From: Chiloscyllium plagiosum
Lineage: Eukaryota
Assembly (NCBI RefSeq): GCF_004010195.1
Contig: NC_057758.1
Location: forward strand, 8,394,424-8,458,008
Length of the DNA: 63,585 bases
Direction of reading: 5' to 3'
In this document: piece by piece, positions 1 through 63,585 of the stretch
Layout: each line of letters starts with the position of its first letter
Position numbering within the stretch: the first letter of the stretch is position 1
The notes under the pieces: model-generated
Database searches by the model: none
The model's input: the letters and a program-made list of their open reading frames with translations, nothing else
What the model was told of the DNA's origin: nothing
Position numbers and translations under genes: made by a program

Positions 1-815
1 TTGATGAGCAGAGGGATCTTGGTGTCCACGTACATGGATGCCTGAAAGTTGCCACCCAGATTGATAAAGTTGTTAAGAAGTCATACGGTGTGTTGGCATT
101 AATTGGTAGAGGGATTGAGTTTCGGAGCCACGAGATCATGCTGCATCTGTACAAAATTCTGGTGCGGCTGCGCTTGGAGTTGCATACAGATCTGATCACC
201 ACATTACAGGAAGGATGTGGAAGCTTTGGTATGAGTTCAGAAGAGATTTACTAAAATGTTGCCTGGTATGGAGGGAAAGTCTTGTGAGGAAAGGATGAGG
301 GACTTGATGCTGTTTGTGTTAGAGAGAAGAAGTTTGAGACCTGAGTTAATTCCTGAAGAAGGGCTTGTGCCAGAAACGTCGATTCTCCTGCTCCTTGGAT
401 GCTGCCTGACCTGCTGCGCTTTTCCAGCAACACATATTTCAGCTCTGATCTCCAGCATCTGCATTCCTCACTTTCTCCTACTTGATTTAATTGAGACATA
501 TAAGGTAATCAGAGGGTGAGATAGGGTGGACAATGAGAGCATTTTTTCCTTGGATGGTGATGGCTAGCACAATGGGACATAGCTTTAAGTTGACGGGTAA
601 TAGATATAGATCAGATGTCAAGAGGTAGTTTCTTTACTCAGAGAGTAGAGGGGCATGGAAAGCACTGCCTATGACAGTAGTAGACTCGCCAACTTTAAGG
701 GCACTTATATGGTCATTGGATAAACATATGGATGAAACTGGGATACTGTAGAATAGATGGGCTTCAGATTGGTTCTACAGGTAAGTGCAACATCGAGGGC
801 TGTAATGTTCTGTAT
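1..815 (+). mobile_element. CR1-clade LINE (HER1-like) ORF2 3' end and tail, decayed
   Basis: Translates to CR1 C-terminal motifs (LYKILVRLRLE, FTKMLPGMEG, FFTQRV) followed by a 3' UTR ending ctgtaatgttctgtattctg; interrupted at 352-479. Confidence 0.9.
352..479 (+). mobile_element. Short PLE-derived insertion headed by a hammerhead motif (family A)
   Basis: cCTGAAGA-A-GGGC-ttgt-GCCA-GAAAC-GTC followed by the family tail; flanked by acctgagttaatt (339-351) and acttgatttaatt (480-492), 11/13 identical; CR1 sequence resumes on both sides. Confidence 0.8.
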
Positions 816-819
816 TCTG

Positions 820-2250
820 CTTTCCAAGGTGGCACAAGCAACTTATATTTCTAAGTTAGACTTGCTCAGAGAATACGGACAGGTACGTTTGTCAGAAAGA
901 GAAAAGGCAACTTCAGCTTTTGTAACACCGAATGGACTGTATCAGTTTGAAGTCATGCCATTTAGCATGAAAAAATGCGCTAGCCACATTTCAGAGACGA
1001 ACAATAAAGTCATTGCCGGATTATTCAACTATGTCGTTTATATGGATGATCTGGTGATTTTAGCCACACGTGGAAGGAACATTTAGAGCATTAATCGGAC
1101 TTGTTCAATCAACTTCAGAAGGGTGGCTTGGTGATAAACCTGACTAAAACTTAATTTTCCAAAGCCCAACTCACCTTCCTGACCCATGTTATTAGACTTA
1201 GACAAATGGTCCCATGGGATACAAAAACAAAGGTCATTGGGGAGTTTCCCATAAAATCCACAAAAGGAGCAGTACTATGGTTCCTGGGATTGAGTGGATT
1301 TTATCAAAAATTTCGACCAATTTTGGCAGTGTAGTTGCTCCACCCACTGAACTTTTAAAGAAAGTCAAGAAGTTTCAGTAGACAGTGTACTCTAAGAGGT
1401 CATTTGACAGCCTGAAAGCTGTGTTAACCACTTCGCTGGTATTAACCACTCCTAATTACACAAAGCCATTCAAGGCTATCGATGCGAGTGATGTGGGTGT
1501 CAGTGCTCTTGCAAGAAGATAATGAGAAGCTAGAAAGACCTATCGGGCATTTCTCCAGGAATTTGAGCATTCAGCAGCAGATATATTCAATGGTTGAGAA
1601 GGAGATTTTGAGCTTGGTGTTGGCATTACAACTTTTCTGTGTTTCTGTTACCAGTCAGACATCTGAATTGAGACTGTATTGCTGGGAAAGCACAGCAGGT
1701 CATGCAGCATTTGAGGAGCAGGAGAATCGACGTTTCTGGCATAAGCCCTTCATCAGGACTGACCTTATGCCTGAAACATCGATTCTGCTGCTCCTCAGAT
1801 GCTGCCTGACCTGCTGTGCTTTCCCAGCATCACACTCTCGACTCTGATCTCCAGCATCTGCAGTCCTCACTTTCTCCTAGAAATACATCTGAGACAATCA
1901 TATAGGGTGATCATAATCCATTGAAGTTTGTGGAGAAATTTAAGGACAAAAGTGCAAGACTGTTTCGATGGTGCTTATGGTTACAGCCATTCAATTTGAA
2001 AATTGTGCGATGAGAAAACATGATTACCGATGCACTGTCGAGAGTCGAATGGGAAACAGAAGCGTTTGGTGGTGGGAGTACAACTGACTGATATGGAATG
2101 TAGTTGTTTATATTTGCATGTCAGTAGTCAATATGATGTAAATGTGTGTTTCAGCATACCAACCAATTTTAAAATGGAGCCATCTTTGGAGATTGCTGGT
2201 TCTTTTTTTTAAGGGGGAAGGTGTGACAAAGCTGTTCCTTGTATATGTAT
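820..2250 (+). mobile_element. Ty3/Gypsy LTR retrotransposon remnant: RT, RNase H, PPT, start of 3' LTR
   Basis: AFVTPNGLYQFEVMPF and YMDD (RT); DASDVG, ERPIGHFSR, YSMVEKEILSLVLAL, DHNPL, TDALSR (RNase H); PPT aagggggaagg at 2211-2221 followed by TGTGAC; stops and frameshifts. Confidence 0.9.
1657..1880. mobile_element. Head-to-head inverted pair of family A HHR elements inserted in Gypsy RNase H
   Basis: Left arm (~1657-1745) is the reverse complement of the right arm (~1764-1855); minus-strand HHR core at 1726-1757. Confidence 0.85.
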
Positions 2251-2299
2251 ATTTCATGTTCCTCAGGATGAATGTTTGCTATGTCTTCCAAACTGACCC

Positions 2300-3532
2300 C
2301 AGAAACTCCTGCCTTTGTTGAGTTCTTTGACCACATGACGAGACAAGTTGACGAAGTTTGAACAGTGGACATGGTGTACATGTAAGGCATCTGATAAGGT
2401 TTCCCATGATAGGCCCATTCAGAAAGTTAGGAGGTATGGGATACAGGGAAATTTGGCTGGATTCAGAATTGGGTGGCTGAAAGAAGACAGTGAGTGGTAG
2501 TGGATGGAAAGTATCCTGCCTGAAAGTTGGTGACCAGAGTTGTCCTGCAAAGATCTGTTTTTGAGCCTCTGCTCTTTATAGTTTTTATAAATGACGTGGA
2601 TGAAGAAGTAGAAGGGTGGGTTAGTAAGTTTGCCAATGACACAGAGGTCAGTGGTGTTGTAGATAGTGTTGAGAGCTGTTGCAGGCTACAGTATGACATT
2701 GACAGGATGCAGAGCTGGGCTGAGAAGTGGCTGATGGAATTCATCCTGAATAAATGGAAAGTGATTCATTTTGGAAGGTCAAATTTGAATACTGAATACA
2801 AGGTTAAAGATAGGATTCTTGGCAGTACGGAGGAACAGTGGGATCTTCGGGTCCATGTACGTAGATCCCTCAAAGTTGCCAACCAAGTTTATAGAGTTGT
2901 TAAGAAGGCATATGTTGTATTGGCTTTCATTAACACGGGGATTGAGTTTAAGACTCATGAGGTTTTGCTGCAATTCTATAAAACCTTTGGTTAGACCACA
3001 CTTGCAATATTGTGTCCAGATTTGGTTGCCTCATTATGGGAGGGATGTAGATCCTTCAGCGATGGTGCAGAGGAAATTTACCAGGCTGATGCCTGGATTG
3101 GAGGGCATGTCTTATGAAGAGAGGTTGAGTGAGATAGGGGTTTTCATTAGAGAGAAGAAGAAATAAAGGTGACTTGATAGAGGTGTACAAGGTAATGAGA
3201 GGCATAGATAAAGTCGATAGCCAGAGATCTTTTCCCAGGGCAGAAGTGGTTGTCATGAAGGGTCATAATTTTGAGGTGATTGGTGGATGGGAGAGGGGAG
3301 CTGTCAGAGGTAGATTCTTTACGCAGAGAGTGGTGGATGTGGAATGTACCGCCAGTGATGGTAGTGGAGTCAGAGACAGGGACATTTAAACGACTGATGG
3401 ACAAGCACATGGATGGTAGTAAATTGAGGGATGCGTAGGTTAGCCTGTTCTTAGATTAAGATAAATGCTCAGCACAACATCGTGGGCGAAAGGGCCTGTA
3501 CTGTGCTGTACTGTTCTATGTTCTATGTTCTA
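2300..3532 (+). mobile_element. CR1 LINE 3' portion (RT to tail)
   Basis: PLLFIVFINDVDE, SKFANDT, LVRPHLQYCVQIW; (ttctatg)n tail at ~3511-3531. Confidence 0.92.
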
Positions 3533-3534
3533 TT

Positions 3535-4490
3535 GCTGCCCCCCTCTAGGGATTCCTTCACCTGATCAAGTTTCATCAGTAAGTCTGTTTCCTTAACTAT
3601 TACAAAACGTAGTATTGCCTGCCCCCTAGTGGGCTATACCAGAAACTGCTCCAAAAATATTCTCCTCGATATTACATGGATTCCTTTTCATGGATCCACT
3701 ACCAACCTGATTTTCCCAGTCCACCTGCATATTGAATTATTCCACTATTATTATAATATTGCACTTCTTACATGTCTTTTATATCTGCTGATTTATTTTC
3801 TGTTCCCTGGACCGACTACTGCAAGGAGATCTGTTTGTAATTCTTATCAGGTCTTCTTTACTTTGTGGTCCTTCAACTTTACCCACAAAATTCTACAGGT
3901 TCTGAATCTATATCACTTCGTTCTATTGATTTAATTTCATTTTTTGCTGTCAAGTAAACCTCGCCTTCTCTGCCTGTCCTTTCGATTGATTACATATCCT
4001 GTGTATATAGTTCCCAGCCCTGGTCCCTTTGCAAACATATCTCTGATAATCTCCAGCATTGCACCTATCAGTTTCAATCTGTCCTATAAAATCATTTATC
4101 TTGTAATTTAATGCCTGCAATATACAAAACTGCCCCCTCAATCCTGTGCTGACTGCCTACCTTCTCATAGTTTTCCACTATCTACTTAGCCTGAGTTTAG
4201 ATTCCTGACCATTTCCATACACTCTGCCTATTACTTGTTTTGGTAAACTTTAATAATCTCTGCTGAGCCTTCCCCAACCACCCCTCCTGAACTAGTTTAC
4301 AGTCCTTGTGATCATGATTTCCCTCAATTTGCACCATCTCTTTGTCAACCTTTTTCTGAATGCCTTGAACACTAAGATACAAAGCAAAGAACAAAGAACA
4401 GTGAGCACAGGAACAGGTCCGACAGCCCTCCAAACCTGCGATGACACATTCTGCCCTTCCAGACTAAACTGTCTTCACTTACAGGATCTG
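3535..4490 (-). mobile_element. Old decayed CR1 fragments (endonuclease region and a 3' tail)
   Basis: Resembles the reverse complement of the CR1 APE region seen at 13330-13800 and 53370-53800. Confidence 0.55.
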
Positions 4491-5254
4491 GATCTGTCAG
4501 TTTGTTGAAGTTGTCTGATGAACTAGTATTAAATATGCATCTGCAGGTCTGTGAAGTTATTCTCCACTTCCTAATCAGATCTCCATTTTAAATCAAACAG
4601 CATTCTGTGATTCCTTCAGCCTCAGCTTCAGTGTGGGCTAATTGTATTAATTTGCTTAATGATAGATTTGCTTTCCAAGCCGCACTTCAGGCAAACTAAA
4701 ATATTCTTTTTAATTATACTATTTTTTACAGAAAGTTTTCACGACTCTAACAATGCTTATAGTATTATTCTGACCTCTGACGATGGCCTTTGTTTAGCCA
4801 TTGCTTTGGAATCAAGACACAATGGAAAATTCCCTGGCCCTTGTTCCTATGATTATTCTGCCCCTTTAACCTCACTCTGATTTTCTGTGATAGTTTGCTA
4901 AGCTCCAACGTACACCCCAGCCAAGTTACAATCTAGAAATAAAACAACCCTGTCCCTGGGTAATTCCTCACTAATCCGACCATCACTGTTACAAACATCA
5001 AGTCACATTCTAAGTGCATTTTGTACAAAGTATTTACTCTCCATTTATCCTGTTTATAACACTGGTTTACAGTGCATATTCTGAAGGAAAATCGGGATTC
5101 TCCTTCAGCAAAATAATTTACATCACGACATTATTGCTTTCCATCGTCATTGGTTTGTCTTCATCATTTGAAGACAAAGGAGTTACCTTCCCTTTCAACC
5201 AAAACTCTATATTCAGAGCAGTTTGTAACTCCAATTAAAATTATAATTGGATCC

Positions 5255-5905
5255 TTGGAATCCCCACAGTGCAGAAAGTGATCACTTGTTCCATTGAGTC
5301 TACTGACGCTCTGAAGTGCATCCTAACCTAGCTCCTATTCTATCCGCACATTTCCCATGACCAATGCACCCAGCTTATGCCTACCTGGACACTACGGACA
5401 ATTTAGAATAAGAATCCCTACAGCGTGGAAACAGGCCCTTCGGCTCAACAAGTCCACACCAACCCTCTGAAGAGTATCCTGCCGAGACCCATTCCCCTGT
5501 ATTTACCCCGATTCATGCACCTAACCCACATAACCTGGAACACTCTGGGCAATTGAACATGGCCAATTCCCCTAACCTGCACATCTTTGGATGGTGGGAG
5601 AAAACTGGAGCACCTGGAGGAAAGTGACACAGACACGGGGAGAATGTGCAAACTCCACACAGACAGTCGCCTGAGGCTGGAATCGAACCTGGGTCCCTGG
5701 TGCTGTGAGGCAGCAGTGTGAACCATTTAGTGTGGCCAATCCGGATAACCTGCATATCTTTGCACTATGGGTGCAAACTGGAGCACGCAAACAAAAACCA
5801 TGTAGGTGATCATATGCAAACTCCACATAGATAGTCACCCGAGGTTGGAATGAAATCCAGGTCCTGGTGCTGTGAGGCAGCAATGCAAACCACTGTGTCA
5901 CCCAA
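5255..5905 (-). mobile_element. Cluster of 2-3 HE1/V-SINE-type tRNA-derived SINEs
   Basis: Reverse complement has the tRNA-like head (cactgctgcctcacagcaccagggacccaggttcgattcc), the central tgtgtggagtttgcacattctccccgtgtctg domain and a CR1-like tail. Confidence 0.9.
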
Positions 5906-6253
5906 TATTTTCTGTTTGAGGTATATGGTAGTTTCTTTTTTAATCTTTTGAACCTCTTATGAATGTCAATATGTCCCAGAGACTTCCCAAACTTCCAGCA
6001 CCCTGAATGAGGTTGTCGCAATTCATTACAATAGAAACACTTCTATCTTCAGCACCTGACTTTCTCATGGAATTCCCAGCTGTCTGTTCTCTACTCTGGC
6101 TAATTACCTTCCTTACACTCTCCCATCCTCTATCTAACAGGATTTATGGGGTGAGGAAAAAATGGTTGAGTTGAATGGATCAGAATCGTCAGCCATTTCT
6201 GCTGCCTGCTTCACAGTTGGTATTCTCAGTAATCTATTAGCAGGTATGAAGTT

Positions 6254-6387
6254 TCCTGAAGAAGGGCTTTATGCCCGAAACGTCGATTCTCCTGTTCCCT
6301 GGAAACAGCAGCCTGACCTGCTGCGCTTTTACAGCAACACATTTTCAGCTCTGAACTCCAGCATCTGCAGACCTCACTTTCTCCTCC
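6254..6387 (+). mobile_element. Short family A HHR-headed insertion
   Basis: CTGAAGA-A-GGGC-tttat-GCCC-GAAAC-GTC at 6256-6284 plus family tail; direct repeat atgaagtt at 6246-6253 and 6388-6395. Confidence 0.8.
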
Positions 6388-6471
6388 ATGAAGTTCTGAG
6401 ACCCAGCTGATCTCTCTCCTTCTCGTCTGGTGATATTATTTACAACTAAACTCAACCCTTTTTCTAAGCAT

Positions 6472-7660
6472 GATTTAGAGATGCTGGTGTTGGACTGGGG
6501 TGTACAAAGTTAAAAAGCACACAACACCAGGTTATAGTCCAACAGGTTTAATTGGAAGCACACTAGCTTTCTGAGCATCGCTCCGTCATCAGGTGATAGT
6601 GGAGGGCTCAATCCTAACACACAGAATTTATAGCAAAAACTTACAGTGTGATGTAACTGAAATCATACATTGAAAGATTGATTGTATGTTAAGCCTTTTA
6701 TCTGTTAGAATACCATGATAGTTCCACTTCTTTCATGTGTAAATCACAAAACATTTTTTTTCAAAGTTGCATTCTCAGGTTAGCTGTTAACAATGGATGA
6801 TAGCTAGACAATATGTTGAAGGTGTTAGCCCCCCGTGTTCTCTGTCGATGCCATGATGTTTAGATTGATTTTAATCTAAAAAGTGATGTCGATGCCATGA
6901 TGTTTAGATTGATTTTAATCTAAAAAGTGAGATGACATGAATGCATGCAGTGTTTGAGCAAAGTACAATGTAATCCTGCAAGTACAAATTCACCCCACAA
7001 AATATATGTGTGCATGTGGGTCTTCGCCTGTGTGTGTGTGTGTGTCTGTCTGGGTTGAGTGTTTTGAGTGTGAGAAAGTGTATGTGCGTGTGTAGTGAGT
7101 GTAGAGTGTCTTAAGTCTGTGAGAGGGTGCATTTGTGAGTATGGGAGTGTGGGAGTGTGTGTGTCTGTAAGGGTGTGTGTGGGTGTCTGTGTGCACGTCT
7201 GTGTATATGTGTGTCCATGTGTATGTGTGTATAGGAGTGTGTGTGTGTAGGAGTGTCTGTGTGTGTTTGTGTAGGAGTGTCTCTGTGTGTGTATAGTGCA
7301 TATAGTGCAATGGTGGTTACCTATAATATGACATGAACCCAAGGTCCCAGTTGAGGCCCTCCCTATGGGACCCGAAGTTAGCTATCAGCCTCTGCTCAGC
7401 CACTTTTCGCTGCTGCCTGTTCCGAAGTCCGCCTTGGAGGATGGTTACCCGAAGTTCCGAGGTCGAATGCCCTGGACCACTGCAGTGTTTCCCAACTGGG
7501 AGGGAACACTCCTGTCTGTTGATTGTTGTGTGGTGCCCATTCATCCGTTGTTGTAGCCTTTGCTCGGTTTCCCCAATGTACAATGCCTCAGGGCATCCTT
7601 GCCTGCAATGTATAAGATAGACACCGTTGGCTGAGTCACATGAGGACCTGCCATGTACAA
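6472..7660 (-). mobile_element. Penelope-like element 3' end (GIY-YIG endonuclease, CA-rich 3' region, family B HHR)
   Basis: GVYLIHCRQGCPEALYIGETEQRLQQRMNGH...GLN is a GIY-YIG domain (7317-7660); (CA)-rich tract ~7000-7300; terminal region contains an HHR. Confidence 0.9.
6561..6595 (-). ncRNA. Minimal hammerhead ribozyme motif, family B
   Basis: Minus strand reads cac-CTGATGA-c-GGAGC-gat-GCTC-a-GAAAG-CTA-gtg: stem I cac/gtg, palindromic AGCT in place of stem III, CUA cleavage triplet; base of stem II mismatched in this copy. Confidence 0.7.
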
Positions 7661-7844
7661 GATGATTTTACTTACATCATCCTAGCTTTGTTTCCATGTC
7701 ATTTTAAATTTCCGATCTTGTAGTCTTTTTCTTTTACAAGCAAAACAGCTTCTCCCTCTTTACTCTGTTCAACCAGCTGATGACTTTAAAACTCAAATTG
7801 ATCTCCTTTTCAGCCTTTATATCTCAAGAGAAAACAGTCCCAAT

Positions 7845-8165
7845 GTAGAATCCCTATAGTGCGGAAAGTGGCCATTCAGCCTATCAAGTCTGCAGTACCC
7901 CTCTGAAGAGCACTTTGTGGGAATAATTGCCATTACTAACCCATCTAAGCCTGTACATCACTGGACAGTATGGATAATTCAGCATGGTCAATCCACCTAA
8001 TCGGCACATCATTGGACTGCAGGAAGGAAACAGTGGACCCAATGGGGACCCACGTAGAAACAGAGAGAACCTGAAAACTCCACAGAATCAGTTCCCCGAG
8101 TGAGGAATCAAACCCAGGAACCTTGAGCTATGAGGCCATATGCTATCCCCTGGGCCTCTATGCTG
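7845..8165 (-). mobile_element. Diverged HE1/V-SINE-type SINE within old CR1 fragments (~7680-8500)
   Basis: Similar to the SINE at 5410-5725. Confidence 0.75.
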
Positions 8166-8499
8166 CCCTGACTTCTTCAAGTTATCCTCATAGCTGAAGT
8201 TTTGCATTCTTGGAAGCATTCTAATAAATGCTGGCACAATGCATTTGCATTTTTCCTATAATGAGGCACCCACAACTTGTACACAATGTTCCAGCCGAGG
8301 CCTAACAAGTTTCTAGTATCTATCACAATTTCAGCATCATCTCCTTGCTGTTGTACTCGATGCCTCTTTGAATAAATCTGAGAACACTGCTTTATTAATT
8401 GCTCTCTGCACCTCTCTGCTATGTTCAATTATCTGTGCCCAGATATATGTTGCTGCTCCTACATCTCGTTAGCCATGGATGGACTCTTTGTTTCAGTAT

Positions 8500-8697
8500 A
8501 AAAAGGTGTTGCTGGAAAAGCGCAGAAGGTCAGGCAGCATCCAGGGAACAGGAAAATCGACGTTTCGGGCATAAGCCCTTCTTCAGGAATGAGGAACATT
8601 TGTCCAGCAGACTAAGATAAAAGGTAGGGAGGAGGGACTTGGGGGAGGGGCGTCGGAAATGCGATAGGTGGAAAGAGGTCAAGGTGAGGGTGATAGG
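8500..8697 (-). mobile_element. PLE 3' terminal region with intact family A HHR core (8555-8590), cut off by a gap
   Basis: Reverse complement closely matches 60615-60810; attc-CTGAAGA-A-GGGC-ttat-GCCC-GAAAC-GTC-gatt. Confidence 0.88.
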
Positions 8698-9197
8698 NNN
8701 NNNNNNNNNNNNNNNNNNNNNNNNNNNNNNNNNNNNNNNNNNNNNNNNNNNNNNNNNNNNNNNNNNNNNNNNNNNNNNNNNNNNNNNNNNNNNNNNNNNN
8801 NNNNNNNNNNNNNNNNNNNNNNNNNNNNNNNNNNNNNNNNNNNNNNNNNNNNNNNNNNNNNNNNNNNNNNNNNNNNNNNNNNNNNNNNNNNNNNNNNNNN
8901 NNNNNNNNNNNNNNNNNNNNNNNNNNNNNNNNNNNNNNNNNNNNNNNNNNNNNNNNNNNNNNNNNNNNNNNNNNNNNNNNNNNNNNNNNNNNNNNNNNNN
9001 NNNNNNNNNNNNNNNNNNNNNNNNNNNNNNNNNNNNNNNNNNNNNNNNNNNNNNNNNNNNNNNNNNNNNNNNNNNNNNNNNNNNNNNNNNNNNNNNNNNN
9101 NNNNNNNNNNNNNNNNNNNNNNNNNNNNNNNNNNNNNNNNNNNNNNNNNNNNNNNNNNNNNNNNNNNNNNNNNNNNNNNNNNNNNNNNNNNNNNNNN
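8698..9197. other. Assembly gap (500 N)
   Basis: Run of exactly 500 N. Confidence 1.
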
Positions 9198-10845
9198 TAT
9201 GGAAGATATACACTGTAGGGAAATAGATGGTGACATCGTGCAAAATGTCCAGATTACTGAGGAGGAGGTGCTGGATGTCTTGAAACGGTTAAAGTTGGAC
9301 AAATCCTCAGGAACTCATCATGTGTACCCTGGACCTTTCTGGGAAGCTGGAGAAGTGATTGCTGGGCCTGAAATATTTGCATCATCGACAGTCACAGGTG
9401 AGGTGCCGGAAGACTGGAGGTTGGCAAACGTCTGCCACTGTTTAAAAAGGGCGGCCAAGATAAGCCAGGGAACTATAGACCAGTGAGCCTGACCTCAGTG
9501 GTGGGCAAGTTGTTGGAGGGAATCCTGAGGCATAGGATGTGCGTGTATTTGGAAAGGCAAGGACTTATTCGGGATAGTCAACATGGCTTTGTGCGTGGGA
9601 AATCAGGTCTCACTACTTGATTGAGTTTTTGGATGAAGTAACAACGAAGATTGATGAGAGAAGAACAGCATAAGTAATCTATATGGACTTCAGTAAGGCG
9701 TTGGACAAGGTTCCCCATGGGAGACGGATGAGCATGGTTAGATCGCATGAAACGTCTGGAAAACTAGCCATTTGGATACGAAATTGGCTCAACGGTAGAA
9801 GACAGAGAGTGGTGGTGGAGGGTTGTTTTTTCAGACTGGAGGCCTGTGACCAGTGGAGTGCCAGACGGATCAGTGCTGGGCCTTCTACTTTTTGTCATTT
9901 ACGTAAATTATTTGAATGCGAGCATAAGAGGTACATTTAATAAGTTTGCAGGTGACACCAAAATTGGAGATGTAGTGGACATCGAAGAGGGTTACCTCAG
10001 ATTACAGCAGGATCTGGATCAGAAGGGTCAATAGGCTGAGAAGTGGCAGATCGAGTTTAATTCAGATAAATGCGAGGTGTTGCATTTTGGGAAAGCAAAT
10101 CTTAGCAGGACTTATACACAATATGGTAAGGTCCTAGGGATTGTTGCTGAACAAAGAGACCTTGGAGTGCAGGTTCATGGATCGCAGGTAGATAGCATCG
10201 TGAAGAAGGCGTTTGGTATGCTTTCCTTTATTGCTTAGAGCATTGAGTACAGGATTTGGGAGGTCATGTTGCGGCTGTACATGACATTGGTTAGGCCACT
10301 GTCGGAATATTGCGTGCAGTTCTGGTCTCCATCCTATCGGAAAGATGTTTTGAAACTTGAAAGGGTTCAGAAAAGATTTACAAGAATGTTGCCAGGGTTG
10401 GAGGATCTGAGCTACCGGGAGAGGCTGAACAGGCTGGGGCTCTTTTCCCTGGAGCGTCGGAGGCTGAGGGGTGATCTTATAGAGGTTTACAAAATTATGA
10501 GGGGTATGGATAGGTTAAATAGGCAAAGTCGATTCCCCGGGGTCTGGGAGTCCAGAACGAGAGGGCATAAGTTTAGGGGGAGAGGGGAAAGATATAAAAG
10601 AGACCTTCGGGTCAATTTTTTCACGCAGCGCGTGTTTGGAATGAGCTGCCAGAGGATGTGGTGGAGGCCTGTACAATTGCAACATTTAAGAGGCATTTGT
10701 ATGAATACATGAATAGGAAGGGTTTGGAGGGACATGGGCTGGGTGCTGGCAGGTGGGCGGAGATTGGGTTGGAATATCTGGTCGGCATGGACGGGTCGAA
10801 CTGAAGGGTCTGTTTCCATGCTGTACACCTCTATTACTCTATAAC
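9198..10845 (+). mobile_element. Relatively young CR1 LINE, RT through 3' UTR
   Basis: VPEDWRLAN, MDFSKALDKVPH, GVPDGSVLG, KFAGDTK, LVRPLSEYCVQFWSP; frameshifted. Confidence 0.95.
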
Positions 10846-11059
10846 ATAGCAAACAAGCTTGTTTCACAGCCAAAGGTTACATTATTTCCATTCACCAGCA
10901 GACGCTGAGACTGCTGTAAGTCCCATCACATCTGCCTGCATTCACTCTCTCTGAAGGGTAAAGTACATGCTTTCAATTTCTTAACAATGCTCAATTCAAG
11001 TAGTTTAGTTGGAGGCTATTTTTGTCAGGTGTGTCTAGGAAAGATTCCTGACACAATGA

Positions 11060-13312
11060 AGAGGTAGGCCGAGTGGAGGGGAGAATATATTGGATTTGGT
11101 GCTTGGCAACGAACCATGTTAGGTGTCGGATCTCACGGTGGGAGAGCATTTCAGCTGTAGTGACCACAACTCACTGACCTTTATGATACTCATGGAGAGG
11201 GACAGGGGCAGATGGTTTGGAAAATGATTTAATTGAGGGAGGGAAATTTCAATGCTATTAGGCAGGAATTGCACATAAATTGGGAACAGATGTTCTCAGG
11301 GAAATGCATGACCGAAATGTTTCAGAAGTATTTGCTGATAGTGATGGAGAGGTTTGTCCCACTGTGGCAAGGAAGGGATGTTAGTTTGAAAGAACTTTGA
11401 GTTCTAAGAGATGTGGGCCATCTCGTCAAGAGGAAGAAGGAAACTTATGTAAAGTTGAGGATGCAAGGATCAGACAGGGCTTTGGGTGGTTACAATGTAA
11501 GTAGGAAGGGATTGCAAAATGGATTAGGAGAGCCAAAAGGGGGCATGGATGAGATTTAGCGGGTAGGATTAAGGATAACCTTCAGGCATTCTACACTCAC
11601 GTGAGGAACAAAACGATGGCCAGAGTGAGGGTAGGGCCGATCAGGGATAATGGAGGGAGTTTGTGCTTGGAGTGGGAGGAGGTAGGGAAGGTCTTTATTC
11701 AATACTGTTCTTCAGTATTCACTACTGAAAGGGACCTTGATGTTTCTGAGAACAGCGAGAAAAAGATTGACCTGCTAGAAAATGTTAATGTTTAAAAGGA
11801 AAATGTGCTGACAGTTTTTTATAAATACAAGGATAGGTAAATCCCCTGGGCGAGATGAAATATATCCTAGAGTATTGCAAGAATCGAACAACAAGATTGT
11901 TGTGCCTTTGGCGATGATCCTTGTTTCCTCACTATCCACTGGAGTAATGTTTGATGATTGAAGGGTGGCAAATGTTATTCACTCGTTCAAGAAAGAGAAA
12001 AGGGATAATTCTGGGAATTACAGACCAGTCAGTCTTACGTTAGCGTTTGGCAAATAACTGGAGTGGAGTCTGAGAGACATAATTACTTGAAAAACCATAG
12101 TTTGATTAGAGATAGTCAGCATGGCTTTATGAGGGGCAGGTCATGCCTCACAAGCCTTATTGAATTCTTTGAGGATGTAAAAAAAACTTGATAAAGGTGC
12201 AGGAGTATATGGATTTTTGCAAGGCATTTGATAGGGTTCCCCTGATATTTGTTATTATAGGGTCATTCAGAAAGTAAGGAGGCATAAGATACAGGGAAAT
12301 CTGGCTGGCTGGATTTAGAATTGACTGGCCCACAGAAAACAGAGCGTGATAGTAGCCGCTAATTATTCAGCCTGGTGCTCGGTGACTGCAAGTGAATGGT
12401 GTTCTATAGGGATCAGTTCTCAGAACTCTGGTCTGTGATTTTTATAAATGAATTCGATGAGGAAGTGGAAGGACGGAGAGTAAGTTTGCCGATGACACGA
12501 ACGTGTGGATAATGTGAAGAGCTGTGGTATTTTGTAACGGGACAATGACGGGTTGGATAACTGGGCTGATAAGTGGAGAAGGAGTTCAACTTGGAAAAGT
12601 GTGAAGTGATTCACGTTGGAAGGTCAAATTTGATTGCAGAATACGGAGTTAAGTGCGAGATTGTTGCAAAGTTGATGAACAGCGGGATCTCGGGCTCCAT
12701 GTCCACAGATACATCAAAATTGCCACCCAAGTTGATAGGGTTGTTCAGAATATGTATGGTATGAAGACTTTCGTTTGCAGGGGGAAGGAGTTTAAGAGCA
12801 GTGAGGCTATGGTGCAGCTCAATATAGCTCTTTATAGGAAAGATGTGGAAGCTTCATAAAGGGTGCAGTGGAAGTTTGCCAGGATGCTGCCTGGACTGGA
12901 GGGTATGTCTTATGAAGAACGTTTGAGGTAGCTAGGACTTTTCTCATTGGAGCGAAAAAGGATGAGCATTGATTTGATAGAGTTGTACAAGATGTTGAGA
13001 GGCACACATCAATTGGAGAGGCAGAGATTTTTTCCCATGGCGGAAATGTCTATGATGAAGGAGCATAATTTTAAGGTAATTGGAAGAAGGTTTAAGGAGA
13101 GGTAGGTCCTTTACACAGAGAGCTGGGTGCGTGGAGTGCACTGCAAGCAGAAGCAGTAGAGTGAGACACATTTAAGTGACTCTTGGAGAGGCACATGGAT
13201 GGTAGTACAATGAAGGGTATGTGGGTTAGTCTGATCTTAGAGCAGAATAAAAGGCCAGCACAACATTTAAGGGCAGAGAGCCAGTACTGTACTGTACTGT
13301 TCTGTGTTCTCG
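11060..13312 (+). mobile_element. CR1 LINE, decayed ORF2 to tail
   Basis: CR1 linker, RT and C-terminal motifs; tail tactgtactgtactgttctgtgttct. Confidence 0.9.
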
Positions 13313-13329
13313 ATGCTTCAGGCAAGATA

Positions 13330-15930
13330 GAAATGGACGTAATGGAATGGAATGGGGGAACAGTGAAGCATGACTGAGACTGTCACAGCTAATATAAGAA
13401 AGAGCATCTTGGAGGGGTCATCCAGCGTCGTCTTATCTGAGGACGAGGAATGATACAGTCACTGTTATGGGGTTATACGATAGGCTACCTAAAAGCCAAT
13501 GGGAGATAAAGGAACACATCTGTAAGCAAATCAACAATACAGTTGTTATATTTCGAAATGTTATATTCCCCAATATTGACGGGGAATCCCTTAGTGGCAG
13601 CGGCTGACATGAATTATGTGTATCCAGGAACATTTCTTAAAACTGTGTGCAGATCACCCAAGTAGTGAAGGTGCTGTCCTAGATCTAATATTGGGGAATG
13701 AGCCTGGCCAGGTGATCAAAGTACCAGTGAGGGAGCATTTTGGGAACATGATCATATTTCTGCAAGTTTTAAGGTTGTAATGGATAAGTTTAAGATGGCT
13801 TCTCAGTCAAATTATTAAAATTGGGGGAAGGCGAATGACAACAGTATAATGCAAAAGTGGAGAAAATTCTCCAACTGGCTGTTTGTGGGTAAATCCACAT
13901 CTGACATGTGGGAATCTTAGAATGTTCAGTTGATCAAAGTTCAGTACGAGCATGTTCCTCTGGAGTTGGAAGATATATGTGGTAAGATTTGGCAAACTTG
14001 AATGACAAGTCATATCTTAACGTTAGTCAAAAACAAAAATAAAGGATATTTAGGAATTTCAGGTTTATGGAACTGAAATCCAGGTCAGCCTGAGAAGTTG
14101 TGGAAAAGAACTGAACAAGTTATTAGAAGGGGTCATGACAAAGTCTTTGCAAGCAAGATTCATGGCAATCCTCAAGGCATTTATACATATATTCGGAACA
14201 ACAGAGTAATTGGGGAAAGGGTTGTTCCTCTCAAGGACAGAGGATGGCAACTTGGAGCGGTCTTTAATGAGTATTTTGTATTGGCATTCACTAAGGAGAA
14301 AGACATGTAATGTGGTAAGGTTATGGAGGCACATGTCTATATTCTGGGGCATGTCAATATTGTGTTGGTGGTGGTGTTGGGTGTTTTGAAACACATTACG
14401 TTTTCTAAGTCGCGAAGCCCTGACACGATCTAACTCGGAACACTGAAGGTACCAAGGGAGGAGATTACTTCGGCCTTGAGAGAATTTTTGTATCCTCTTT
14501 AGCAACAGACAAGGGCCCAGAATACTGGCGAAAAACCTATGGTTTTCCTTTGTCGAGGAAGCGCAACCCAATATACTATGGTTTTCCTTTGTCGAGGAAG
14601 CGCAACCCAATATATGATTGGTCGGTAAATCCTTCATCAGTCGGAGGCCAATTAATGGTGAAGATTCATGGACAACGGATTTAATCTGTTTTACAGAAGA
14701 ATGGACATTAGATATAATCAGCATGGCTTTATGCAGAGGAGTCCCTGTCTCACACACTTGAATTTTTGGAGGAAGTGACAAAGATGATTAATGAGTGTAG
14801 AACAGTAGATATTGCATGCGTGGATTTTACTAAAGAATGTTACAAGGCCTCTCATGATAAGCTGATCTAGAAGATTGTGTTGAATGGAATCGATGGCAAG
14901 TTGGAAAGTTGGATGCAAAATTGTCTTGATTACAGAAGAGAGAGCAGTTGTGGAGGACTGTTTATTTCTCCCTGGAGGTCTGTGACATGGTGTTCGGTGA
15001 GGGTCAGTGCTGGGACATTGGCTGGTTGTTCCTCATTATAGATGAAAATACAGGAGATCTGATTAGAAATTTTGCAATGTTTGTGGAGAGTGAGGAAGGT
15101 TATGAAAGGATACAGTACTACACAGACCAGTTGCAGCATTGAACAGTGAAATGGCAGGTAGGGTTTAAGTCTGAGACGATGCTTTTTGGGAAGTCAAATG
15201 CAAGAGGGAAGACAGTAAATGGCAGGACTCGGAAAGGCACTGATATCCGAAACAATCTTGTGGCGCAAGACCACCGCTCCCTGAAAGAACAACACAAGTG
15301 AACAAGGTGATAAATAAAGGCTATGCCATGCCGACCTTCATCAGTCTGGGCTTTAAGTTCACAAGTCATATTCCAGCTGTATAAAACTTTGCTTATTCCA
15401 CCTATGGAGTACTGCGTGAAGTTTTAGTCATCCTCCTTCAGGAAGGTTGTGCAGGCTTTGGAAAGGGGGCAAGATTGGCTTACCAAGATGTTGCCCGAAT
15501 TGGAGTGGATTATCTAAAGTGAAAGGCTGCACAAACTTGCAGTGTATTCACTTCAGCATCGAAGGCCGAGGGGCAACCTGATAGAAGCATATAAAATTAT
15601 GAGAGGCACGGATAAGATGGTTAGCCAGACTTTACTCCACATGAATGTGTCAAATAATAAGGAACAAAGGCTTCAGGTGAGACGTTAAGGTATAAATGAC
15701 ATGACGGGAAAGTTTCTCTTTAAAAAAGACTGGTAGGTGCCTGAACCCGAAAACCAGGGAAGTTGCGAAAATCAGACATGATCGTAAAATTTAAGAGGCA
15801 TTCGGACAGGCATGTGAAAAGGCAGGGAATAAAGGAATAGGGATAATGTGCAGGCAGGTGGGATTAGTTTAGAATGGCAACACGATCGGCACAAATGTGG
15901 TGGGCGAAGGGCCTGATCATTCTGTGTCCT
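13330..15930 (+). mobile_element. Old CR1 LINE (endonuclease to tail); includes a 39-bp tandem duplication at ~14538-14613
   Basis: APE-region motifs (actgagac, tcctagatctaatattggggaatgagcctggccaggtg), RT remnants, 3' UTR gtgggcgaagggcctg. Confidence 0.85.
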
Positions 15931-16159
15931 GTAAACAAAATAATATTTTATTGGGTTGTGTGTTACAGATGGGAAAGTAACTGAGAGGCGAAAACATGAT
16001 TTATATCAAATAACAGATATTCAGGAATGAGTTAAAAACTGTAATCTGACTGAGAGCTTCATATTTGACAACTGGCCTACGAACAGTATTGTATTTTGTT
16101 CCAAATTCCACCTATCCATCGTCCACAATTACACAGAGCAAAGTTATAACCACTCTTAC

Positions 16160-18274
16160 CATGTGGCTGTCAGACAGAAAGTGCAATTTACGGTTCTCCC
16201 CTGCAGTTCGCGCCTTTGCCTGAACGGTACAGTGTTCACTTGCCCCCGCCCCATCCTGGTCCCCTCCCCCTGTGTTGAACTTCCAAATGGTGGTGGCCTG
16301 GAATGACTTTCCCTCTACTCCATATGCGCAAGCAGATCTTTTCCTGACGATCAGCGAGCTGTGCAGGATGTTCCCACACCACAAAGTAATCTGGAAACAA
16401 AGCAGCGAGTGATTTCCCGTCCAATCACAAACTGGGAAGGCCAGAGAATGAGAAGGTGTGTGATAAAGAGAGTGTGAGTGTGTGTACATGCACGCATGCT
16501 ATGCACGGCTGTTTATGGTGTCAAAATATTCCCAGTGCGTGGGGTTGGCGTGCAAAAGTATGTACACACAAGTGGCACGTGACAGGTCCCATGCTGATCA
16601 GACAGAACGTAAGCGGTCATTGATCCTTTACGTTTGTACCAGGAAAACAATGAGGGGACGAAACTAGATAGCAAGGAGGGTCAGCATGGGAGGGCAGGCA
16701 GAGGTCGAGAGCAACTGCGTGAGGTATGGCAGTGAGAAAGCAAGAGTGGCAAGCAGAGCATGAGAGCGATAGAGGGGCCGAGCAGAGCGTGAGAGCAACG
16801 GGGCGGGAAGGGGCAGAGTGCATGTCGGTGTGACAGAGGGTGACTGCAATGGGACAGGGGAGGTCGAGGGCAGATGTGTGTTGGTTGTTGAGCAAATGAG
16901 AGAGAGAGAGAGAAAGAGAGCAAAGTGGCAGGATGTGGACAGGATAAAAAGAACAAAAGATAGAGCACGAGGAGAGAGGGAGAAAAGGGGAGAAGATTGG
17001 AAATGAGATAGCCAAGGATAGGAGATTTCAGTTTGGCAGATGGTCCAGGCCTCTGGGGAAAGCGCAGGGCAGGGGGATTAGTTTGGGGATTGATACAGAG
17101 GTGTGAAATGAAGAAGATAAAGTCATTCACCACGCTTATCGACATTCAGTAGATTTCTCCCAGACAATCGATTGTAATCCCTCAGGAAGTCGGCAACAGT
17201 TGGTAACACATTCACAGGCACCATGTCTTCACTTTACTCTGGGCTTCACAAGGCTCGAGTGGAAACGTTTGTGCTGATACAGGTTCATGTCTGCTTTCCT
17301 GCAAGGGAGAGAGAGAGGGGAAAGAGGGAGAAGGGAAATAGAGATAGAGCATCATTTCCAAACCGTGACAGTGACTGAGAGGAAAGGTGAGATTGGGGAG
17401 GGACACGGATCGAAAGAGGAACTGAGCCAGAAAAGTAGACACAGAGAGAAGAGTGAGACACATTCCAGTACGGAATGTCAGAACACATGATGGAGAGAGT
17501 GTCAACGCACAAGCGAAAGTCAAACACAGAATCAGACAGACAGACAGAATCACATAGATAGACACCGAATAGAAACGAGTACACAGCAGAAAGACAGCAG
17601 TACCTTGTCACAGCACAATCTCGCCTGGTCTCTCAGGAAGGAGTGCTGGGTGAGGAGGGTGCAGATAGAAAGTAGTCCTCAGGACCACTGGACCTGTGAT
17701 GACAAACTGTGACCCTCGAACGTAGGACTAGATTAAGCTCATCGACATGGACAAGTTGGACCAACTATTCTATTTCCATGCTATGCATGTCTTTGACTCC
17801 AAATGCAAGGCATCACAAGCTGTTTGCTGTTATTTTTACAGACACCGAAGCACCTGCCTTTCAACCTCTCTTAAAAAAAAAACCCAAGACAAAATGATCG
17901 CTGAAAGCCACACCATTGGCACACCAGTGGAGGATCGAGCAGGGTTCCTGAGGTGTAAGGAGATTTGGAGACCAGCGACAGATCGATTTGACACACAAGG
18001 AACCGACCCCAGCTGTGGTGGGCCGAAGGGCATCCTTGTGTGATGTCACAGCCACGAGACAAGGAGGAGCCCATGAAGCCTCCAGCATTTCAACAGCTCG
18101 CCAAGTTTAATTGAGGAAAGGGGTTTTGGGGCTGATCAGGGTACAATACACCGGGATCCGTTTTGTTTCCCACTGTATCTGACATCATGCAACGGGTTCA
18201 GGCGCCAGCCGCTGGAACACTGGCTCAGCTCTTCGAGATTCTCCTGTTATAGTGCCAACATCTCACGGACATGC
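16160..18274 (-). pseudogene. Decayed multi-exon Ig-superfamily-like gene remnant
   Basis: Five pyrimidine-rich minus-strand acceptors (exons starting 18274, 17693, 17298, 16663, 16390) and donors after 17604 and 16160; frameshifted Ig-like strings IPVYCTLISPKTPFLN*TW...CSILH, TVADF/PEGLQSIVWEK, CAYGVEGKSFQATTIWKF. No intact ORF. Confidence 0.4.
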
Positions 18275-18989
18275 CTGGGACACAAGAGTCAGAGTACAGC
18301 AAGTATGTGTGGTTGGTGGGGAGGGGGGGAATGGGTGGGATTTCAGAGGAGAGGAGTAATAGAGAGAGAAGCACACAGTCAGAGATGGAAGAACGGAGGG
18401 ACAGACAGCGATAGAGAGAACAATCAATGCACAAGGCAGGTTCGCCGGATGAGATGTTGGAGGGGGTGATGAAGATGGGGAATGGTGAGGGAGGTGGTGT
18501 TACTAGGTGAGGGCAGAGGAGCTGGGAATAGTTGATTGCCAGTGTATTTCAAACTTGGTCGTTTTCTTTCACAAACCGGGACCCTGTTTATCTATCTATG
18601 AGTGGGCTACAGCAGCGTCAGGCGAACAGGAGCCCAAGGGCTTGCTGGAGTTGGAGCCAATCAGTGTGAACAAGTGACCAGTTCTCAACAGGGACAGCTC
18701 TCAATTTGACAATAATCTCGCGATTCGTTGCCAAGACACGGGCCGTGATCAGGGCAGGGAGAATCTTCATGAGACTCTGGAGAGGGATGAGGATGGGTGT
18801 TACCGAATGTGGGATAGTCACGATGTGTCAGCCCAAAAGAGTAAAGCAGGTCGGGCTGTGCCAAAGGGCTGTGATTTGGGTGAGAAACGCCAGCAGGTGC
18901 CCAGATGGAGCAGGATGGGGCTGCACAGCTGGAGGGGTGAGGGTATGTGGAGCAGAGAGGACAAAAAGTGGGGAACTGGAAAGTAAGGG

Positions 18990-19640
18990 GTGGGGATCAT
19001 GGAAGGCCTGAGGATGGAAGGAAGGCAGAAGGGAACAGCGCTGCATCAGGAACTTATCCATCTACTATAAAGCAGGACAGTGAATATGTTGGTGCTATCG
19101 AGGATCCTGCGGCGTTTGATTCATGGCCAGCAGACATGGATAGGGCAGTCTATTCCTTCATCAGGAATGTCAGGAAGGCCTTTTCACCGGAATGTCCATT
19201 GTCCTGTTACTCGGATGCTGCCCGACATACTGTGCCTTTTCAGTGCCGAACTATCAGGCTCTGGTCTCCAGCATCTGCAGTTCTCACATTCTCCTTGATC
19301 AGATGCTCCAATGAGTGCGAGATGGAATTTGAGTTTAGTAAGACAACCCTAGGCAGAACATATACAGATAATAGTAGGAGACGAGGGTGAAGAAGACGTT
19401 TGGAATGTTTGGCTTCATTGGTCAGAACAGAGAATGTCGGAGCTGGGGTGATATGTTGCGGCTGTACAGGACATTAGTGAGGCCACGTTTGGAATACTGC
19501 ATTCAATTCTGGTCTCCCAGGTATAGGAGGAATGTTGTTAAATGCAGAAAACATTTAAGGATGTTGAGGGGGGATTTAAGCTATAGGGAATGAACAATAT
19601 GCTGGAGCAATTTTCCCTGGAGTGTTGGATGCTGAGAAGT
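18990..19640 (+). mobile_element. CR1 fragment carrying a decayed family A insertion (~19153-19294)
   Basis: MLRLYRTLVRPRLEYCIQFWSP; insert ends ctccagcatctgcagttctcacattctcc. Confidence 0.75.
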
Positions 19641-19862
19641 GATTCAGTCAGTGCGTCCATTAAGATAGTCAGTCAGTATGCCGGTGCATCCATTTAGTCA
19701 GTCAGACAGTCGGCTGTGCATCTATTCTGTCAGTCAGCCAGTCAGTCAGTGAGTTCAGTCAGTCAGTGCCTCCATTCTGTCAGCCAGTGAGAACAATCAT
19801 TCAGCGAGTTAATGCGTCCGTACAGTCAGTGAGTTAGTGCGTGTTCTTTCAGTCAGTCAGTG
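19641..19862. repeat. Degenerate (CAGT)n microsatellite
   Basis: Repeated cagtcagtcagt. Confidence 0.85.
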
Positions 19863-20376
19863 TGTGGGAGAAAAAAAACCTTACACGAATTATTTAAAAC
19901 AACACAATCAGGAGACGTGACTTTGAACAATTAACTTGCTTTATCACGACCATGGGGAGTTACACCTTCGTTCGTAAAGTCCGACACAATTCCAAAGAAA
20001 TACAAAATGTTACAGGATGTATAGGTAATCAAAGCTCACTGCGCATAAGGCCGTGCACGCTCGGGGCAGTCATGAAACTCACATACAATTTCCAGACCAA
20101 CGTTTCTTAATATCTACAAAACTAAATGTTATATTTTACTCCAGGTTTAGCAAGGCTAGAATTAACAAGAGGAGACAGAGAGAAACAATTCATCATAATC
20201 TGAGATAGTGCTAACGGCACTGACGAGCCGAGACATCTTGCCACAGCAAGTTCAGTCTTATCAGAGCGGGATTGTTCTCACACTACTCGAGAAGGCTCAA
20301 ACTCTTACTGCAAAAATTGCGTTGTGACCAAATCTCTTCGAAATATTTTGTGTCAATTTTGGCCAATTCTTCCAGA
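19863..20376 (-). repeat. Putative ERV 3' LTR
   Basis: Follows the PPT at ~20378-20390; imperfect inverted termini TCTGGAAGAA and TGTGGGAGAA (8/10), ends in CA; gataaa polyA-like signal at 19940-19945. Confidence 0.65.
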
Positions 20377-20589
20377 ATCCTTCCTTTTTAAAAAAGAAAT
20401 GAACAGATTGGGAGCCAGGGGGATTGTCAGGCGGTGGTAGTTGGAGATCGGACAGATCACCCGCGGGTTTGGTAAGAAGAGGGGCAGAAGGCTCCAGGGA
20501 CTGAGAATCACCGTTTGGGGTTTCATCAGGAAGAGGAAACCAAGAATCTGAGGAGTCACTTGGGAGCAGAGCCACAACAAGGAATTGAA

Positions 20590-21480
20590 TCATACGCAGG
20601 CCAATTTGACACAGATAATAATCATACATAGGATAGCAAAGGCCACGATGAGGGCAATGACGCCTTGTACAAAGGCACTTCATTATCCCAAAACATCGGC
20701 CTATCCAGCTCCACAGATCCTACTAGGAAGTCGTCTCATGGAGTTCTGTGACTACCTTACTGATGTGAGTGATTGGTGAAGTTTTCACTGGCATAGGGAA
20801 TTTAGCACAGCAGATGGAGCCGATAAGGGGACAGGTGCCCCCTTTCTTGGCGGACAGGTAATCCAGGGCCAGCCTGTTCTGCAGGACCACAGTGCAAATG
20901 GCGACCATTTATGCATTCATCTCAGCAAGGGCTGTGGCAGTATTATTTGTCACTGCTTTGAGAAGCACGGCCAGGCGCCTGACTTCAACATCCTTTTGAG
21001 CCATTGCAAAAGGGGAGAGAAAAATCCGAAAATTTTTCGAAAATAATAATGGATCTCTTGCTGCGAGCTCGAGGCTCAAATAGGGAGGAGTGGGAGTTAG
21101 AAAGGAAATGAATCACATACCACAAATAAGTTTAGAAAATGGTGAAGGTTGGGCTCTGCTGGGCAATCCCACTCCGAGCGTGAACATTTGTCTTGTGAAT
21201 CTGGGTGATGTGAAGGATTCTTTCCAGGCCAAAAGAGTTGAGGTGCAGAGAGGAGGAGCATGTACTGATCTCACCTCCCAATCCCTCTGCAGGCTCCTTT
21301 TGAAGCATATAATACCCTACGCAGGACACCTTGGACAGTGGTGTTCCTCCAAAATAAAATGATTTCAATTGAAATTAGGATGGCTTTCAAGTAAACATAG
21401 ACGTGATTAGTTAGAAATTGATATTAGGTCAGTCATGGTCTTTGAGAAAAACGGAGATAAAGTGATAATATTCCATTTCA
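20590..21480 (-). pseudogene. env: Gamma-type retroviral env pseudogene (SU remnant and TM)
   Basis: Furin site RSKR (21065-21054); heptad VRRLAVLLKAVTNNTATALAEMNA*; immunosuppressive domain LQNRLALDYL (20884-20855); CX6CC CPLIGSICC; membrane anchor GVIALIVAFAILCMIIICV; stops and frameshifts. Confidence 0.92.
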
Positions 21481-22517
21481 TTATCACTGATGGTTCTTTA
21501 CCCTTAAAGGAAATCATCATAAACTCCCAAAATGCAAATCAAATTCAAAACACTCCTGGATCTCAACTCCAGGCAGCAAAACACAAACATTCAATAACCA
21601 ACAAGCAAGTGTGCATTCAAACCAAATCACAAAGGGTTACACTTTCTGCAAACTGCAGAGAATCAGCGATGAGTCAGTTCCTCTCTCTCTCTTTCTCTTT
21701 CTCTCTCTCTTTTCCTCCCGCTCGCATGCACACATGAACATTTTCCAACTTTCCTCATATCGCAGTTTTCAGATTTTGTGTACTCCTTGCTTGTAAGGCC
21801 CATAAGGCACTCATATTCCAGAACAATCAAACTTAGGCAGTTTAGCCTCATAAATGTTGGCTGTGACACATAGCTGCTTAAAAAAAGTGGGCAAAATCTA
21901 AATACCTTCAAGCCGTTCCATTTGCAACTATAACAACATTTTCAAAGAAAGTTGTTCGTGCCCCTGCATTAGTCTGCAACCCAGGGGAAATACAATGGAG
22001 TCCTGAATAGATACCCAATGTGTCCCGTATGCCAAATTCAGTGAAGCCTGGACATCCTGAAGCAAGCAACAGATTTGCACTAGCCAATAAAAAATAATGT
22101 TGGGCACTTGAATGGATCGGGGCATCTTGAATCACGCTGCTGACCTCAGAGTGAGTCTGGGGCTAATCAAATGTTTCATAACCCGCAGGCAAGGAAATTC
22201 TTTTTTTACTAATTTTGTAAACCCTAAGAGTCTTTCAACAATACTTTCCATCCGGACACTGGGGCCCTGTTGAGTACTCACATGTCTGAGGAGCAGGAAT
22301 TGGATCAGCATTCCCAAGAGCATCTATGGCCAAATTTCGATTTTTTCTGGATGAGACCAAAGCAGCAGTCGCCCTCTTTATGTCATCTCGCCAACAATAT
22401 TGTCAGATGACCTGGCAGGAACAGGGTATCTCCATTTACCTTGGTTCTTCAGGGTCTTTCTGTACAGAAACAGAGGACCCAGAATGCCTTTCACAATAGG
22501 ACAAACCGAATATGTCC

Positions 22518-24240
22518 TCGGGGAGTCCTTCCACATGACGTTTGAAATAAACCAACCCTATCAGAACCTCGGCAGGCGTGGTGTGTGTCTGTAACCTGTA
22601 AAAGAGAACAAACAAAACCGCACAAAGACAAACTAGCGTAGTCGTAACTGTCAATTTTCCTTTAATTTCCCTGCAATTACCTCTCTATCTTGCACAAACG
22701 AAGGCAAGTGCACATCCAGCTTTCCTGCCAATTTCAACAGCTTCCCCTTGCGCAACTTTTGTGAAACCCCTACAGTCATTTCTTCCACACCGAAAAGACT
22801 CTTAGCCACTGAAAGAACCAGTAGTTCAGAAAGCACTGTTTAAACCATCTGAATTCAACACCCGGAACAACAGACACCAACACCTACCACTCGCCATTTT
22901 AATGTCCAACAAACTCAAAGTTGAATTTTGAATTATAGAATCAATCCCGACAAGTGCCTCCAATTTTCGAGACTCCTGGAATATATATTAAGAAGGTTGT
23001 GTCGAAACTAACGTTTCCTTATTTTAAAGGCAGGTGTGAGTTATGAGTTCCACCTCTATGCAACTGGTCATACGACTCGGCTTTAAACAAATCAGAATCC
23101 ACTTAAACACTGCAGTTGGAATACGAACAAAAAGAAGGAGAAAGTTAGAATTACTGCACTGTTGCAAAACTTAAATTACCCCGACACAGTAACAAGTAAT
23201 TATTGTTCCAAAACAGTCTCATCCCATAAACACCCTTCTTGTAAAAAGGGTAAATTCAAACAAATCTTACAGGCAGGTAGGAACAATGTCCACAGAATGA
23301 CTTCATAAGCAAGTCAGAGGAATCCTTCCAAGAAGCTTGCAACTCCCATGTACTCAGACATCTTCTGACTGCTACAGCTTCGGGGAGTCCTTCCACATGA
23401 CGTTTGAAATAAACCAACCCTATCAGAACCTCGGCAGTCGTGGTGTGTGTCTGTAACCTGTAAAAGAGAACAAACAAAACCGCACAAAGACAAACTAGCG
23501 TGGTCGTAACTGTCAATTTTCCTTTAATTTCCCTGCAATTACCTCTCTATCTTGCACAGACGAAGGCAAGTGCACATCCAGCTTGCCTGCCAATTTCAAC
23601 AGCTTCCCCTTGCGCAACTGTTGTGAAACCCCTACAGTCATTTCTTCCACACCGAAAAGACTCTTAGCCACTGAAAGAGCCAGTAGTTCAGAAAGCACTC
23701 TTTAAACCAACTGAATGCAACACCCGGAACAACAGACCCAACACCTACCACTCGCCATTTTAATGTCCAACAAACTCAAAGTTGAATTTTGAATTATAGA
23801 ATCAATCCCGACAAGTGCCTCCAATTTTCGAGACTCCTTGAATATATATTAAGAAGGTTGTGTCGAAACTAATGTTTCCTTATTTTAAAGGCAGGCTTGA
23901 GTTATGTGTTCCACCTGTATGCAACTGGTCATACGACTCGGCTTTAAACAAATCAGAATCCACTTAAACACTGCAGTTGGAATACGAACAAAAAGAAGGA
24001 GGAAGTTAGAATTACTGCACTGTTGCAAAACTTAAATGACCCCGATACAGTAACAAGTACTTATTGTTCCAAAACAGTCTCATCCCATAAACACCCTTCT
24101 TGTAAAAAGGGTAAATTCAAACAAATCTTATAGGCAGGTAGGAACAATGTCCAGAGAGTGACTTCATAAGCAAGTCAGAGGAATCCTTCCAAGAAGCTTG
24201 CAACTCCCATGTACTCAGACATCTTCTGACTGCTACAGCT
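22518..24240. repeat. Tandem direct duplication, ~862-bp unit (22518-23379 and 23380-24240)
   Basis: Near-identical units with scattered substitutions and one small indel; seen as paired ORFs 22436/23256 and 22651/23513. Confidence 0.95.
22944..22962 (-). promoter_or_regulatory. Primer-binding-site-like sequence (tRNA-Thr-like); duplicated at ~23805-23823
   Basis: TGGAGGCACTTGTCGGGAT resembles the complement of a vertebrate tRNA-Thr(AGU) 3' end (TGGAGGCACCGCTGGGAT, from memory). Confidence 0.55.
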
Positions 24241-24385
24241 AAACCAAACTAGAAAAAGCCTGAACCACGAGACCTGGCCACAACTATTCAATTGTTAAAC
24301 TATACTCTCCGGCACCTCTGCCTTTTTATAACTCCAAAAAAAAACAGGTACGAAACTACTTTTTTAAAGTGAGAGACTCATCACA
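23859..24385. mobile_element. Probable solo LTR of a second LTR element (partial copy at ~22999-23379)
   Basis: Begins TGTGTC and ends CATCACA; CR1-like sequence resumes at 24386. Confidence 0.5.
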
Positions 24386-24616
24386 CGAGCTGGAGAAGAA
24401 ATCGTGGAGGCCCTGGCAGAAATGTTCACATCATTTGCAGCTACGGTTAAGTTTCCAAAGGACTGGAGGGTGGCTAATAGTGTGTATTTATTTAAGAGAA
24501 GTTCAAAGGAGAAGCCTGGGAACGATAGAACGAAGAGTCTGCGAAGAGTGCTTGCTATGTTATTGGAGAGGAAGCAGAGAGATAGAATTCACACGCATTT
24601 GGAGCAGCAAGGACTT
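24386..24616 (+). mobile_element. CR1 ORF2 fragment
   Basis: FPKDWRVANSVYLFK...KPGNDR. Confidence 0.85.
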
Positions 24617-25116
24617 NNNNNNNNNNNNNNNNNNNNNNNNNNNNNNNNNNNNNNNNNNNNNNNNNNNNNNNNNNNNNNNNNNNNNNNNNNNNNNNNNNNN
24701 NNNNNNNNNNNNNNNNNNNNNNNNNNNNNNNNNNNNNNNNNNNNNNNNNNNNNNNNNNNNNNNNNNNNNNNNNNNNNNNNNNNNNNNNNNNNNNNNNNNN
24801 NNNNNNNNNNNNNNNNNNNNNNNNNNNNNNNNNNNNNNNNNNNNNNNNNNNNNNNNNNNNNNNNNNNNNNNNNNNNNNNNNNNNNNNNNNNNNNNNNNNN
24901 NNNNNNNNNNNNNNNNNNNNNNNNNNNNNNNNNNNNNNNNNNNNNNNNNNNNNNNNNNNNNNNNNNNNNNNNNNNNNNNNNNNNNNNNNNNNNNNNNNNN
25001 NNNNNNNNNNNNNNNNNNNNNNNNNNNNNNNNNNNNNNNNNNNNNNNNNNNNNNNNNNNNNNNNNNNNNNNNNNNNNNNNNNNNNNNNNNNNNNNNNNNN
25101 NNNNNNNNNNNNNNNN
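24617..25116. other. Assembly gap (500 N)
   Basis: Run of exactly 500 N. Confidence 1.
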
Positions 25117-25219
25117 CACTGAAATGTCAAGAAAATGCAATTGAAGATTAATTTCATGCAGGTAAGAGGCCCAATAATTTTCAACAAAGCCAGCATGTTA
25201 CTACATACACAGATGTAAT

Positions 25220-25680
25220 GTCACAGAGCCATACAGAATGGAAACAGCCCCTTCAGTCAAAATAGTTTGGCCGAACATAATCCCAAGCTGCACCAGTCCC
25301 AGCAGCCAGTTTCTTACCTCAGTCCATCCAAACACATGAGCATTTCGGACTTATCTAAGTTTTTGTAAAAGCTGCAGCTCTTGCCACATCAACCGCTTCT
25401 TCAGCAAGTGAAATCCACGCGCGAAACTGCCTCAGGGCAAAATAAATAGTCTTGCATGTCTTTCTTAAATTCCTCTCTCGAATCACATTACATATAAGCT
25501 CTCGAGTTTTGAAAGCCTCATATCATGGAAAAGACACCGAATATTAATAATATCTATATCCATCATGGTATTATAAACCACTTTGAGGTAACCTCTTAAT
25601 TTGTTACGGTCCAGCAGCAAACATCCCATTCTATCCAACCTTAGTTTATAACAAACATCTTTAGTACCTGGTAAAATGCT
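25220..25680 (-). mobile_element. Old CR1 3' end
   Basis: Decayed reverse-complement match to the CR1 3' end at 10400-10845. Confidence 0.6.
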
Positions 25681-25999
25681 TGGTTTAAAAGAGGACAGTG
25701 CTAAGTTGAAAATCTTATTTCTTCATTACGGTTGATTCAGAATCAGTGTGTGATCATTCTAAATGAGGCACGCGTGTGATTTTACTTGTCATCAGACATA
25801 TATTTGGAAAGTAAATCCAATCAGTAAAGTTGAATTTAGATGTGTGTCTTAACATGGCCTTGAGTCTTATGCCATTTCGGTATCTATTCTTTCTAATGTT
25901 GCACTCACTATTACAACACATTTCAGAACTGATTCTTTCGATACACATTCACAGGTAAGTCTCAAATGTTTGCGGCCTCGTAGTGACAAATGCATAGAA

Positions 26000-26375
26000 T
26001 CATACAAGTTATATGATCCCTGCAGTATGGAAACAAGCCATTTGGCCAAGCATATCCACGCCTACCCTTCGTAGATGAACCCATCCAGACACCGTTCCCT
26101 ATCCTATAACTCGATATTTACCAATGGCTAATGCACTTAATATACACATCCCTGAAGAGTATGGACTATTTAATTTGGCCGATTCACCATAACTGCAAAT
26201 CTTTGGATTGTGGGAGGAAACCGGAACAGTTGGAGGAAACACACGCCCATATGTGGCGAAGGTGCAAAGCCAAAACAGACCACTAATTCTCTGTCATTCT
26301 TTAATTGGAGGAAACACACGCAGATAGGTGGCGAAGGTGAAAAGCCAACACAGACCAGCAATTCTCTGTCATTCT
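26000..26375 (-). mobile_element. Diverged V-SINE-type SINE with a local ~75-bp tandem duplication
   Basis: ttggattgtgggaggaaaccgga core; ttggaggaaacacacg...aattctctgtcattcttta occurs twice. Confidence 0.7.
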
Positions 26376-28689
26376 TTAGTTAGAATCGATGGTTTCAGAT
26401 TGGTTTGTTTGGACAAGTTGTTTCACGAGGATATCTGCAATTTTCTTGAATTTCTAGTTTGGCAACTTTTGGGTGTTTAAGTGATAAATTGATATTATGC
26501 CTAAATATGGCTAGTAATGCAAACTAAGTTCACGTAATGATATGAAATTACTCTTACTTTTTTACTGGACTCAATAGGAGGGGAGAGGGCACAATATGGT
26601 GTCTGATGTCATTGAAGATTGCTTTATGAATTTCTGCAGAGATGAAGAGAAGGGAATTAGATAAAGTTTAATATTTTACAAACAAATATCTACGGGATTC
26701 GAGAAGATTTCCGACAGCGAAGCCTCACATTTGGAGCATATTTAGTCTCGATTTAAATGGTCAATGTTGTATTTGCAATAAAATGCTTCATTAATACCAT
26801 TTCTGGGACAGCTACCGTCCTGAAGCCGTGGTAATCAAGGGTGGGGATATTTATGTTTTAAGACACTGTTTCCCTATCAGTGACTAGGAAATTTGGGCAT
26901 TCTATTCGGGCATTAGTGGGTCGTCAGGTAGTGAGAGAGATAACCGTTGTGGCAGAGCCTGTTTGGGATCATTTGTGTAGATGTCTAAAATGTTGAACAG
27001 AGTTATATCTGTTAAGCGTTACATTATCAAATCTAACAGTGGCTTCCACAGCGCAGTCGTCATTCTCCGACAGTAGGCCACAGCGACATTCTCAGAGCTG
27101 TTCAGAAAACAGCAAATGCTTCATGCACAGTTAAAACTTTATGGGAAACCCCTACAAAGTTGCTGCCTACGGGTATTCCCGAGGACATTAAGTTTTACCT
27201 TTGAAAACGCCCCCAATGAAGTGATGACCAGAAGAAATGTATATTGTTCTGTCAAGAATTCCATGGCAATAATGACGTGTTGCACTACTCTCAACCTTGG
27301 TAAAGTGCAACATGTTTTTATTGCGAAGAGTTCTGCAAACTTGCCTCAAAAAGATTCAATTACGCAGTTATCTTTGAATTAAAAACGAAATTGCCATGAC
27401 TGTTTCTCAAAGTGGATGACATTACACTTTGGGGGATTGAGGCTAATTACTTCGTTGGAGTTTGGTCTTCAGTATAATGAGTGTCTGTGTTGAATTTGGC
27501 GTGTTATTCTATTAGCTGGATTCATCCAGCCACATGTTATCTGCTTTTTCATCCAGGTAACTGTTTATCCAATCATCTTTCAGATTCAGTGAAACCAGAT
27601 TTAATTTTCCAAATATTTATTTGAACATGGTGTCTTCTAATAAAATAATGAAAACATGAATGGACTTATACACTAACATTGAACCTGCTCAGAAACACAG
27701 GCCTTCTCAAAGTGTCTGATCTTTCCTAAACACCAGCTGCTTCCGAGGCAGTGAAACAGGCAGGCAAATTAAAGGACAAAGAAGGAACCATTAGGTCAAT
27801 TTGAGATAGAGTTGAAAGCAGGACAGTTTAAATGACAAAATGTATGTAACTCAATGCACATAAGTAGTTGCTTGCCGTGACAAATACTTTTCAGTCACAG
27901 TCCATAGTTGGTCTTGGATATGAAAAGCTAGTTGTCATCTGCTTGTGTTTACATAATTACCGTAATAGGATACTCAATTTCTTCCTGGTACAGCAAAAGA
28001 TCCACAATAGACTTTCGATGCTACGATTTGCCTTGTCTCATCCTCTCTTAAAACTCTGAAATGCATTCAGTACAGAGTAAAGATAATTGTCTACAACAGT
28101 TTAACCTTATAACATGCCGGATAAAGTCAGGGAAGGCATCTAATTGAGTTCCAGGAATCTGATATATTTCCTTCAGCACGTATTTATGTTGTGTCAGGCT
28201 TTCAATGATCAGTATGTCTGCATGCAGTACATGCATTAGCACTTTTGTTTCACAAAATACTTTCACTGAAGAACAAAAATAATAACGTGGTGATATGAAT
28301 TACTCAGTAACAGCACCTAACTTTTGAAATATTTCTTGTATTGCTGTCACAAAGCTTAGTTTTTACTGAAAGCTTTCCTGAACGATACTGTTTATTTGTT
28401 TTTCAGAGTGGTTTAAATCAGGCCGGGCTCTAAAATGGTGAAGCTTGGTACAGAGATAAATTATACGTCAACAGAAGAGCAATAATCATTCCTGTCCCTG
28501 TTGTGTCCATGTCTCCAAAATGGCAACGACATCGAAGTCCAAGGTAGCAACCCATGATGGATGTTTACCAACCGTATTCCGAAGCTCTTGGCGGTGAATT
28601 GGAACATGACACAGCACTTTCTTCATGCTGCTATAACCCTGGAAAATTTAAATATTACTTATGGTCTCACGAATCGTAATCTTCGGTAC

Positions 28690-29270
28690 ACTGGTGCCAA
28701 AATTCAGATTCCCACCCCCAGAATTGGTTTAAATCCTCCCAAAGAGTATTCGCCAATCTCCCACCCTCAGGGTATTGGTACTCCTATGATTGAGGTGAGA
28801 CCATCATGTTTAAAGATTTTCCGCCTACCCCAGAATGGGACCCAATGATATAATTATATGCATCCCTCCCTCCTGTATCATACCTGTAGCCACTTGTTAA
28901 ACTGCTCTCTCTCCCACTTCGTCGCCTTGCCAGCACATGGCACGTTAAGAAACCAAAGATACCAACTCTGCTGGTTCTCACTCCAAGATTCCACGCTTGC
29001 CTCCTGAATTTCTGCCTTTAGTTCCGATACCTTTTCTTACACATATCGTTTTTGCCGGTATGGACCAAACTTGGGCTGGTACCTCTCCCCCTCAGGACCA
29101 GAAGATATGATCGAAGACATCGTGAAACCTGGAACCGGCGAGGCAACACACCAGAAGCATGTCTCACGCGTTCCCACAGAGTCTCCTATCTGTCATTCTA
29201 ACTGTGGAGTCTCCAATAACCAATATTTCACTCCTCTTCCCCTTTCAAAGACAAGGGATCCTTGTGTCCA
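28690..29270 (-). mobile_element. Old CR1 ORF1-like fragment
   Basis: Pattern (gtttaaatcctccc...ccccagaatgggacccaatg...cctccctcctg...tagcacatggcac) resembles reversed elasmobranch CR1 ORF1; heavily decayed. Confidence 0.45.
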
Positions 29271-29914
29271 AAACCATAAATCTCACCTGGTGTATTTAAG
29301 CACAGAATCATCTAACAACTATCAGATTTAGTCACGCTCAAGGAATGCTTATTTGCAGCCATTTTCCCAAACAATGCGATAACCTCCTCCGTGTAGGGTT
29401 TGTGTCACCATCTGGGCAGGACAAGCAGATTTGACAGCTCAGTAATGTTCAGTCAAGAGGCAGTTGTCTATCAAGTGGTCCACATTCATCCTGAGCCCCT
29501 TGAAGACTCAAGGTTTCAAGTTAAAAATCTTCAGAAAACATTGTGCTAATTACTATCTCCCACATCGATCGGATCACTCCTTCTGTACTTGAAAACATCG
29601 TGACGTGTGCAAAGGACAGAGATCTAATTCTCGGTGGGTAACATCAATTAACATCCTCAACAGTAGATGAGCAAGCACAGTGATCCGGCAATAGGTGACA
29701 GAATGAAAAACAAAAAGAAGGCTGAATTAAATGGGACAGACTTCAAACAGATCGGGAAACTCACATCGAGATATTCTTGAGGCATATTGTGCCGTCAACA
29801 GCAGCAAACGTATTGTTGCAGGATCTGCACAGAATTTGCAATCTCATGGGATTCCATTCTTTAGCATTAACGTCAAACCAGGTGGTCAACACATGTTCAA
29901 TGAAGGATGCAAAA

Positions 29915-30232
29915 GGCTCGGTGGCACAGTTATTAGCACCGCTGCCTCACAACGCCAGAGACCCAGGTTCAATTCCCGCCTCAGGCGACTGGCTGTGTGG
30001 AGTTGCAGATTCTCCCCGTGTCTGCGTGGGTTTACTCTGGGTGCTCCGGTTTCCTTCCATACTCCAAAAATGTCCACGTTAGATGAATTGCCCATGTTAA
30101 ATTGCCTGTAGTGTTAGGGGAATGAGTCTGGGTGGGTTGCGCTTCGGCGGGTCGGTGTGGACTTGTTGGGCCAAAGGGCCTGTTTCCACACTGTAAGTAA
30201 TCTAATCTAATCTAATCTAATCTAATCTAATC
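29915..30232 (+). mobile_element. HE1/V-SINE-type SINE with (TAATC)n tail
   Basis: ggctcggtggcacagttattagcaccgctgcctcac head; central domain; tail repeat at ~30197-30232. Confidence 0.92.
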
Positions 30233-31864
30233 AAAAAAGGCTATGCCAAGAGCAGTAGCAGCCAATATAGGAATATGAGGTGCCCCCTGGTGAAGCTGCA
30301 ACACAGAACGACTTGCACACGCGAAAAAGCATGAAAGTCAAATCATAGACAGATTTGGATGGTTTCACAACTAATGGATCGACGTAAGCTCTGCAGTTGC
30401 CACATTTCTCATCGTGCGTGCAAGGCTGATTCAAATCGAATTATTCACTATAGGAGGGGCCTTCTCATAACTGATAGGGGAAATCAATCCATCGGTGCAA
30501 CGCACTATGTTGAGCTATTTGAAAAGCACCTTCAGCCCGAAATACTGTGTGGATAATTCATCAGAGCCTCCTCCCGAAGTACTCAGTGTCTCCAGTTAAT
30601 TCGATTTATTCCACGTGATACCAGTCAACCACTGGAATCGATGTGTCATGCAGAAGCTCTTCATCCAGTCGATATTCCAACAACGACAAATGTAGCAGTA
30701 CGTTCCAGAACTTGCCAAGCACTAAAAAGGATTATTACAATAAAGCCAGAAGACCAAAATCTACCCGACAGCGTGAAAAATTTACCAGTTATATCATCTA
30801 CACGAAAAACAAAATTAATCAAGTCTGACCAATTTCATTCCCATAAGTCTTCTCTTGATCATTGATAAAGTGAAGAAAAAAAGATCAACAATGGTATAAA
30901 GTAGAACTTAATTCACAATGACTCGATAATTGGTGCTGGCAATGTTTCCACCATCTGCTGACCTCATTACCTCCTTGATCCAAAAATAAAGCAGACGAGC
31001 TGAGTTTAGAGCTGAGGTCTTGCTATCATCTTCAGAGTTGATTGAATGTAACACCCCAGAACCTTCAGTGAACTACAATCTAAGAAGTTTCTCCACAGTT
31101 TCGTATCATATCTAAACGAAGATGTCAAGTTGTATTCATGTCATTTCAGCCCGAAGGTATTTCTTCAGAGTTCGACAGAGGAGCGTCCTAGCACAACTAT
31201 TCTCAGCTACTTCATCAATGACCTTCTTCCAACCGTAAAGGCTGAAGTGGGGATTTTACCGTATGATTTCACAATGTTCAGCAAAATCTATAACTGCTCA
31301 GATACTGAAGCAAGATTTGGAGAACATCCAGGCCTGGCCTCACAAGTAGCAAGCAATGTTTGCGCCAAAAATGCCAGACAACTACCAAATCTAAACATGG
31401 AAAACTGGGCATCGTCCCCTCACATTCAACGGCATCAACATCACAATCTCAATTTAACAGCATCTTGGGATTAGCATTAACCAGAAACTGAACTGGACTC
31501 ATAAAAATTCAATGACGAAACAAACAGAGGAGAGACAAGGAGTGCCGCAACAATTAGTTCACCTCATCATTCTCGAAAGGCTGTCTGCTCTCTACAAGAC
31601 ATTCCAGGATTCTGATAGAATGCATCCAGTTTACCTGGATCAGTGCGTGATTACTCCTCATCCATGGCCAGACAATTCAGCAGTTTTCACAACTGTTCAA
31701 ATGTTGCAACGATCCATGTCAAAGTTTAGCAATATCTGGACAATGTTGAGGCTTGGACAGAAAAGCAGTAAGCAACATTCGTGGCACACAATTGCAAGGC
31801 AATGGCCTTTCCGAACAATAAAGAAACTTTCTCATCTTGTAAAAATGCAATAGCATTATTGTTT

Positions 31865-32190
31865 TTTTAAATTCAATTAACAGGATGAGGGCATTGCTCG
31901 CTAGGTCAGCATTTATTGCTCATACCTTATTGTCCACGGGACAGATTAATGTCAGCCACATCGCTGAGGGTCCGAAGAAAGAGACAATTCCCTTTTCTAA
32001 ATGACATTCATGAACCAGATGGGTTTTCCAGAACAATCGATGTTGGAGTTATGATGATCATCAGATTTATTACTAATTTTTTTGTTGAATCGCACTGTCT
32101 GCCATACTAGGATTAGAATCCAGACCCGCATATAATTCCCTGGATCTCTGGATTAACAACCCAGCGATAACATCACTCGGCCATCACTTC
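31865..32190 (-). mobile_element. Old SINE (SacSINE1/DeuSINE-like)
   Basis: cagcatttattgctcatacc and aatgacattcatgaaccagatggg resemble the reverse of the element at 53100-53360. Confidence 0.5.
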
Positions 32191-32369
32191 CCTATTCTCA
32201 AAACTGGATTCCCACTCGCAATTTTCTGTCATTTGCTATTGACCGTAAGCAGAACTGGTTCTATCCCTTTCTGAATTCAAAATTTCATAGTACACCGTCT
32301 ATCCTGGCAATTTCACCCCTTCAGTGTGCATGTTCTATTTGACTTTGAGTGAGCAAAATATCAAGACAT

Positions 32370-32700
32370 AAGCGGCGACATTGTCTCAGTTGTTCGTCCT
32401 CCTGCCTCACAGCGCCAGGGACACGGAATCGATTCCAGCCTTGGACGATTATCTGTGTGGAGTTTGTACACTCTGCCTGTGTCTGCGTGGGTTTCCTCCG
32501 GGTGCTCCGGTTTCGTCCCACAGTTTAAAGATGTGCTAGTTAGGTGGATTGGCCGAGCTAAATTGCCCATTGTGTTCAGGGATGTGTAGGTGAGGTGCAT
32601 TAGTTAAAATAAATGGCCTGGGTGGTTTGGTCTACGGACCATCAGTGTGGACTTGTTGGCCTGAAGGTCCTGTTTCCACACTGTAGGGCTTCAATGATTA
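32370..32700 (+). mobile_element. HE1/V-SINE-type SINE
   Basis: ctgcctcacagcgccaggga head; tgtgtggagtttgtacac...gtgtctgcgtgggtttcctccgggtgctccggtttc. Confidence 0.9.
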
Positions 32701-34619
32701 TATAAAGACATATTAATGGAGACAAAAGAGGATCACACAGCTTTTGTGATGGCGCTGCTGGTGAAAGGTGATTAGGCCTGCTGTGCGCAGATGTAGACAG
32801 TAAAGATGCTGTGCAAGGTTAGGAGATAGGGGAGGTCGTCGAGGAGTGAGAATAATTGAAGAAGATGATTCATTCACTCACGACATTGACTAGATATAGA
32901 CAATGGTGGGTGGAGGTCGCATAAATGGAGACAGTTTGGGGTGTTTCAGAATAGAGATAGTGTGCCGACACTTTTGGTGTGGAAAATGTCATCGAACTTC
33001 TTCCTCTTTTGATGGAAGTTCGCCCAGAAGACTAGGAGTACATGGACCAACGGCCAATCCTCAGATTTCAATTACTGGTGTTACTAACTTCTGTACCGTT
33101 TCTGTTTGATGATGAAGTCCCTCCTCTGCGCCATCCTAGCCAACAGTGCGCTAGGAGAATTTCCACAACGTGGACCGCTAATGCCGCCTCTTTTTTTGGA
33201 ATTTCCACGATACAAAATTCGCAAACTGTTCAGAGCAGGTCTTTGCTGACAATTCAGGTGTGCAATAATCTTTTACAAATGGCAGCAGAAAATGAAGGAC
33301 GTTCCATTCTTGGTTATCTTGTCAGTAATGAGTTTGTTCCGTTATGATAATAGGAACATTAGACTCGTATCAGACAAACAATCATTTCACAGAGGACGTG
33401 GCTAACGAATAGGATGAAATGACAAAAAAACTGGCTGAGACCTGACCACAGAAAAAAAACCTTCCGGAAAACAATAAAAATTATATGCAGCCAAAGTATC
33501 AGGAACGAAACCTCATTGTGTCTTCAAACTCACACACAATCCTGACTGCTAAACATATCAAAATTCCTTCACTGTCGTTACGTAAACGTCCTGAACACCC
33601 CCTTCCAAAGAGCGTTCTTTGCATACCGGCCCTAAACTGGACTGCAATAGTTCCAGAATTGCATTAAACCATCACCTTCCCTCCGAAATTAGGCATGAGT
33701 TACAAATGGTGACCCAACCAAGGATGCTGTCGCGCCCTGAATTGACTGTGTGCTCAGTGTGACCACAGCCGTTCAAAAATATGTTCTGGAATTTACCATA
33801 ATCGTTACCGCTGCATCGGTGATTGGGAGATTGGTGGAACTGAGGTCAAGTGATGTTTCCCTCTTGCTATTTACCCTACATGACAGGTGGCGAATCAATC
33901 TCATAAAACGTGATTGGTGGGTGTGAGATCCCCTCCGTCTCTACACAAGCCCATCTCAATGATGAACGTCTAAGTCGGCAGAGGATCCTCTGTCTGGTCT
34001 GCGTTGACTCCTTCCGAGCTTCCTCCGAGTGGTGTTCAACTTGGAGAGACGACACATTCGTCAGTTAAGGGAGCGTGTATGGTGGGAGTCAGCAGGATTT
34101 CTCATTTCCTGCATTTCCTCTTATTTTATGAGCCCTCCCAAAGCCTGTTCTAAACATTGATACTTTCCAGGCCATGCTATTCCCGGATGTATACAACTGT
34201 GTTGTTTCAGCTGATTTGTCTAACCTCCCAATGGGAAAGCACAGGACGAAAACAAGACGACTGAAGTACAGATCAAAAACACTGTTTCTTTCTGTTCTGT
34301 TTCCCGATAGATTTAACTTTCTCTATTTCACTGTCAATTCCTTTATTTCATTGTTGCACTCTCCTCTTTACTCTGATTTTTTTCTTCAGTGTTCTCTCAT
34401 TTTGTCTGTAATTTTCTGTCTCACTATACCGATCACATCAATCTGCTCAGATAGTTAAACGTGTGAGATTTTAAGCTATTTTAAAACTGTTCAATATTTG
34501 CATCGGAGGCGGATGTGACTGGTATAAAGTCGCCATCCTGTCCATCATTCCTAAGCAAAGTTGCAAGGAATGAGCTATTCCTGAACTTGATCTACAAAAT
34601 CACTTGCTGTCGGTGGACT

Positions 34620-35010
34620 TCCAATAAGAACACTCAGTCTAATATACACAAGGGGTCCTTAGGGTAGAGAGCATGATTATTGCCTCTTCGGTCCTACTCG
34701 TGCATGTTAACCAGATAGCATAAATTAATCCAGTCCTATTTTTCAGCATTTGGCACCTTTCGCTTTGAACCATTCATATTTATGTATGATCGAGATACAT
34801 TTTAAGTGTAGTAATCGCATAATCCTCCACGACTTCCTCTGGCAGCTCATATCATATGTAGACCACCGTCTGTGTGAAATCGTTGTAACTTGAATATCTT
34901 GTAAAACTTTCCCCTTACTCCTTAAATCTATGCTTTGTCTCCACAAACCTTGGAAATTGATCTTTGATATTCAATCTATCTATGCCTATCACGATTTCAT
35001 GTACTTCAAT
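34620..35010 (-). mobile_element. Old CR1 3' end
   Basis: acttcctctggcagctcatatcata is similar to the reversed CR1 C-terminus. Confidence 0.6.
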
Positions 35011-35011
35011 A

Positions 35012-35101
35012 ACCTGATGAGGGAGCAGCGCTCCGAATGCTGGGGCCTCCAAATATACCTGTTGGACTAATACCTGCTGTTATGTGATTTTTAACCTTGT
35101 A
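35012..35101 (+). mobile_element. Short family B HHR-headed insertion (core mutated)
   Basis: cCTGATGA-g-GGAGC-agc-GCTCC-GAAtG followed by cctgttggacta...gtgatttttaac; reverse-complement homolog of ~6500-6595. Confidence 0.7.
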
Positions 35102-35979
35102 AATCAACGTTGCCAATTTCCGATTCGCCTTGGTAAACATATTCGAAAATATTCCTCCGCTTACATTCCTTCTGAAATAAAGCCAAGGACCGCCAGAATG
35201 GAGCTGTCCAATATGATTAAAATTGCTATAAGAGAAATTCTTCCATTCGTTATTATATCATTTGAAGCTCTCTATTGTGATTGTTTTTCTCTGATCTTTT
35301 TTTTTATTCCTCTGTCTTCCTGGTGACCTTAAACTCACTATTCAAAGATGTGATTGCCCCATTTGCATAATACCTTCTTATTTTCATTGTGTTTATCACA
35401 GCATTTTCCTTTAGCTGCAGTTATTCATCAACTATGAAGCAAAGTCAAAACAATCGATTCAAACCCTTTTTAATGCCCTTTGCTTTCTTCATTGTTTCTA
35501 TCAGTTCTCATTTTCTTAAATTGTGAACTTTGATTGAAAATTACACGTCTCCTTCGGTCAGCATGCAATTAACTTGATTCTGTTGCACCTTTACACCCTC
35601 AGGAAAATGCCACAAATTGACTGCGGACCACAGATAAAAGATGAGATTGCAGAACAGATGCAATAAGTTTTGCTCAAAATTACCAAACAATGGGAGCGTT
35701 GAGAGATGAAAAGTGGATAGAACAGGGTAATGATGTTGTCGCAGTAAATAAGTAGACATCATAACTTTACTGTGTCTGACAAATTGGTACTATTAAGCCG
35801 ATTGCTCAAAAGTAAGGACATCACCTTTAATCCGACAACTTTAAGAATACCTGAAAATGTACATGTAACAGAAGCTGCAAAGATTTTTCACAGGAAGATC
35901 TGTCCATGCAATATCATCCGTGATGACAGAACGAATCTGAAGAAAGCTCAAAAAACAGAAGGCAAATCGACTCTTGGAG

Positions 35980-36418
35980 TCATTCAGAAGTACATCACGG
36001 AAACCGACCCTTAAGTCCAACTTGTCGATGACGACCAGATGTCCTAACCTGATCTAGTCCCATTTGCCAACACTTGGCCTATATCCCTCTGAATCCTTCC
36101 TATTCATATACCTATCTGGATAGCTATTATACAGTCATCTAGTCATAGAGATGTACAGCTCGGAAACAGACGATTCCATCCAACTTGTCCATGCTGGCCA
36201 GATATCCCAACCCAATCGAGCCCTACCTGCCAGAACCGGGTCCTTATCCTTCCAAACCCTTCATATTCATATAACCATCAAGATTCATTTTAGATGTTGC
36301 AATTGTACTGGCCTCCACTACTTCCTCTGGCAGCTCATTCCATACCCGTACCACCCTCTGCGTGAAAACGTTGCCCCTTCGGTCCCTGTTATATCTTTGC
36401 CATTTCACCCTTTCAGAT
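35980..36418 (-). mobile_element. Two CR1 3'-end fragments
   Basis: GNVFTQRVVRVWNELPEEVVEA on the minus strand. Confidence 0.85.
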
Positions 36419-36419
36419 G

Positions 36420-37620
36420 TGGCAGGGACAGATGAACTGGCAGAATGGAATGAAGTTCTGACACCAAAGAGGGAGAAAATCAGGACCCTTCTGGGTCGTT
36501 CTTCCATCACTGCCGCATCTGAAAACAGGGGGACCGACTCACTCCAATATATACAACATGTGTGTCATTTTCAAAGAATGCAATTTTCCCTCCCACATGG
36601 TCAACAATGCCTTCCAGCACATCTGTCCCACAACCTGCAACTCTTCCCTCGAACACCAACCGTCCAATTGCAAAAAGGTCAGCACATCCCTTGTCCATAC
36701 CTTCCACCACAACGACCTCCGGAGAAAAAGCAACATCCTCGCCTTTTAGGCCACCGACAAACAGACCCCACCATCAGAGATATAGTTACCTCCCGACACC
36801 TATCTCTGTTCCACAGAGTCCCAATCATCCACAATTCCATTGTTAGGTTCACGCCCCACACCAACACACCCCTCACTATCGGCACCAGCCCTTGGCGCCG
36901 CAGAAGATGTAAAATGTGCTCCAAAACCTCGCTTCCGATCCCCATTCAAGACCTCAGAAACCCAACGACATTCGAGAGAAATTTTCCTGCCCCTCCACAT
37001 ATGTCATCTACTGTGCTCTTGGTCTCAGTGTGGTCTCCACTAAAGTGGTTAGACAAAACGTCAACTTGCAGAACGGTTCAGTGAACATCTCTGCGACGCA
37101 CTTTCTAAAATATACCTCACCACCCTGTGCTCTGACACTTCAACTGCCTTTCCGACTGCGCCAAAACATGAAAGACCTGGCCATCCACCGCTGCCAAATG
37201 ATATCTACGCGATGCCTGAAGGAAGTATGCCTCATCTTCTGCCGTGGGACCCTCCAACCACAGAGGATAAATATCGATTTCACCAGTTTCCTCATTTCCC
37301 CTCGCCCCAACCTTATGCCACATCGAACCATCCAAATTTGCACCATCGTGTTAAACTGCATTACCTGTCCATCTTCCGTCTCACCTCGTTATTCCATCCT
37401 CCACTTCGACCTATCACCATCACCCTCAAAATTCATCAACCTCGCGCTCAGCCAACTTCGCCCCAGCTCACCACCTCCCATTTATTTCTCAGGCTTCTTA
37501 ACGCCCCCTTCCCCCCCGCCACACCATATTCTTGATGACGATTTATGCGTGAAACATCGATTCACTGCAACTCGGATGCTGCGTGAGTAGTTATGTTCTT
37601 TTTCCAGCACCACACGTTTT
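36420..37620 (+). mobile_element. Decayed PLE 3' half (Cys-rich linker, GIY-YIG, degenerate family A HHR at ~37530)
   Basis: GTSPWRRRRCKMC, FSCPSTYVIYC, LIFCRGTLQPQRINIDF; cttgatgacgatttatgcgtgaaacatcgatt. Confidence 0.8.
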
Positions 37621-37769
37621 GACATTTACACAAATGGTTAAGAAAACTATGGTTGTTAGTGCGTTTGCGATGATTATGGCTGGCCAGCCTCTTCCCAGAA
37701 ATGGAAACAGTGATTTGGGGAATGGAATGGAGAAGTCAGAGATGGAGCAGTTGAAGGTAACAGCAAGGT

Positions 37770-38640
37770 ACAACTATTTTTGTTCCGTAAAATGCAGAAA
37801 GAGACGATTATCAAGTTAAGTGACAGCTTGGGAAAGGGCAGGAGGGAGTTAGAGTATGGGGGCATTTCAGGCCCTTTTTCCCAGGAAGAAGTGAAGAGCT
37901 CTGACATCATCATTTTCTTGGATGGACGTGCGAAGAGAATGCACTTCCATGGTAAGGAAGAGGCAGTGCAGTTCGCGGTCTGAACGTACTAAATGTCCTA
38001 AAATGACAGCGCAGTGGTGTATGTAAGTGAGACTGGACTGGTTAAGAGGCGATCACGTCGAGACAGGTAGGACTGGATGAGTTGTATTGGGAAAGAGCTT
38101 GCAGAAACAATAGGTCTGTCCTAATTGCCTTGTTCGTGGATTGTGGGATGGAGGTCGCAGCGACTATGAACAGTTGGCAGACGATGAACTTGTACGCAAT
38201 AGAGAAGAGGTCACCGGAGAAAATAATCTTTGTGACAATTGTGGAGAAAATCTCCTGTTGTTGCCCATGGTGGTCCAAGAGGAGACATCTGAGAACTATC
38301 GGTCAGCCTCTGCAATGTCGAGGTGAAAAAGACAGCCAACATAAACTCCACCTTTGTCAGCAGGCTTAATTACAGGGTGAGAGTTGAATCTGAGGGCACA
38401 TTTCAGTCATGTAACAGGGAGATATGTTGTAATATGGAAGGGAAGGAAGAGGAATTCAGTTGACCAACGTCATGTCACATTTCCCAATGAATAGGTCGAG
38501 TGCAGGTTAAAGTCCAGACTGAGGCTTTAGGTGGACGAAGAGTGATGGAAGTGCTTGATCGTACCTGTGGAACGTGGAGATTATTCTTGTTCAAAGAAAT
38601 GAGCACGGAGGTGAACCGGTGCATCATGGTTGATTTAAAA
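37770..38640 (-). mobile_element. Decayed PLE reverse-transcriptase N-terminal fragment
   Basis: Minus strand VIKPADKGG, RPIVS, LFLTMEVHSLRTSI. Confidence 0.75.
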
Positions 38641-39479
38641 CTATGCCATGAAAGGGTTTAACTGTAAACGTATTGAATTTGCATGACTTTTTTGAAAAAC
38701 ATATGCACTATGCCAATATGAATAATAGAGATGAACCAGCCAGGAAGATAAAGAAGTGATCCATCACGAAATAATGGTTGAAGAATGGCAGTTTGCATGG
38801 GTATTGAATCAATAGATTTTGTGTACAAACACAAACTCCATGCATCGTTTCGAAGTCTTTTTTTGGTATGAGGAAATGTTGTGGTAATACTGAGTGACGT
38901 GGGATTCAGTTTTTTTATTTTCTCGATGTTATTACAAAATGTTCTCTTCTGCAATAAAACGCATCGTGAAGGAAAGTATGTGTATGCATGAAATCATGAG
39001 GAATAAAGCAGATGGGGGTTTAATTGGTGCAACCAGCTAACTTTCTGGCAGATGAGTTGGGTCGTGTTGGCTGTGTGAAAAAATAAACCTGTTAGCAATG
39101 AATGCACCAGCGGAAATCCCCTTAGTGGTATATTTCTGTGAATGACATCACACGAACTTCGATGTAATTTTCGATGGAATCTTATACGATTCAACAGGCT
39201 GGGAGCTGACAACAGAATTAGGGCAGGAAGGCCTTGCAAAGATTTCACTTCATGCAGTCCTGGGTGTTTCTGTGAAACATAATGTATTGTAGGGAGAATA
39301 TATTTAAAATGCAGAAGTATCAGTGAAAAATCAAAGTGTGTTACATCATCACTTTAAAACGCTAGAACAATCAATCAACAATCATCAAATAGAGTCTGGA
39401 ATGTTACATTCATCAGGCAAAATTATGGCTGATATTGGAACACAGCGAGTCCACTACTAATGCAGGAAACATGCTCCAT

Positions 39480-41920
39480 GCCATTGCAACTCTCTGAGTA
39501 AAGAAACTAGCTCTGACATCTCTCCTCTATCTATCAACCCTCAACTTAAAGTCGTGTCCCCTCGTGCTAGCCATTACCATCTGAGGGAAAAAGCTTTCTG
39601 TGTCCACCCTATTTTAACCTGTGATTATCTTATATGTCTCAGTTAAGTGAACTCTCAACCTACTTTCCACTGCAGAAAACAGTCTCAAGTACCACAGCCT
39701 TTCCTCATTCGGCTTTTCCCCCACACCAGGCAACATCCTAGTAAATCTCTTCTGCACCTTTTCCAGAATTTCCACATCCTTCCAATAACGCGGACTCCAG
39801 ACCTGTACGAAATACTCCAAGTGCAGCCGCAAAAGAATTTTGTACAGCTGCAGCATGACCTCATGGTTCCTAAACTCAATCGCTCTACCAATAAAACCTG
39901 ACACACCGTGTGCATTCATAACAACCCTGTCAACCTGGATTGAACGTTTTATGCAACTATGTACATTGATGCTGAGATCTCTCTCCGCATTTACACGACC
40001 AAGAATCTTAAAATTGTCTTAGTACTCCTTTTTGGCTTTACTCCTTCCAAAGTGAATCACCTCACACATTTCCTATTAAACTCCATTTTCCAACTCTCAG
40101 ACCAGTTCGACATTTTATCTATGTCCCACTGTCACCTGCAACGTCTTTCAGCACAATTCACAATTCCTCCGACTTTGGTACCATTTTCAAATTTACTAAC
40201 CCACGCTTCTATGCCCTCATCTCGGTCATTTATAAAAGTGACAAACGGCCGTGGCCCCAAAACAAATAATTTCTGTATACCAGTAAAACTGAACTCCAGG
40301 ATGCACATTTACCATCAACCACCGACATCTATCTTCTTTCACCCAACCAATTTCTGATCCAACCTGCCAAATCACACTCAATCCCATTCCTCCGTATTTT
40401 GTGCAATAGCCTGCCATGGGAAACCTTGACAAACGCCTTGCTGAAATCAGTTTACGCCACATCAATCAATTTACACTTATCAACTGTTTGGCCACCATCT
40501 CAAAGACATCAATAAGGTTGCTGAGGCACGATCAACCTTTCACAAAACTTTGTTGACGAACCAAAATCAATTTATTCCTCTAGAGATGATTACAAATCCT
40601 GATTCTTATAACTTTCTGCAACACTGCAGAAAACTAAAGTAAGGCTCACTAATCTGCAATTAACAGGATTGTCTCTCCTGAGTGTCTTCAACAAGGGAAC
40701 AGCATTTGCTATCTTCCAGACGTCTCGCATTTTTGCTGTTTACAATGACGAAATAAAGTTTATCGTTAAAGTTTCGGCTATCCCCTCCCTGGATTCTCAG
40801 AGAATTTTAGTGTACATTATATCAGGTCCAGGGCACTTCTTTTATTTTTACACTTTTCAGAACTGTGAACCACTCCAAATTGTGGCCCTCAATCCCACCT
40901 AATCTTGTAGCCTTTATCTCAGTATTCTCCGCGACAGCATTGTGTTTTTCCATTGTGAATATTGACGAAAAAGTAATCATTTAGCGCTTCTGGTATCTCC
41001 TTGGATTCCACGCACAATTTACTACCACTGTCCTTGACTGGCCCGAATCATTTTCTGACCATTCATTTATTCCTGACGTTAAAGTTTCGGCTATCCCCTC
41101 CCTGGATTCTCAGAGAATTTTAGTGTACATTATATCAGGTCCAGGGCACTTCTTTTATTTTTACACTTTTAAGAACTGTGAACTACTCCAAATTGTGGCC
41201 CTCAATCCCACCTAATCTTGTAGCCTTTATCTCAGAATTCTCCGCGACAGCATTGTGTTTTTCCATTGTGAATATTGACGAAAAAGTAATCATTTAGCGC
41301 TTCTGGTATCTCCTTGGATTCCATGCACAATTTACTACCACTGTCCTTGACTGGCCCGAATCATTTTCTGGCCATTCATTTATTCCTGACAATCATGTAG
41401 AAAGCTTTAGGATTTTCCTTGATCCCCTCCGAGCCCTGCTTAGCATAGTCCTTAGTTTTTTCCTGGCTAACCTGAAACTCTCAAACCTCCGAATTGGACC
41501 TTCACGTCTCATTCTCACATAAGCCTTCTTCTTCCTCTTGACAAGACATTCAATTTCTTTAGTAAGCCACGGCCTCCTCGCTCGACCTCTTCCTCCCTGC
41601 ATGACAGATACATCCTTATGAAGAATACTCAGTGGCTGTTACTGAATTATTCTTTACATTTCAATGATTCCCACCCCTGCAGTTTCCTTCCCCATCCTAT
41701 TATCATATTTTCTTTTCCCAGCAGCAACTGCTGCCCTGCGGAAGACACCTATCCCTTTCTATTGCTAAATTAAACATAAATGAATTGTGGTCACCATTGC
41801 AAGAGTTCTCACCTAAATCCAAACTAACACCTGGCCAGGGTCATTACCCAGTACCAAATCCAATGAGTTCTCACCGCTTGTAGGCCTGTCAACATATTGT
41901 GTCAAGAAACCATTCAACCA
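39480..41920 (-). mobile_element. CR1 LINE ORF2, decayed
   Basis: MLQLYKILLRLHLEYFVQVWSP...FTRMLPG; RPWLTKEIECLVKRKKKAY. Confidence 0.92.
40764..41390. repeat. Tandem duplication, 313-bp unit, inside CR1
   Basis: cgttaaagtttcggctatcccctcc starts at 40764 and 41077; about five substitutions between units. Confidence 0.95.
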
Positions 41921-42347
41921 CTGGCTGCAAATTAGCTAACTGAGAACTCCAAGACCAGCTTGGCCAAGAGCGAAGGGATGCGAGAAGTTTAAGAGCTCTG
42001 AGAAACAACGACTATAAATATTTCTGTCGGTGGAGTAGGCGATTTTCAAGACTCACGAAATGGAACATAGTAGACATTTCAGAGGACTTTGAACTCAACC
42101 AGATTATATATACATCAGGAACACTCAGTCGAATATGCGTCCAAACATGTTATCCAGAGACAATATGGACCAATACGCAGATGAAAAAATACTCCCTTTG
42201 TCATTTCAGTCGGTATTAGATTATCCGTCTTTGAATTTCTTGTTTAATTGAATCTGCTCTTTCAGCCAAAATTGAATATATGTATGAACTGACTTGAGAT
42301 TAATATGAGTGTTGTGATTGTGTGATGCCCTAGAGGTTTGATGCATG

Positions 42348-42356
42348 TATATATAA
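42348..42356 (+). promoter_or_regulatory. Candidate TATA box of GPCR gene 1
   Basis: TATATATAA ~88 nt upstream of the ATG; a TATAAAA sits at a similar distance upstream of the paralog at 61269. Confidence 0.4.
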
Positions 42357-42435
42357 GATACCCTTCCATTGACTCTGCATTGGCTCGGCAGAGCACGTTA
42401 GCTCTCCAGAAGCTCCAGATTCGATGTCATGCAAA

Positions 42436-44278
42436 ATGGGGAAGCCTGCAATTCTGCTGGTGAAAGAGATTTACTACCCAATACTTGCATCTGTTGCTCT
42501 TCCTGGTGAGACTATTTTGTTTACCGTATTTTCCTGAATCAACTTGTTAAAAAAATTACGTACTGCATGAGGAGGAGGGTATTTCTTGGTCATGGGATTA
42601 ATTCACTACCACTGTGTCACAGTAAGTCATCGTCATCAACTGTAATTGCTCTCCCTTCATCCCTGGCATCACTTTCATTGGTTATTCACAAATTGTGCTA
42701 AGTAACCAATTTCTTTCATGTCAATCTTTCAGCAAAAGTAATTTGCAAGAGTTTGTGTATCAGTTGTGGTTCAATGTTTAAGACTACGGCCTCATAATGC
42801 GGCGAAACCGATTTCGAATCGAGCATCGGGCGACTGTCTGTACCACAGTTGCACGTTGTCCCCTGTCTGTTTAAGGGGTCATCCAGCTGCTCTTGTTTCC
42901 ACACAAAAAGATATGCCGGTTTGGAGAATTGGCTATGTTAAATTGCCCAAGATGTCGAGGGATGAGCTGGCTAGATGCTTTAGGTATGCAAATGCTGGGT
43001 TACCGAGGTAGAGCAAGGATGTGGATCTGGGCAAGAGATTCTTTGGAGGTTGACGTCGACTCAATGGGCGAATTGGCCGCCCTCGATGATATGGGGATTC
43101 TATAATTCTATGTACTTTGCGTCCTGATCTTTGCTTTCACCTCATATTGTTCGGGTGACCGCAAGATTCTTTCATGATCCCGTGTAGTTTTGACTACGTC
43201 GTTATCTGTACATGCAGAACTCAGTGCCAGTTGTTGATTTTTTACAAATCAAGTAATTCGCATGTAATTTACAGATATTTTCACAAGTCGGGCTCTAACA
43301 TTAATAGTGTTGAGAATCAGACATTCGTGTATTATTCACTCTTTTTTTGTCTGCTTCACAGCGAACTGGGCCACAATTTGGATTATTTCACGAAGGAAAT
43401 GTGGCCTGTCCAAGTGTGTCACTGTTTACATGTTGGCCATGGCAACAACTGATATACTGATCCTAATGAACAATGTCATCCTCTATTACATCATCAGTTA
43501 TCGCTTCCCTTGGTCATTCCTGTCCCATACTCGTCTTTGCAGTTTCATTATATATCTGACTGCAGCCATTCCTGATTTGTCTGTTTGGTGCGTTGTCTCC
43601 TTCACATTTGACCGATTTGTAGTGATCTGCTGCCAGAGGTTTCAAACAACTTACTGTACCAAAAGAACTGCAATCACGCTGGTAACAACAATCACGGCTG
43701 TGATTATATTGAAGGAAATACCTGTTCTGTTTGCTTATGAACCTCAGCAAATAATTAACAAAGTGCACTGGGGCTGTCGGTCAAGAGACGCCTTTTTTTC
43801 GTCTTCTGCTGGTATAGGTTATGTATGGTTTTACAGCGCCTGTGTTGTTTGGATTCCATTTACTCTAATTCTCTTGTGTAATTCATTAATTGTCAAGCGT
43901 ATTGTCATGGCAAATAGAACCCACACTGGACTTCAGAGCTGCAAGAGTGGGATCAAAAGTGATTCAGAAATAGAGAGACGCAGAAAGTCAATCATTTTGT
44001 TATTTGCTATAACAGTAAGCTTTCTCTTGTCCTGGTTGACATTTGCCGTGGCTTTGTGCATTACCAGACTAACAGGGACTACTTATTACCGCGGCAAGTT
44101 CACAAACCCAGCATTTATCGCCATGGAAACGGCAGAAATGTTGAGGTATTTTAGTTGCTTTCTAAACCCTTGTATTTATGCAGCTACCCAGAATCAATTC
44201 AGAGCAGAGTTTAAAATTGTGCTAAAATATCCATGGATATTTAAGTCGGAAATATATTCTAAAGAATTCAGTAAATGA
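42436..44278 (+). CDS. GPR139/GPR142-like class A GPCR, two exons: 42436-42505 and 43362-44278 (987 nt, 328 aa)
   Basis: Exon 1 MGKPAILLVKEIYYPILASVALP ends G|GTGAGA; acceptor ttttttgtctgcttcacAG; phase-1 join reads LP-ANWATIWIISRRKCGLSKCVTVYMLAMATTDIL; FTFDRF (DRY-like), NPCIY (NPxxY), seven hydrophobic segments; no stops. Confidence 0.9.
42760..43110 (+). mobile_element. Diverged V-SINE-type SINE in the GPCR intron
   Basis: ggcgactgtctg, gaattggctatgttaaattgccc, tail ggggattctataattctatg. Confidence 0.75.
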
Positions 44279-45690
44279 ATTTCGCCCAACAAATGATTGT
44301 GCCAAATAACGTTTATTTTCCTGTATTTTTTCTAACACATAACACTGTTTCTTGTTAAATGAAACAAGAGTCATTTCTATATTCTCATATCTTGGCTTTC
44401 TCACATCATCTTTGATATTATTTTATTTTATTGGTTATTTGGTGCGTAAAGATAACATTCTATAGTAAATGCTGCACAGTCTTGCATTCAGAGAATTAGG
44501 ATAACGTGATGATGATGGAATTAAGCGTCCATATGAAAATCAAGTGCATCTGTTTCAGCCACTGAATTCGATTACGTCTGTTTGAAAACATCAATCAATT
44601 GTAATTGAGTACAAGCCAACGATCCAGTTCGTCCAAATCTTTTGGCAAATCTATTCGACATTGGATCACATATTGATGGCTGCATGCATAATCTGGGACA
44701 GAGCTCATCATTTTTTTGTATTATTGTTTTCAAATGGCGGATGTCCTACGGAGGAAAAATTCCACTCTCAGTCGATCAATGTTCCGTGGCATTTCTGACA
44801 AGTTGTGTATCCCACACATGACAAAATTCCAGTCCTTTAAACATCATAATTTTGTACAGCGTTTTTTTCACAAAAAATATAAAAAGATAGAATTATGGAG
44901 ACACTCAGCATCTGTGAAGATATTTGGTAGTTTCTATTTCGAGTTCAGTAAACCACCTTCAAAATTGTTTGGAAACGTAACTGCACTAAAACTGCATCCG
45001 TTCTAAAATAAATCTCATAACAATGCATGAATTAAATGTTTTTGGTACAGTGTCTGTTCGAGATAAGTTAACTGCAATCCAAAAAATACATCATCAGAAA
45101 TTCTATAAGATTAAATTGTCATTACTTTCTGATAATAAATGCAAGGTGTGCTGTATGAACACAGCAATTCTTGCACCACCAGTGGAGAGATGACCAACAA
45201 ATGCTTTGAGACCAAATTCCTTTTCTTCAGCGGTTTTACGCCTAAAACTTTCCATTCTGCTGATTTTCATCAACTAAGGCACTTTCTAACTCTGTAAAGT
45301 TATAACGTTATGAAAAGCATGCAACGTTCAATAATGAACACGTGTTTATTGGTCGTCCTCTTCTTTATCTGTCAGCATTATCTGAGAAACAGAATGGTTT
45401 TACAAAGGACTGGATATGAATGGCAAATATGTCCAGTGAACTTTAGGACCCCGTCCCCCCATTTTCAAAAAGTACATTCTGCAAAACAATTTGAAATTAT
45501 GTCCATGTTTATCTAATACACATCTACATAGGTCACAATATTCGTTTACATAGATTAACTATTGGATTTATCTGTAAAAGAGTGATTAAAATGGATTGAG
45601 TATTAAAAGACTTCCTTTAGCATATGTGACAGAAAAAGTGATGACAGTAGAGCACTGGATGTGGTATACATGAATATTAGAAAGGCGTTT

Positions 45691-45998
45691 GATTAGATTA
45701 GATTAGCTACAGTGTGGAAACAGGCCCTTTGGCCCAATAAGTCTTTGAAACGTAACCCACACAGACCCAGTTCCCTCTGACTAACGCCCCAAACACTGTT
45801 TTGTCAATTTAACATGCCCAATTCACTGACCTGCACATCTTCGGATTGTGGGAGGAAACTGGAGCACCCGGAGGAAATCCACGCAGACACGGGAAGAATG
45901 TGCAAACTCCACAGAGACAGTTGCCTCAGGCTGCAATTGAACCTGGATCCCTGGTTCTGTGGGGCAGTAGTGCTAACCACTGAGCCACCGTGCCGCCC
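45691..45998 (-). mobile_element. HE1/V-SINE-type SINE with (TAATC)n tail
   Basis: Reverse complement ggcacggtggctcagtggttagcactactgcc head; inserted at CR1 tttgat|aagg. Confidence 0.92.
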
Positions 45999-46870
45999 CA
46001 AGGTAGCACGGTGGCTCATTCAACAAGTAGAGATTCATGGGAGAGAGGGAAATTTGGCTACATAGATAAAGGATTGGCTGGTCCAGGGAATACAGAGGAT
46101 GGCAGTAAATAGAAAGTGTTCAGCCTGGAGAGACGTGTCCAGGCTTGTCGAACGAGAATCTGTTCTAGGATCTCTACTCTTTGTGATGTTTATAAATGCC
46201 TTGAATGAGGAAGCAGTAGGGTGAGTGAGCATGTTTGTCAATGGCGGGAATATTCGTGGAATTGCAGAGAGCGTGGAGGGCTGTTAAAGGCGACAATGAA
46301 ACATTGCCAATATACGGTGCTGGGTTAAGAAGTGGCAGATGGAGTTCAACCTGGAAAAGTCTGAAGTGATTAATTTTCTAACGTCCAATTTGATTGCAGA
46401 TTGCAGGGTTAAAGGTAGGATTCTTGGTAGTACAGAGGAACAGAGGAATCTTGGGGTCTACTTGCATAGATCTTCAGAATTGCCACACAAATTGGGAGGG
46501 TTGGCATGTGGGCCTATGTTATGTTGTCTTTGATTAACAGTGGGCTTTGACTTGTGAAAAAGTGAGGTAATGCTGTAACTCTATAAAGCTCTGATTAGAC
46601 CACACTTGGAATATTGTGTTCAGTTCCCGTCGGCTCATTACAGGAAGGACGTGAAAGCTTGAGCGATAGTGCAGAGAAGATTTAAAAGGATGCTGCCTGA
46701 ACGGAAGGGCAGTCCTTATGAAGGATGACTGAAGAAACTAGTGTTTTTCTCATTGGAGTGAACAAGGATGAGATGTAACTTGAAAGAGCTGTGCAAGATG
46801 ATGAGTGACATGGATGGAGTGACTGAACAAAGACATTTTCCCAGGGTGGAAATGGCTATCACGAGGTCCA

Positions 46871-47075
46871 GAGTCAAGCGTCGAGTGGTGCTGGAACAGC
46901 ACAGCAGGTCAGGCAGCACCGGAGGAGCAGGAAAATCGACGTTTCAGGCAGGAGCCCTTCTCCTATCCGAAACGTCAATTTTCCTGTTCCTCGGATGCTG
47001 CCTGACCTGCTGTGCTTTTCCAGTACGACTCTAATCTTGACTCTGATCTCCAGCACCTGCAGTTCTCACTTTCGC
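46871..47075. mobile_element. Head-to-head inverted family A element with 15-bp TSD
   Basis: ctatcacgaggtcca (46856-46870) and ctatcacgacgtcca (47076-47090); arms are reverse complementary around ~46955-46968. Confidence 0.88.
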
Positions 47076-47184
47076 CTATCACGACGTCCATAATCTCAAA
47101 CTGATTGCAGCAATTTGTTGGTAAAATGTCATAGGTAGATTCTTAGCACAGAGAGCTTCAGGTGCGTGAATGCACTGTCAGCAG

Positions 47185-47300
47185 GGCTTTTGCTGTAAAC
47201 GCCGATGTTCCTGCTTCTCGGATGCTGTTTGACCTGCTGTGCTTTTGTCAGCACCACACTCTCGACTCTAATCTACAGCATCTGCAGCCGTCACTTTTGC
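47185..47300 (+). mobile_element. Decayed family A insertion
   Basis: gggcttttgctgtaaacgccgat...ggatgctgtttgacctgctgtgctttt...cagcatctgcag; possible TSD tgtcagcag/tgccaacag. Confidence 0.7.
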
Positions 47301-47895
47301 CAACAGTGATGTTCGAGTCAGATATATAGGAAACATTTAAGGGAATCTTAGTTCGCCAAATGGTTGATAATAAAATGAAGGTTCCCTTGATAAGTTTGAT
47401 CTGAGAATAGTATAAACATTCGGCACAACATCGGTGTCCGGAAAGCCTGTACTGTGCTGTATTTTGCTGTTATGTTCTATGCTGTATATTCTAAATCATA
47501 TGACGTATAATATTTAAAGATAATGTAATGAAAATATCAGAAATATGATGGCTTTCTCAAAGACAGCAAGAAAATTTCGAGTAGAAAACACATGATCACA
47601 GAAACTAAACATTTTAAATGTCAGATGCTCTCTCATAAAAACAGAAGTATTTTTGTTTCCTAAGCAATTGAATTAGTTTAAATCAAACTGCTAATGGGTG
47701 CAATGCATACAGACACAACCATGAAATTTGGAAATTGACATGGCAACAAAATTCAATTGGAACGTTCTAAGTAAATGAATCTGCTCTCAACCAAATGGAT
47801 ACCTTCGGTAACACGTGTACACGAACGTAGAAGAGGAAACTTTCATAGTTGATGACACTTCATCTGCATTTAATGCATTTAGTTGTTACGCGAAT

Positions 47896-48050
47896 GTGTG
47901 ATGCTGTTCCAGCACATCAGTTCAGGCACCATCCGAGGGGCAGGAGAATCGACATTTCAGGCATAAGCCCGTCATCAGACTGCGACCTGATGTGAAATAA
48001 TTTTCCAGCACCACACTCTCACCTCGAAACTCCAGCATCCGTTTACCTAA
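47896..48050. mobile_element. Inverted family A element (minus HHR at ~47947-47979 plus a short plus-strand tail)
   Basis: gaatcgacatttcaggcataagcccgtcatcag followed by ttttccagcaccacactctc. Confidence 0.75.
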
Positions 48051-49099
48051 CACTCCCCGCATGTAATGGCCGATTTTATGAGGATAAAGGGCAAGTAAAT
48101 TGGGGAGCACGGAAATAACATTTTAGATATTTTATTCTCCCATCAGGAAAATTGATTATCGAAAAGGTTATTGCAGCAAAACACAAGCAGATGACAGCAG
48201 TCCTATTTTTAAAGCGAGACTGGGGTCTATGCTCTGACTGGAAAACATTGACAATTGCAAGCAAATGTTGATCTGCATTATGTTACACGCCATTTTGAAA
48301 TTTAACCTGTTCTGCTTTCAACGCAATCACAAATTGTCCCAGTGGTTCCTTCTCACCTGAACTTTTTTCTCTCAGTTGATCAGCCTGCAGAACTCAAAGG
48401 AGCAGTTGCTATTCGGGAGTGTTCAGAGATTTGGAAAGGGAAGGTCCATAAGGGTTGGATTAATGTTGATGTAGTGTAGACTCATTTATGTGTTGATTAT
48501 GTTACTGGACTAGACAATTGCAAAAAAATCGAAGTTGAATTTGATTTAAAAATAACTGTTTCTGTAAACTGCAACCGTATACAATTGCAAACATTCTTCC
48601 TTTGCAGACCAAGTATTCATCTATTTTAAACTGTATTTCAAATTCAAGTAATGAAATGATTGCACGGCAGGATTCAACAACACTTTTTAAAACACTCTTT
48701 TGATAATTTGCGACTGATTTAATGCAATAAAAAATGCACTAATTTAGTGTATCTAATTTCTCACAAACAGCATTGTTATCAGCAGCAGTCCAACTGGGTT
48801 TTTGATGTTAAGGCAGGAATATAAATTGACAATGACACTAATGAGACGTTCTACAGACTACTGGCTCTCTTATTTCCATGGAGCCTTGAACATGACTTGA
48901 GAGAGTAGCAGATAACTTAAATAAACGAATTATGCATCCAGTCTTTGACGCTGAAATACTTCCTGAGCACTTCAGCCATTATTTATATTTCACTCAAGGC
49001 CGACAGTCGTATGCCGAAACACAAGTATCCAAATGAAATATTGGAAGCTGTTCAAAACTCAGTTACGTTCATGTCATGTTACTGCAATTTACATCCAGA

Positions 49100-51620
49100 A
49101 CTTACACAGTATGACAGAATGGAGATAGGCCCTTTGGCTCAAACGGATCCATGCCAACCAAAATGTTCAATGTCGATAACTGATTCCCCTGCAGTAGACC
49201 TATATCCTTCTGAATCTTTCCTATCCATGAATTTGTCAAAGAGAATTTTAAACGGTGCATCACATCATTCCTTGCCATTTCTGCCACCTAAAAATGAACC
49301 CCACAGCAGAGATATTTTTCCCTCCACACCAAGTCCAATTTCCATCAAGACTTTTCCCTCCATGACTCTCCACGTCCCCTACCATTACACCCTCTCCTCC
49401 CAGCACCTTACTCTGCCACCGCAGGAATTACAAAACATCCGTCCACACCTCTGTCCAAGGCCCCTCCACTACTATCAAAGTTTTACCTACACTTCCACAT
49501 ATGTCATTGACTGTATATATTATTGCTCGTGTGGTCTCCTCGACATTGCAGAGGAAGGAACACGACTGCAGCGCGCTTCCATAACATCTGAGGGATGCCC
49601 ACACTAATGAATCCTACCATCTGGTAGCCGAAATCTTGCACTCCTCCTCCAAGTCTGCCAATGTTATGCAGCTCCATGGTTTCCTCCAAAACCACACTCT
49701 AACTAGCTGACGCGTGTTGTAAGAGCACCTCGTCTTCGGCCTTAGGACCCTCCAACAATACCGCAGCAAATGGTCTTCCCCTCCCCCATGTTATCCAAGT
49801 TTTAATCTTCCAACTTGGCACTGATCTCATATCCGTCTCACCTGCCAATCCTCCTTCCCACCTATCTGCTCCACCTCTTCTCCGACCTAACGCCATTACG
49901 CACACCTCCATCTAACTATTACACTCTCAGCTACGTTCCCCCAGCCACACCCAGCTCACTTTTTATCCACTCCCTCGAATTGCAAGCCTCATTCCTGATA
50001 AAGAGGTATTGCCCGAACCAATGATTCTCTTGCTCCTCAATGTTGCCTGACCTGCAGTGCATTTCCAGTACCAAGCTCCCGCTTTTTGAATGTTGCTAAC
50101 TTACCCGCCTCAACCACGTGCGCTGGCAGCTTATTCCATATGTGTACCACTCTCTGTCAACAATAGTCCCTCATCATGTTCGCTTTGATTCTTTCACCTC
50201 TAACCTGATGCCCTTTAATCATTTATTCGCCAACTCTGAGAAAAACACAAGTTACTCACAATATCTATGTCTCTCATGACCTTACACAACTTATTAACAC
50301 CCCCCCCCCCGCCACAGCCTCCTTCACGTTAAAGACCGAAGTCCTAGCTTGTCCAAACTGATAGCTGTAAATTTCTGCTGCACTCTTTCCTCTTTAATAA
50401 TCATCATTTCTAATGCAAGGTGACAAAAACGGATCACAATACGCCAAGTGAGTTCTCACCAACATCCTGTACAGTTGGAAAGTAGCTTCCCAACTTCAGT
50501 ACGCAAAACCCTGACAAGCGAAATCCAGCAGGTCAAAAACCTTCTTCACTTACCTTTTACCTATGTCTCCACTTTCATAGAACTGTGAATCTGAACTCGA
50601 AGTTCCCTCTGCTCTACTGCACCCCGAAAGGCCCGAACATTCATCGTGGAACTCCTACCTTAACATGATTTTTGAATATTCAATACCACACACTCACCTG
50701 TATTAAGCTCCATTTGGCATTTCTCGACCAACTTCCCCTTTTTTTCACTTTCATGTTCCATTTTCTGTTAACCTTTCTCAGTATCCCCGATACCTCCTAT
50801 TTTAATTTAATCTGCAAATTTACGAATTTCGTCTTGTACGTTATCATTCAAATCATTGACATGATCAATAAACAACAATGAACAGAGGACCAACACTTGA
50901 AGGCCTGGGGTTACAGGACTCCAACGAGTGTCCTCCTAAAATTACTGTCTGTTTCCACACCAAACTAATCGTGCGTCCCGTTTCCCAGGTCTCCCTGGAT
51001 TCGGAGCAATCTGACCTGCAAGAACAGCCTCCCAAGTGAAGCCTTTACTAAGCCCTCACTGAAATCCATAGAGATATATTTCCTTTGATATATTTAAGAA
51101 CCTCTTTCAACACACCCTAATCTTCTCAACCAAGGCAATCTAGTGCCACCTCTTAATTTCTTCATCAATATTTTTCATCAATATCCTGCATCCCTGATAT
51201 CAAGGTATTTTCTGCATCTAGCTGCCAGTACCTGAGCCATTCATCTTGTGTATTTTTCTGATCAGAGCCTCAATTGCCCTTATCAACCAGAGATCTGTAT
51301 TACTGTCAAATTTGCTTTTCATGCTCCCTGGAAAATACCGAAATTTAAATCGAACGACCTCTCTTTTAAACGACTCCCACTTGCCACAGTTGCCCTTGAC
51401 TGGAAACACACTATTCCAATTAACTTCTGCAAGTTCCTCTCTCATACCATGAAAATTCGCCTTGCCCCAGTTTCGACCTAGACCCTGTGAAACAGTTTTG
51501 TTCTTCTCCACAACTATTTTAAAATTAATAGAACGATGTCACTTGACCCAAGGTGGTCGACCACTTCCACCTCCGTCACCTGTTCTGCATTGTTTTCCCA
51601 AGTCGGGTTTTGCATCTTCC
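49100..51620 (-). mobile_element. Old CR1 interrupted by a decayed plus-strand PLE 3' half (~49260-50085, degenerate HHR at ~49992)
   Basis: CR1 NWGKANFHGMREELAEVNW; PLE FTYTSTYVIDCIYYCSCGLLDIAE (GIY-YIG-like) and attcctgataaagaggtattgcccgaacc. Confidence 0.7.
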
Positions 51621-51699
51621 TGAGCAAATATAACTGAAAAATTATTCGATACAATATTACTGGTATATAGTATGTCAGAGTGGGTGTGCAGAGCTGAGT

Positions 51700-52492
51700 A
51701 AAGTGGCCATCATCAAGCAGAAGCGGCTAGAACAATAGAATGGCCCTGAAAGTGGATAAATGACATGGATCAGATACTCTACACTCAATAGCTCGCACGG
51801 TACGACTGAAGAGATAGTGTGGTCTTTCGTGGTGATTTTTAAGCCATCTCGAGAGAGTCGTCAAGGACTCCACAATCGTAGCAACACACCCCTATTTAGA
51901 AAGGGAATAAGGCAAAACGCAAAAAGACAGTCAATTAGTCTTTTCTCGATTTTGGATACGATTCCGGATTCTACTGTGAAAGATAAGATTTCAGAATACG
52001 TGAACGTGCGTGGTAAAATAGGACAAATTCGGCATGATTTCATCAATGGGGGCTCATACCTGACAAATGTGTTGGAATTCATTCAGGATTAAACGCGCAT
52101 GTTAGCCCAAAGAGAGACCATGGCGCTTATCTGCTCGGATTTCAGCAAGTTGCCACAACAGGAGGCTACTAAGTAACTGTCCATGGTGTCAGAGACAAAG
52201 TAAAAGCATGGAGCAAAGTTTAGCTGTCTGGCCGAAAGCAGACAATGAGTATAAAATGATGTTTCTCACGATGGCAGCCAGTGATTAATGTTGTTCTGCA
52301 ACACTTGGTGTTGGGACCACACCTTTCCACTTTAAACATTAATGATTTCGATGAAGGAACTGAGGGCATTCTGGCTAAGTTTGCAGACGATATAAAGAAA
52401 GGTAGAGGATCAGGTAGTATTGAGGAGGCTGGGAGGATAAAGAATGACTTGGACATGTAACAAGAACGGGTAAAGATGTGAGCTGTGGCGTA
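51700..52492 (+). mobile_element. Old CR1 RT fragment
   Basis: HDFINGGSYLTNVLEF; ctaagtttgcagacgat (KFADD). Confidence 0.8.
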
Positions 52493-52992
52493 NNNNNNNN
52501 NNNNNNNNNNNNNNNNNNNNNNNNNNNNNNNNNNNNNNNNNNNNNNNNNNNNNNNNNNNNNNNNNNNNNNNNNNNNNNNNNNNNNNNNNNNNNNNNNNNN
52601 NNNNNNNNNNNNNNNNNNNNNNNNNNNNNNNNNNNNNNNNNNNNNNNNNNNNNNNNNNNNNNNNNNNNNNNNNNNNNNNNNNNNNNNNNNNNNNNNNNNN
52701 NNNNNNNNNNNNNNNNNNNNNNNNNNNNNNNNNNNNNNNNNNNNNNNNNNNNNNNNNNNNNNNNNNNNNNNNNNNNNNNNNNNNNNNNNNNNNNNNNNNN
52801 NNNNNNNNNNNNNNNNNNNNNNNNNNNNNNNNNNNNNNNNNNNNNNNNNNNNNNNNNNNNNNNNNNNNNNNNNNNNNNNNNNNNNNNNNNNNNNNNNNNN
52901 NNNNNNNNNNNNNNNNNNNNNNNNNNNNNNNNNNNNNNNNNNNNNNNNNNNNNNNNNNNNNNNNNNNNNNNNNNNNNNNNNNNNNNNNNNNN
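52493..52992. other. Assembly gap (500 N)
   Basis: Run of exactly 500 N. Confidence 1.
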
Positions 52993-53099
52993 ATTTCCGC
53001 GAATGGCAGTCCTTTCTTAATTGAACATCTCACTATAGTGTTTTACAGTGTTTTATACCTGTGATTTTCGTATTGTCCACATGATGTTTCTTCTGTCCA

Positions 53100-53360
53100 G
53101 GAGTACATGGTGGAACTTGGAAGCTGGCGGAATTTAAATTCAGTTAATAAGTCAGGAATTGAAAGCAAACCATCGGTGATAGTGATTCGGGAGCTATCAT
53201 GGATTGCCCTGATAAAGCCTCTGGTTTGCTAATGTCCGTCAGGTCATCCTTTCCTGATCTGGCCCACAGACGCACAGCAATTTGACTGATTATTAATGCT
53301 GTCTGAAGTGACTTGAGCAAATGACTCAGTTCCGGGGCAGTGGCATTTTTAATAAGGGAT
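53100..53360 (+). mobile_element. Old SINE (SacSINE1/DeuSINE-like)
   Basis: ctggtttgctaatgtcc...ctggccc...cacagcaat...actcagtt resembles the recalled consensus. Confidence 0.5.
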
Positions 53361-53369
53361 AGCATTTCA

Positions 53370-55500
53370 GCTGTACATAGGAAGGATATTCCTGGAAATA
53401 CATCCAGGTAGGTTATTTGGGTTAAACTGGGAAATAAGAAAGGGATGATCACCTTATTGGGATTGTATTATAGACCTCTAATAGTAAGTGGAAAATTGAG
53501 AAACACATTCGTAAGAATATTTCAGTTATCCATAAGAATAATAGGGCGGTTATGATGAGGGGCATTTTCTTTCCAAAAATAGACTGGGGCTGTGATAGTC
53601 TAAAGTGTTTAGATGGACAAAGATTGTTAAGAGTGTACGCGAATTTTTTCTGAGTCAGGATGTGAATGTACCTCGTAGAGAAGTGCAAACATTTACCTGC
53701 TCTTGGGGAATAAAGAACGGCAGGTGACGGAGGTGTCAGTGGGGGAATAATTTAGGGCCAGTGACCGGAATCCTATTACTTTTAAAATAGTGATGGGAAA
53801 GGAGAGACAGATCTAACAGTTGAAACCCTCAATTTCAGGAAGGCTAATTTTGGCAGTATTAGATAAGAACTTCCAAAAGCTGATTGGGAGCAGATGTTCG
53901 CAGTTAATGGGACGGCTGATAAATGGCAAGCCTTTATAAATGAACGGAAACTCTGGTAGGTGTAGGGAATTTTGGATGACTAAGGATTTTGAGGGTTTGG
54001 TCAATAACAAGAAGAAAGCATATATCATTTATAGACAGGAGAGATCGAGTGAATCATTAGAAGTGTATGAAGACATGAGGAGAATCCTTAAGAGGGAAAT
54101 CAGGAAGGCAAAAAGGGAACATGAGATACCTTTGGCAAAAACAGTTATGGAGAATCCAAAGTATTTTCACAAATACATTAAGGACAAAAAAGAAACGATG
54201 GACAGAATAGGGCCCCTCAATATCAGTAAGGCGGTCTTCGTGTGGAGCCACAGGAGATGGGGGAGATACTAAACGAATATTTGGCGTCAGTGTTTACTGT
54301 AGAGAAGAACATGGAAGATATGAAATGTGGGGAAATGGATGATGATATCTCGAAAAATGTCCACATTACAGAGGAGGAAATGCTACATGTCTTATAACGC
54401 ATAAAAGTGGACAAATTCCCACGACCTGGTCACGTCCCTCGTGATCTTTGGGAAGCTAGGGAAGTGATTGCTGAGTCTCTTACTGAGATGCTTGTATCAT
54501 CGATAGTCACAAGTGAGGTGCCACAAGACTAGAGGTTGGCTAACGTGATACCATTATTTAAGAAAGGTGGTTAGAACAAATCAGGGAATTATAGACCAGT
54601 AGCCCTACATTGGTGGTGAGCAAGTTGTTGGAGCGAATCATGACGGACTGGATTTACTTATGGTTGGATAGACAAGGACTGATTAAGGACAGTCAACATG
54701 GTTTTGAGCAAGGGAAATCATGCCTCACGGACTTGATTGAGGTTATTTTGAAAAGGTAACAAAGAGGTTTGATGAGGGAAGAGCGGTGAACGTGACCAAT
54801 ATCATTAGAAAGGCGTTCGACACGGTTCCCATGGGAGGATGGTTAGCAAAGTTTCATCTCATGGAATACAGGAAGAACTAGCCATTTGGTACAGAACTGT
54901 CTCGAAGGTAGAAGACAGAGGGTGGTGGTGGAGGGTTGTTTTTCTGACTGAACGTCTGTGACCAGTGGAGTGCCACAAATACGGTGCTGGGTCCACTACT
55001 TTTCGTCATTTGCATAAATGACTTGGATATGAACATAAAAGGTATATTGGTAATTTTGTAGATGACATCAAAATTGGAGGTAGTGTGGACAGCGACGATG
55101 CTTACCCCAGATTACAGCGGGATCTTGACCAGATGGGCCAGTTGGCTGAGGAGTGGCAAATGGAGTTTAATTTAGTTAAATACGAGGTGCTAGTCCAGAA
55201 CTAGAGAACATAATTTTAGGGTGAAATGGGAATTGTGCAGAAGGAACCTAAGGAGCAACATTTTTCATGCAGAGGGGTGTGTGTGTGTGTGTGTGTATGG
55301 AATGAGCTGGCAGAGGAATTGTTTGATGCTGGTTCAGTTGCAACATTAGAAAGGCATGTGGATGGGCATATGAATAGGAAGGGTTGGAGGGATATGGGCC
55401 GAGTGCTGCCAGGTGGGCCTAGCTTGGGTTGGGATATCTGGTCAGCATGGGCGAGTTGGACTGAAGGGTCTATTTCCATGCTGTACATCTCTATGACTTG
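53370..55500 (+). mobile_element. CR1 LINE ORF2 with an internal deletion at ~55190
   Basis: Colinear with 9198-10845 but jumps from gaggtgc directly to agtccagaactagag, skipping ~470 bp. Confidence 0.92.
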
Positions 55501-56679
55501 ATGACAACCAAGTCATTGACATAAATGACAAAACGTATTGGATCGAACACTGGTTTATTTGTTTTTAGCTGAAATCCTTAGATGTGAATCAATAAACAAC
55601 AGTTTAGAGATTGTATTATCCTGTACCATTTTCCAGACTTTTTAAAGAATTTTCATGCCTGAACACTTAGAACAACCGAACAGTTTCACTGCCAGGTCTC
55701 AAGGGTGGAGCAAGGCAGAAGGATTGGAAACAAAATTCCAATAGGGTGGCCTCCGGTGCGGGAGAGGAGAGAAAGGACATTCCTCTGAAGGCACAGATCC
55801 AATGTCTTCCCCAAATCTCATTTTTGTTCATTCATGGGACTTGGGTGGAGCTGGCCGGTCTCCCGTCTCTTGTTGCCCCTCTTGAGAAGGTTGGGTGGGG
55901 GTAGTGGTGCGCTGTTCCTTGACCCTCTACAGACTGTGTCGTGTAGGCAGACCCACAATAAACTATGAAGCAGGGAATTCCAGGACTTTGACTCAGAGAC
56001 ACTGAAGGAATGGTTGCGATCAGTGGTACGTCAGTCCTCTTCAGTGATGAAAACAAGTTGAGGAATACACTGAGATCAAACGGGCACATAAGAAGCTCTG
56101 GGTGTGACACTTCAATGTTCATCACATAAAGAATCTCCACAGGAAAATCACTGAATGAGCAGGCTGAGAGATAAAAGACAGAACATTTTGACTACGGAAT
56201 TGATTAGTGCGTCAACAAATGAAAGCATCTTAAATGAACTGAATCTGAACCACCCGACCTATCACAGATGGATCTGTCCGCAATGGTATTTCTAGGAAAG
56301 TCCAGTGCACAGGCATGACACACATCATAAAGATGCCTTCTATTGTGTTATGTGGCACTACTGCTGGCAAAGTTTGAGGTACCTCTCAAGAATCCAGTAA
56401 CTCAAAACTGAACATCTATGACGTAACTGTGCGTCATCAGCAGCAGCAGAACTGTTGCCAACAATTCATATTTAGCAGAGAAATATGGATGATTTTCTTC
56501 TATCAGAGGATGCATCTAGAATTCTTCACTTCAGTGTCTGTCCAAGTTTTGCTATTACCTGCATTCGTAGAGGCTTTATTTTAAATGAACAAGTGAATCA
56601 AGAGTCACGGGAAAAAGGTGGGAAAGTGAACCTGAGGATTATTAGCTAAGTCATGATTTTGTTTTTTTTTTTGGAGAGT

Positions 56680-58310
56680 GGTGCGTGTATATAATGAGCA
56701 GCCAGAGGAAGTGGTGGAGGCTGGTACAATTAATGCAGTTAAAAGGCATCTGGATAGGGACATTAATAGGAAGAGTTTAGAGGGATGTGTGCCAAATGCT
56801 GAAAATTAGACGTAGATGTATTTAGAATATCTTGTCGGCATGAATGAAAGGTGTTTTTCCATGTTAGAAATGTCGATGATTGTAGCAGATCTACCAGGAA
56901 ATGAAGGCTTAAAGGACCAGAATAATATGTGAAAGATTCTAATAATGTCAGGGTCAAGCATTCTTATACTGGTCTAGAAAGATCGAATTCATAAGCAAAA
57001 CGTTTCTGTGAGACTGGGCTGGGCTTTTCCATCTAATGTCTTTGTGCTGTTAATCCTCTTGGCCGCAGGATGGTGTGCTGATTCTCCCTAGGGTTCTGTA
57101 CCTGCCAGTGTCGCATGTCTTCTCATCATTTCTATCTTTCACAAAGTTACTGCGAGAGGTTTTTCACAGGTGAATGTGTCACTTTGAAAGTGGGATGCCT
57201 TTGAAAATGGGATGAGAAGAGTCCAGAGACAGTGCATTCTTAACAGAGTGAATGGCAAGGCTGGCAGGTGGAAGGAATGCTGGAAGACTAGAGAAATTGA
57301 GGCTCTGGTCAAGAAAAAGAAGGAGGCGTTTGTCAATTATAGACAGCTGGGTGTGATTGAATCCAAAAGGAGTATAACTGGAATCATAGGATTTCGAGTG
57401 GAAAATCAGGAGGTATAACGGAGACATGGGGTAACTTTTTTGGATATGGTTAAGGCGAATCAAAAGAGATTACACAAATACGTTAAGGACAAAAGAGTGA
57501 CGAGGGAGAGAAGAGCCGTCTCCCCCTACATTCCCATCCCCCAAAAGGTCAACAAGTCCAAGTGGTATGTGGGGAACTTATAGAGACAGGCGAGATATTA
57601 AAAAGTGTTCCACATCAGTATTTCTTGTTAAGAAGGAAATGAAAGCAAAATAACTTGGAGAAATGTATAGTCATATCTCGAAAAGGGTCCATTTTACCGA
57701 GAAGTAGGTGCTGGACATCTTAAAATGAATAAAGCGGGCTAAAGCCTCGGGACATGATCAGATGAATGCCAAAAAATTGTCGGAAATTAGAGAATGATTG
57801 TTGTACCATTTGCTGAGGTATTTATAACATCGATCACCACAGGTGAGGCGCTGGAAGACTGCAGATTTGCTAACGAAATGTCAATACTTCAAAAAGTTGG
57901 TAAGGAAAAAGCAGGAAAAGAGAGACCAGTGAGCCTGATGTCAGTGCTAGGTAAGTTGTTGGAAAGAATCCTTTGGTACAGAATGTACATGTATTTAGAT
58001 AGACATGGACTAATTAGGAGCAGTCCACGTGGTCGTTGTGCATGCGAAATCATGTCTCATGACTTGATTAAATTTTTGAAGAAGTGTCAAACAAGATTGA
58101 TAAAGGCGGAGCAAGTCATATTGTCCAAATGGACTACAGCAATGTTTTCGATAAGGCTCTGCATGGTAGACCGGATAGCAAGGTTTGATCACATGGAATC
58201 CAGGAGGGCGAAATTTTTGGATATATATTGCCTTGACAGTGGCAGATAGGGTGGTGGTGGAAGGTTCTATTTCAGACTGGAAGCCTGAGACAAGCGGAAT
58301 GCCATATTAA
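56680..58310 (+). mobile_element. CR1 fragments (3' end at 56680-56880; ORF2 at 57140-58310)
   Basis: REIEALVKKKKEAF; RPVSLMSVLGKLLERIL. Confidence 0.85.
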
Positions 58311-58349
58311 CCCTGACTTATTACCACAGGTGCTGTCAGACCTGATGAG

Positions 58350-58662
58350 ATTAGATTAGATTAAATGCAGTGTGGAGACAGGCCGTTCAGCCCAACTAGT
58401 CCACGCCGACCCGCTGAAGAGCAACCCACCCACACCCATTCACCTGCCTTTAACCTGACTAATGCATCTTACACTACGGGCAATTTAGCATGTCCAATTC
58501 ACCTAAACTGCACTTTTTTGGGGAATGTGGGAGGAAATCGTGGCACCCGGAGGACACCCACGCTGACATGAAAACTCAAAACAAACAGTTGCCTGAGGTG
58601 CATTGAACCCGACTCCCTGGTGCTGTGAGGCATCAGTGCTAACCACTGTGCCACCGTGCCGC
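58350..58662 (-). mobile_element. HE1/V-SINE-type SINE
   Basis: Reverse complement ggcacggtggcacagtggttagcactgatgcctcacagcaccagg; (TAATC)n tail. Confidence 0.9.
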
Positions 58663-58849
58663 ACAACTTCATCTTTCCAGCGGTTTTTGTTTGTGTTGTT
58701 GGCAAAGGGGCTGAATGAATTGAGGATATCTGGGAAAGAGCAAGTTGGACACAGAAGTCTCCGTTTCCATGCCAAAAAATTATATACCTTTGTACTTTTA
58801 TGACTCATTGTTAGTCCTCCAGTTTAGATTATGCAAAAGGCGCCGATGT

Positions 58850-59310
58850 GATTGATTGATTGATTGTCACATCGACAGAAGTTAACCGAAAGGTTTTTAT
58901 TTATGAGCAGTACAGACAGATGACAATAAGGGAGGATGTACAGCTCAAGGACAACTACAGAGAGTCACATAGATGACATTATACATTTCGCACACATTCG
59001 GCCAGCACAACGTTTAAATGATCATCATTATTTAAGGCTAGGGAGTGCATTCATCAGTGTAATACAGCCAGGAAAACGTTGTTCCGAAAACTGCTGGTGT
59101 GTTTGTGTGTGCGTGTGTGTAAAAGTGTGCATGTGTGCGCGCGTGTGTGTGTGTATGTATGTGTGTGTGTGAGAGAGAGAGAGGGAGAAAGAGAGTGCGT
59201 GTGTTCAGGTCTCTATATCTTCTGCCTAACTGAAGAGACTGGAGGAGGTGATTACTTTGGTGCAATTTGTCTTTGATGATGTTGGCAGCATTTCCATGGA
59301 TGGATCACAG
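58850..59310 (-). mobile_element. Rex1/L2-group LINE 3' end split by a (GT)/(GA) microsatellite
   Basis: LQLGRRYRDLNTRT resembles the LPSGRRYRSLxTRT C-terminal motif. Confidence 0.55.
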
Positions 59311-60257
59311 ATTTCCTTGAGGCTGTAGTCTGAATACCCCACTTTCTGTACCTTCATACTGTCCAAAACTAGGAGGGAGCACTTTGGAATCACGATAGTC
59401 TGAATGACCGGAGATGGAGAATTAAAACACAGGAAGACGCTGAGGTTGCAGGGAATTTCATATGCCCTGGCCCCTCTTTTCAGAGGTACCACAAACTGCA
59501 CCTATGTTTGAAGACTCCATAGGATTATGAGAATAAAAGCTTTTATTTTACCATCCACTGCCTCGGCCCTGCTGTCACTGTAATCAATTTGTGCAGAGAC
59601 TTTAATCATTGAAAAATACACGTATATGTTTGTTACTTTTAAAATGTCGAGTCCATTGTATGGTAGTTCCACTTTATCATCCAGTGCTCCATCGGTCAAT
59701 TTTCGAAACAGCTGCTTTTGTAAACCAGATAGATCATTGAAGAAGGGGTTGAATTCGTGAACAAGAAAACGAGCAGATGTGATAACTACAACGTAGGGTC
59801 CACACATTTCAAACAAAGCGGCATTGCTCCCACTTGTGTACATGTGAAAAACTCATGGAGCTAAATTTTACATATTACGAAAGCAAAGGTGGGAGTGGGG
59901 AACCATCCTTCTACATCCTGTCCCATGTGAATCCGGAAACATAACTGAGAGAAAATGCGGCTATAATAAATTTCTTCAAAAGAGAGTTGAATTAGCAGCT
60001 ATGCGGTAAAGTTCAGTAGAAAAATATGAAAGTGGGTGAATGACCTCAACTGAGTGAAACCGGCAGAGAGCTGCGAATGACAGTACACGCTGAATAGTCA
60101 CTTGCTGGGCTACGACTATCTTAATGGGTTTACCTTGGGGTTCTGATTTGTTTAACTGGATTCGTTAGGTCCAGCAGTAGAACAGTGCAAACAATTAATC
60201 TTGAACGCATATTGTAGTTTAGCAGTTACCAAGTGTGAATACATTTTTGAGGAGAAA

Positions 60258-60816
60258 AATATATTGGGGAGACAGGCCGCCTACTTGCGGAGCGATTCAG
60301 AGAGCACCTCTGGGCCACCCGGACGAACCAACCCAACCAACCTGTGGCACAGCATTTCAACTCCCCCTCCCACTCCACCGAGGATATGCAGGTCATTGGA
60401 CTCATCCACCGCCAAACCACAACAACCCGACGGTCGGAGGAGGAGCGTCTTATCTTCCGACTGGGAACCCTCCAACCGCAGGGGATGAACTTGGACTTCA
60501 CCAGTTTCTTCATCCCCCCTCCCCCCACCTGGCTCAGCCGAATCCCTCCAGCCCGGCACCACCTTCCTGACCTGCAGTCTTCTTCTTGACCTCTCCGCCT
60601 CCATCCTACTCCGACCTATCACCCCCACCTTGACCTCTTTCCACCTATCACATTTCCAACGCCCCTCCTCCAAGTCCCTCCTCCCTACCTTTTATCTTCT
60701 CCTGCTGAACACTCTCTGCCCATTCCTGAAGAAGGGCCTGTGCCCGAAACGTCGAATCTCCTGTTCCCTGGATGCTGCCTGACCTGCTGTGCTGTTCCAG
60801 CAATAAAGTTTCAACT
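60258..60816 (+). mobile_element. Young PLE 3' end (GIY-YIG C-terminal half, 3' region, HHR)
   Basis: YIGETGRLLAERFREHLWA...VAQHFNSPSHS...RLIFRLGTLQPQGMN. Confidence 0.92.
60722..60757 (+). ncRNA. Minimal type I hammerhead ribozyme motif, family A (best-preserved copy)
   Basis: ATTC-CTGAAGA-A-GGGC-ctgt-GCCC-GAAAC-GTC-GAAT: stem I ATTC/GAAT, stem II GGGC/GCCC, complete catalytic core, palindromic ACGT in place of stem III; predicted cleavage after 60753. Confidence 0.82.
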
Positions 60817-60896
60817 TTGATCCCTGCGGTACCCCACTGGCCACTGCCTGCCATTCCGAAATGGAGCCGTTTATCACTACTCTTTGTTTCCTCTGT

Positions 60897-61011
60897 TCGG
60901 ACAAAAGCTCTTCATCAGATTTCTGATGAAGGGCGTTTGCCAGAAACGTCGATTTTCCTGCTCCTCCATGCTGCCTGACCCGCTGTGCTTTTCCAGCACC
61001 ACACTCTCGAC
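60897..61011 (+). mobile_element. Family A element with a short inverted HHR head
   Basis: ttcggacaaaagctcttcatcaga-tt-tctgatgaagggcgtttgccagaaacgtc followed by the family tail. Confidence 0.8.
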
Positions 61012-61177
61012 GTGAAACTGATCAGACCTGGCCATTTCGAGTGTTTCATGCTCTAACTAACTCTCAAAACCCTGTGTTTTTCATCAACAGGAGATGTCAA
61101 GCATGTTGTAATCTGTTTACTCAAAATTTACCAAATGAAAAAAAACACTTCATTGTCCCGATGGATGCCCCTGAAAG

Positions 61178-61184
61178 TATAAAA
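61178..61184 (+). promoter_or_regulatory. Candidate TATA box of GPCR gene 2
   Basis: TATAAAA 91 nt upstream of the ATG at 61269. Confidence 0.45.
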
Positions 61185-61268
61185 TGAATGCACTGGTTTG
61201 GAACATTTCAGAGTTGAACTTGGAAAATTGTCTGCAGTACAAAACAACATAACACTTTCACAAAGATA

Positions 61269-61335
61269 ATGCATAGAACTGAAAGAGCTGTCAGGAAAAT
61301 ATTTTATGCGATCCTTACTATAATTGGCATTCCTG
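61269..61335 (+). CDS. First coding exon of a second GPR139-like gene (exon 2 not in this window)
   Basis: MHRTERAVRKIFYAILTIIGIP ends G|GTAAGT; same phase and similar length and motif to exon 42436-42505. Confidence 0.75.
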
Positions 61336-61597
61336 GTAAGTGTTTTTCAGGCTTGAAATTGATTAATCCTGTATATGCTTTGGTTTTTGATATGCACACT
61401 GACTTCATATAGCATCTGATGGTTATTCTAATACTGACACCATAATATTATTACTCGTACCAAAATTTCATTTTTATCTGTACAATGCTACTGTTTTTTG
61501 CTGAAAATGCATGTTAGTTTAATTCTTTCTCCCGCACAGAGATGTGAGTCTACGAATGTGTGTGCCAGTGTGTGTGTGTGTGTGTCTGTCTGTGTGT

Positions 61598-61633
<36 letters not shown>

Positions 61634-62479
61634 TGTCCTGTTATGCTTGAGAAAGGAAAGGGGAAAATCCTGATAGTAGGTTTTGTTGGAGATTATCAAT
61701 GTTAGATTGTACTGTGCGCTATGAAAAATAGACAACCACATGTTATGGCACTTGCTTTTTGTTACTGAGATAAATTATGCGTTAACTTTGCTCTTGTGTG
61801 GGTGATTGCATTCAGTTTCACACGTCATTTGCTTTGAATCTAATTAGATGCAGTGATTTATTGACAGCACTTTCTCATCTTGATTAATCTTCTTTCTTGT
61901 GCACAATATAAATAGAATCGGATGTCACATGTCCGGCTTAAATAAAGAATTTATATCAAGATGCAGAGATAAACACAGATGATTAACATTTTTAATACAC
62001 ATCGTGGGAACATAACAGGATATAAACTAGATAATGATATTTTCTGAGCCTTAATCAATTTCACATCACTTACCCCGATGTCTCCATATGGTTCCATGGC
62101 CGTCTCCCTCGCTTTTCTCATCGTTGCCTATCTCTAATTCTTCCAGCAATTTCAAAGGGAACTCTCATCACTCAGGAGTAAATCAAGCTATTTTCTCTTT
62201 TGGGTGTTTCATTATTTTTATGGATTTAGTGTGTACTGCGGCATGAAGGCAGAATATAGCACTCCCACAATTCTCCACCTTCCGTTTTCAAAGCACATTA
62301 TCGCTTAAACGTATCTCTTGAACATTGCACAAAGTTCCCAAAGTACAGAATAATGGTAACGCCTGTTCACTGTTCACCAATTAATATTTCCTTCCTGTTA
62401 TGGAATTATGCATGTACAGGAGAAGTACACCCATCAATGCATCATAATTGTATGTTCTGCTGCTTTGAAGATCACAAAT

Positions 62480-63585
62480 CCTCCAGCCCAGTGAGAAAAC
62501 TTATATCCATCACAGATACGGAAAGAATAATACTGGCCAAGGGACTCAACTACAACCACAGGAGCACCAAGAGAGCAGACTTCCTAGCAGCACTAGAATG
62601 CACGCTCAGGAACTGACAGAAGAGACACAATAAACAGTGAGACAAAGTATCGTACCTCTGATAACAAGGAATAGACAAACACATAACCTTAACACCAAGG
62701 AGAGGGAAGCACTAAAATAACTAAGAAACGATAAGTACATAATCATAATACCAGCAGACAAAGGCAGAATGACGGTCATCCTTGACAGAGCAGAGGACAT
62801 CCAAAAAGTGCAACAACTACTTGCAGATACCAACACCTACCAAAAGAGGGAGTTTGACACCACCCCACAGCTCACCAATAGGATAGACAACACACTGAGG
62901 CACCTACAAAAAACGGACAAATAACCAGTTTTGACCTACAAAAAATGAAACCTGAAAGGAACAACACACCCAGATTCTATGAACTACCAAAAGTGCACAA
63001 ACCAGACCTCCCACTCAGACCAATAGTATCATTACCAGGGACACTATCACACAAACTGGCAAAAGAACTACAGCAGATATTGTAACACCTGATCATCGGA
63101 TCCAGATACTCTACACAGTCAATGCAGGAATTCTTGGACATCATCAGAAATATACATATAGACAAGGAAGAAACTATGGTCTCATTCGATGCAACGGCAC
63201 TGTTCACCTCTATCGACAAAACCCTAGCCAGAGAAACAACAGCCAACCTGCTGGACATACAGAACAGAAAACAGGACGGTGAACCTTTCAACAAAGACGG
63301 CAAACTCAAACTACTGGACCTGTGCCTCACAACACACTTCATATTCAACAACCAAATATATGAACAAATCAACGGCACACCCTAGGGCTCACCCATCTCT
63401 GGACTCATAGCAGAAGCGGTAATGCAAAGATTAGAACAAACAGTCTTACCGCAAATTCAACCCAAACTCTGGGTCAGATATGTGGATGACACCTTTGTAA
63501 TCATTAAAAACACAGAAATAGAGAACACACACCGGATCATCAACGCCACACTCACAGGAATCCGATTCACTAGAGAGGAAGAAAA
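62480..63585 (+). mobile_element. PLE reverse transcriptase ORF (several stops), runs off the window
   Basis: LAKGLNY, IIPADKGR, PRFYELPKVHKPDLPLRPIVS, MVSFDATALFTSI, YEQINGTP*GSPIS, WVRYVDDTF. Confidence 0.93.

What the first reader, a model, noticed from the sequence alone, without database searches (positions are those of the whole stretch)
339..492. Stand-alone ~130-nt mobile element whose 5' end is a hammerhead ribozyme
Seen: copies at 352, 6254, ~60921 and (family B) 35012 start within a few nt of the HHR CTGANGA box and carry no coding sequence. Family A copies mostly end at the shared ...cagcatctgcag.cctcactttctcc tail. Direct repeats of 8-15 bp flank several copies (339-351/480-492, 6246-6253/6388-6395, 46856-46870/47076-47090). 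Known: PLE terminal repeats carry minimal HHRs. Inference: a non-autonomous, PLE-mobilised, retrozyme-like family. The 5' boundary lies ~30 nt upstream of the predicted cleavage site, so it is not a simple self-cleavage product and may reflect RT arrest at the folded RNA. I cannot tell whether this family has already been catalogued.
Basis: partly seen in the sequence, partly recalled or inferred. Interest (0 to 1): 0.78.

Follow-up and report, generated by a model that had tools for sequence, protein, structure and literature searches.

The report
Penelope leader run-off copies, not retrozyme
The 130-base insert is the ribozyme-bearing end repeat of a very abundant Penelope-like jumping gene, and it is likely a DNA copy of just the front of that element's capped RNA rather than a separate mobile family, which gives a testable clue to how these poorly understood elements copy themselves.

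Summary
The observation mostly holds; the interpretation only partly. Window 349-479 is the pseudo-LTR (pLTR) of a Neptune-type Penelope-like element (PLE); a near-full-length parent carries the same unit before and after its RT/GIY-YIG ORF. In 1.52 Mb of evenly spaced genome samples, 65 of 87 young segments that reach +9 stop within 20 nt around the hammerhead's 5' edge; 3 of 133 start at the predicted cut. 3' ends peak at about +94 and +130. The commonest young event is a palindrome (38 of 122; TSD in 28); solos are 25 (TSD in 6). Short and long copies share the same subfamilies, so no separate lineage shows. Where the templated C before +1 is missing, it is G in 3,444 of 5,724 genome-wide matches (26% expected; 13-19% at neighbouring positions), the signature of a copied RNA cap. 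Best reading: reverse transcription starts internally at two sites and runs off a capped 5' end; arrest at the ribozyme fold does not fit. No start site was mapped directly. The scan reported the same reading earlier on other DNA of this and related genomes.

The parts
349..479 (+). Solo pLTR of PLE family A, offsets +1 to +130 (+1 = A at 349)
   Evidence: 93% to a real long copy, L073; same unit flanks the ORF in L234
353..380 (+). Minimal type I hammerhead core (CUGANGA box, bulged A, 4-bp helix II, GAAA, palindromic CG, UC); predicted cut between 380 and 381; helix II closing pair mutated in this copy
   Evidence: sequence; descriptor fails here and passes at 6256, 60726, 8586; features as in PMC4209133
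443..479 (+). About 35-nt optional tail between the two 3' end peaks (+94 and +130), the inferred RT initiation sites
   Evidence: 3' end histogram; two-site initiation shown for the anole PLE in PMC11167929
339..351 (+). Left target duplication; its last 3 bases overlap the element's first three (microhomology)
480..492 (+). Right target duplication (11 of 13 identical)
6246..6395 (+). Second solo pLTR (+2..+131) with exact 8-bp duplication and intact hammerhead pattern
1675..1878 (.). Palindromic insertion: inverted arm to about +86, forward arm +16..+130
   Evidence: (I16)
46856..47090 (.). Older palindromic insertion with 15-bp duplication
   Evidence: (I18)
60903..61003 (+). Tail-less forward arm (+1..+86) preceded by a 16-nt inverted remnant
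60260..60822 (+). Long copy: PLE ORF 3' end running into the pLTR (-462..+101)
8502..8697 (-). Long copy cut by an assembly gap (-106..+89)
19174..19295 (+). Older family A-like copy (75%); others at 47180-47297, 47897-47978(-), 49987-50068
35009..35101 (+). Family B copy: tail-less end repeat of a second hammerhead-bearing family, core mutated
6482..6600 (-). Second family B copy

Best explanation
The 130-nt unit is the pLTR of an endonuclease-bearing, Neptune-type Penelope-like element, and the solo and palindromic copies are likely run-off cDNAs of the first ~94 or ~130 bases of its capped, uncut RNA. Shown: the unit lies both before and after the RT/GIY-YIG ORF; 3' ends fall at two sites; 5' ends pile up at the hammerhead's 5' edge, often after an extra G; copies carry ~14-bp target duplications. 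Inferred steps: (1) an internal Pol II promoter starts the RNA at or within a few bases of +1; (2) the PLE protein nicks both target strands about 14 bp apart; (3) RT starts inside the RNA at +130 or +94, and when it does so in the 5' pLTR it reaches the cap after only 94-130 bases and adds a C opposite it; (4) if one strand primes, the cDNA end anneals to the other target end by microhomology and gives a solo; (5) if both prime, one at +130 and one at +94, the two cDNAs join head to head and give the palindrome; (6) initiation in the 3' pLTR of read-through RNA gives the long copies, and a jump from one RNA's 5' end to another RNA gives partial tandems. The hammerhead is a passenger in most of these events.
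For: Parent structure: L234 has the unit at 1174 and 4599, ORF start, RT and GIY-YIG pieces between them, and a flanking duplication; Pfam RVT_1 hits at E 5e-6 and 2e-8; C-x4-C-x2-C linker read from the translation fits the Neptune/Nematis motif in PMC8557442. 5' peak: 65 of 87 uncut young segments reaching +9 stop at -10..+9, or 65 of 101 if the 14 gap-cut long ones are counted. 3' peaks at +90..99 (55 of 155) and +125..139 (67 of 155) match the two in vitro initiation sites and tail of the anole PLE, where both strands are cut and extended and hammerhead mutants still insert. Extra G: 3,444 of 5,724 non-C matches, 2,705 of 4,985 after removing the inverted-arm overlap, against 26% expected; 13 of the first 100 listed at +2 and 19 of 100 at -1. 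In the first 30 such loci, 21 have G (20 independent): 6 explained by the inverted arm, 7 shared with the target duplication, 7 by neither (read by eye); G occurs on four haplotypes. Untemplated G is the accepted cap mark for L1 and SVA (PMC4859970). Asymmetry: 38 of 40 inverted events have exactly one arm reaching +120, none has two.
Against: No transcription start was mapped. The 5' peak is spread over about -8..+10: non-templated junctions at +2 (6,146) are as many as at +1 (5,724), and 2,917 lie at -1, some of them plain mutations. In the strictly unselected sample, before separating subfamilies, G was only 7 of 28 non-C cases, because an older subfamily has T there. One third of the G cases read (7 of 20) share the G with the target, so an endonuclease target preference could contribute. 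Long copies are common: 11,664 exact matches to the upstream junction against 27,266 to the hammerhead 29-mer. Only 6 of 25 solos had a TSD. Pfam found no GIY-YIG hit; that domain was read by eye. The G test was not done for family B.
Confidence: 0.72

Rival explanations
1. An independent non-autonomous retrozyme-like or SINE-like family: some solo copies act as masters, are transcribed and are re-copied in trans by the PLE protein.
For: Solos hold the hammerhead, both inferred initiation sites and possibly the promoter. Short copies outnumber long ones. pLTRs suffice for trans mobilisation in a rotifer (PMC3846280). Internal initiation would erase 3' flank evidence of a master. Mean short-short distance (5.1) is slightly below short-long (5.7).
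Against: No short-private allele at 10% or more; the eight commonest haplotypes are in both classes; 88 of 140 short copies are as close to a long copy as to any short one; 35 different centres in 38 palindromes. No tandem array, no cut-to-cut monomer.
Confidence: 0.1
2. The RNA 5' end is made by processing, not by transcription initiation: an exonuclease stops at the protein-bound hammerhead helix I, and RT adds an untemplated base at the end.
For: In both families the peak lies about 4 nt before the core box, at the helix I edge. The peak is ragged.
Against: The G excess is confined to +1 among three positions tested. Helix I is weak (2 to 4 pairs), and the unit folds no better than shuffles (z -1.4 to +1.4). 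+1 lies in an initiator-like TCATT context (consensus recalled). Penelope has an internal promoter (PMC2377424).
Confidence: 0.09
3. RT arrests at the folded hammerhead within a longer RNA, or an antisense RNA self-primes to give the palindromes (PMC3846280).
For: The boundary coincides with the ribozyme. Head-to-head palindromes are common, and arms within a palindrome are more alike (2.1 mismatches) than random arms (4.0).
Against: Stops lie beyond the fold, not at its 3' side; arrest gives no reason for a position-specific G; self-priming predicts neither the G on sense-strand starts nor solos with the same boundary. Arm similarity also fits one RNA copied twice, or gene conversion.
Confidence: 0.06
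4. Solo pLTRs arise by recombination between the two pLTRs of full-length copies, or by random 5' truncation.
For: Solos without TSD exist (19 of 25), and PMC3846280 suggests recombination for such solos. PMC4209133 ascribes single motifs to truncated PLEs.
Against: Random truncation cannot give the 20-nt peak. Recombination would keep the variable upstream part of partial tandems (L234 starts at -364) and cannot make palindromes with one long and one short arm.
Confidence: 0.03

Closest known systems
EN+ Penelope-like element insertions with pLTR, inverted 5' copy, 30-40-bp tail and TSD (PMC3846280, PMC8557442; passages read)
   Same: pLTR before and after the ORF, inverted partial copy, one-sided ~35-nt tail, TSD, solo pLTRs, Neptune/Nematis-type linker.
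   Different: Here most insertions hold no ORF at all, number in the hundreds of thousands, and share one 5' boundary with an extra G; the passages read propose antisense self-priming or recombination instead.
Poseidon element PAc of Anolis carolinensis (PMC11167929; main text results read, supplement figures not visible)
   Same: Two internal RT initiation sites defining the tail, both strands cut and extended, uncut RNA as template, hammerhead near the ORF start.
   Different: PAc is Poseidon clade and its ORF starts in stem II; here a 26-codon uORF starts in loop II and the ORF at +167. The text read does not map 5' ends or a cap G; Fig. S2 could not be seen and may bear on 5' ends.
Minimal hammerheads of metazoan PLE pLTRs (PMC4209133; parts 1-2 read)
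   Same: Core boxes, bulge between 9 and 10.1, G10.1-C11.1, palindromic 15.2-16.2, thousands of dispersed single motifs, pairs on opposite strands.
   Different: Helix II is 4 bp and helix I weak; the single motifs look like 5' leader copies rather than truncated 3' ends; activity untested.
Non-LTR retrozymes (PMC7229834, passages; bioRxiv 10.64898/2026.07.22.740005, parts 1-3)
   Same: Small, non-coding, type I hammerhead, related to PLE pLTRs, TSDs longer than 4 bp.
   Different: Retrozymes are head-to-tail tandem repeats with canonical hammerheads and circular RNAs; these are solo or head-to-head, with minimal hammerheads and ends not at the cut.
L1 full-length insertions with untemplated G, and L1 twin priming (PMC4859970, passages; twin-priming mechanism recalled)
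   Same: Extra G at the 5' junction; inversion by priming from both target strands.
   Different: Fixed internal priming sites, no poly(A), and arms that usually overlap.

Membership tests
EN+ PLE pLTR | Same sequence flanks an RT + C-terminal GIY-YIG ORF on both sides | tested here: met
   L234 unit at 1174 and 4599 around the broken ORF; RVT_1 hit; GIY-YIG read by eye, no Pfam hit
EN+ PLE pLTR | Optional 30-40-bp tail at one end | tested here: met
   3' peaks about +94 and +130; one long arm in 38 of 40 inverted events
EN+ PLE pLTR | Inverted 5' copy, partial tandems, TSD | tested here: met
Neptune clade | C-x2-5-C-xx-C linker between RT and EN | tested here: met
   C-x4-C-x2-C in L002, L234, L239 translations; motif; shared with Nematis
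Neptune clade | RT phylogeny with reference elements | not tested
   no reference PLE proteins were fetched
Minimal type I hammerhead | Core boxes, helix II, palindromic 15.2-16.2, UH | tested here: met
   79 hits vs 0 in shuffles; met at 6256, 60726, 8586; not at 349 or 35012, which are mutated
Minimal type I hammerhead | Self-cleavage | not testable with these tools
   3 of 133 starts at +33; a small genome-wide excess at +33 (25 of 100 listed of 1,365 vs 7 of 100 of 1,242 at +34) is confounded by microhomology and its junctions were not inspected
Non-LTR retrozyme | Head-to-tail tandem units with a hammerhead in each | tested here: not met
   1 tandem in 122 young events; none in the window; tandems include ORF sequence and mostly restart near +1
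Non-LTR retrozyme | Canonical hammerhead with full helix I and III | tested here: not met
   no helix III stem, weak helix I; no Rfam hit
Non-LTR retrozyme | Monomeric linear and circular RNAs | tested here: inconclusive
   poly(A) single-cell reads show copies inside host transcripts, no defined ends and no joint of +130 to +1; such libraries lose small circles
Independent non-autonomous family (SINE-like) | Own lineage with diagnostic changes absent from the autonomous partner | tested here: not met
   140 short vs 56 long copies, 86 columns

The most novel reading that the evidence does not exclude
Because a solo keeps the start site, the hammerhead and both RT initiation sites, some solos may be competent for re-mobilisation in trans: a ~130-nt Pol II-driven, ribozyme-bearing SINE-like element that is founded again and again from each PLE subfamily and so never shows private changes. 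Its junctions would also be a genome-scale record that PLE inverted ends come from paired priming at +130 and +94 on capped sense RNA.
Probability: 0.15. Interest if true: 0.7.

Novelty: new member of a known kind. Interest (0 to 1): 0.42.

Why it matters
How PLEs make their pLTRs, inverted ends and tails is an open question. The published proposals read here are ribozyme-cut circular templates (PMC4209133), antisense self-priming (PMC3846280) and internal initiation on uncut RNA (PMC11167929). The ends of these copies favour the last and add two testable points: the template is capped with its start at the hammerhead's first base, and the two initiation sites are used as a pair, one per target strand. 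It also means that many 'dispersed minimal hammerheads' and 'retrozyme monomers' in vertebrate genomes may be dead-end leader copies. About 84 young events per Mb (roughly 280,000 by extrapolation) make the family a large source of short hairpins in host transcripts.

Tried and rejected
Rfam: three weak hits, none a hammerhead; two reflect palindrome hairpins. MFE folding does not give the hammerhead and is no better than shuffles. RNA runs: no RNA holder listed among indexed runs. Raw single-cell reads of X19 showed a depth step at +1 with mixed flanks and no place where many molecules begin; X20 gave no reads. This is no test of a start site. A first G test on all subfamilies was negative (7 of 28); 13 or so of those rows belong to an older subfamily with templated T, so the test was repeated genome-wide on one exact 30-mer. 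A minor peak at the cut site stays open: the junctions of the +33 matches were not inspected; among loci in hand 2 of 172 start there. A splice-acceptor-like site near -24 shows no 5' peak. PDB and phage searches with the ORF pieces gave nothing useful. Literature searches listed no paper on this family, on cap G in PLEs or on PLE twin priming; Dfam and Repbase are not available here, so prior cataloguing of the family is unknown. Rows dropped: segments under 88% identity in the unit, fragments of another family starting at +50, 23 gap-cut 5' ends in the histogram, 5 of 127 events at locus edges, 22 gap events in the TSD test.

Full report
Setting. The window lies in a 3.56-Gb genome, G000:C49:8394424-8458008. 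It is repeat-rich vertebrate DNA with one rhodopsin-family GPCR ORF. That it is a shark rests on recalled repeat types and on earlier AI notes; I did not test it. I number the unit from +1 = the A at window 349; the hammerhead core starts at +5 and the predicted cut lies between +32 and +33.

Observation. The unit at 349-479 and the three quoted direct repeats are present. The unit interrupts a LINE-like repeat that is continuous in four other window copies. The window holds 13 family A-like segments. They are not all solos: 1675-1878 and 46856-47090 are palindromes, 60260-60822 and 8502-8697 run upstream into PLE body, and 60919 is tail-less with an inverted remnant. A minimal hammerhead descriptor built on PMC4209133 (parts 1-2 read) hits 79 times in 1.52 Mb and 0 times in two shuffles. 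It passes three window copies but not the one at 349, whose helix II closing pair is mutated. Rfam gives no hammerhead.

What the unit is. Upstream of the unit in long copies lies the end of a PLE ORF; downstream in other copies lies the ORF start at +167. Locus L234 holds both: a partial copy from -364, the unit at 1174, ORF start, RT and GIY-YIG pieces in different frames, the unit again at 4599 ending at +94, and a flanking duplication. RVT_1 hits two of four ORF pieces scanned; the GIY-YIG region and a C-x4-C-x2-C linker were read by eye. That linker marks Neptune and Nematis elements (PMC8557442, passages). The unit is therefore the pLTR, which is also the start of the mRNA.

End distribution. 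I took 160 evenly spaced 10-kb stretches (1,520,483 called bases). They hold 307 segments, 156 of them at 88% or more in the unit. Of 133 with an uncut 5' end, 53 start at offsets 0..+9, 12 at -10..-1, none at -20..-11, 22 further upstream, and 3 at +33. Fourteen of the 23 gap-cut segments also extend upstream. 3' ends peak at +90..99 (55 of 155) and +125..139 (67 of 155); none pass +160. Of 122 scored young events, 38 are palindromes, 25 solos, 18 shorter solos, 16 long 3' ends, 2 palindromes with body, 1 tandem and 22 touch a gap. TSDs were found in 28 of 38, 6 of 25, 2 of 18, 2 of 16, 2 of 2 and 1 of 1; swapped-flank controls gave means of 0.3 or less. Median TSD is 14 bp. Some 'solos' have short inverted remnants below the detection limit.

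Why the 5' end is there. For one exact 30-mer starting at +1 the genome has 15,396 matches preceded by the templated C and 5,724 preceded by another base, 3,444 of them G. Removing 739 where the inverted arm supplies the G leaves 2,705 of 4,985 (54%; 26% expected from composition). At neighbouring junctions G is 13 of the first 100 listed (+2; 6,146 matches) and 19 of 100 (-1; 2,917 matches), about 29% expected. In the first 30 loci, 21 have G, two of them one duplicated locus. By eye, 6 are explained by the inverted arm, 7 share the G with the target duplication, and 7 have neither source, three of them at palindrome centres right after the inverted arm stops. G occurs on four haplotypes, so it is not one master's variant. 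Untemplated G marks cap copying in L1 and SVA (PMC4859970, passages). Penelope has an internal promoter (PMC2377424, passages), and +1 lies in an initiator-like context (consensus recalled). Against: the peak is ragged, the first pooled test was negative (7 of 28), target preference may add G, and RNA reads gave no start site. RT arrest fits poorly, since stops lie beyond the fold and the unit folds no better than shuffles.

Palindromes. In 38 of 40 inverted events exactly one arm reaches +120 and none has two, whereas single-arm events end there in 14 of 41. At least one arm reaches -10..+10 in 33 of 38. Centres fall into 35 classes in 38, so they are made anew. Two search-derived loci with ORF-extended forward arms (L085, L091) have an inverted arm to about +131, so the rule is not absolute. 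The anole PLE cuts and extends both strands, starts at two internal sites, uses uncut RNA and is predicted to be a dimer (PMC11167929, results read; supplementary figures gave no usable text). Paired priming at +130 and +94 is my inference from this. PMC3846280 (passages) instead proposes antisense self-priming.

No separate lineage. Among 140 short and 56 long copies over 86 columns, the eight commonest haplotypes occur in both classes, no allele is private to short copies, and 88 of 140 short copies are as near a long copy as any short one. The sample is small and partly search-derived; in the unselected subset (45 short, 25 long) the result is the same, apart from one haplotype at 2 against 0. 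Retrozymes as defined in PMC7229834 (passages) and the 2026 preprint (parts 1-3) are tandem units with hammerheads in each; that is not met.

Family B. Ninety-five segments show 3' ends near +85 and at the query's end (+122), 5' ends clustering just before the core box, and many palindromes. Its parent ORF was not sought and the G test was not done.

Does the ribozyme cut? Few copies start at +33 (3 of 133; 2 of 172). Genome-wide, purine-preceded +33 matches (25 of 100 listed of 1,365) exceed pyrimidine-preceded +34 matches (7 of 100 of 1,242), but microhomology with the inverted arm could explain it, and the junctions were not inspected. Earlier notes report U6 fusions at the cut; I did not test them.

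Verdict. The element is a new member of a known kind: pLTR stubs of a Neptune-type PLE. The mechanistic reading (capped template starting at the hammerhead, paired initiation sites) was not found in my searches and is directly testable. I reached it before consulting earlier notes; several of those notes say the same for other DNA, which is not independent support, and one gave me PMC3846280.

Noticed in passing
window:43268-44278 (+): Intact single-exon 336-aa rhodopsin-family GPCR ORF (Pfam 7tm_1, E 5e-22), the only clear host gene seen.
   Followed up: partly
window:36850-37590 and 49530-49756 (+): Decayed bodies of older PLE families (about 66% to family A) with GIY-YIG-like residues; a weak pLTR-like match follows at 37543-37615.
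   Followed up: no
window:22518-24037 and 40764-41390: Near-identical tandem duplications of 861 and 313 bp (98%); may be recent or assembly artefacts.
   Followed up: no
window:5408-5730, 26128-26279, 29915-30217, 32382-32603, 45795-45994, 58344-58544: Abundant SINE-like repeat (resembles HE1/V-SINE, recalled); polyadenylated reads of it are abundant in X19.
   Followed up: no
L071-L095 (G000): Many short composites: unit, first 70-130 nt of the ORF side, then a restart near +1, consistent with template jumps from one RNA's 5' end to another RNA.
   Followed up: partly
L073 oriented, about -50..-24 upstream of the unit: Strong 3' splice-site-like sequence (pyrimidine tract then AG) in the PLE just upstream of the hammerhead; in D. 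virilis Penelope an intron ends at helix I. No 5' end peak here.
   Followed up: partly
unit +48..+56 with +105..+112: The tail is predicted to pair with the middle of the unit, enclosing an AC-rich loop that ends at the +94 site; the anole PLE also initiates in an AC-rich stem-loop.
   Followed up: no
L010/L011 (G000:C19) and L249/L250 (G000:C1): Insertions duplicated together with their flanks, one pair inverted about 900 bp apart and one pair 3.7 kb apart.
   Followed up: no
run X1 laid on L234:1120-1290: One contig joins +35 back to +1 with a single extra G between, in a run of a different organism label.
   Followed up: no

Follow-up and report, generated by a model that had tools for sequence, protein, structure and literature searches.

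A minimal hammerhead motif at the 3′ end of a 5′-truncated Penelope-like element copy in Chiloscyllium plagiosum

Penelope-like elements (PLEs) carry a minimal hammerhead motif of a class described in 2014 by Cervera and De la Pena, and the published model treats the element end that bears it as a pseudo-LTR, the start of the next unit. In the double hammerhead geometry set out in the available part of that work, the 5′ half of each motif cuts the other copy; PLE monomers were inactive there and dimers weak (PMC4209133). For Xenopus retrozymes, a related but different element, published excerpts report eight of nine dimers without cleavage. The Poseidon motif of Anolis cuts only with the element's protein present, its catalytic mutants insert normally in vitro and, in the accessible part of that report, RNA-seq yielded no reads with ends at the cut (PMC11167929). 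Drosophila Penelope is described as having an internal promoter that starts RNA 46 bp upstream of an intron (PMC2377424), the end of which meets helix I (PMC4209133).

Within the 63,585-nucleotide stretch of the C. plagiosum genome analysed here (the window), a type I hammerhead of 36 bases can be read directly from the sequence at 60722-60757 (+), with all core bases present (Table 1). Our analysis supports its identification as a minimal hammerhead of PLE type that sits where a 5′-truncated PLE has its genomic 3′ end, and it belongs to the class already known since 2014. The preliminary description of this DNA had claimed a full core (CUGAnGA, GAAA and GUC), 4-bp stems I and II, an extra A after A9, a stem III reduced to the ACGU palindrome and a cut after 60753. 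Every one of these features was found where it had been placed, with both stems fully paired and the cut matching the predicted position of C17; the G10.1-C11.1 pair is formed by G60734 and C60745. Because the halves of a double hammerhead cut each other, a partner's core, rather than the motif's own, would cut after 60753. The equivalent core that had been placed at 8555-8590 (-) is indeed the same in its core bases, but its stem I is only three-quarters paired and contains a U·U, as in most of the family. The 4-bp stem I is a minority state, position 60756 being T rather than A in 825 of the 1120 RNA reads placed and in about two-thirds of the contig depth of two DNA runs. A relaxed hammerhead descriptor with variable loops, written after the motif had been seen, gives a single match in the window when stem I has to have 4 bp (60722) and two when at least three pairs are required (adding 8590). 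We are confident, short of certainty, that this is the minimal hammerhead of a Neptune-type PLE pseudo-LTR, brought in by a 563-bp 5′-truncated copy and now a passenger that probably cuts little or not at all.

Table 1 Features of the 60722 locus and of related copies in the window
Feature	Positions	Strand	Evidence
PLE ORF remnant, 5′-truncated; C-terminal half of GIY-YIG endonuclease from the YIG motif on	60260-60589	+	open reading frame, protein matches
Pyrimidine-rich 3′ untranslated part of element	60590-60721	+	60615-60803 88% identical to 8509-8697 (-)
Stem I 5′ strand, AUUC	60722-60725	+	sequence reading
C3-A9, CUGAAGA	60726-60732	+	sequence reading
Extra A between positions 9 and 10.1	60733	+	sequence reading
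Stem II, GGGC/GCCC, 4 bp with 4-nt loop	60734-60737/60742-60745	+	sequence reading
G12-A14, GAA	60746-60748	+	sequence reading
ACGU palindrome (A15.1-C-G-U16.1) replacing helix III	60749-60752	+	sequence reading
C17; predicted cut directly after	60753	+	sequence reading
Stem I 3′ strand, GAAU	60754-60757	+	sequence reading
Conserved module behind motif; stops at the short 3′ end, without the optional ~40-bp tail	60758-60822	+	copy alignment
Fragment of another LINE-type reverse transcriptase gene (presumably CR1) adjoining the element	60812-60886	-	P0003 residues 36-60, E 5e-5
Inverted 5′ half of hammerhead motif; hairpins with the 60919 copy	60896-60919	-	
Older same-strand copy (motif 60919-60954 plus short end), 197 nt downstream; G10.1-C11.1 broken, stem I 3/4 paired	60919-61011	+	
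Another near-intact copy, with its motif at 8555-8590 and a U·U in stem I; runs into assembly gap	8499-8697	-	profile, alignment
Solo insert of motif and tail beginning 1 nt before C3; flanked by a target-site duplication of 13 bp, 2 mismatches	352-479	+	
Solo insert of motif and tail beginning 2 nt before C3; flanked by a target-site duplication of 8 bp, no mismatches	6254-6387	+	
Head-to-head pair (short arm -, tailed arm +); junction within motif; 8-bp duplication	1667-1884		
Head-to-head pair; junction within motif; 15-bp duplication, 1 mismatch	46871-47075		
Head-to-head pair; 10-bp duplication, 1 mismatch	47876-48058		
Decayed tailed copy plus short inverted piece; no clear duplication	19155-19294		
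Decayed solo tailed copy; no clear duplication	47180-47300	+	
Older broken PLE 3′ part (thumb, linker, endonuclease); decayed motif at end, 37526-37617	36540-37623	+	profile and protein matches
Older broken PLE 3′ part; decayed motif at end, 49989-50075	49255-50076	+	profile and protein matches

The motif starts 132 nt behind a GIY-YIG remnant that is open up to a stop at 60587-60589 and resembles shark Neptune-type PLE proteins, in agreement with the PLE 3′ end claimed earlier. Family contigs continue further upstream as loose ends, which is why we regard the copy, 563 bp long and ending near 60822, as 5′-truncated at 60260. Pfam gave no match for the window's own endonuclease fragment. A search for longer proteins yielded 4 matches among 54 candidates, the best two being Chiloscyllium punctatum proteins with 83% and 79% identity. 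These two, P0001 and P0002, both have a reverse transcriptase region, with GIY-YIG and RVT_1 matches that lie below the curated Pfam cut-offs; P0002, 79% identical over the remnant, carries a C-x4-C-x2-C linker and a CxxC between GIY and YIG. Both His of the CCHH of the C-terminal GIY-YIG lie inside the window remnant, and its two Cys, upstream of the break, are seen in P0001 and P0002. The RT-EN linker (CX2-5CxxC), which Nematis also has, falls outside the truncated copy, is present in P0002 and is decayed at 36740-37165 and 49255-49755. By the features given in the available text of PMC8557442 the element appears to be Neptune-type; the copy itself contains neither an RT nor the clade-defining linker. 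Elsewhere in the window, at 7350-7658 (-), lies the GIY-YIG remnant of another PLE family, 33-39% identical to the shark proteins; the descriptor found no hammerhead motif behind it.

Across the 62,085 called bases of the window, 14 family copies were found at E<1e-8 by a profile made from 6 of them, against a best E of 2.4 in the reversed window. The figure of about 15 intact or decayed motifs given in the preliminary description therefore stands as a count of family copies, but the descriptor accepts just 2 of the 14, and most are decayed; the 60722 copy is the sole complete one. Ungapped scoring mis-registers copies with indels (6248 and 37526), and the variable-loop descriptor rejects these too. 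There are two alternative 3′ ends: 6 of the 14 copies carry an extra tail of ~40 bp and 8 end short, which fits the two priming sites described for Poseidon in the accessible part of PMC11167929. Inverted and duplicated junctions were likewise observed directly, with target-site duplications of 8-15 bp at five short inserts, three of which are head-to-head pairs tailed on one arm. Position 11.1 is an A in three copies (372, 1737 (-) and 60942), breaking the conserved G10.1-C11.1 pair, and a C in most placed reads; these copies possibly belong to a subfamily in which stem II was already damaged when it spread. An AATAAA at 60803-60808, ~50 nt behind the predicted cut, is missing there in the other 13 aligned copies, and the conserved module holds an ATG, a branch-point-like CTGAC, pyrimidines and CAG at 60772-60801, which we take to resemble a splice acceptor. 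A weak motif-like remnant without the downstream module, at 30634-30665 (-) (E 0.006), possibly comes from another family.

The very large genomic copy number that had been proposed is supported by window density, once extrapolated, and agrees with contig counts in two DNA runs, both of which indicate a very abundant family. Density in the window is 225 copies per Mb (95% interval 123-378), and near-intact motifs occur at 32 per Mb (4-116). Extrapolated from this one window to ~3 Gb, the size of the whale shark assembly (PMC8455134, as cited from its available part) and not a measurement for C. plagiosum, these densities give ~7x10^5 copies and ~10^5 near-intact motifs (10^4 to 3.5x10^5). At 85% likeness, 59,630 and 33,916 contigs of the two DNA runs match a 1351-bp stretch, which fits abundance and is not a count; summed contig depth reaches 5.4 million on the motif versus 100-660 on the flanks, a sign of abundance and not a copy number.

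Conservation of stem I was assessed with a 28-letter core pattern that leaves stem I out while fixing stem II and the core bases. It gave 17 matches in metagenomes (two of which, L012 and L017, are one locus) and none in viral contigs; a PLE-like ORF lies upstream in 2 of the 17. Stem I positions 1-4 are paired in 17, 16, 11 and 1 of these matches (background 0.38), and since the first positions pair in nearly all of them, the conserved helix I is 2-3 bp long. In an alignment of 15 rows, 5 of them from the window and the other 10 picked from among the 17 metagenome matches to cover distinct variants, three of the four stem I pairs change on both sides. The covariation score was reached by 0 of 500 shuffles, which is not a probability because the rows are related to one another, and the count of pairs changing on both sides was reached by 476 of 500. 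An unrelated family at L005, L009, L012/L017 and L003 also has head-to-head junctions at the motif and an optional tail, with 13-19-bp duplications in three of its loci; its motif matches the Acropora Neptune entry in Fig. S3 of PMC4209133.

The 5′ junctions of the inserts bear on where the template begins. Judged by eye, the junction falls within a span from ~6 nt upstream of C3 to 15 nt downstream of it in 8 of 12 insertion events, two of which (19170 and 47180) are old and uncertain, and the remaining 4 extend upstream of the motif; none of the 15 insert arms in the window starts at the predicted cut. With an assumed null of 0.10-0.25 per event, P for this clustering is 3e-6 to 3e-3. Junctions at the front half of the motif, with none at the cut, point to uncut templates. 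In the unrelated metagenome-locus family, homology is lost 2-8 nt before C3 in 6 of 10 distinct loci, a proportion biased by a search pattern that requires C3. From published work, we infer that two tandem motifs in the parent element would pair through ACGU into a double hammerhead, in which the 5′ half of each would cut its counterpart after C17; such cutting would be weak and would probably require the element's protein. The reverse transcriptase would start within the RNA, 65-125 nt behind the motif and mostly on uncut RNA, so that inserted copies would hold the whole motif, and the 60722 copy would be a passenger.

An initiator has the consensus YYANWYY. Of 9 copies examined, 4 have an initiator-like site with its A on the first stem I base, among them each of the 3 whose upstream sequence is preserved, against a background of 0.011 per base. 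These sites, and the internal promoter of Drosophila Penelope near helix I, make an RNA start near the motif plausible; reverse transcriptase stalling with fold-back would yield a similar junction pattern. As a more specific and tentative proposal, which we put forward as speculative, element RNA might start at the first base of helix I, at the initiator-like site, and priming 65-125 nt downstream might run off the 5′ end, leaving 90-135-bp motif-plus-tail inserts akin to strong-stop DNA; with its own promoter, such an insert would be a SINE-like mini-PLE made from uncut RNA. If so, a self-propagating mini-PLE with an internal promoter would explain several 10^5 copies, and the ribozyme would be located at the cap end; cutting there would inactivate the template instead of maturing it. 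In literature drawn mainly from outside subscription journals, we found no paper on shark PLE hammerheads or on 5′-junction clustering.

The alternative that survives best, though we think it improbable, is that the motif is kept as a protein-recognised fold or as a promoter or start signal, catalysis being irrelevant now even in parent elements. The core bases are the same from shark to unrelated metagenome loci (for the metagenome rows the search pattern forces this), stem I covaries and the Anolis motif does cut with its protein present (PMC11167929), all of which argue for catalysis, whereas the U·U in stem I of most of the family, the A at 11.1 common to 3 of 14 window copies and the lack of any window arm beginning at the cut fit a non-catalytic role, as do the normal insertion of Poseidon catalytic mutants in vitro and the lack of RNA-seq ends at its cut in the available part of the same report.

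Far less probable is an active 60722 copy that cuts read-through or upstream-initiated RNA, with its 60919 neighbour or in trans with family RNA, affecting a receptor gene. It is the sole copy in the window with all pairs and has a same-strand ACGU partner 197 nt away, but in that neighbour the G10.1-C11.1 pair is disrupted, and the inverted piece folds it into a hairpin. In a folding model that ignores core tertiary contacts, the cis double fold of 60722 with 60919-60954 lies 31 kcal/mol above the ensemble, and the half fold in which the 60722 copy cuts its neighbour costs 12 kcal/mol. On these costs we rejected a cis dimer with the 60919 copy, and the modelling suggests that the 60722 copy is probably without a usable cis partner. 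The open hammerhead fold makes up ~2% of the predicted ensemble with flanks (60700-60822). For the 36-mer, the homodimer in active pairing has -13.1 kcal/mol, versus -14.2 for two monomers and -18.3 for the best co-fold. Partners in trans might come from family RNA, to which 2943 of the 12,955,460 reads of a single-cell poly(A) run were assigned, on both strands and with 95% of them running into other sequence. In that run, a weak test because of its depth and a library type that does not preserve 5′ ends, RNA depth is zero on both locus flanks and read ends do not pile up; run X22 placed 0 reads and so carries no weight. The inactive monomers and poorly cutting dimers of PMC4209133, in its available part, and the Xenopus retrozyme dimers noted above also speak against activity. 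Nearest-neighbour folding and the one weak RNA test suggest that the 60722 copy probably cuts little or not at all.

The presence on the same strand of an ATG and splice donor also favours an active copy. At 61269-61335 (+), 516 nt behind the predicted cut, an ATG is followed by 22 codons and a GT donor, which by its layout is a probable first coding exon of a receptor gene, one that we take to be GPR139-like. It is laid out like an exon near 42430-42505 that precedes a 7tm_1 ORF at 43268-44278, a likeness by motif only, and BLAST found no match for it. Several diverged contigs from each of the two DNA runs match the flanks at 59900-60220 and 61050-61250; the flanking region itself is therefore multi-copy, perhaps as a receptor gene cluster.

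A chance resemblance to the hammerhead would fit two results. Rfam returned no hammerhead family at E<=1 (three matches, none of them a hammerhead), which we ascribe to the missing helix III, and the isolated 36-mer, whose minimum structure consists of stems I and II, has a stability like that of its shuffles (z -0.8). The Rfam matches to mir-761 and MIR2680 correspond to the head-to-head pairs 1709-1800 and 46890-47024 and fall far below the gathering score. In 300 dinucleotide shuffles, the descriptor matched on average 0.003 times per window with a 4-bp stem I and 0.02 times with at least three pairs; these counts, the stem I pairing in metagenome loci and its covariation refute chance, which the location expected in a PLE also makes vanishingly improbable.

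The copy had also been called young, which holds relative to its neighbours, its endonuclease frame being open, but at least 5 of its positions differ from 85% or more of the placed RNA reads, and no target-site duplication was found for 60258-60822 or for a composite reaching 61011. By its sequence the 60722 copy is apparently recent relative to the neighbouring copies, which would explain why its motif is intact. Among the 15 joints listed, none skips 60260-60822, as an insertion polymorphism would. Nine bases at the 5′ junction (60249-60257) are the reverse complement of the family tail end (as at 6378-6386); this match may have been left by a second, inverted priming event or be due to chance.

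Taken singly, the motif carries little weight; it brings into the 2014 class a lineage that the lists of the original paper do not contain. Greater use can be made of the family, whose estimated 10^5 near-intact motifs, sharply defined 5′ junctions and two alternative 3′ ends form an extensive natural resource for asking whether the PLE hammerhead cuts in transposition and where template RNA begins.

Non-LTR retrozymes, as described in the accessible parts of PMC7229834 and bioRxiv 10.64898/2026.07.22.740005, share a type I hammerhead, a relationship to PLEs and an occurrence in one cartilaginous fish genome, but they are non-coding tandem repeats with mostly canonical motifs, whereas the 60722 copy is single, minimal and joined to an ORF remnant. 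We rejected a retrozyme reading for this single copy behind an ORF remnant, the 60919 neighbour being a separate diverged insert and not a tandem unit. Anolis carolinensis Poseidon (Frangieh et al. 2024, PMC11167929, in its available part) resembles the family in its hammerhead at the pLTR, in two 3′ ends an optional tail apart and in copies apparently made from uncut RNA; it differs in clade and in having no Cys linker, and its activity was measured. Neptune-clade PLEs (Craig et al. 2021, PMC8557442; Arkhipova et al. 2013, PMC3846280) share the C-terminal GIY-YIG with CCHH, the Cys linker (here in close relatives), 5′ truncation, inverted head-to-head ends with palindromic junctions, an optional 30-40-bp tail and variable duplications; the available text of both papers contains no statement of 5′ junctions clustering at the start of helix I.

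The closest likeness is to the PLE minimal hammerheads themselves (PMC4209133). Its 56 Fig. S3 motifs and Table S1, in the form available, include no cartilaginous fish, and the ~10^5 intact copies extrapolated here exceed the 4,000 (coelacanth) and 9,000 (Xenopus) reported there by different methods. As described in the available part of that work, and as at 60722, these motifs are type I, lack helix III, have palindromic positions 15.2-16.2, an extra base at 9/10.1, a G10.1-C11.1 pair and a short helix I, and occur mostly as single dispersed copies in truncated PLEs with some close opposite-strand pairs. The 4-bp stem II at 60722 lies at the short end of their published range, and the Acropora Neptune entry of Fig. 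S3 is nearly the same motif, its only departures being at N7, in loop 2, at one stem II pair and in stem I.
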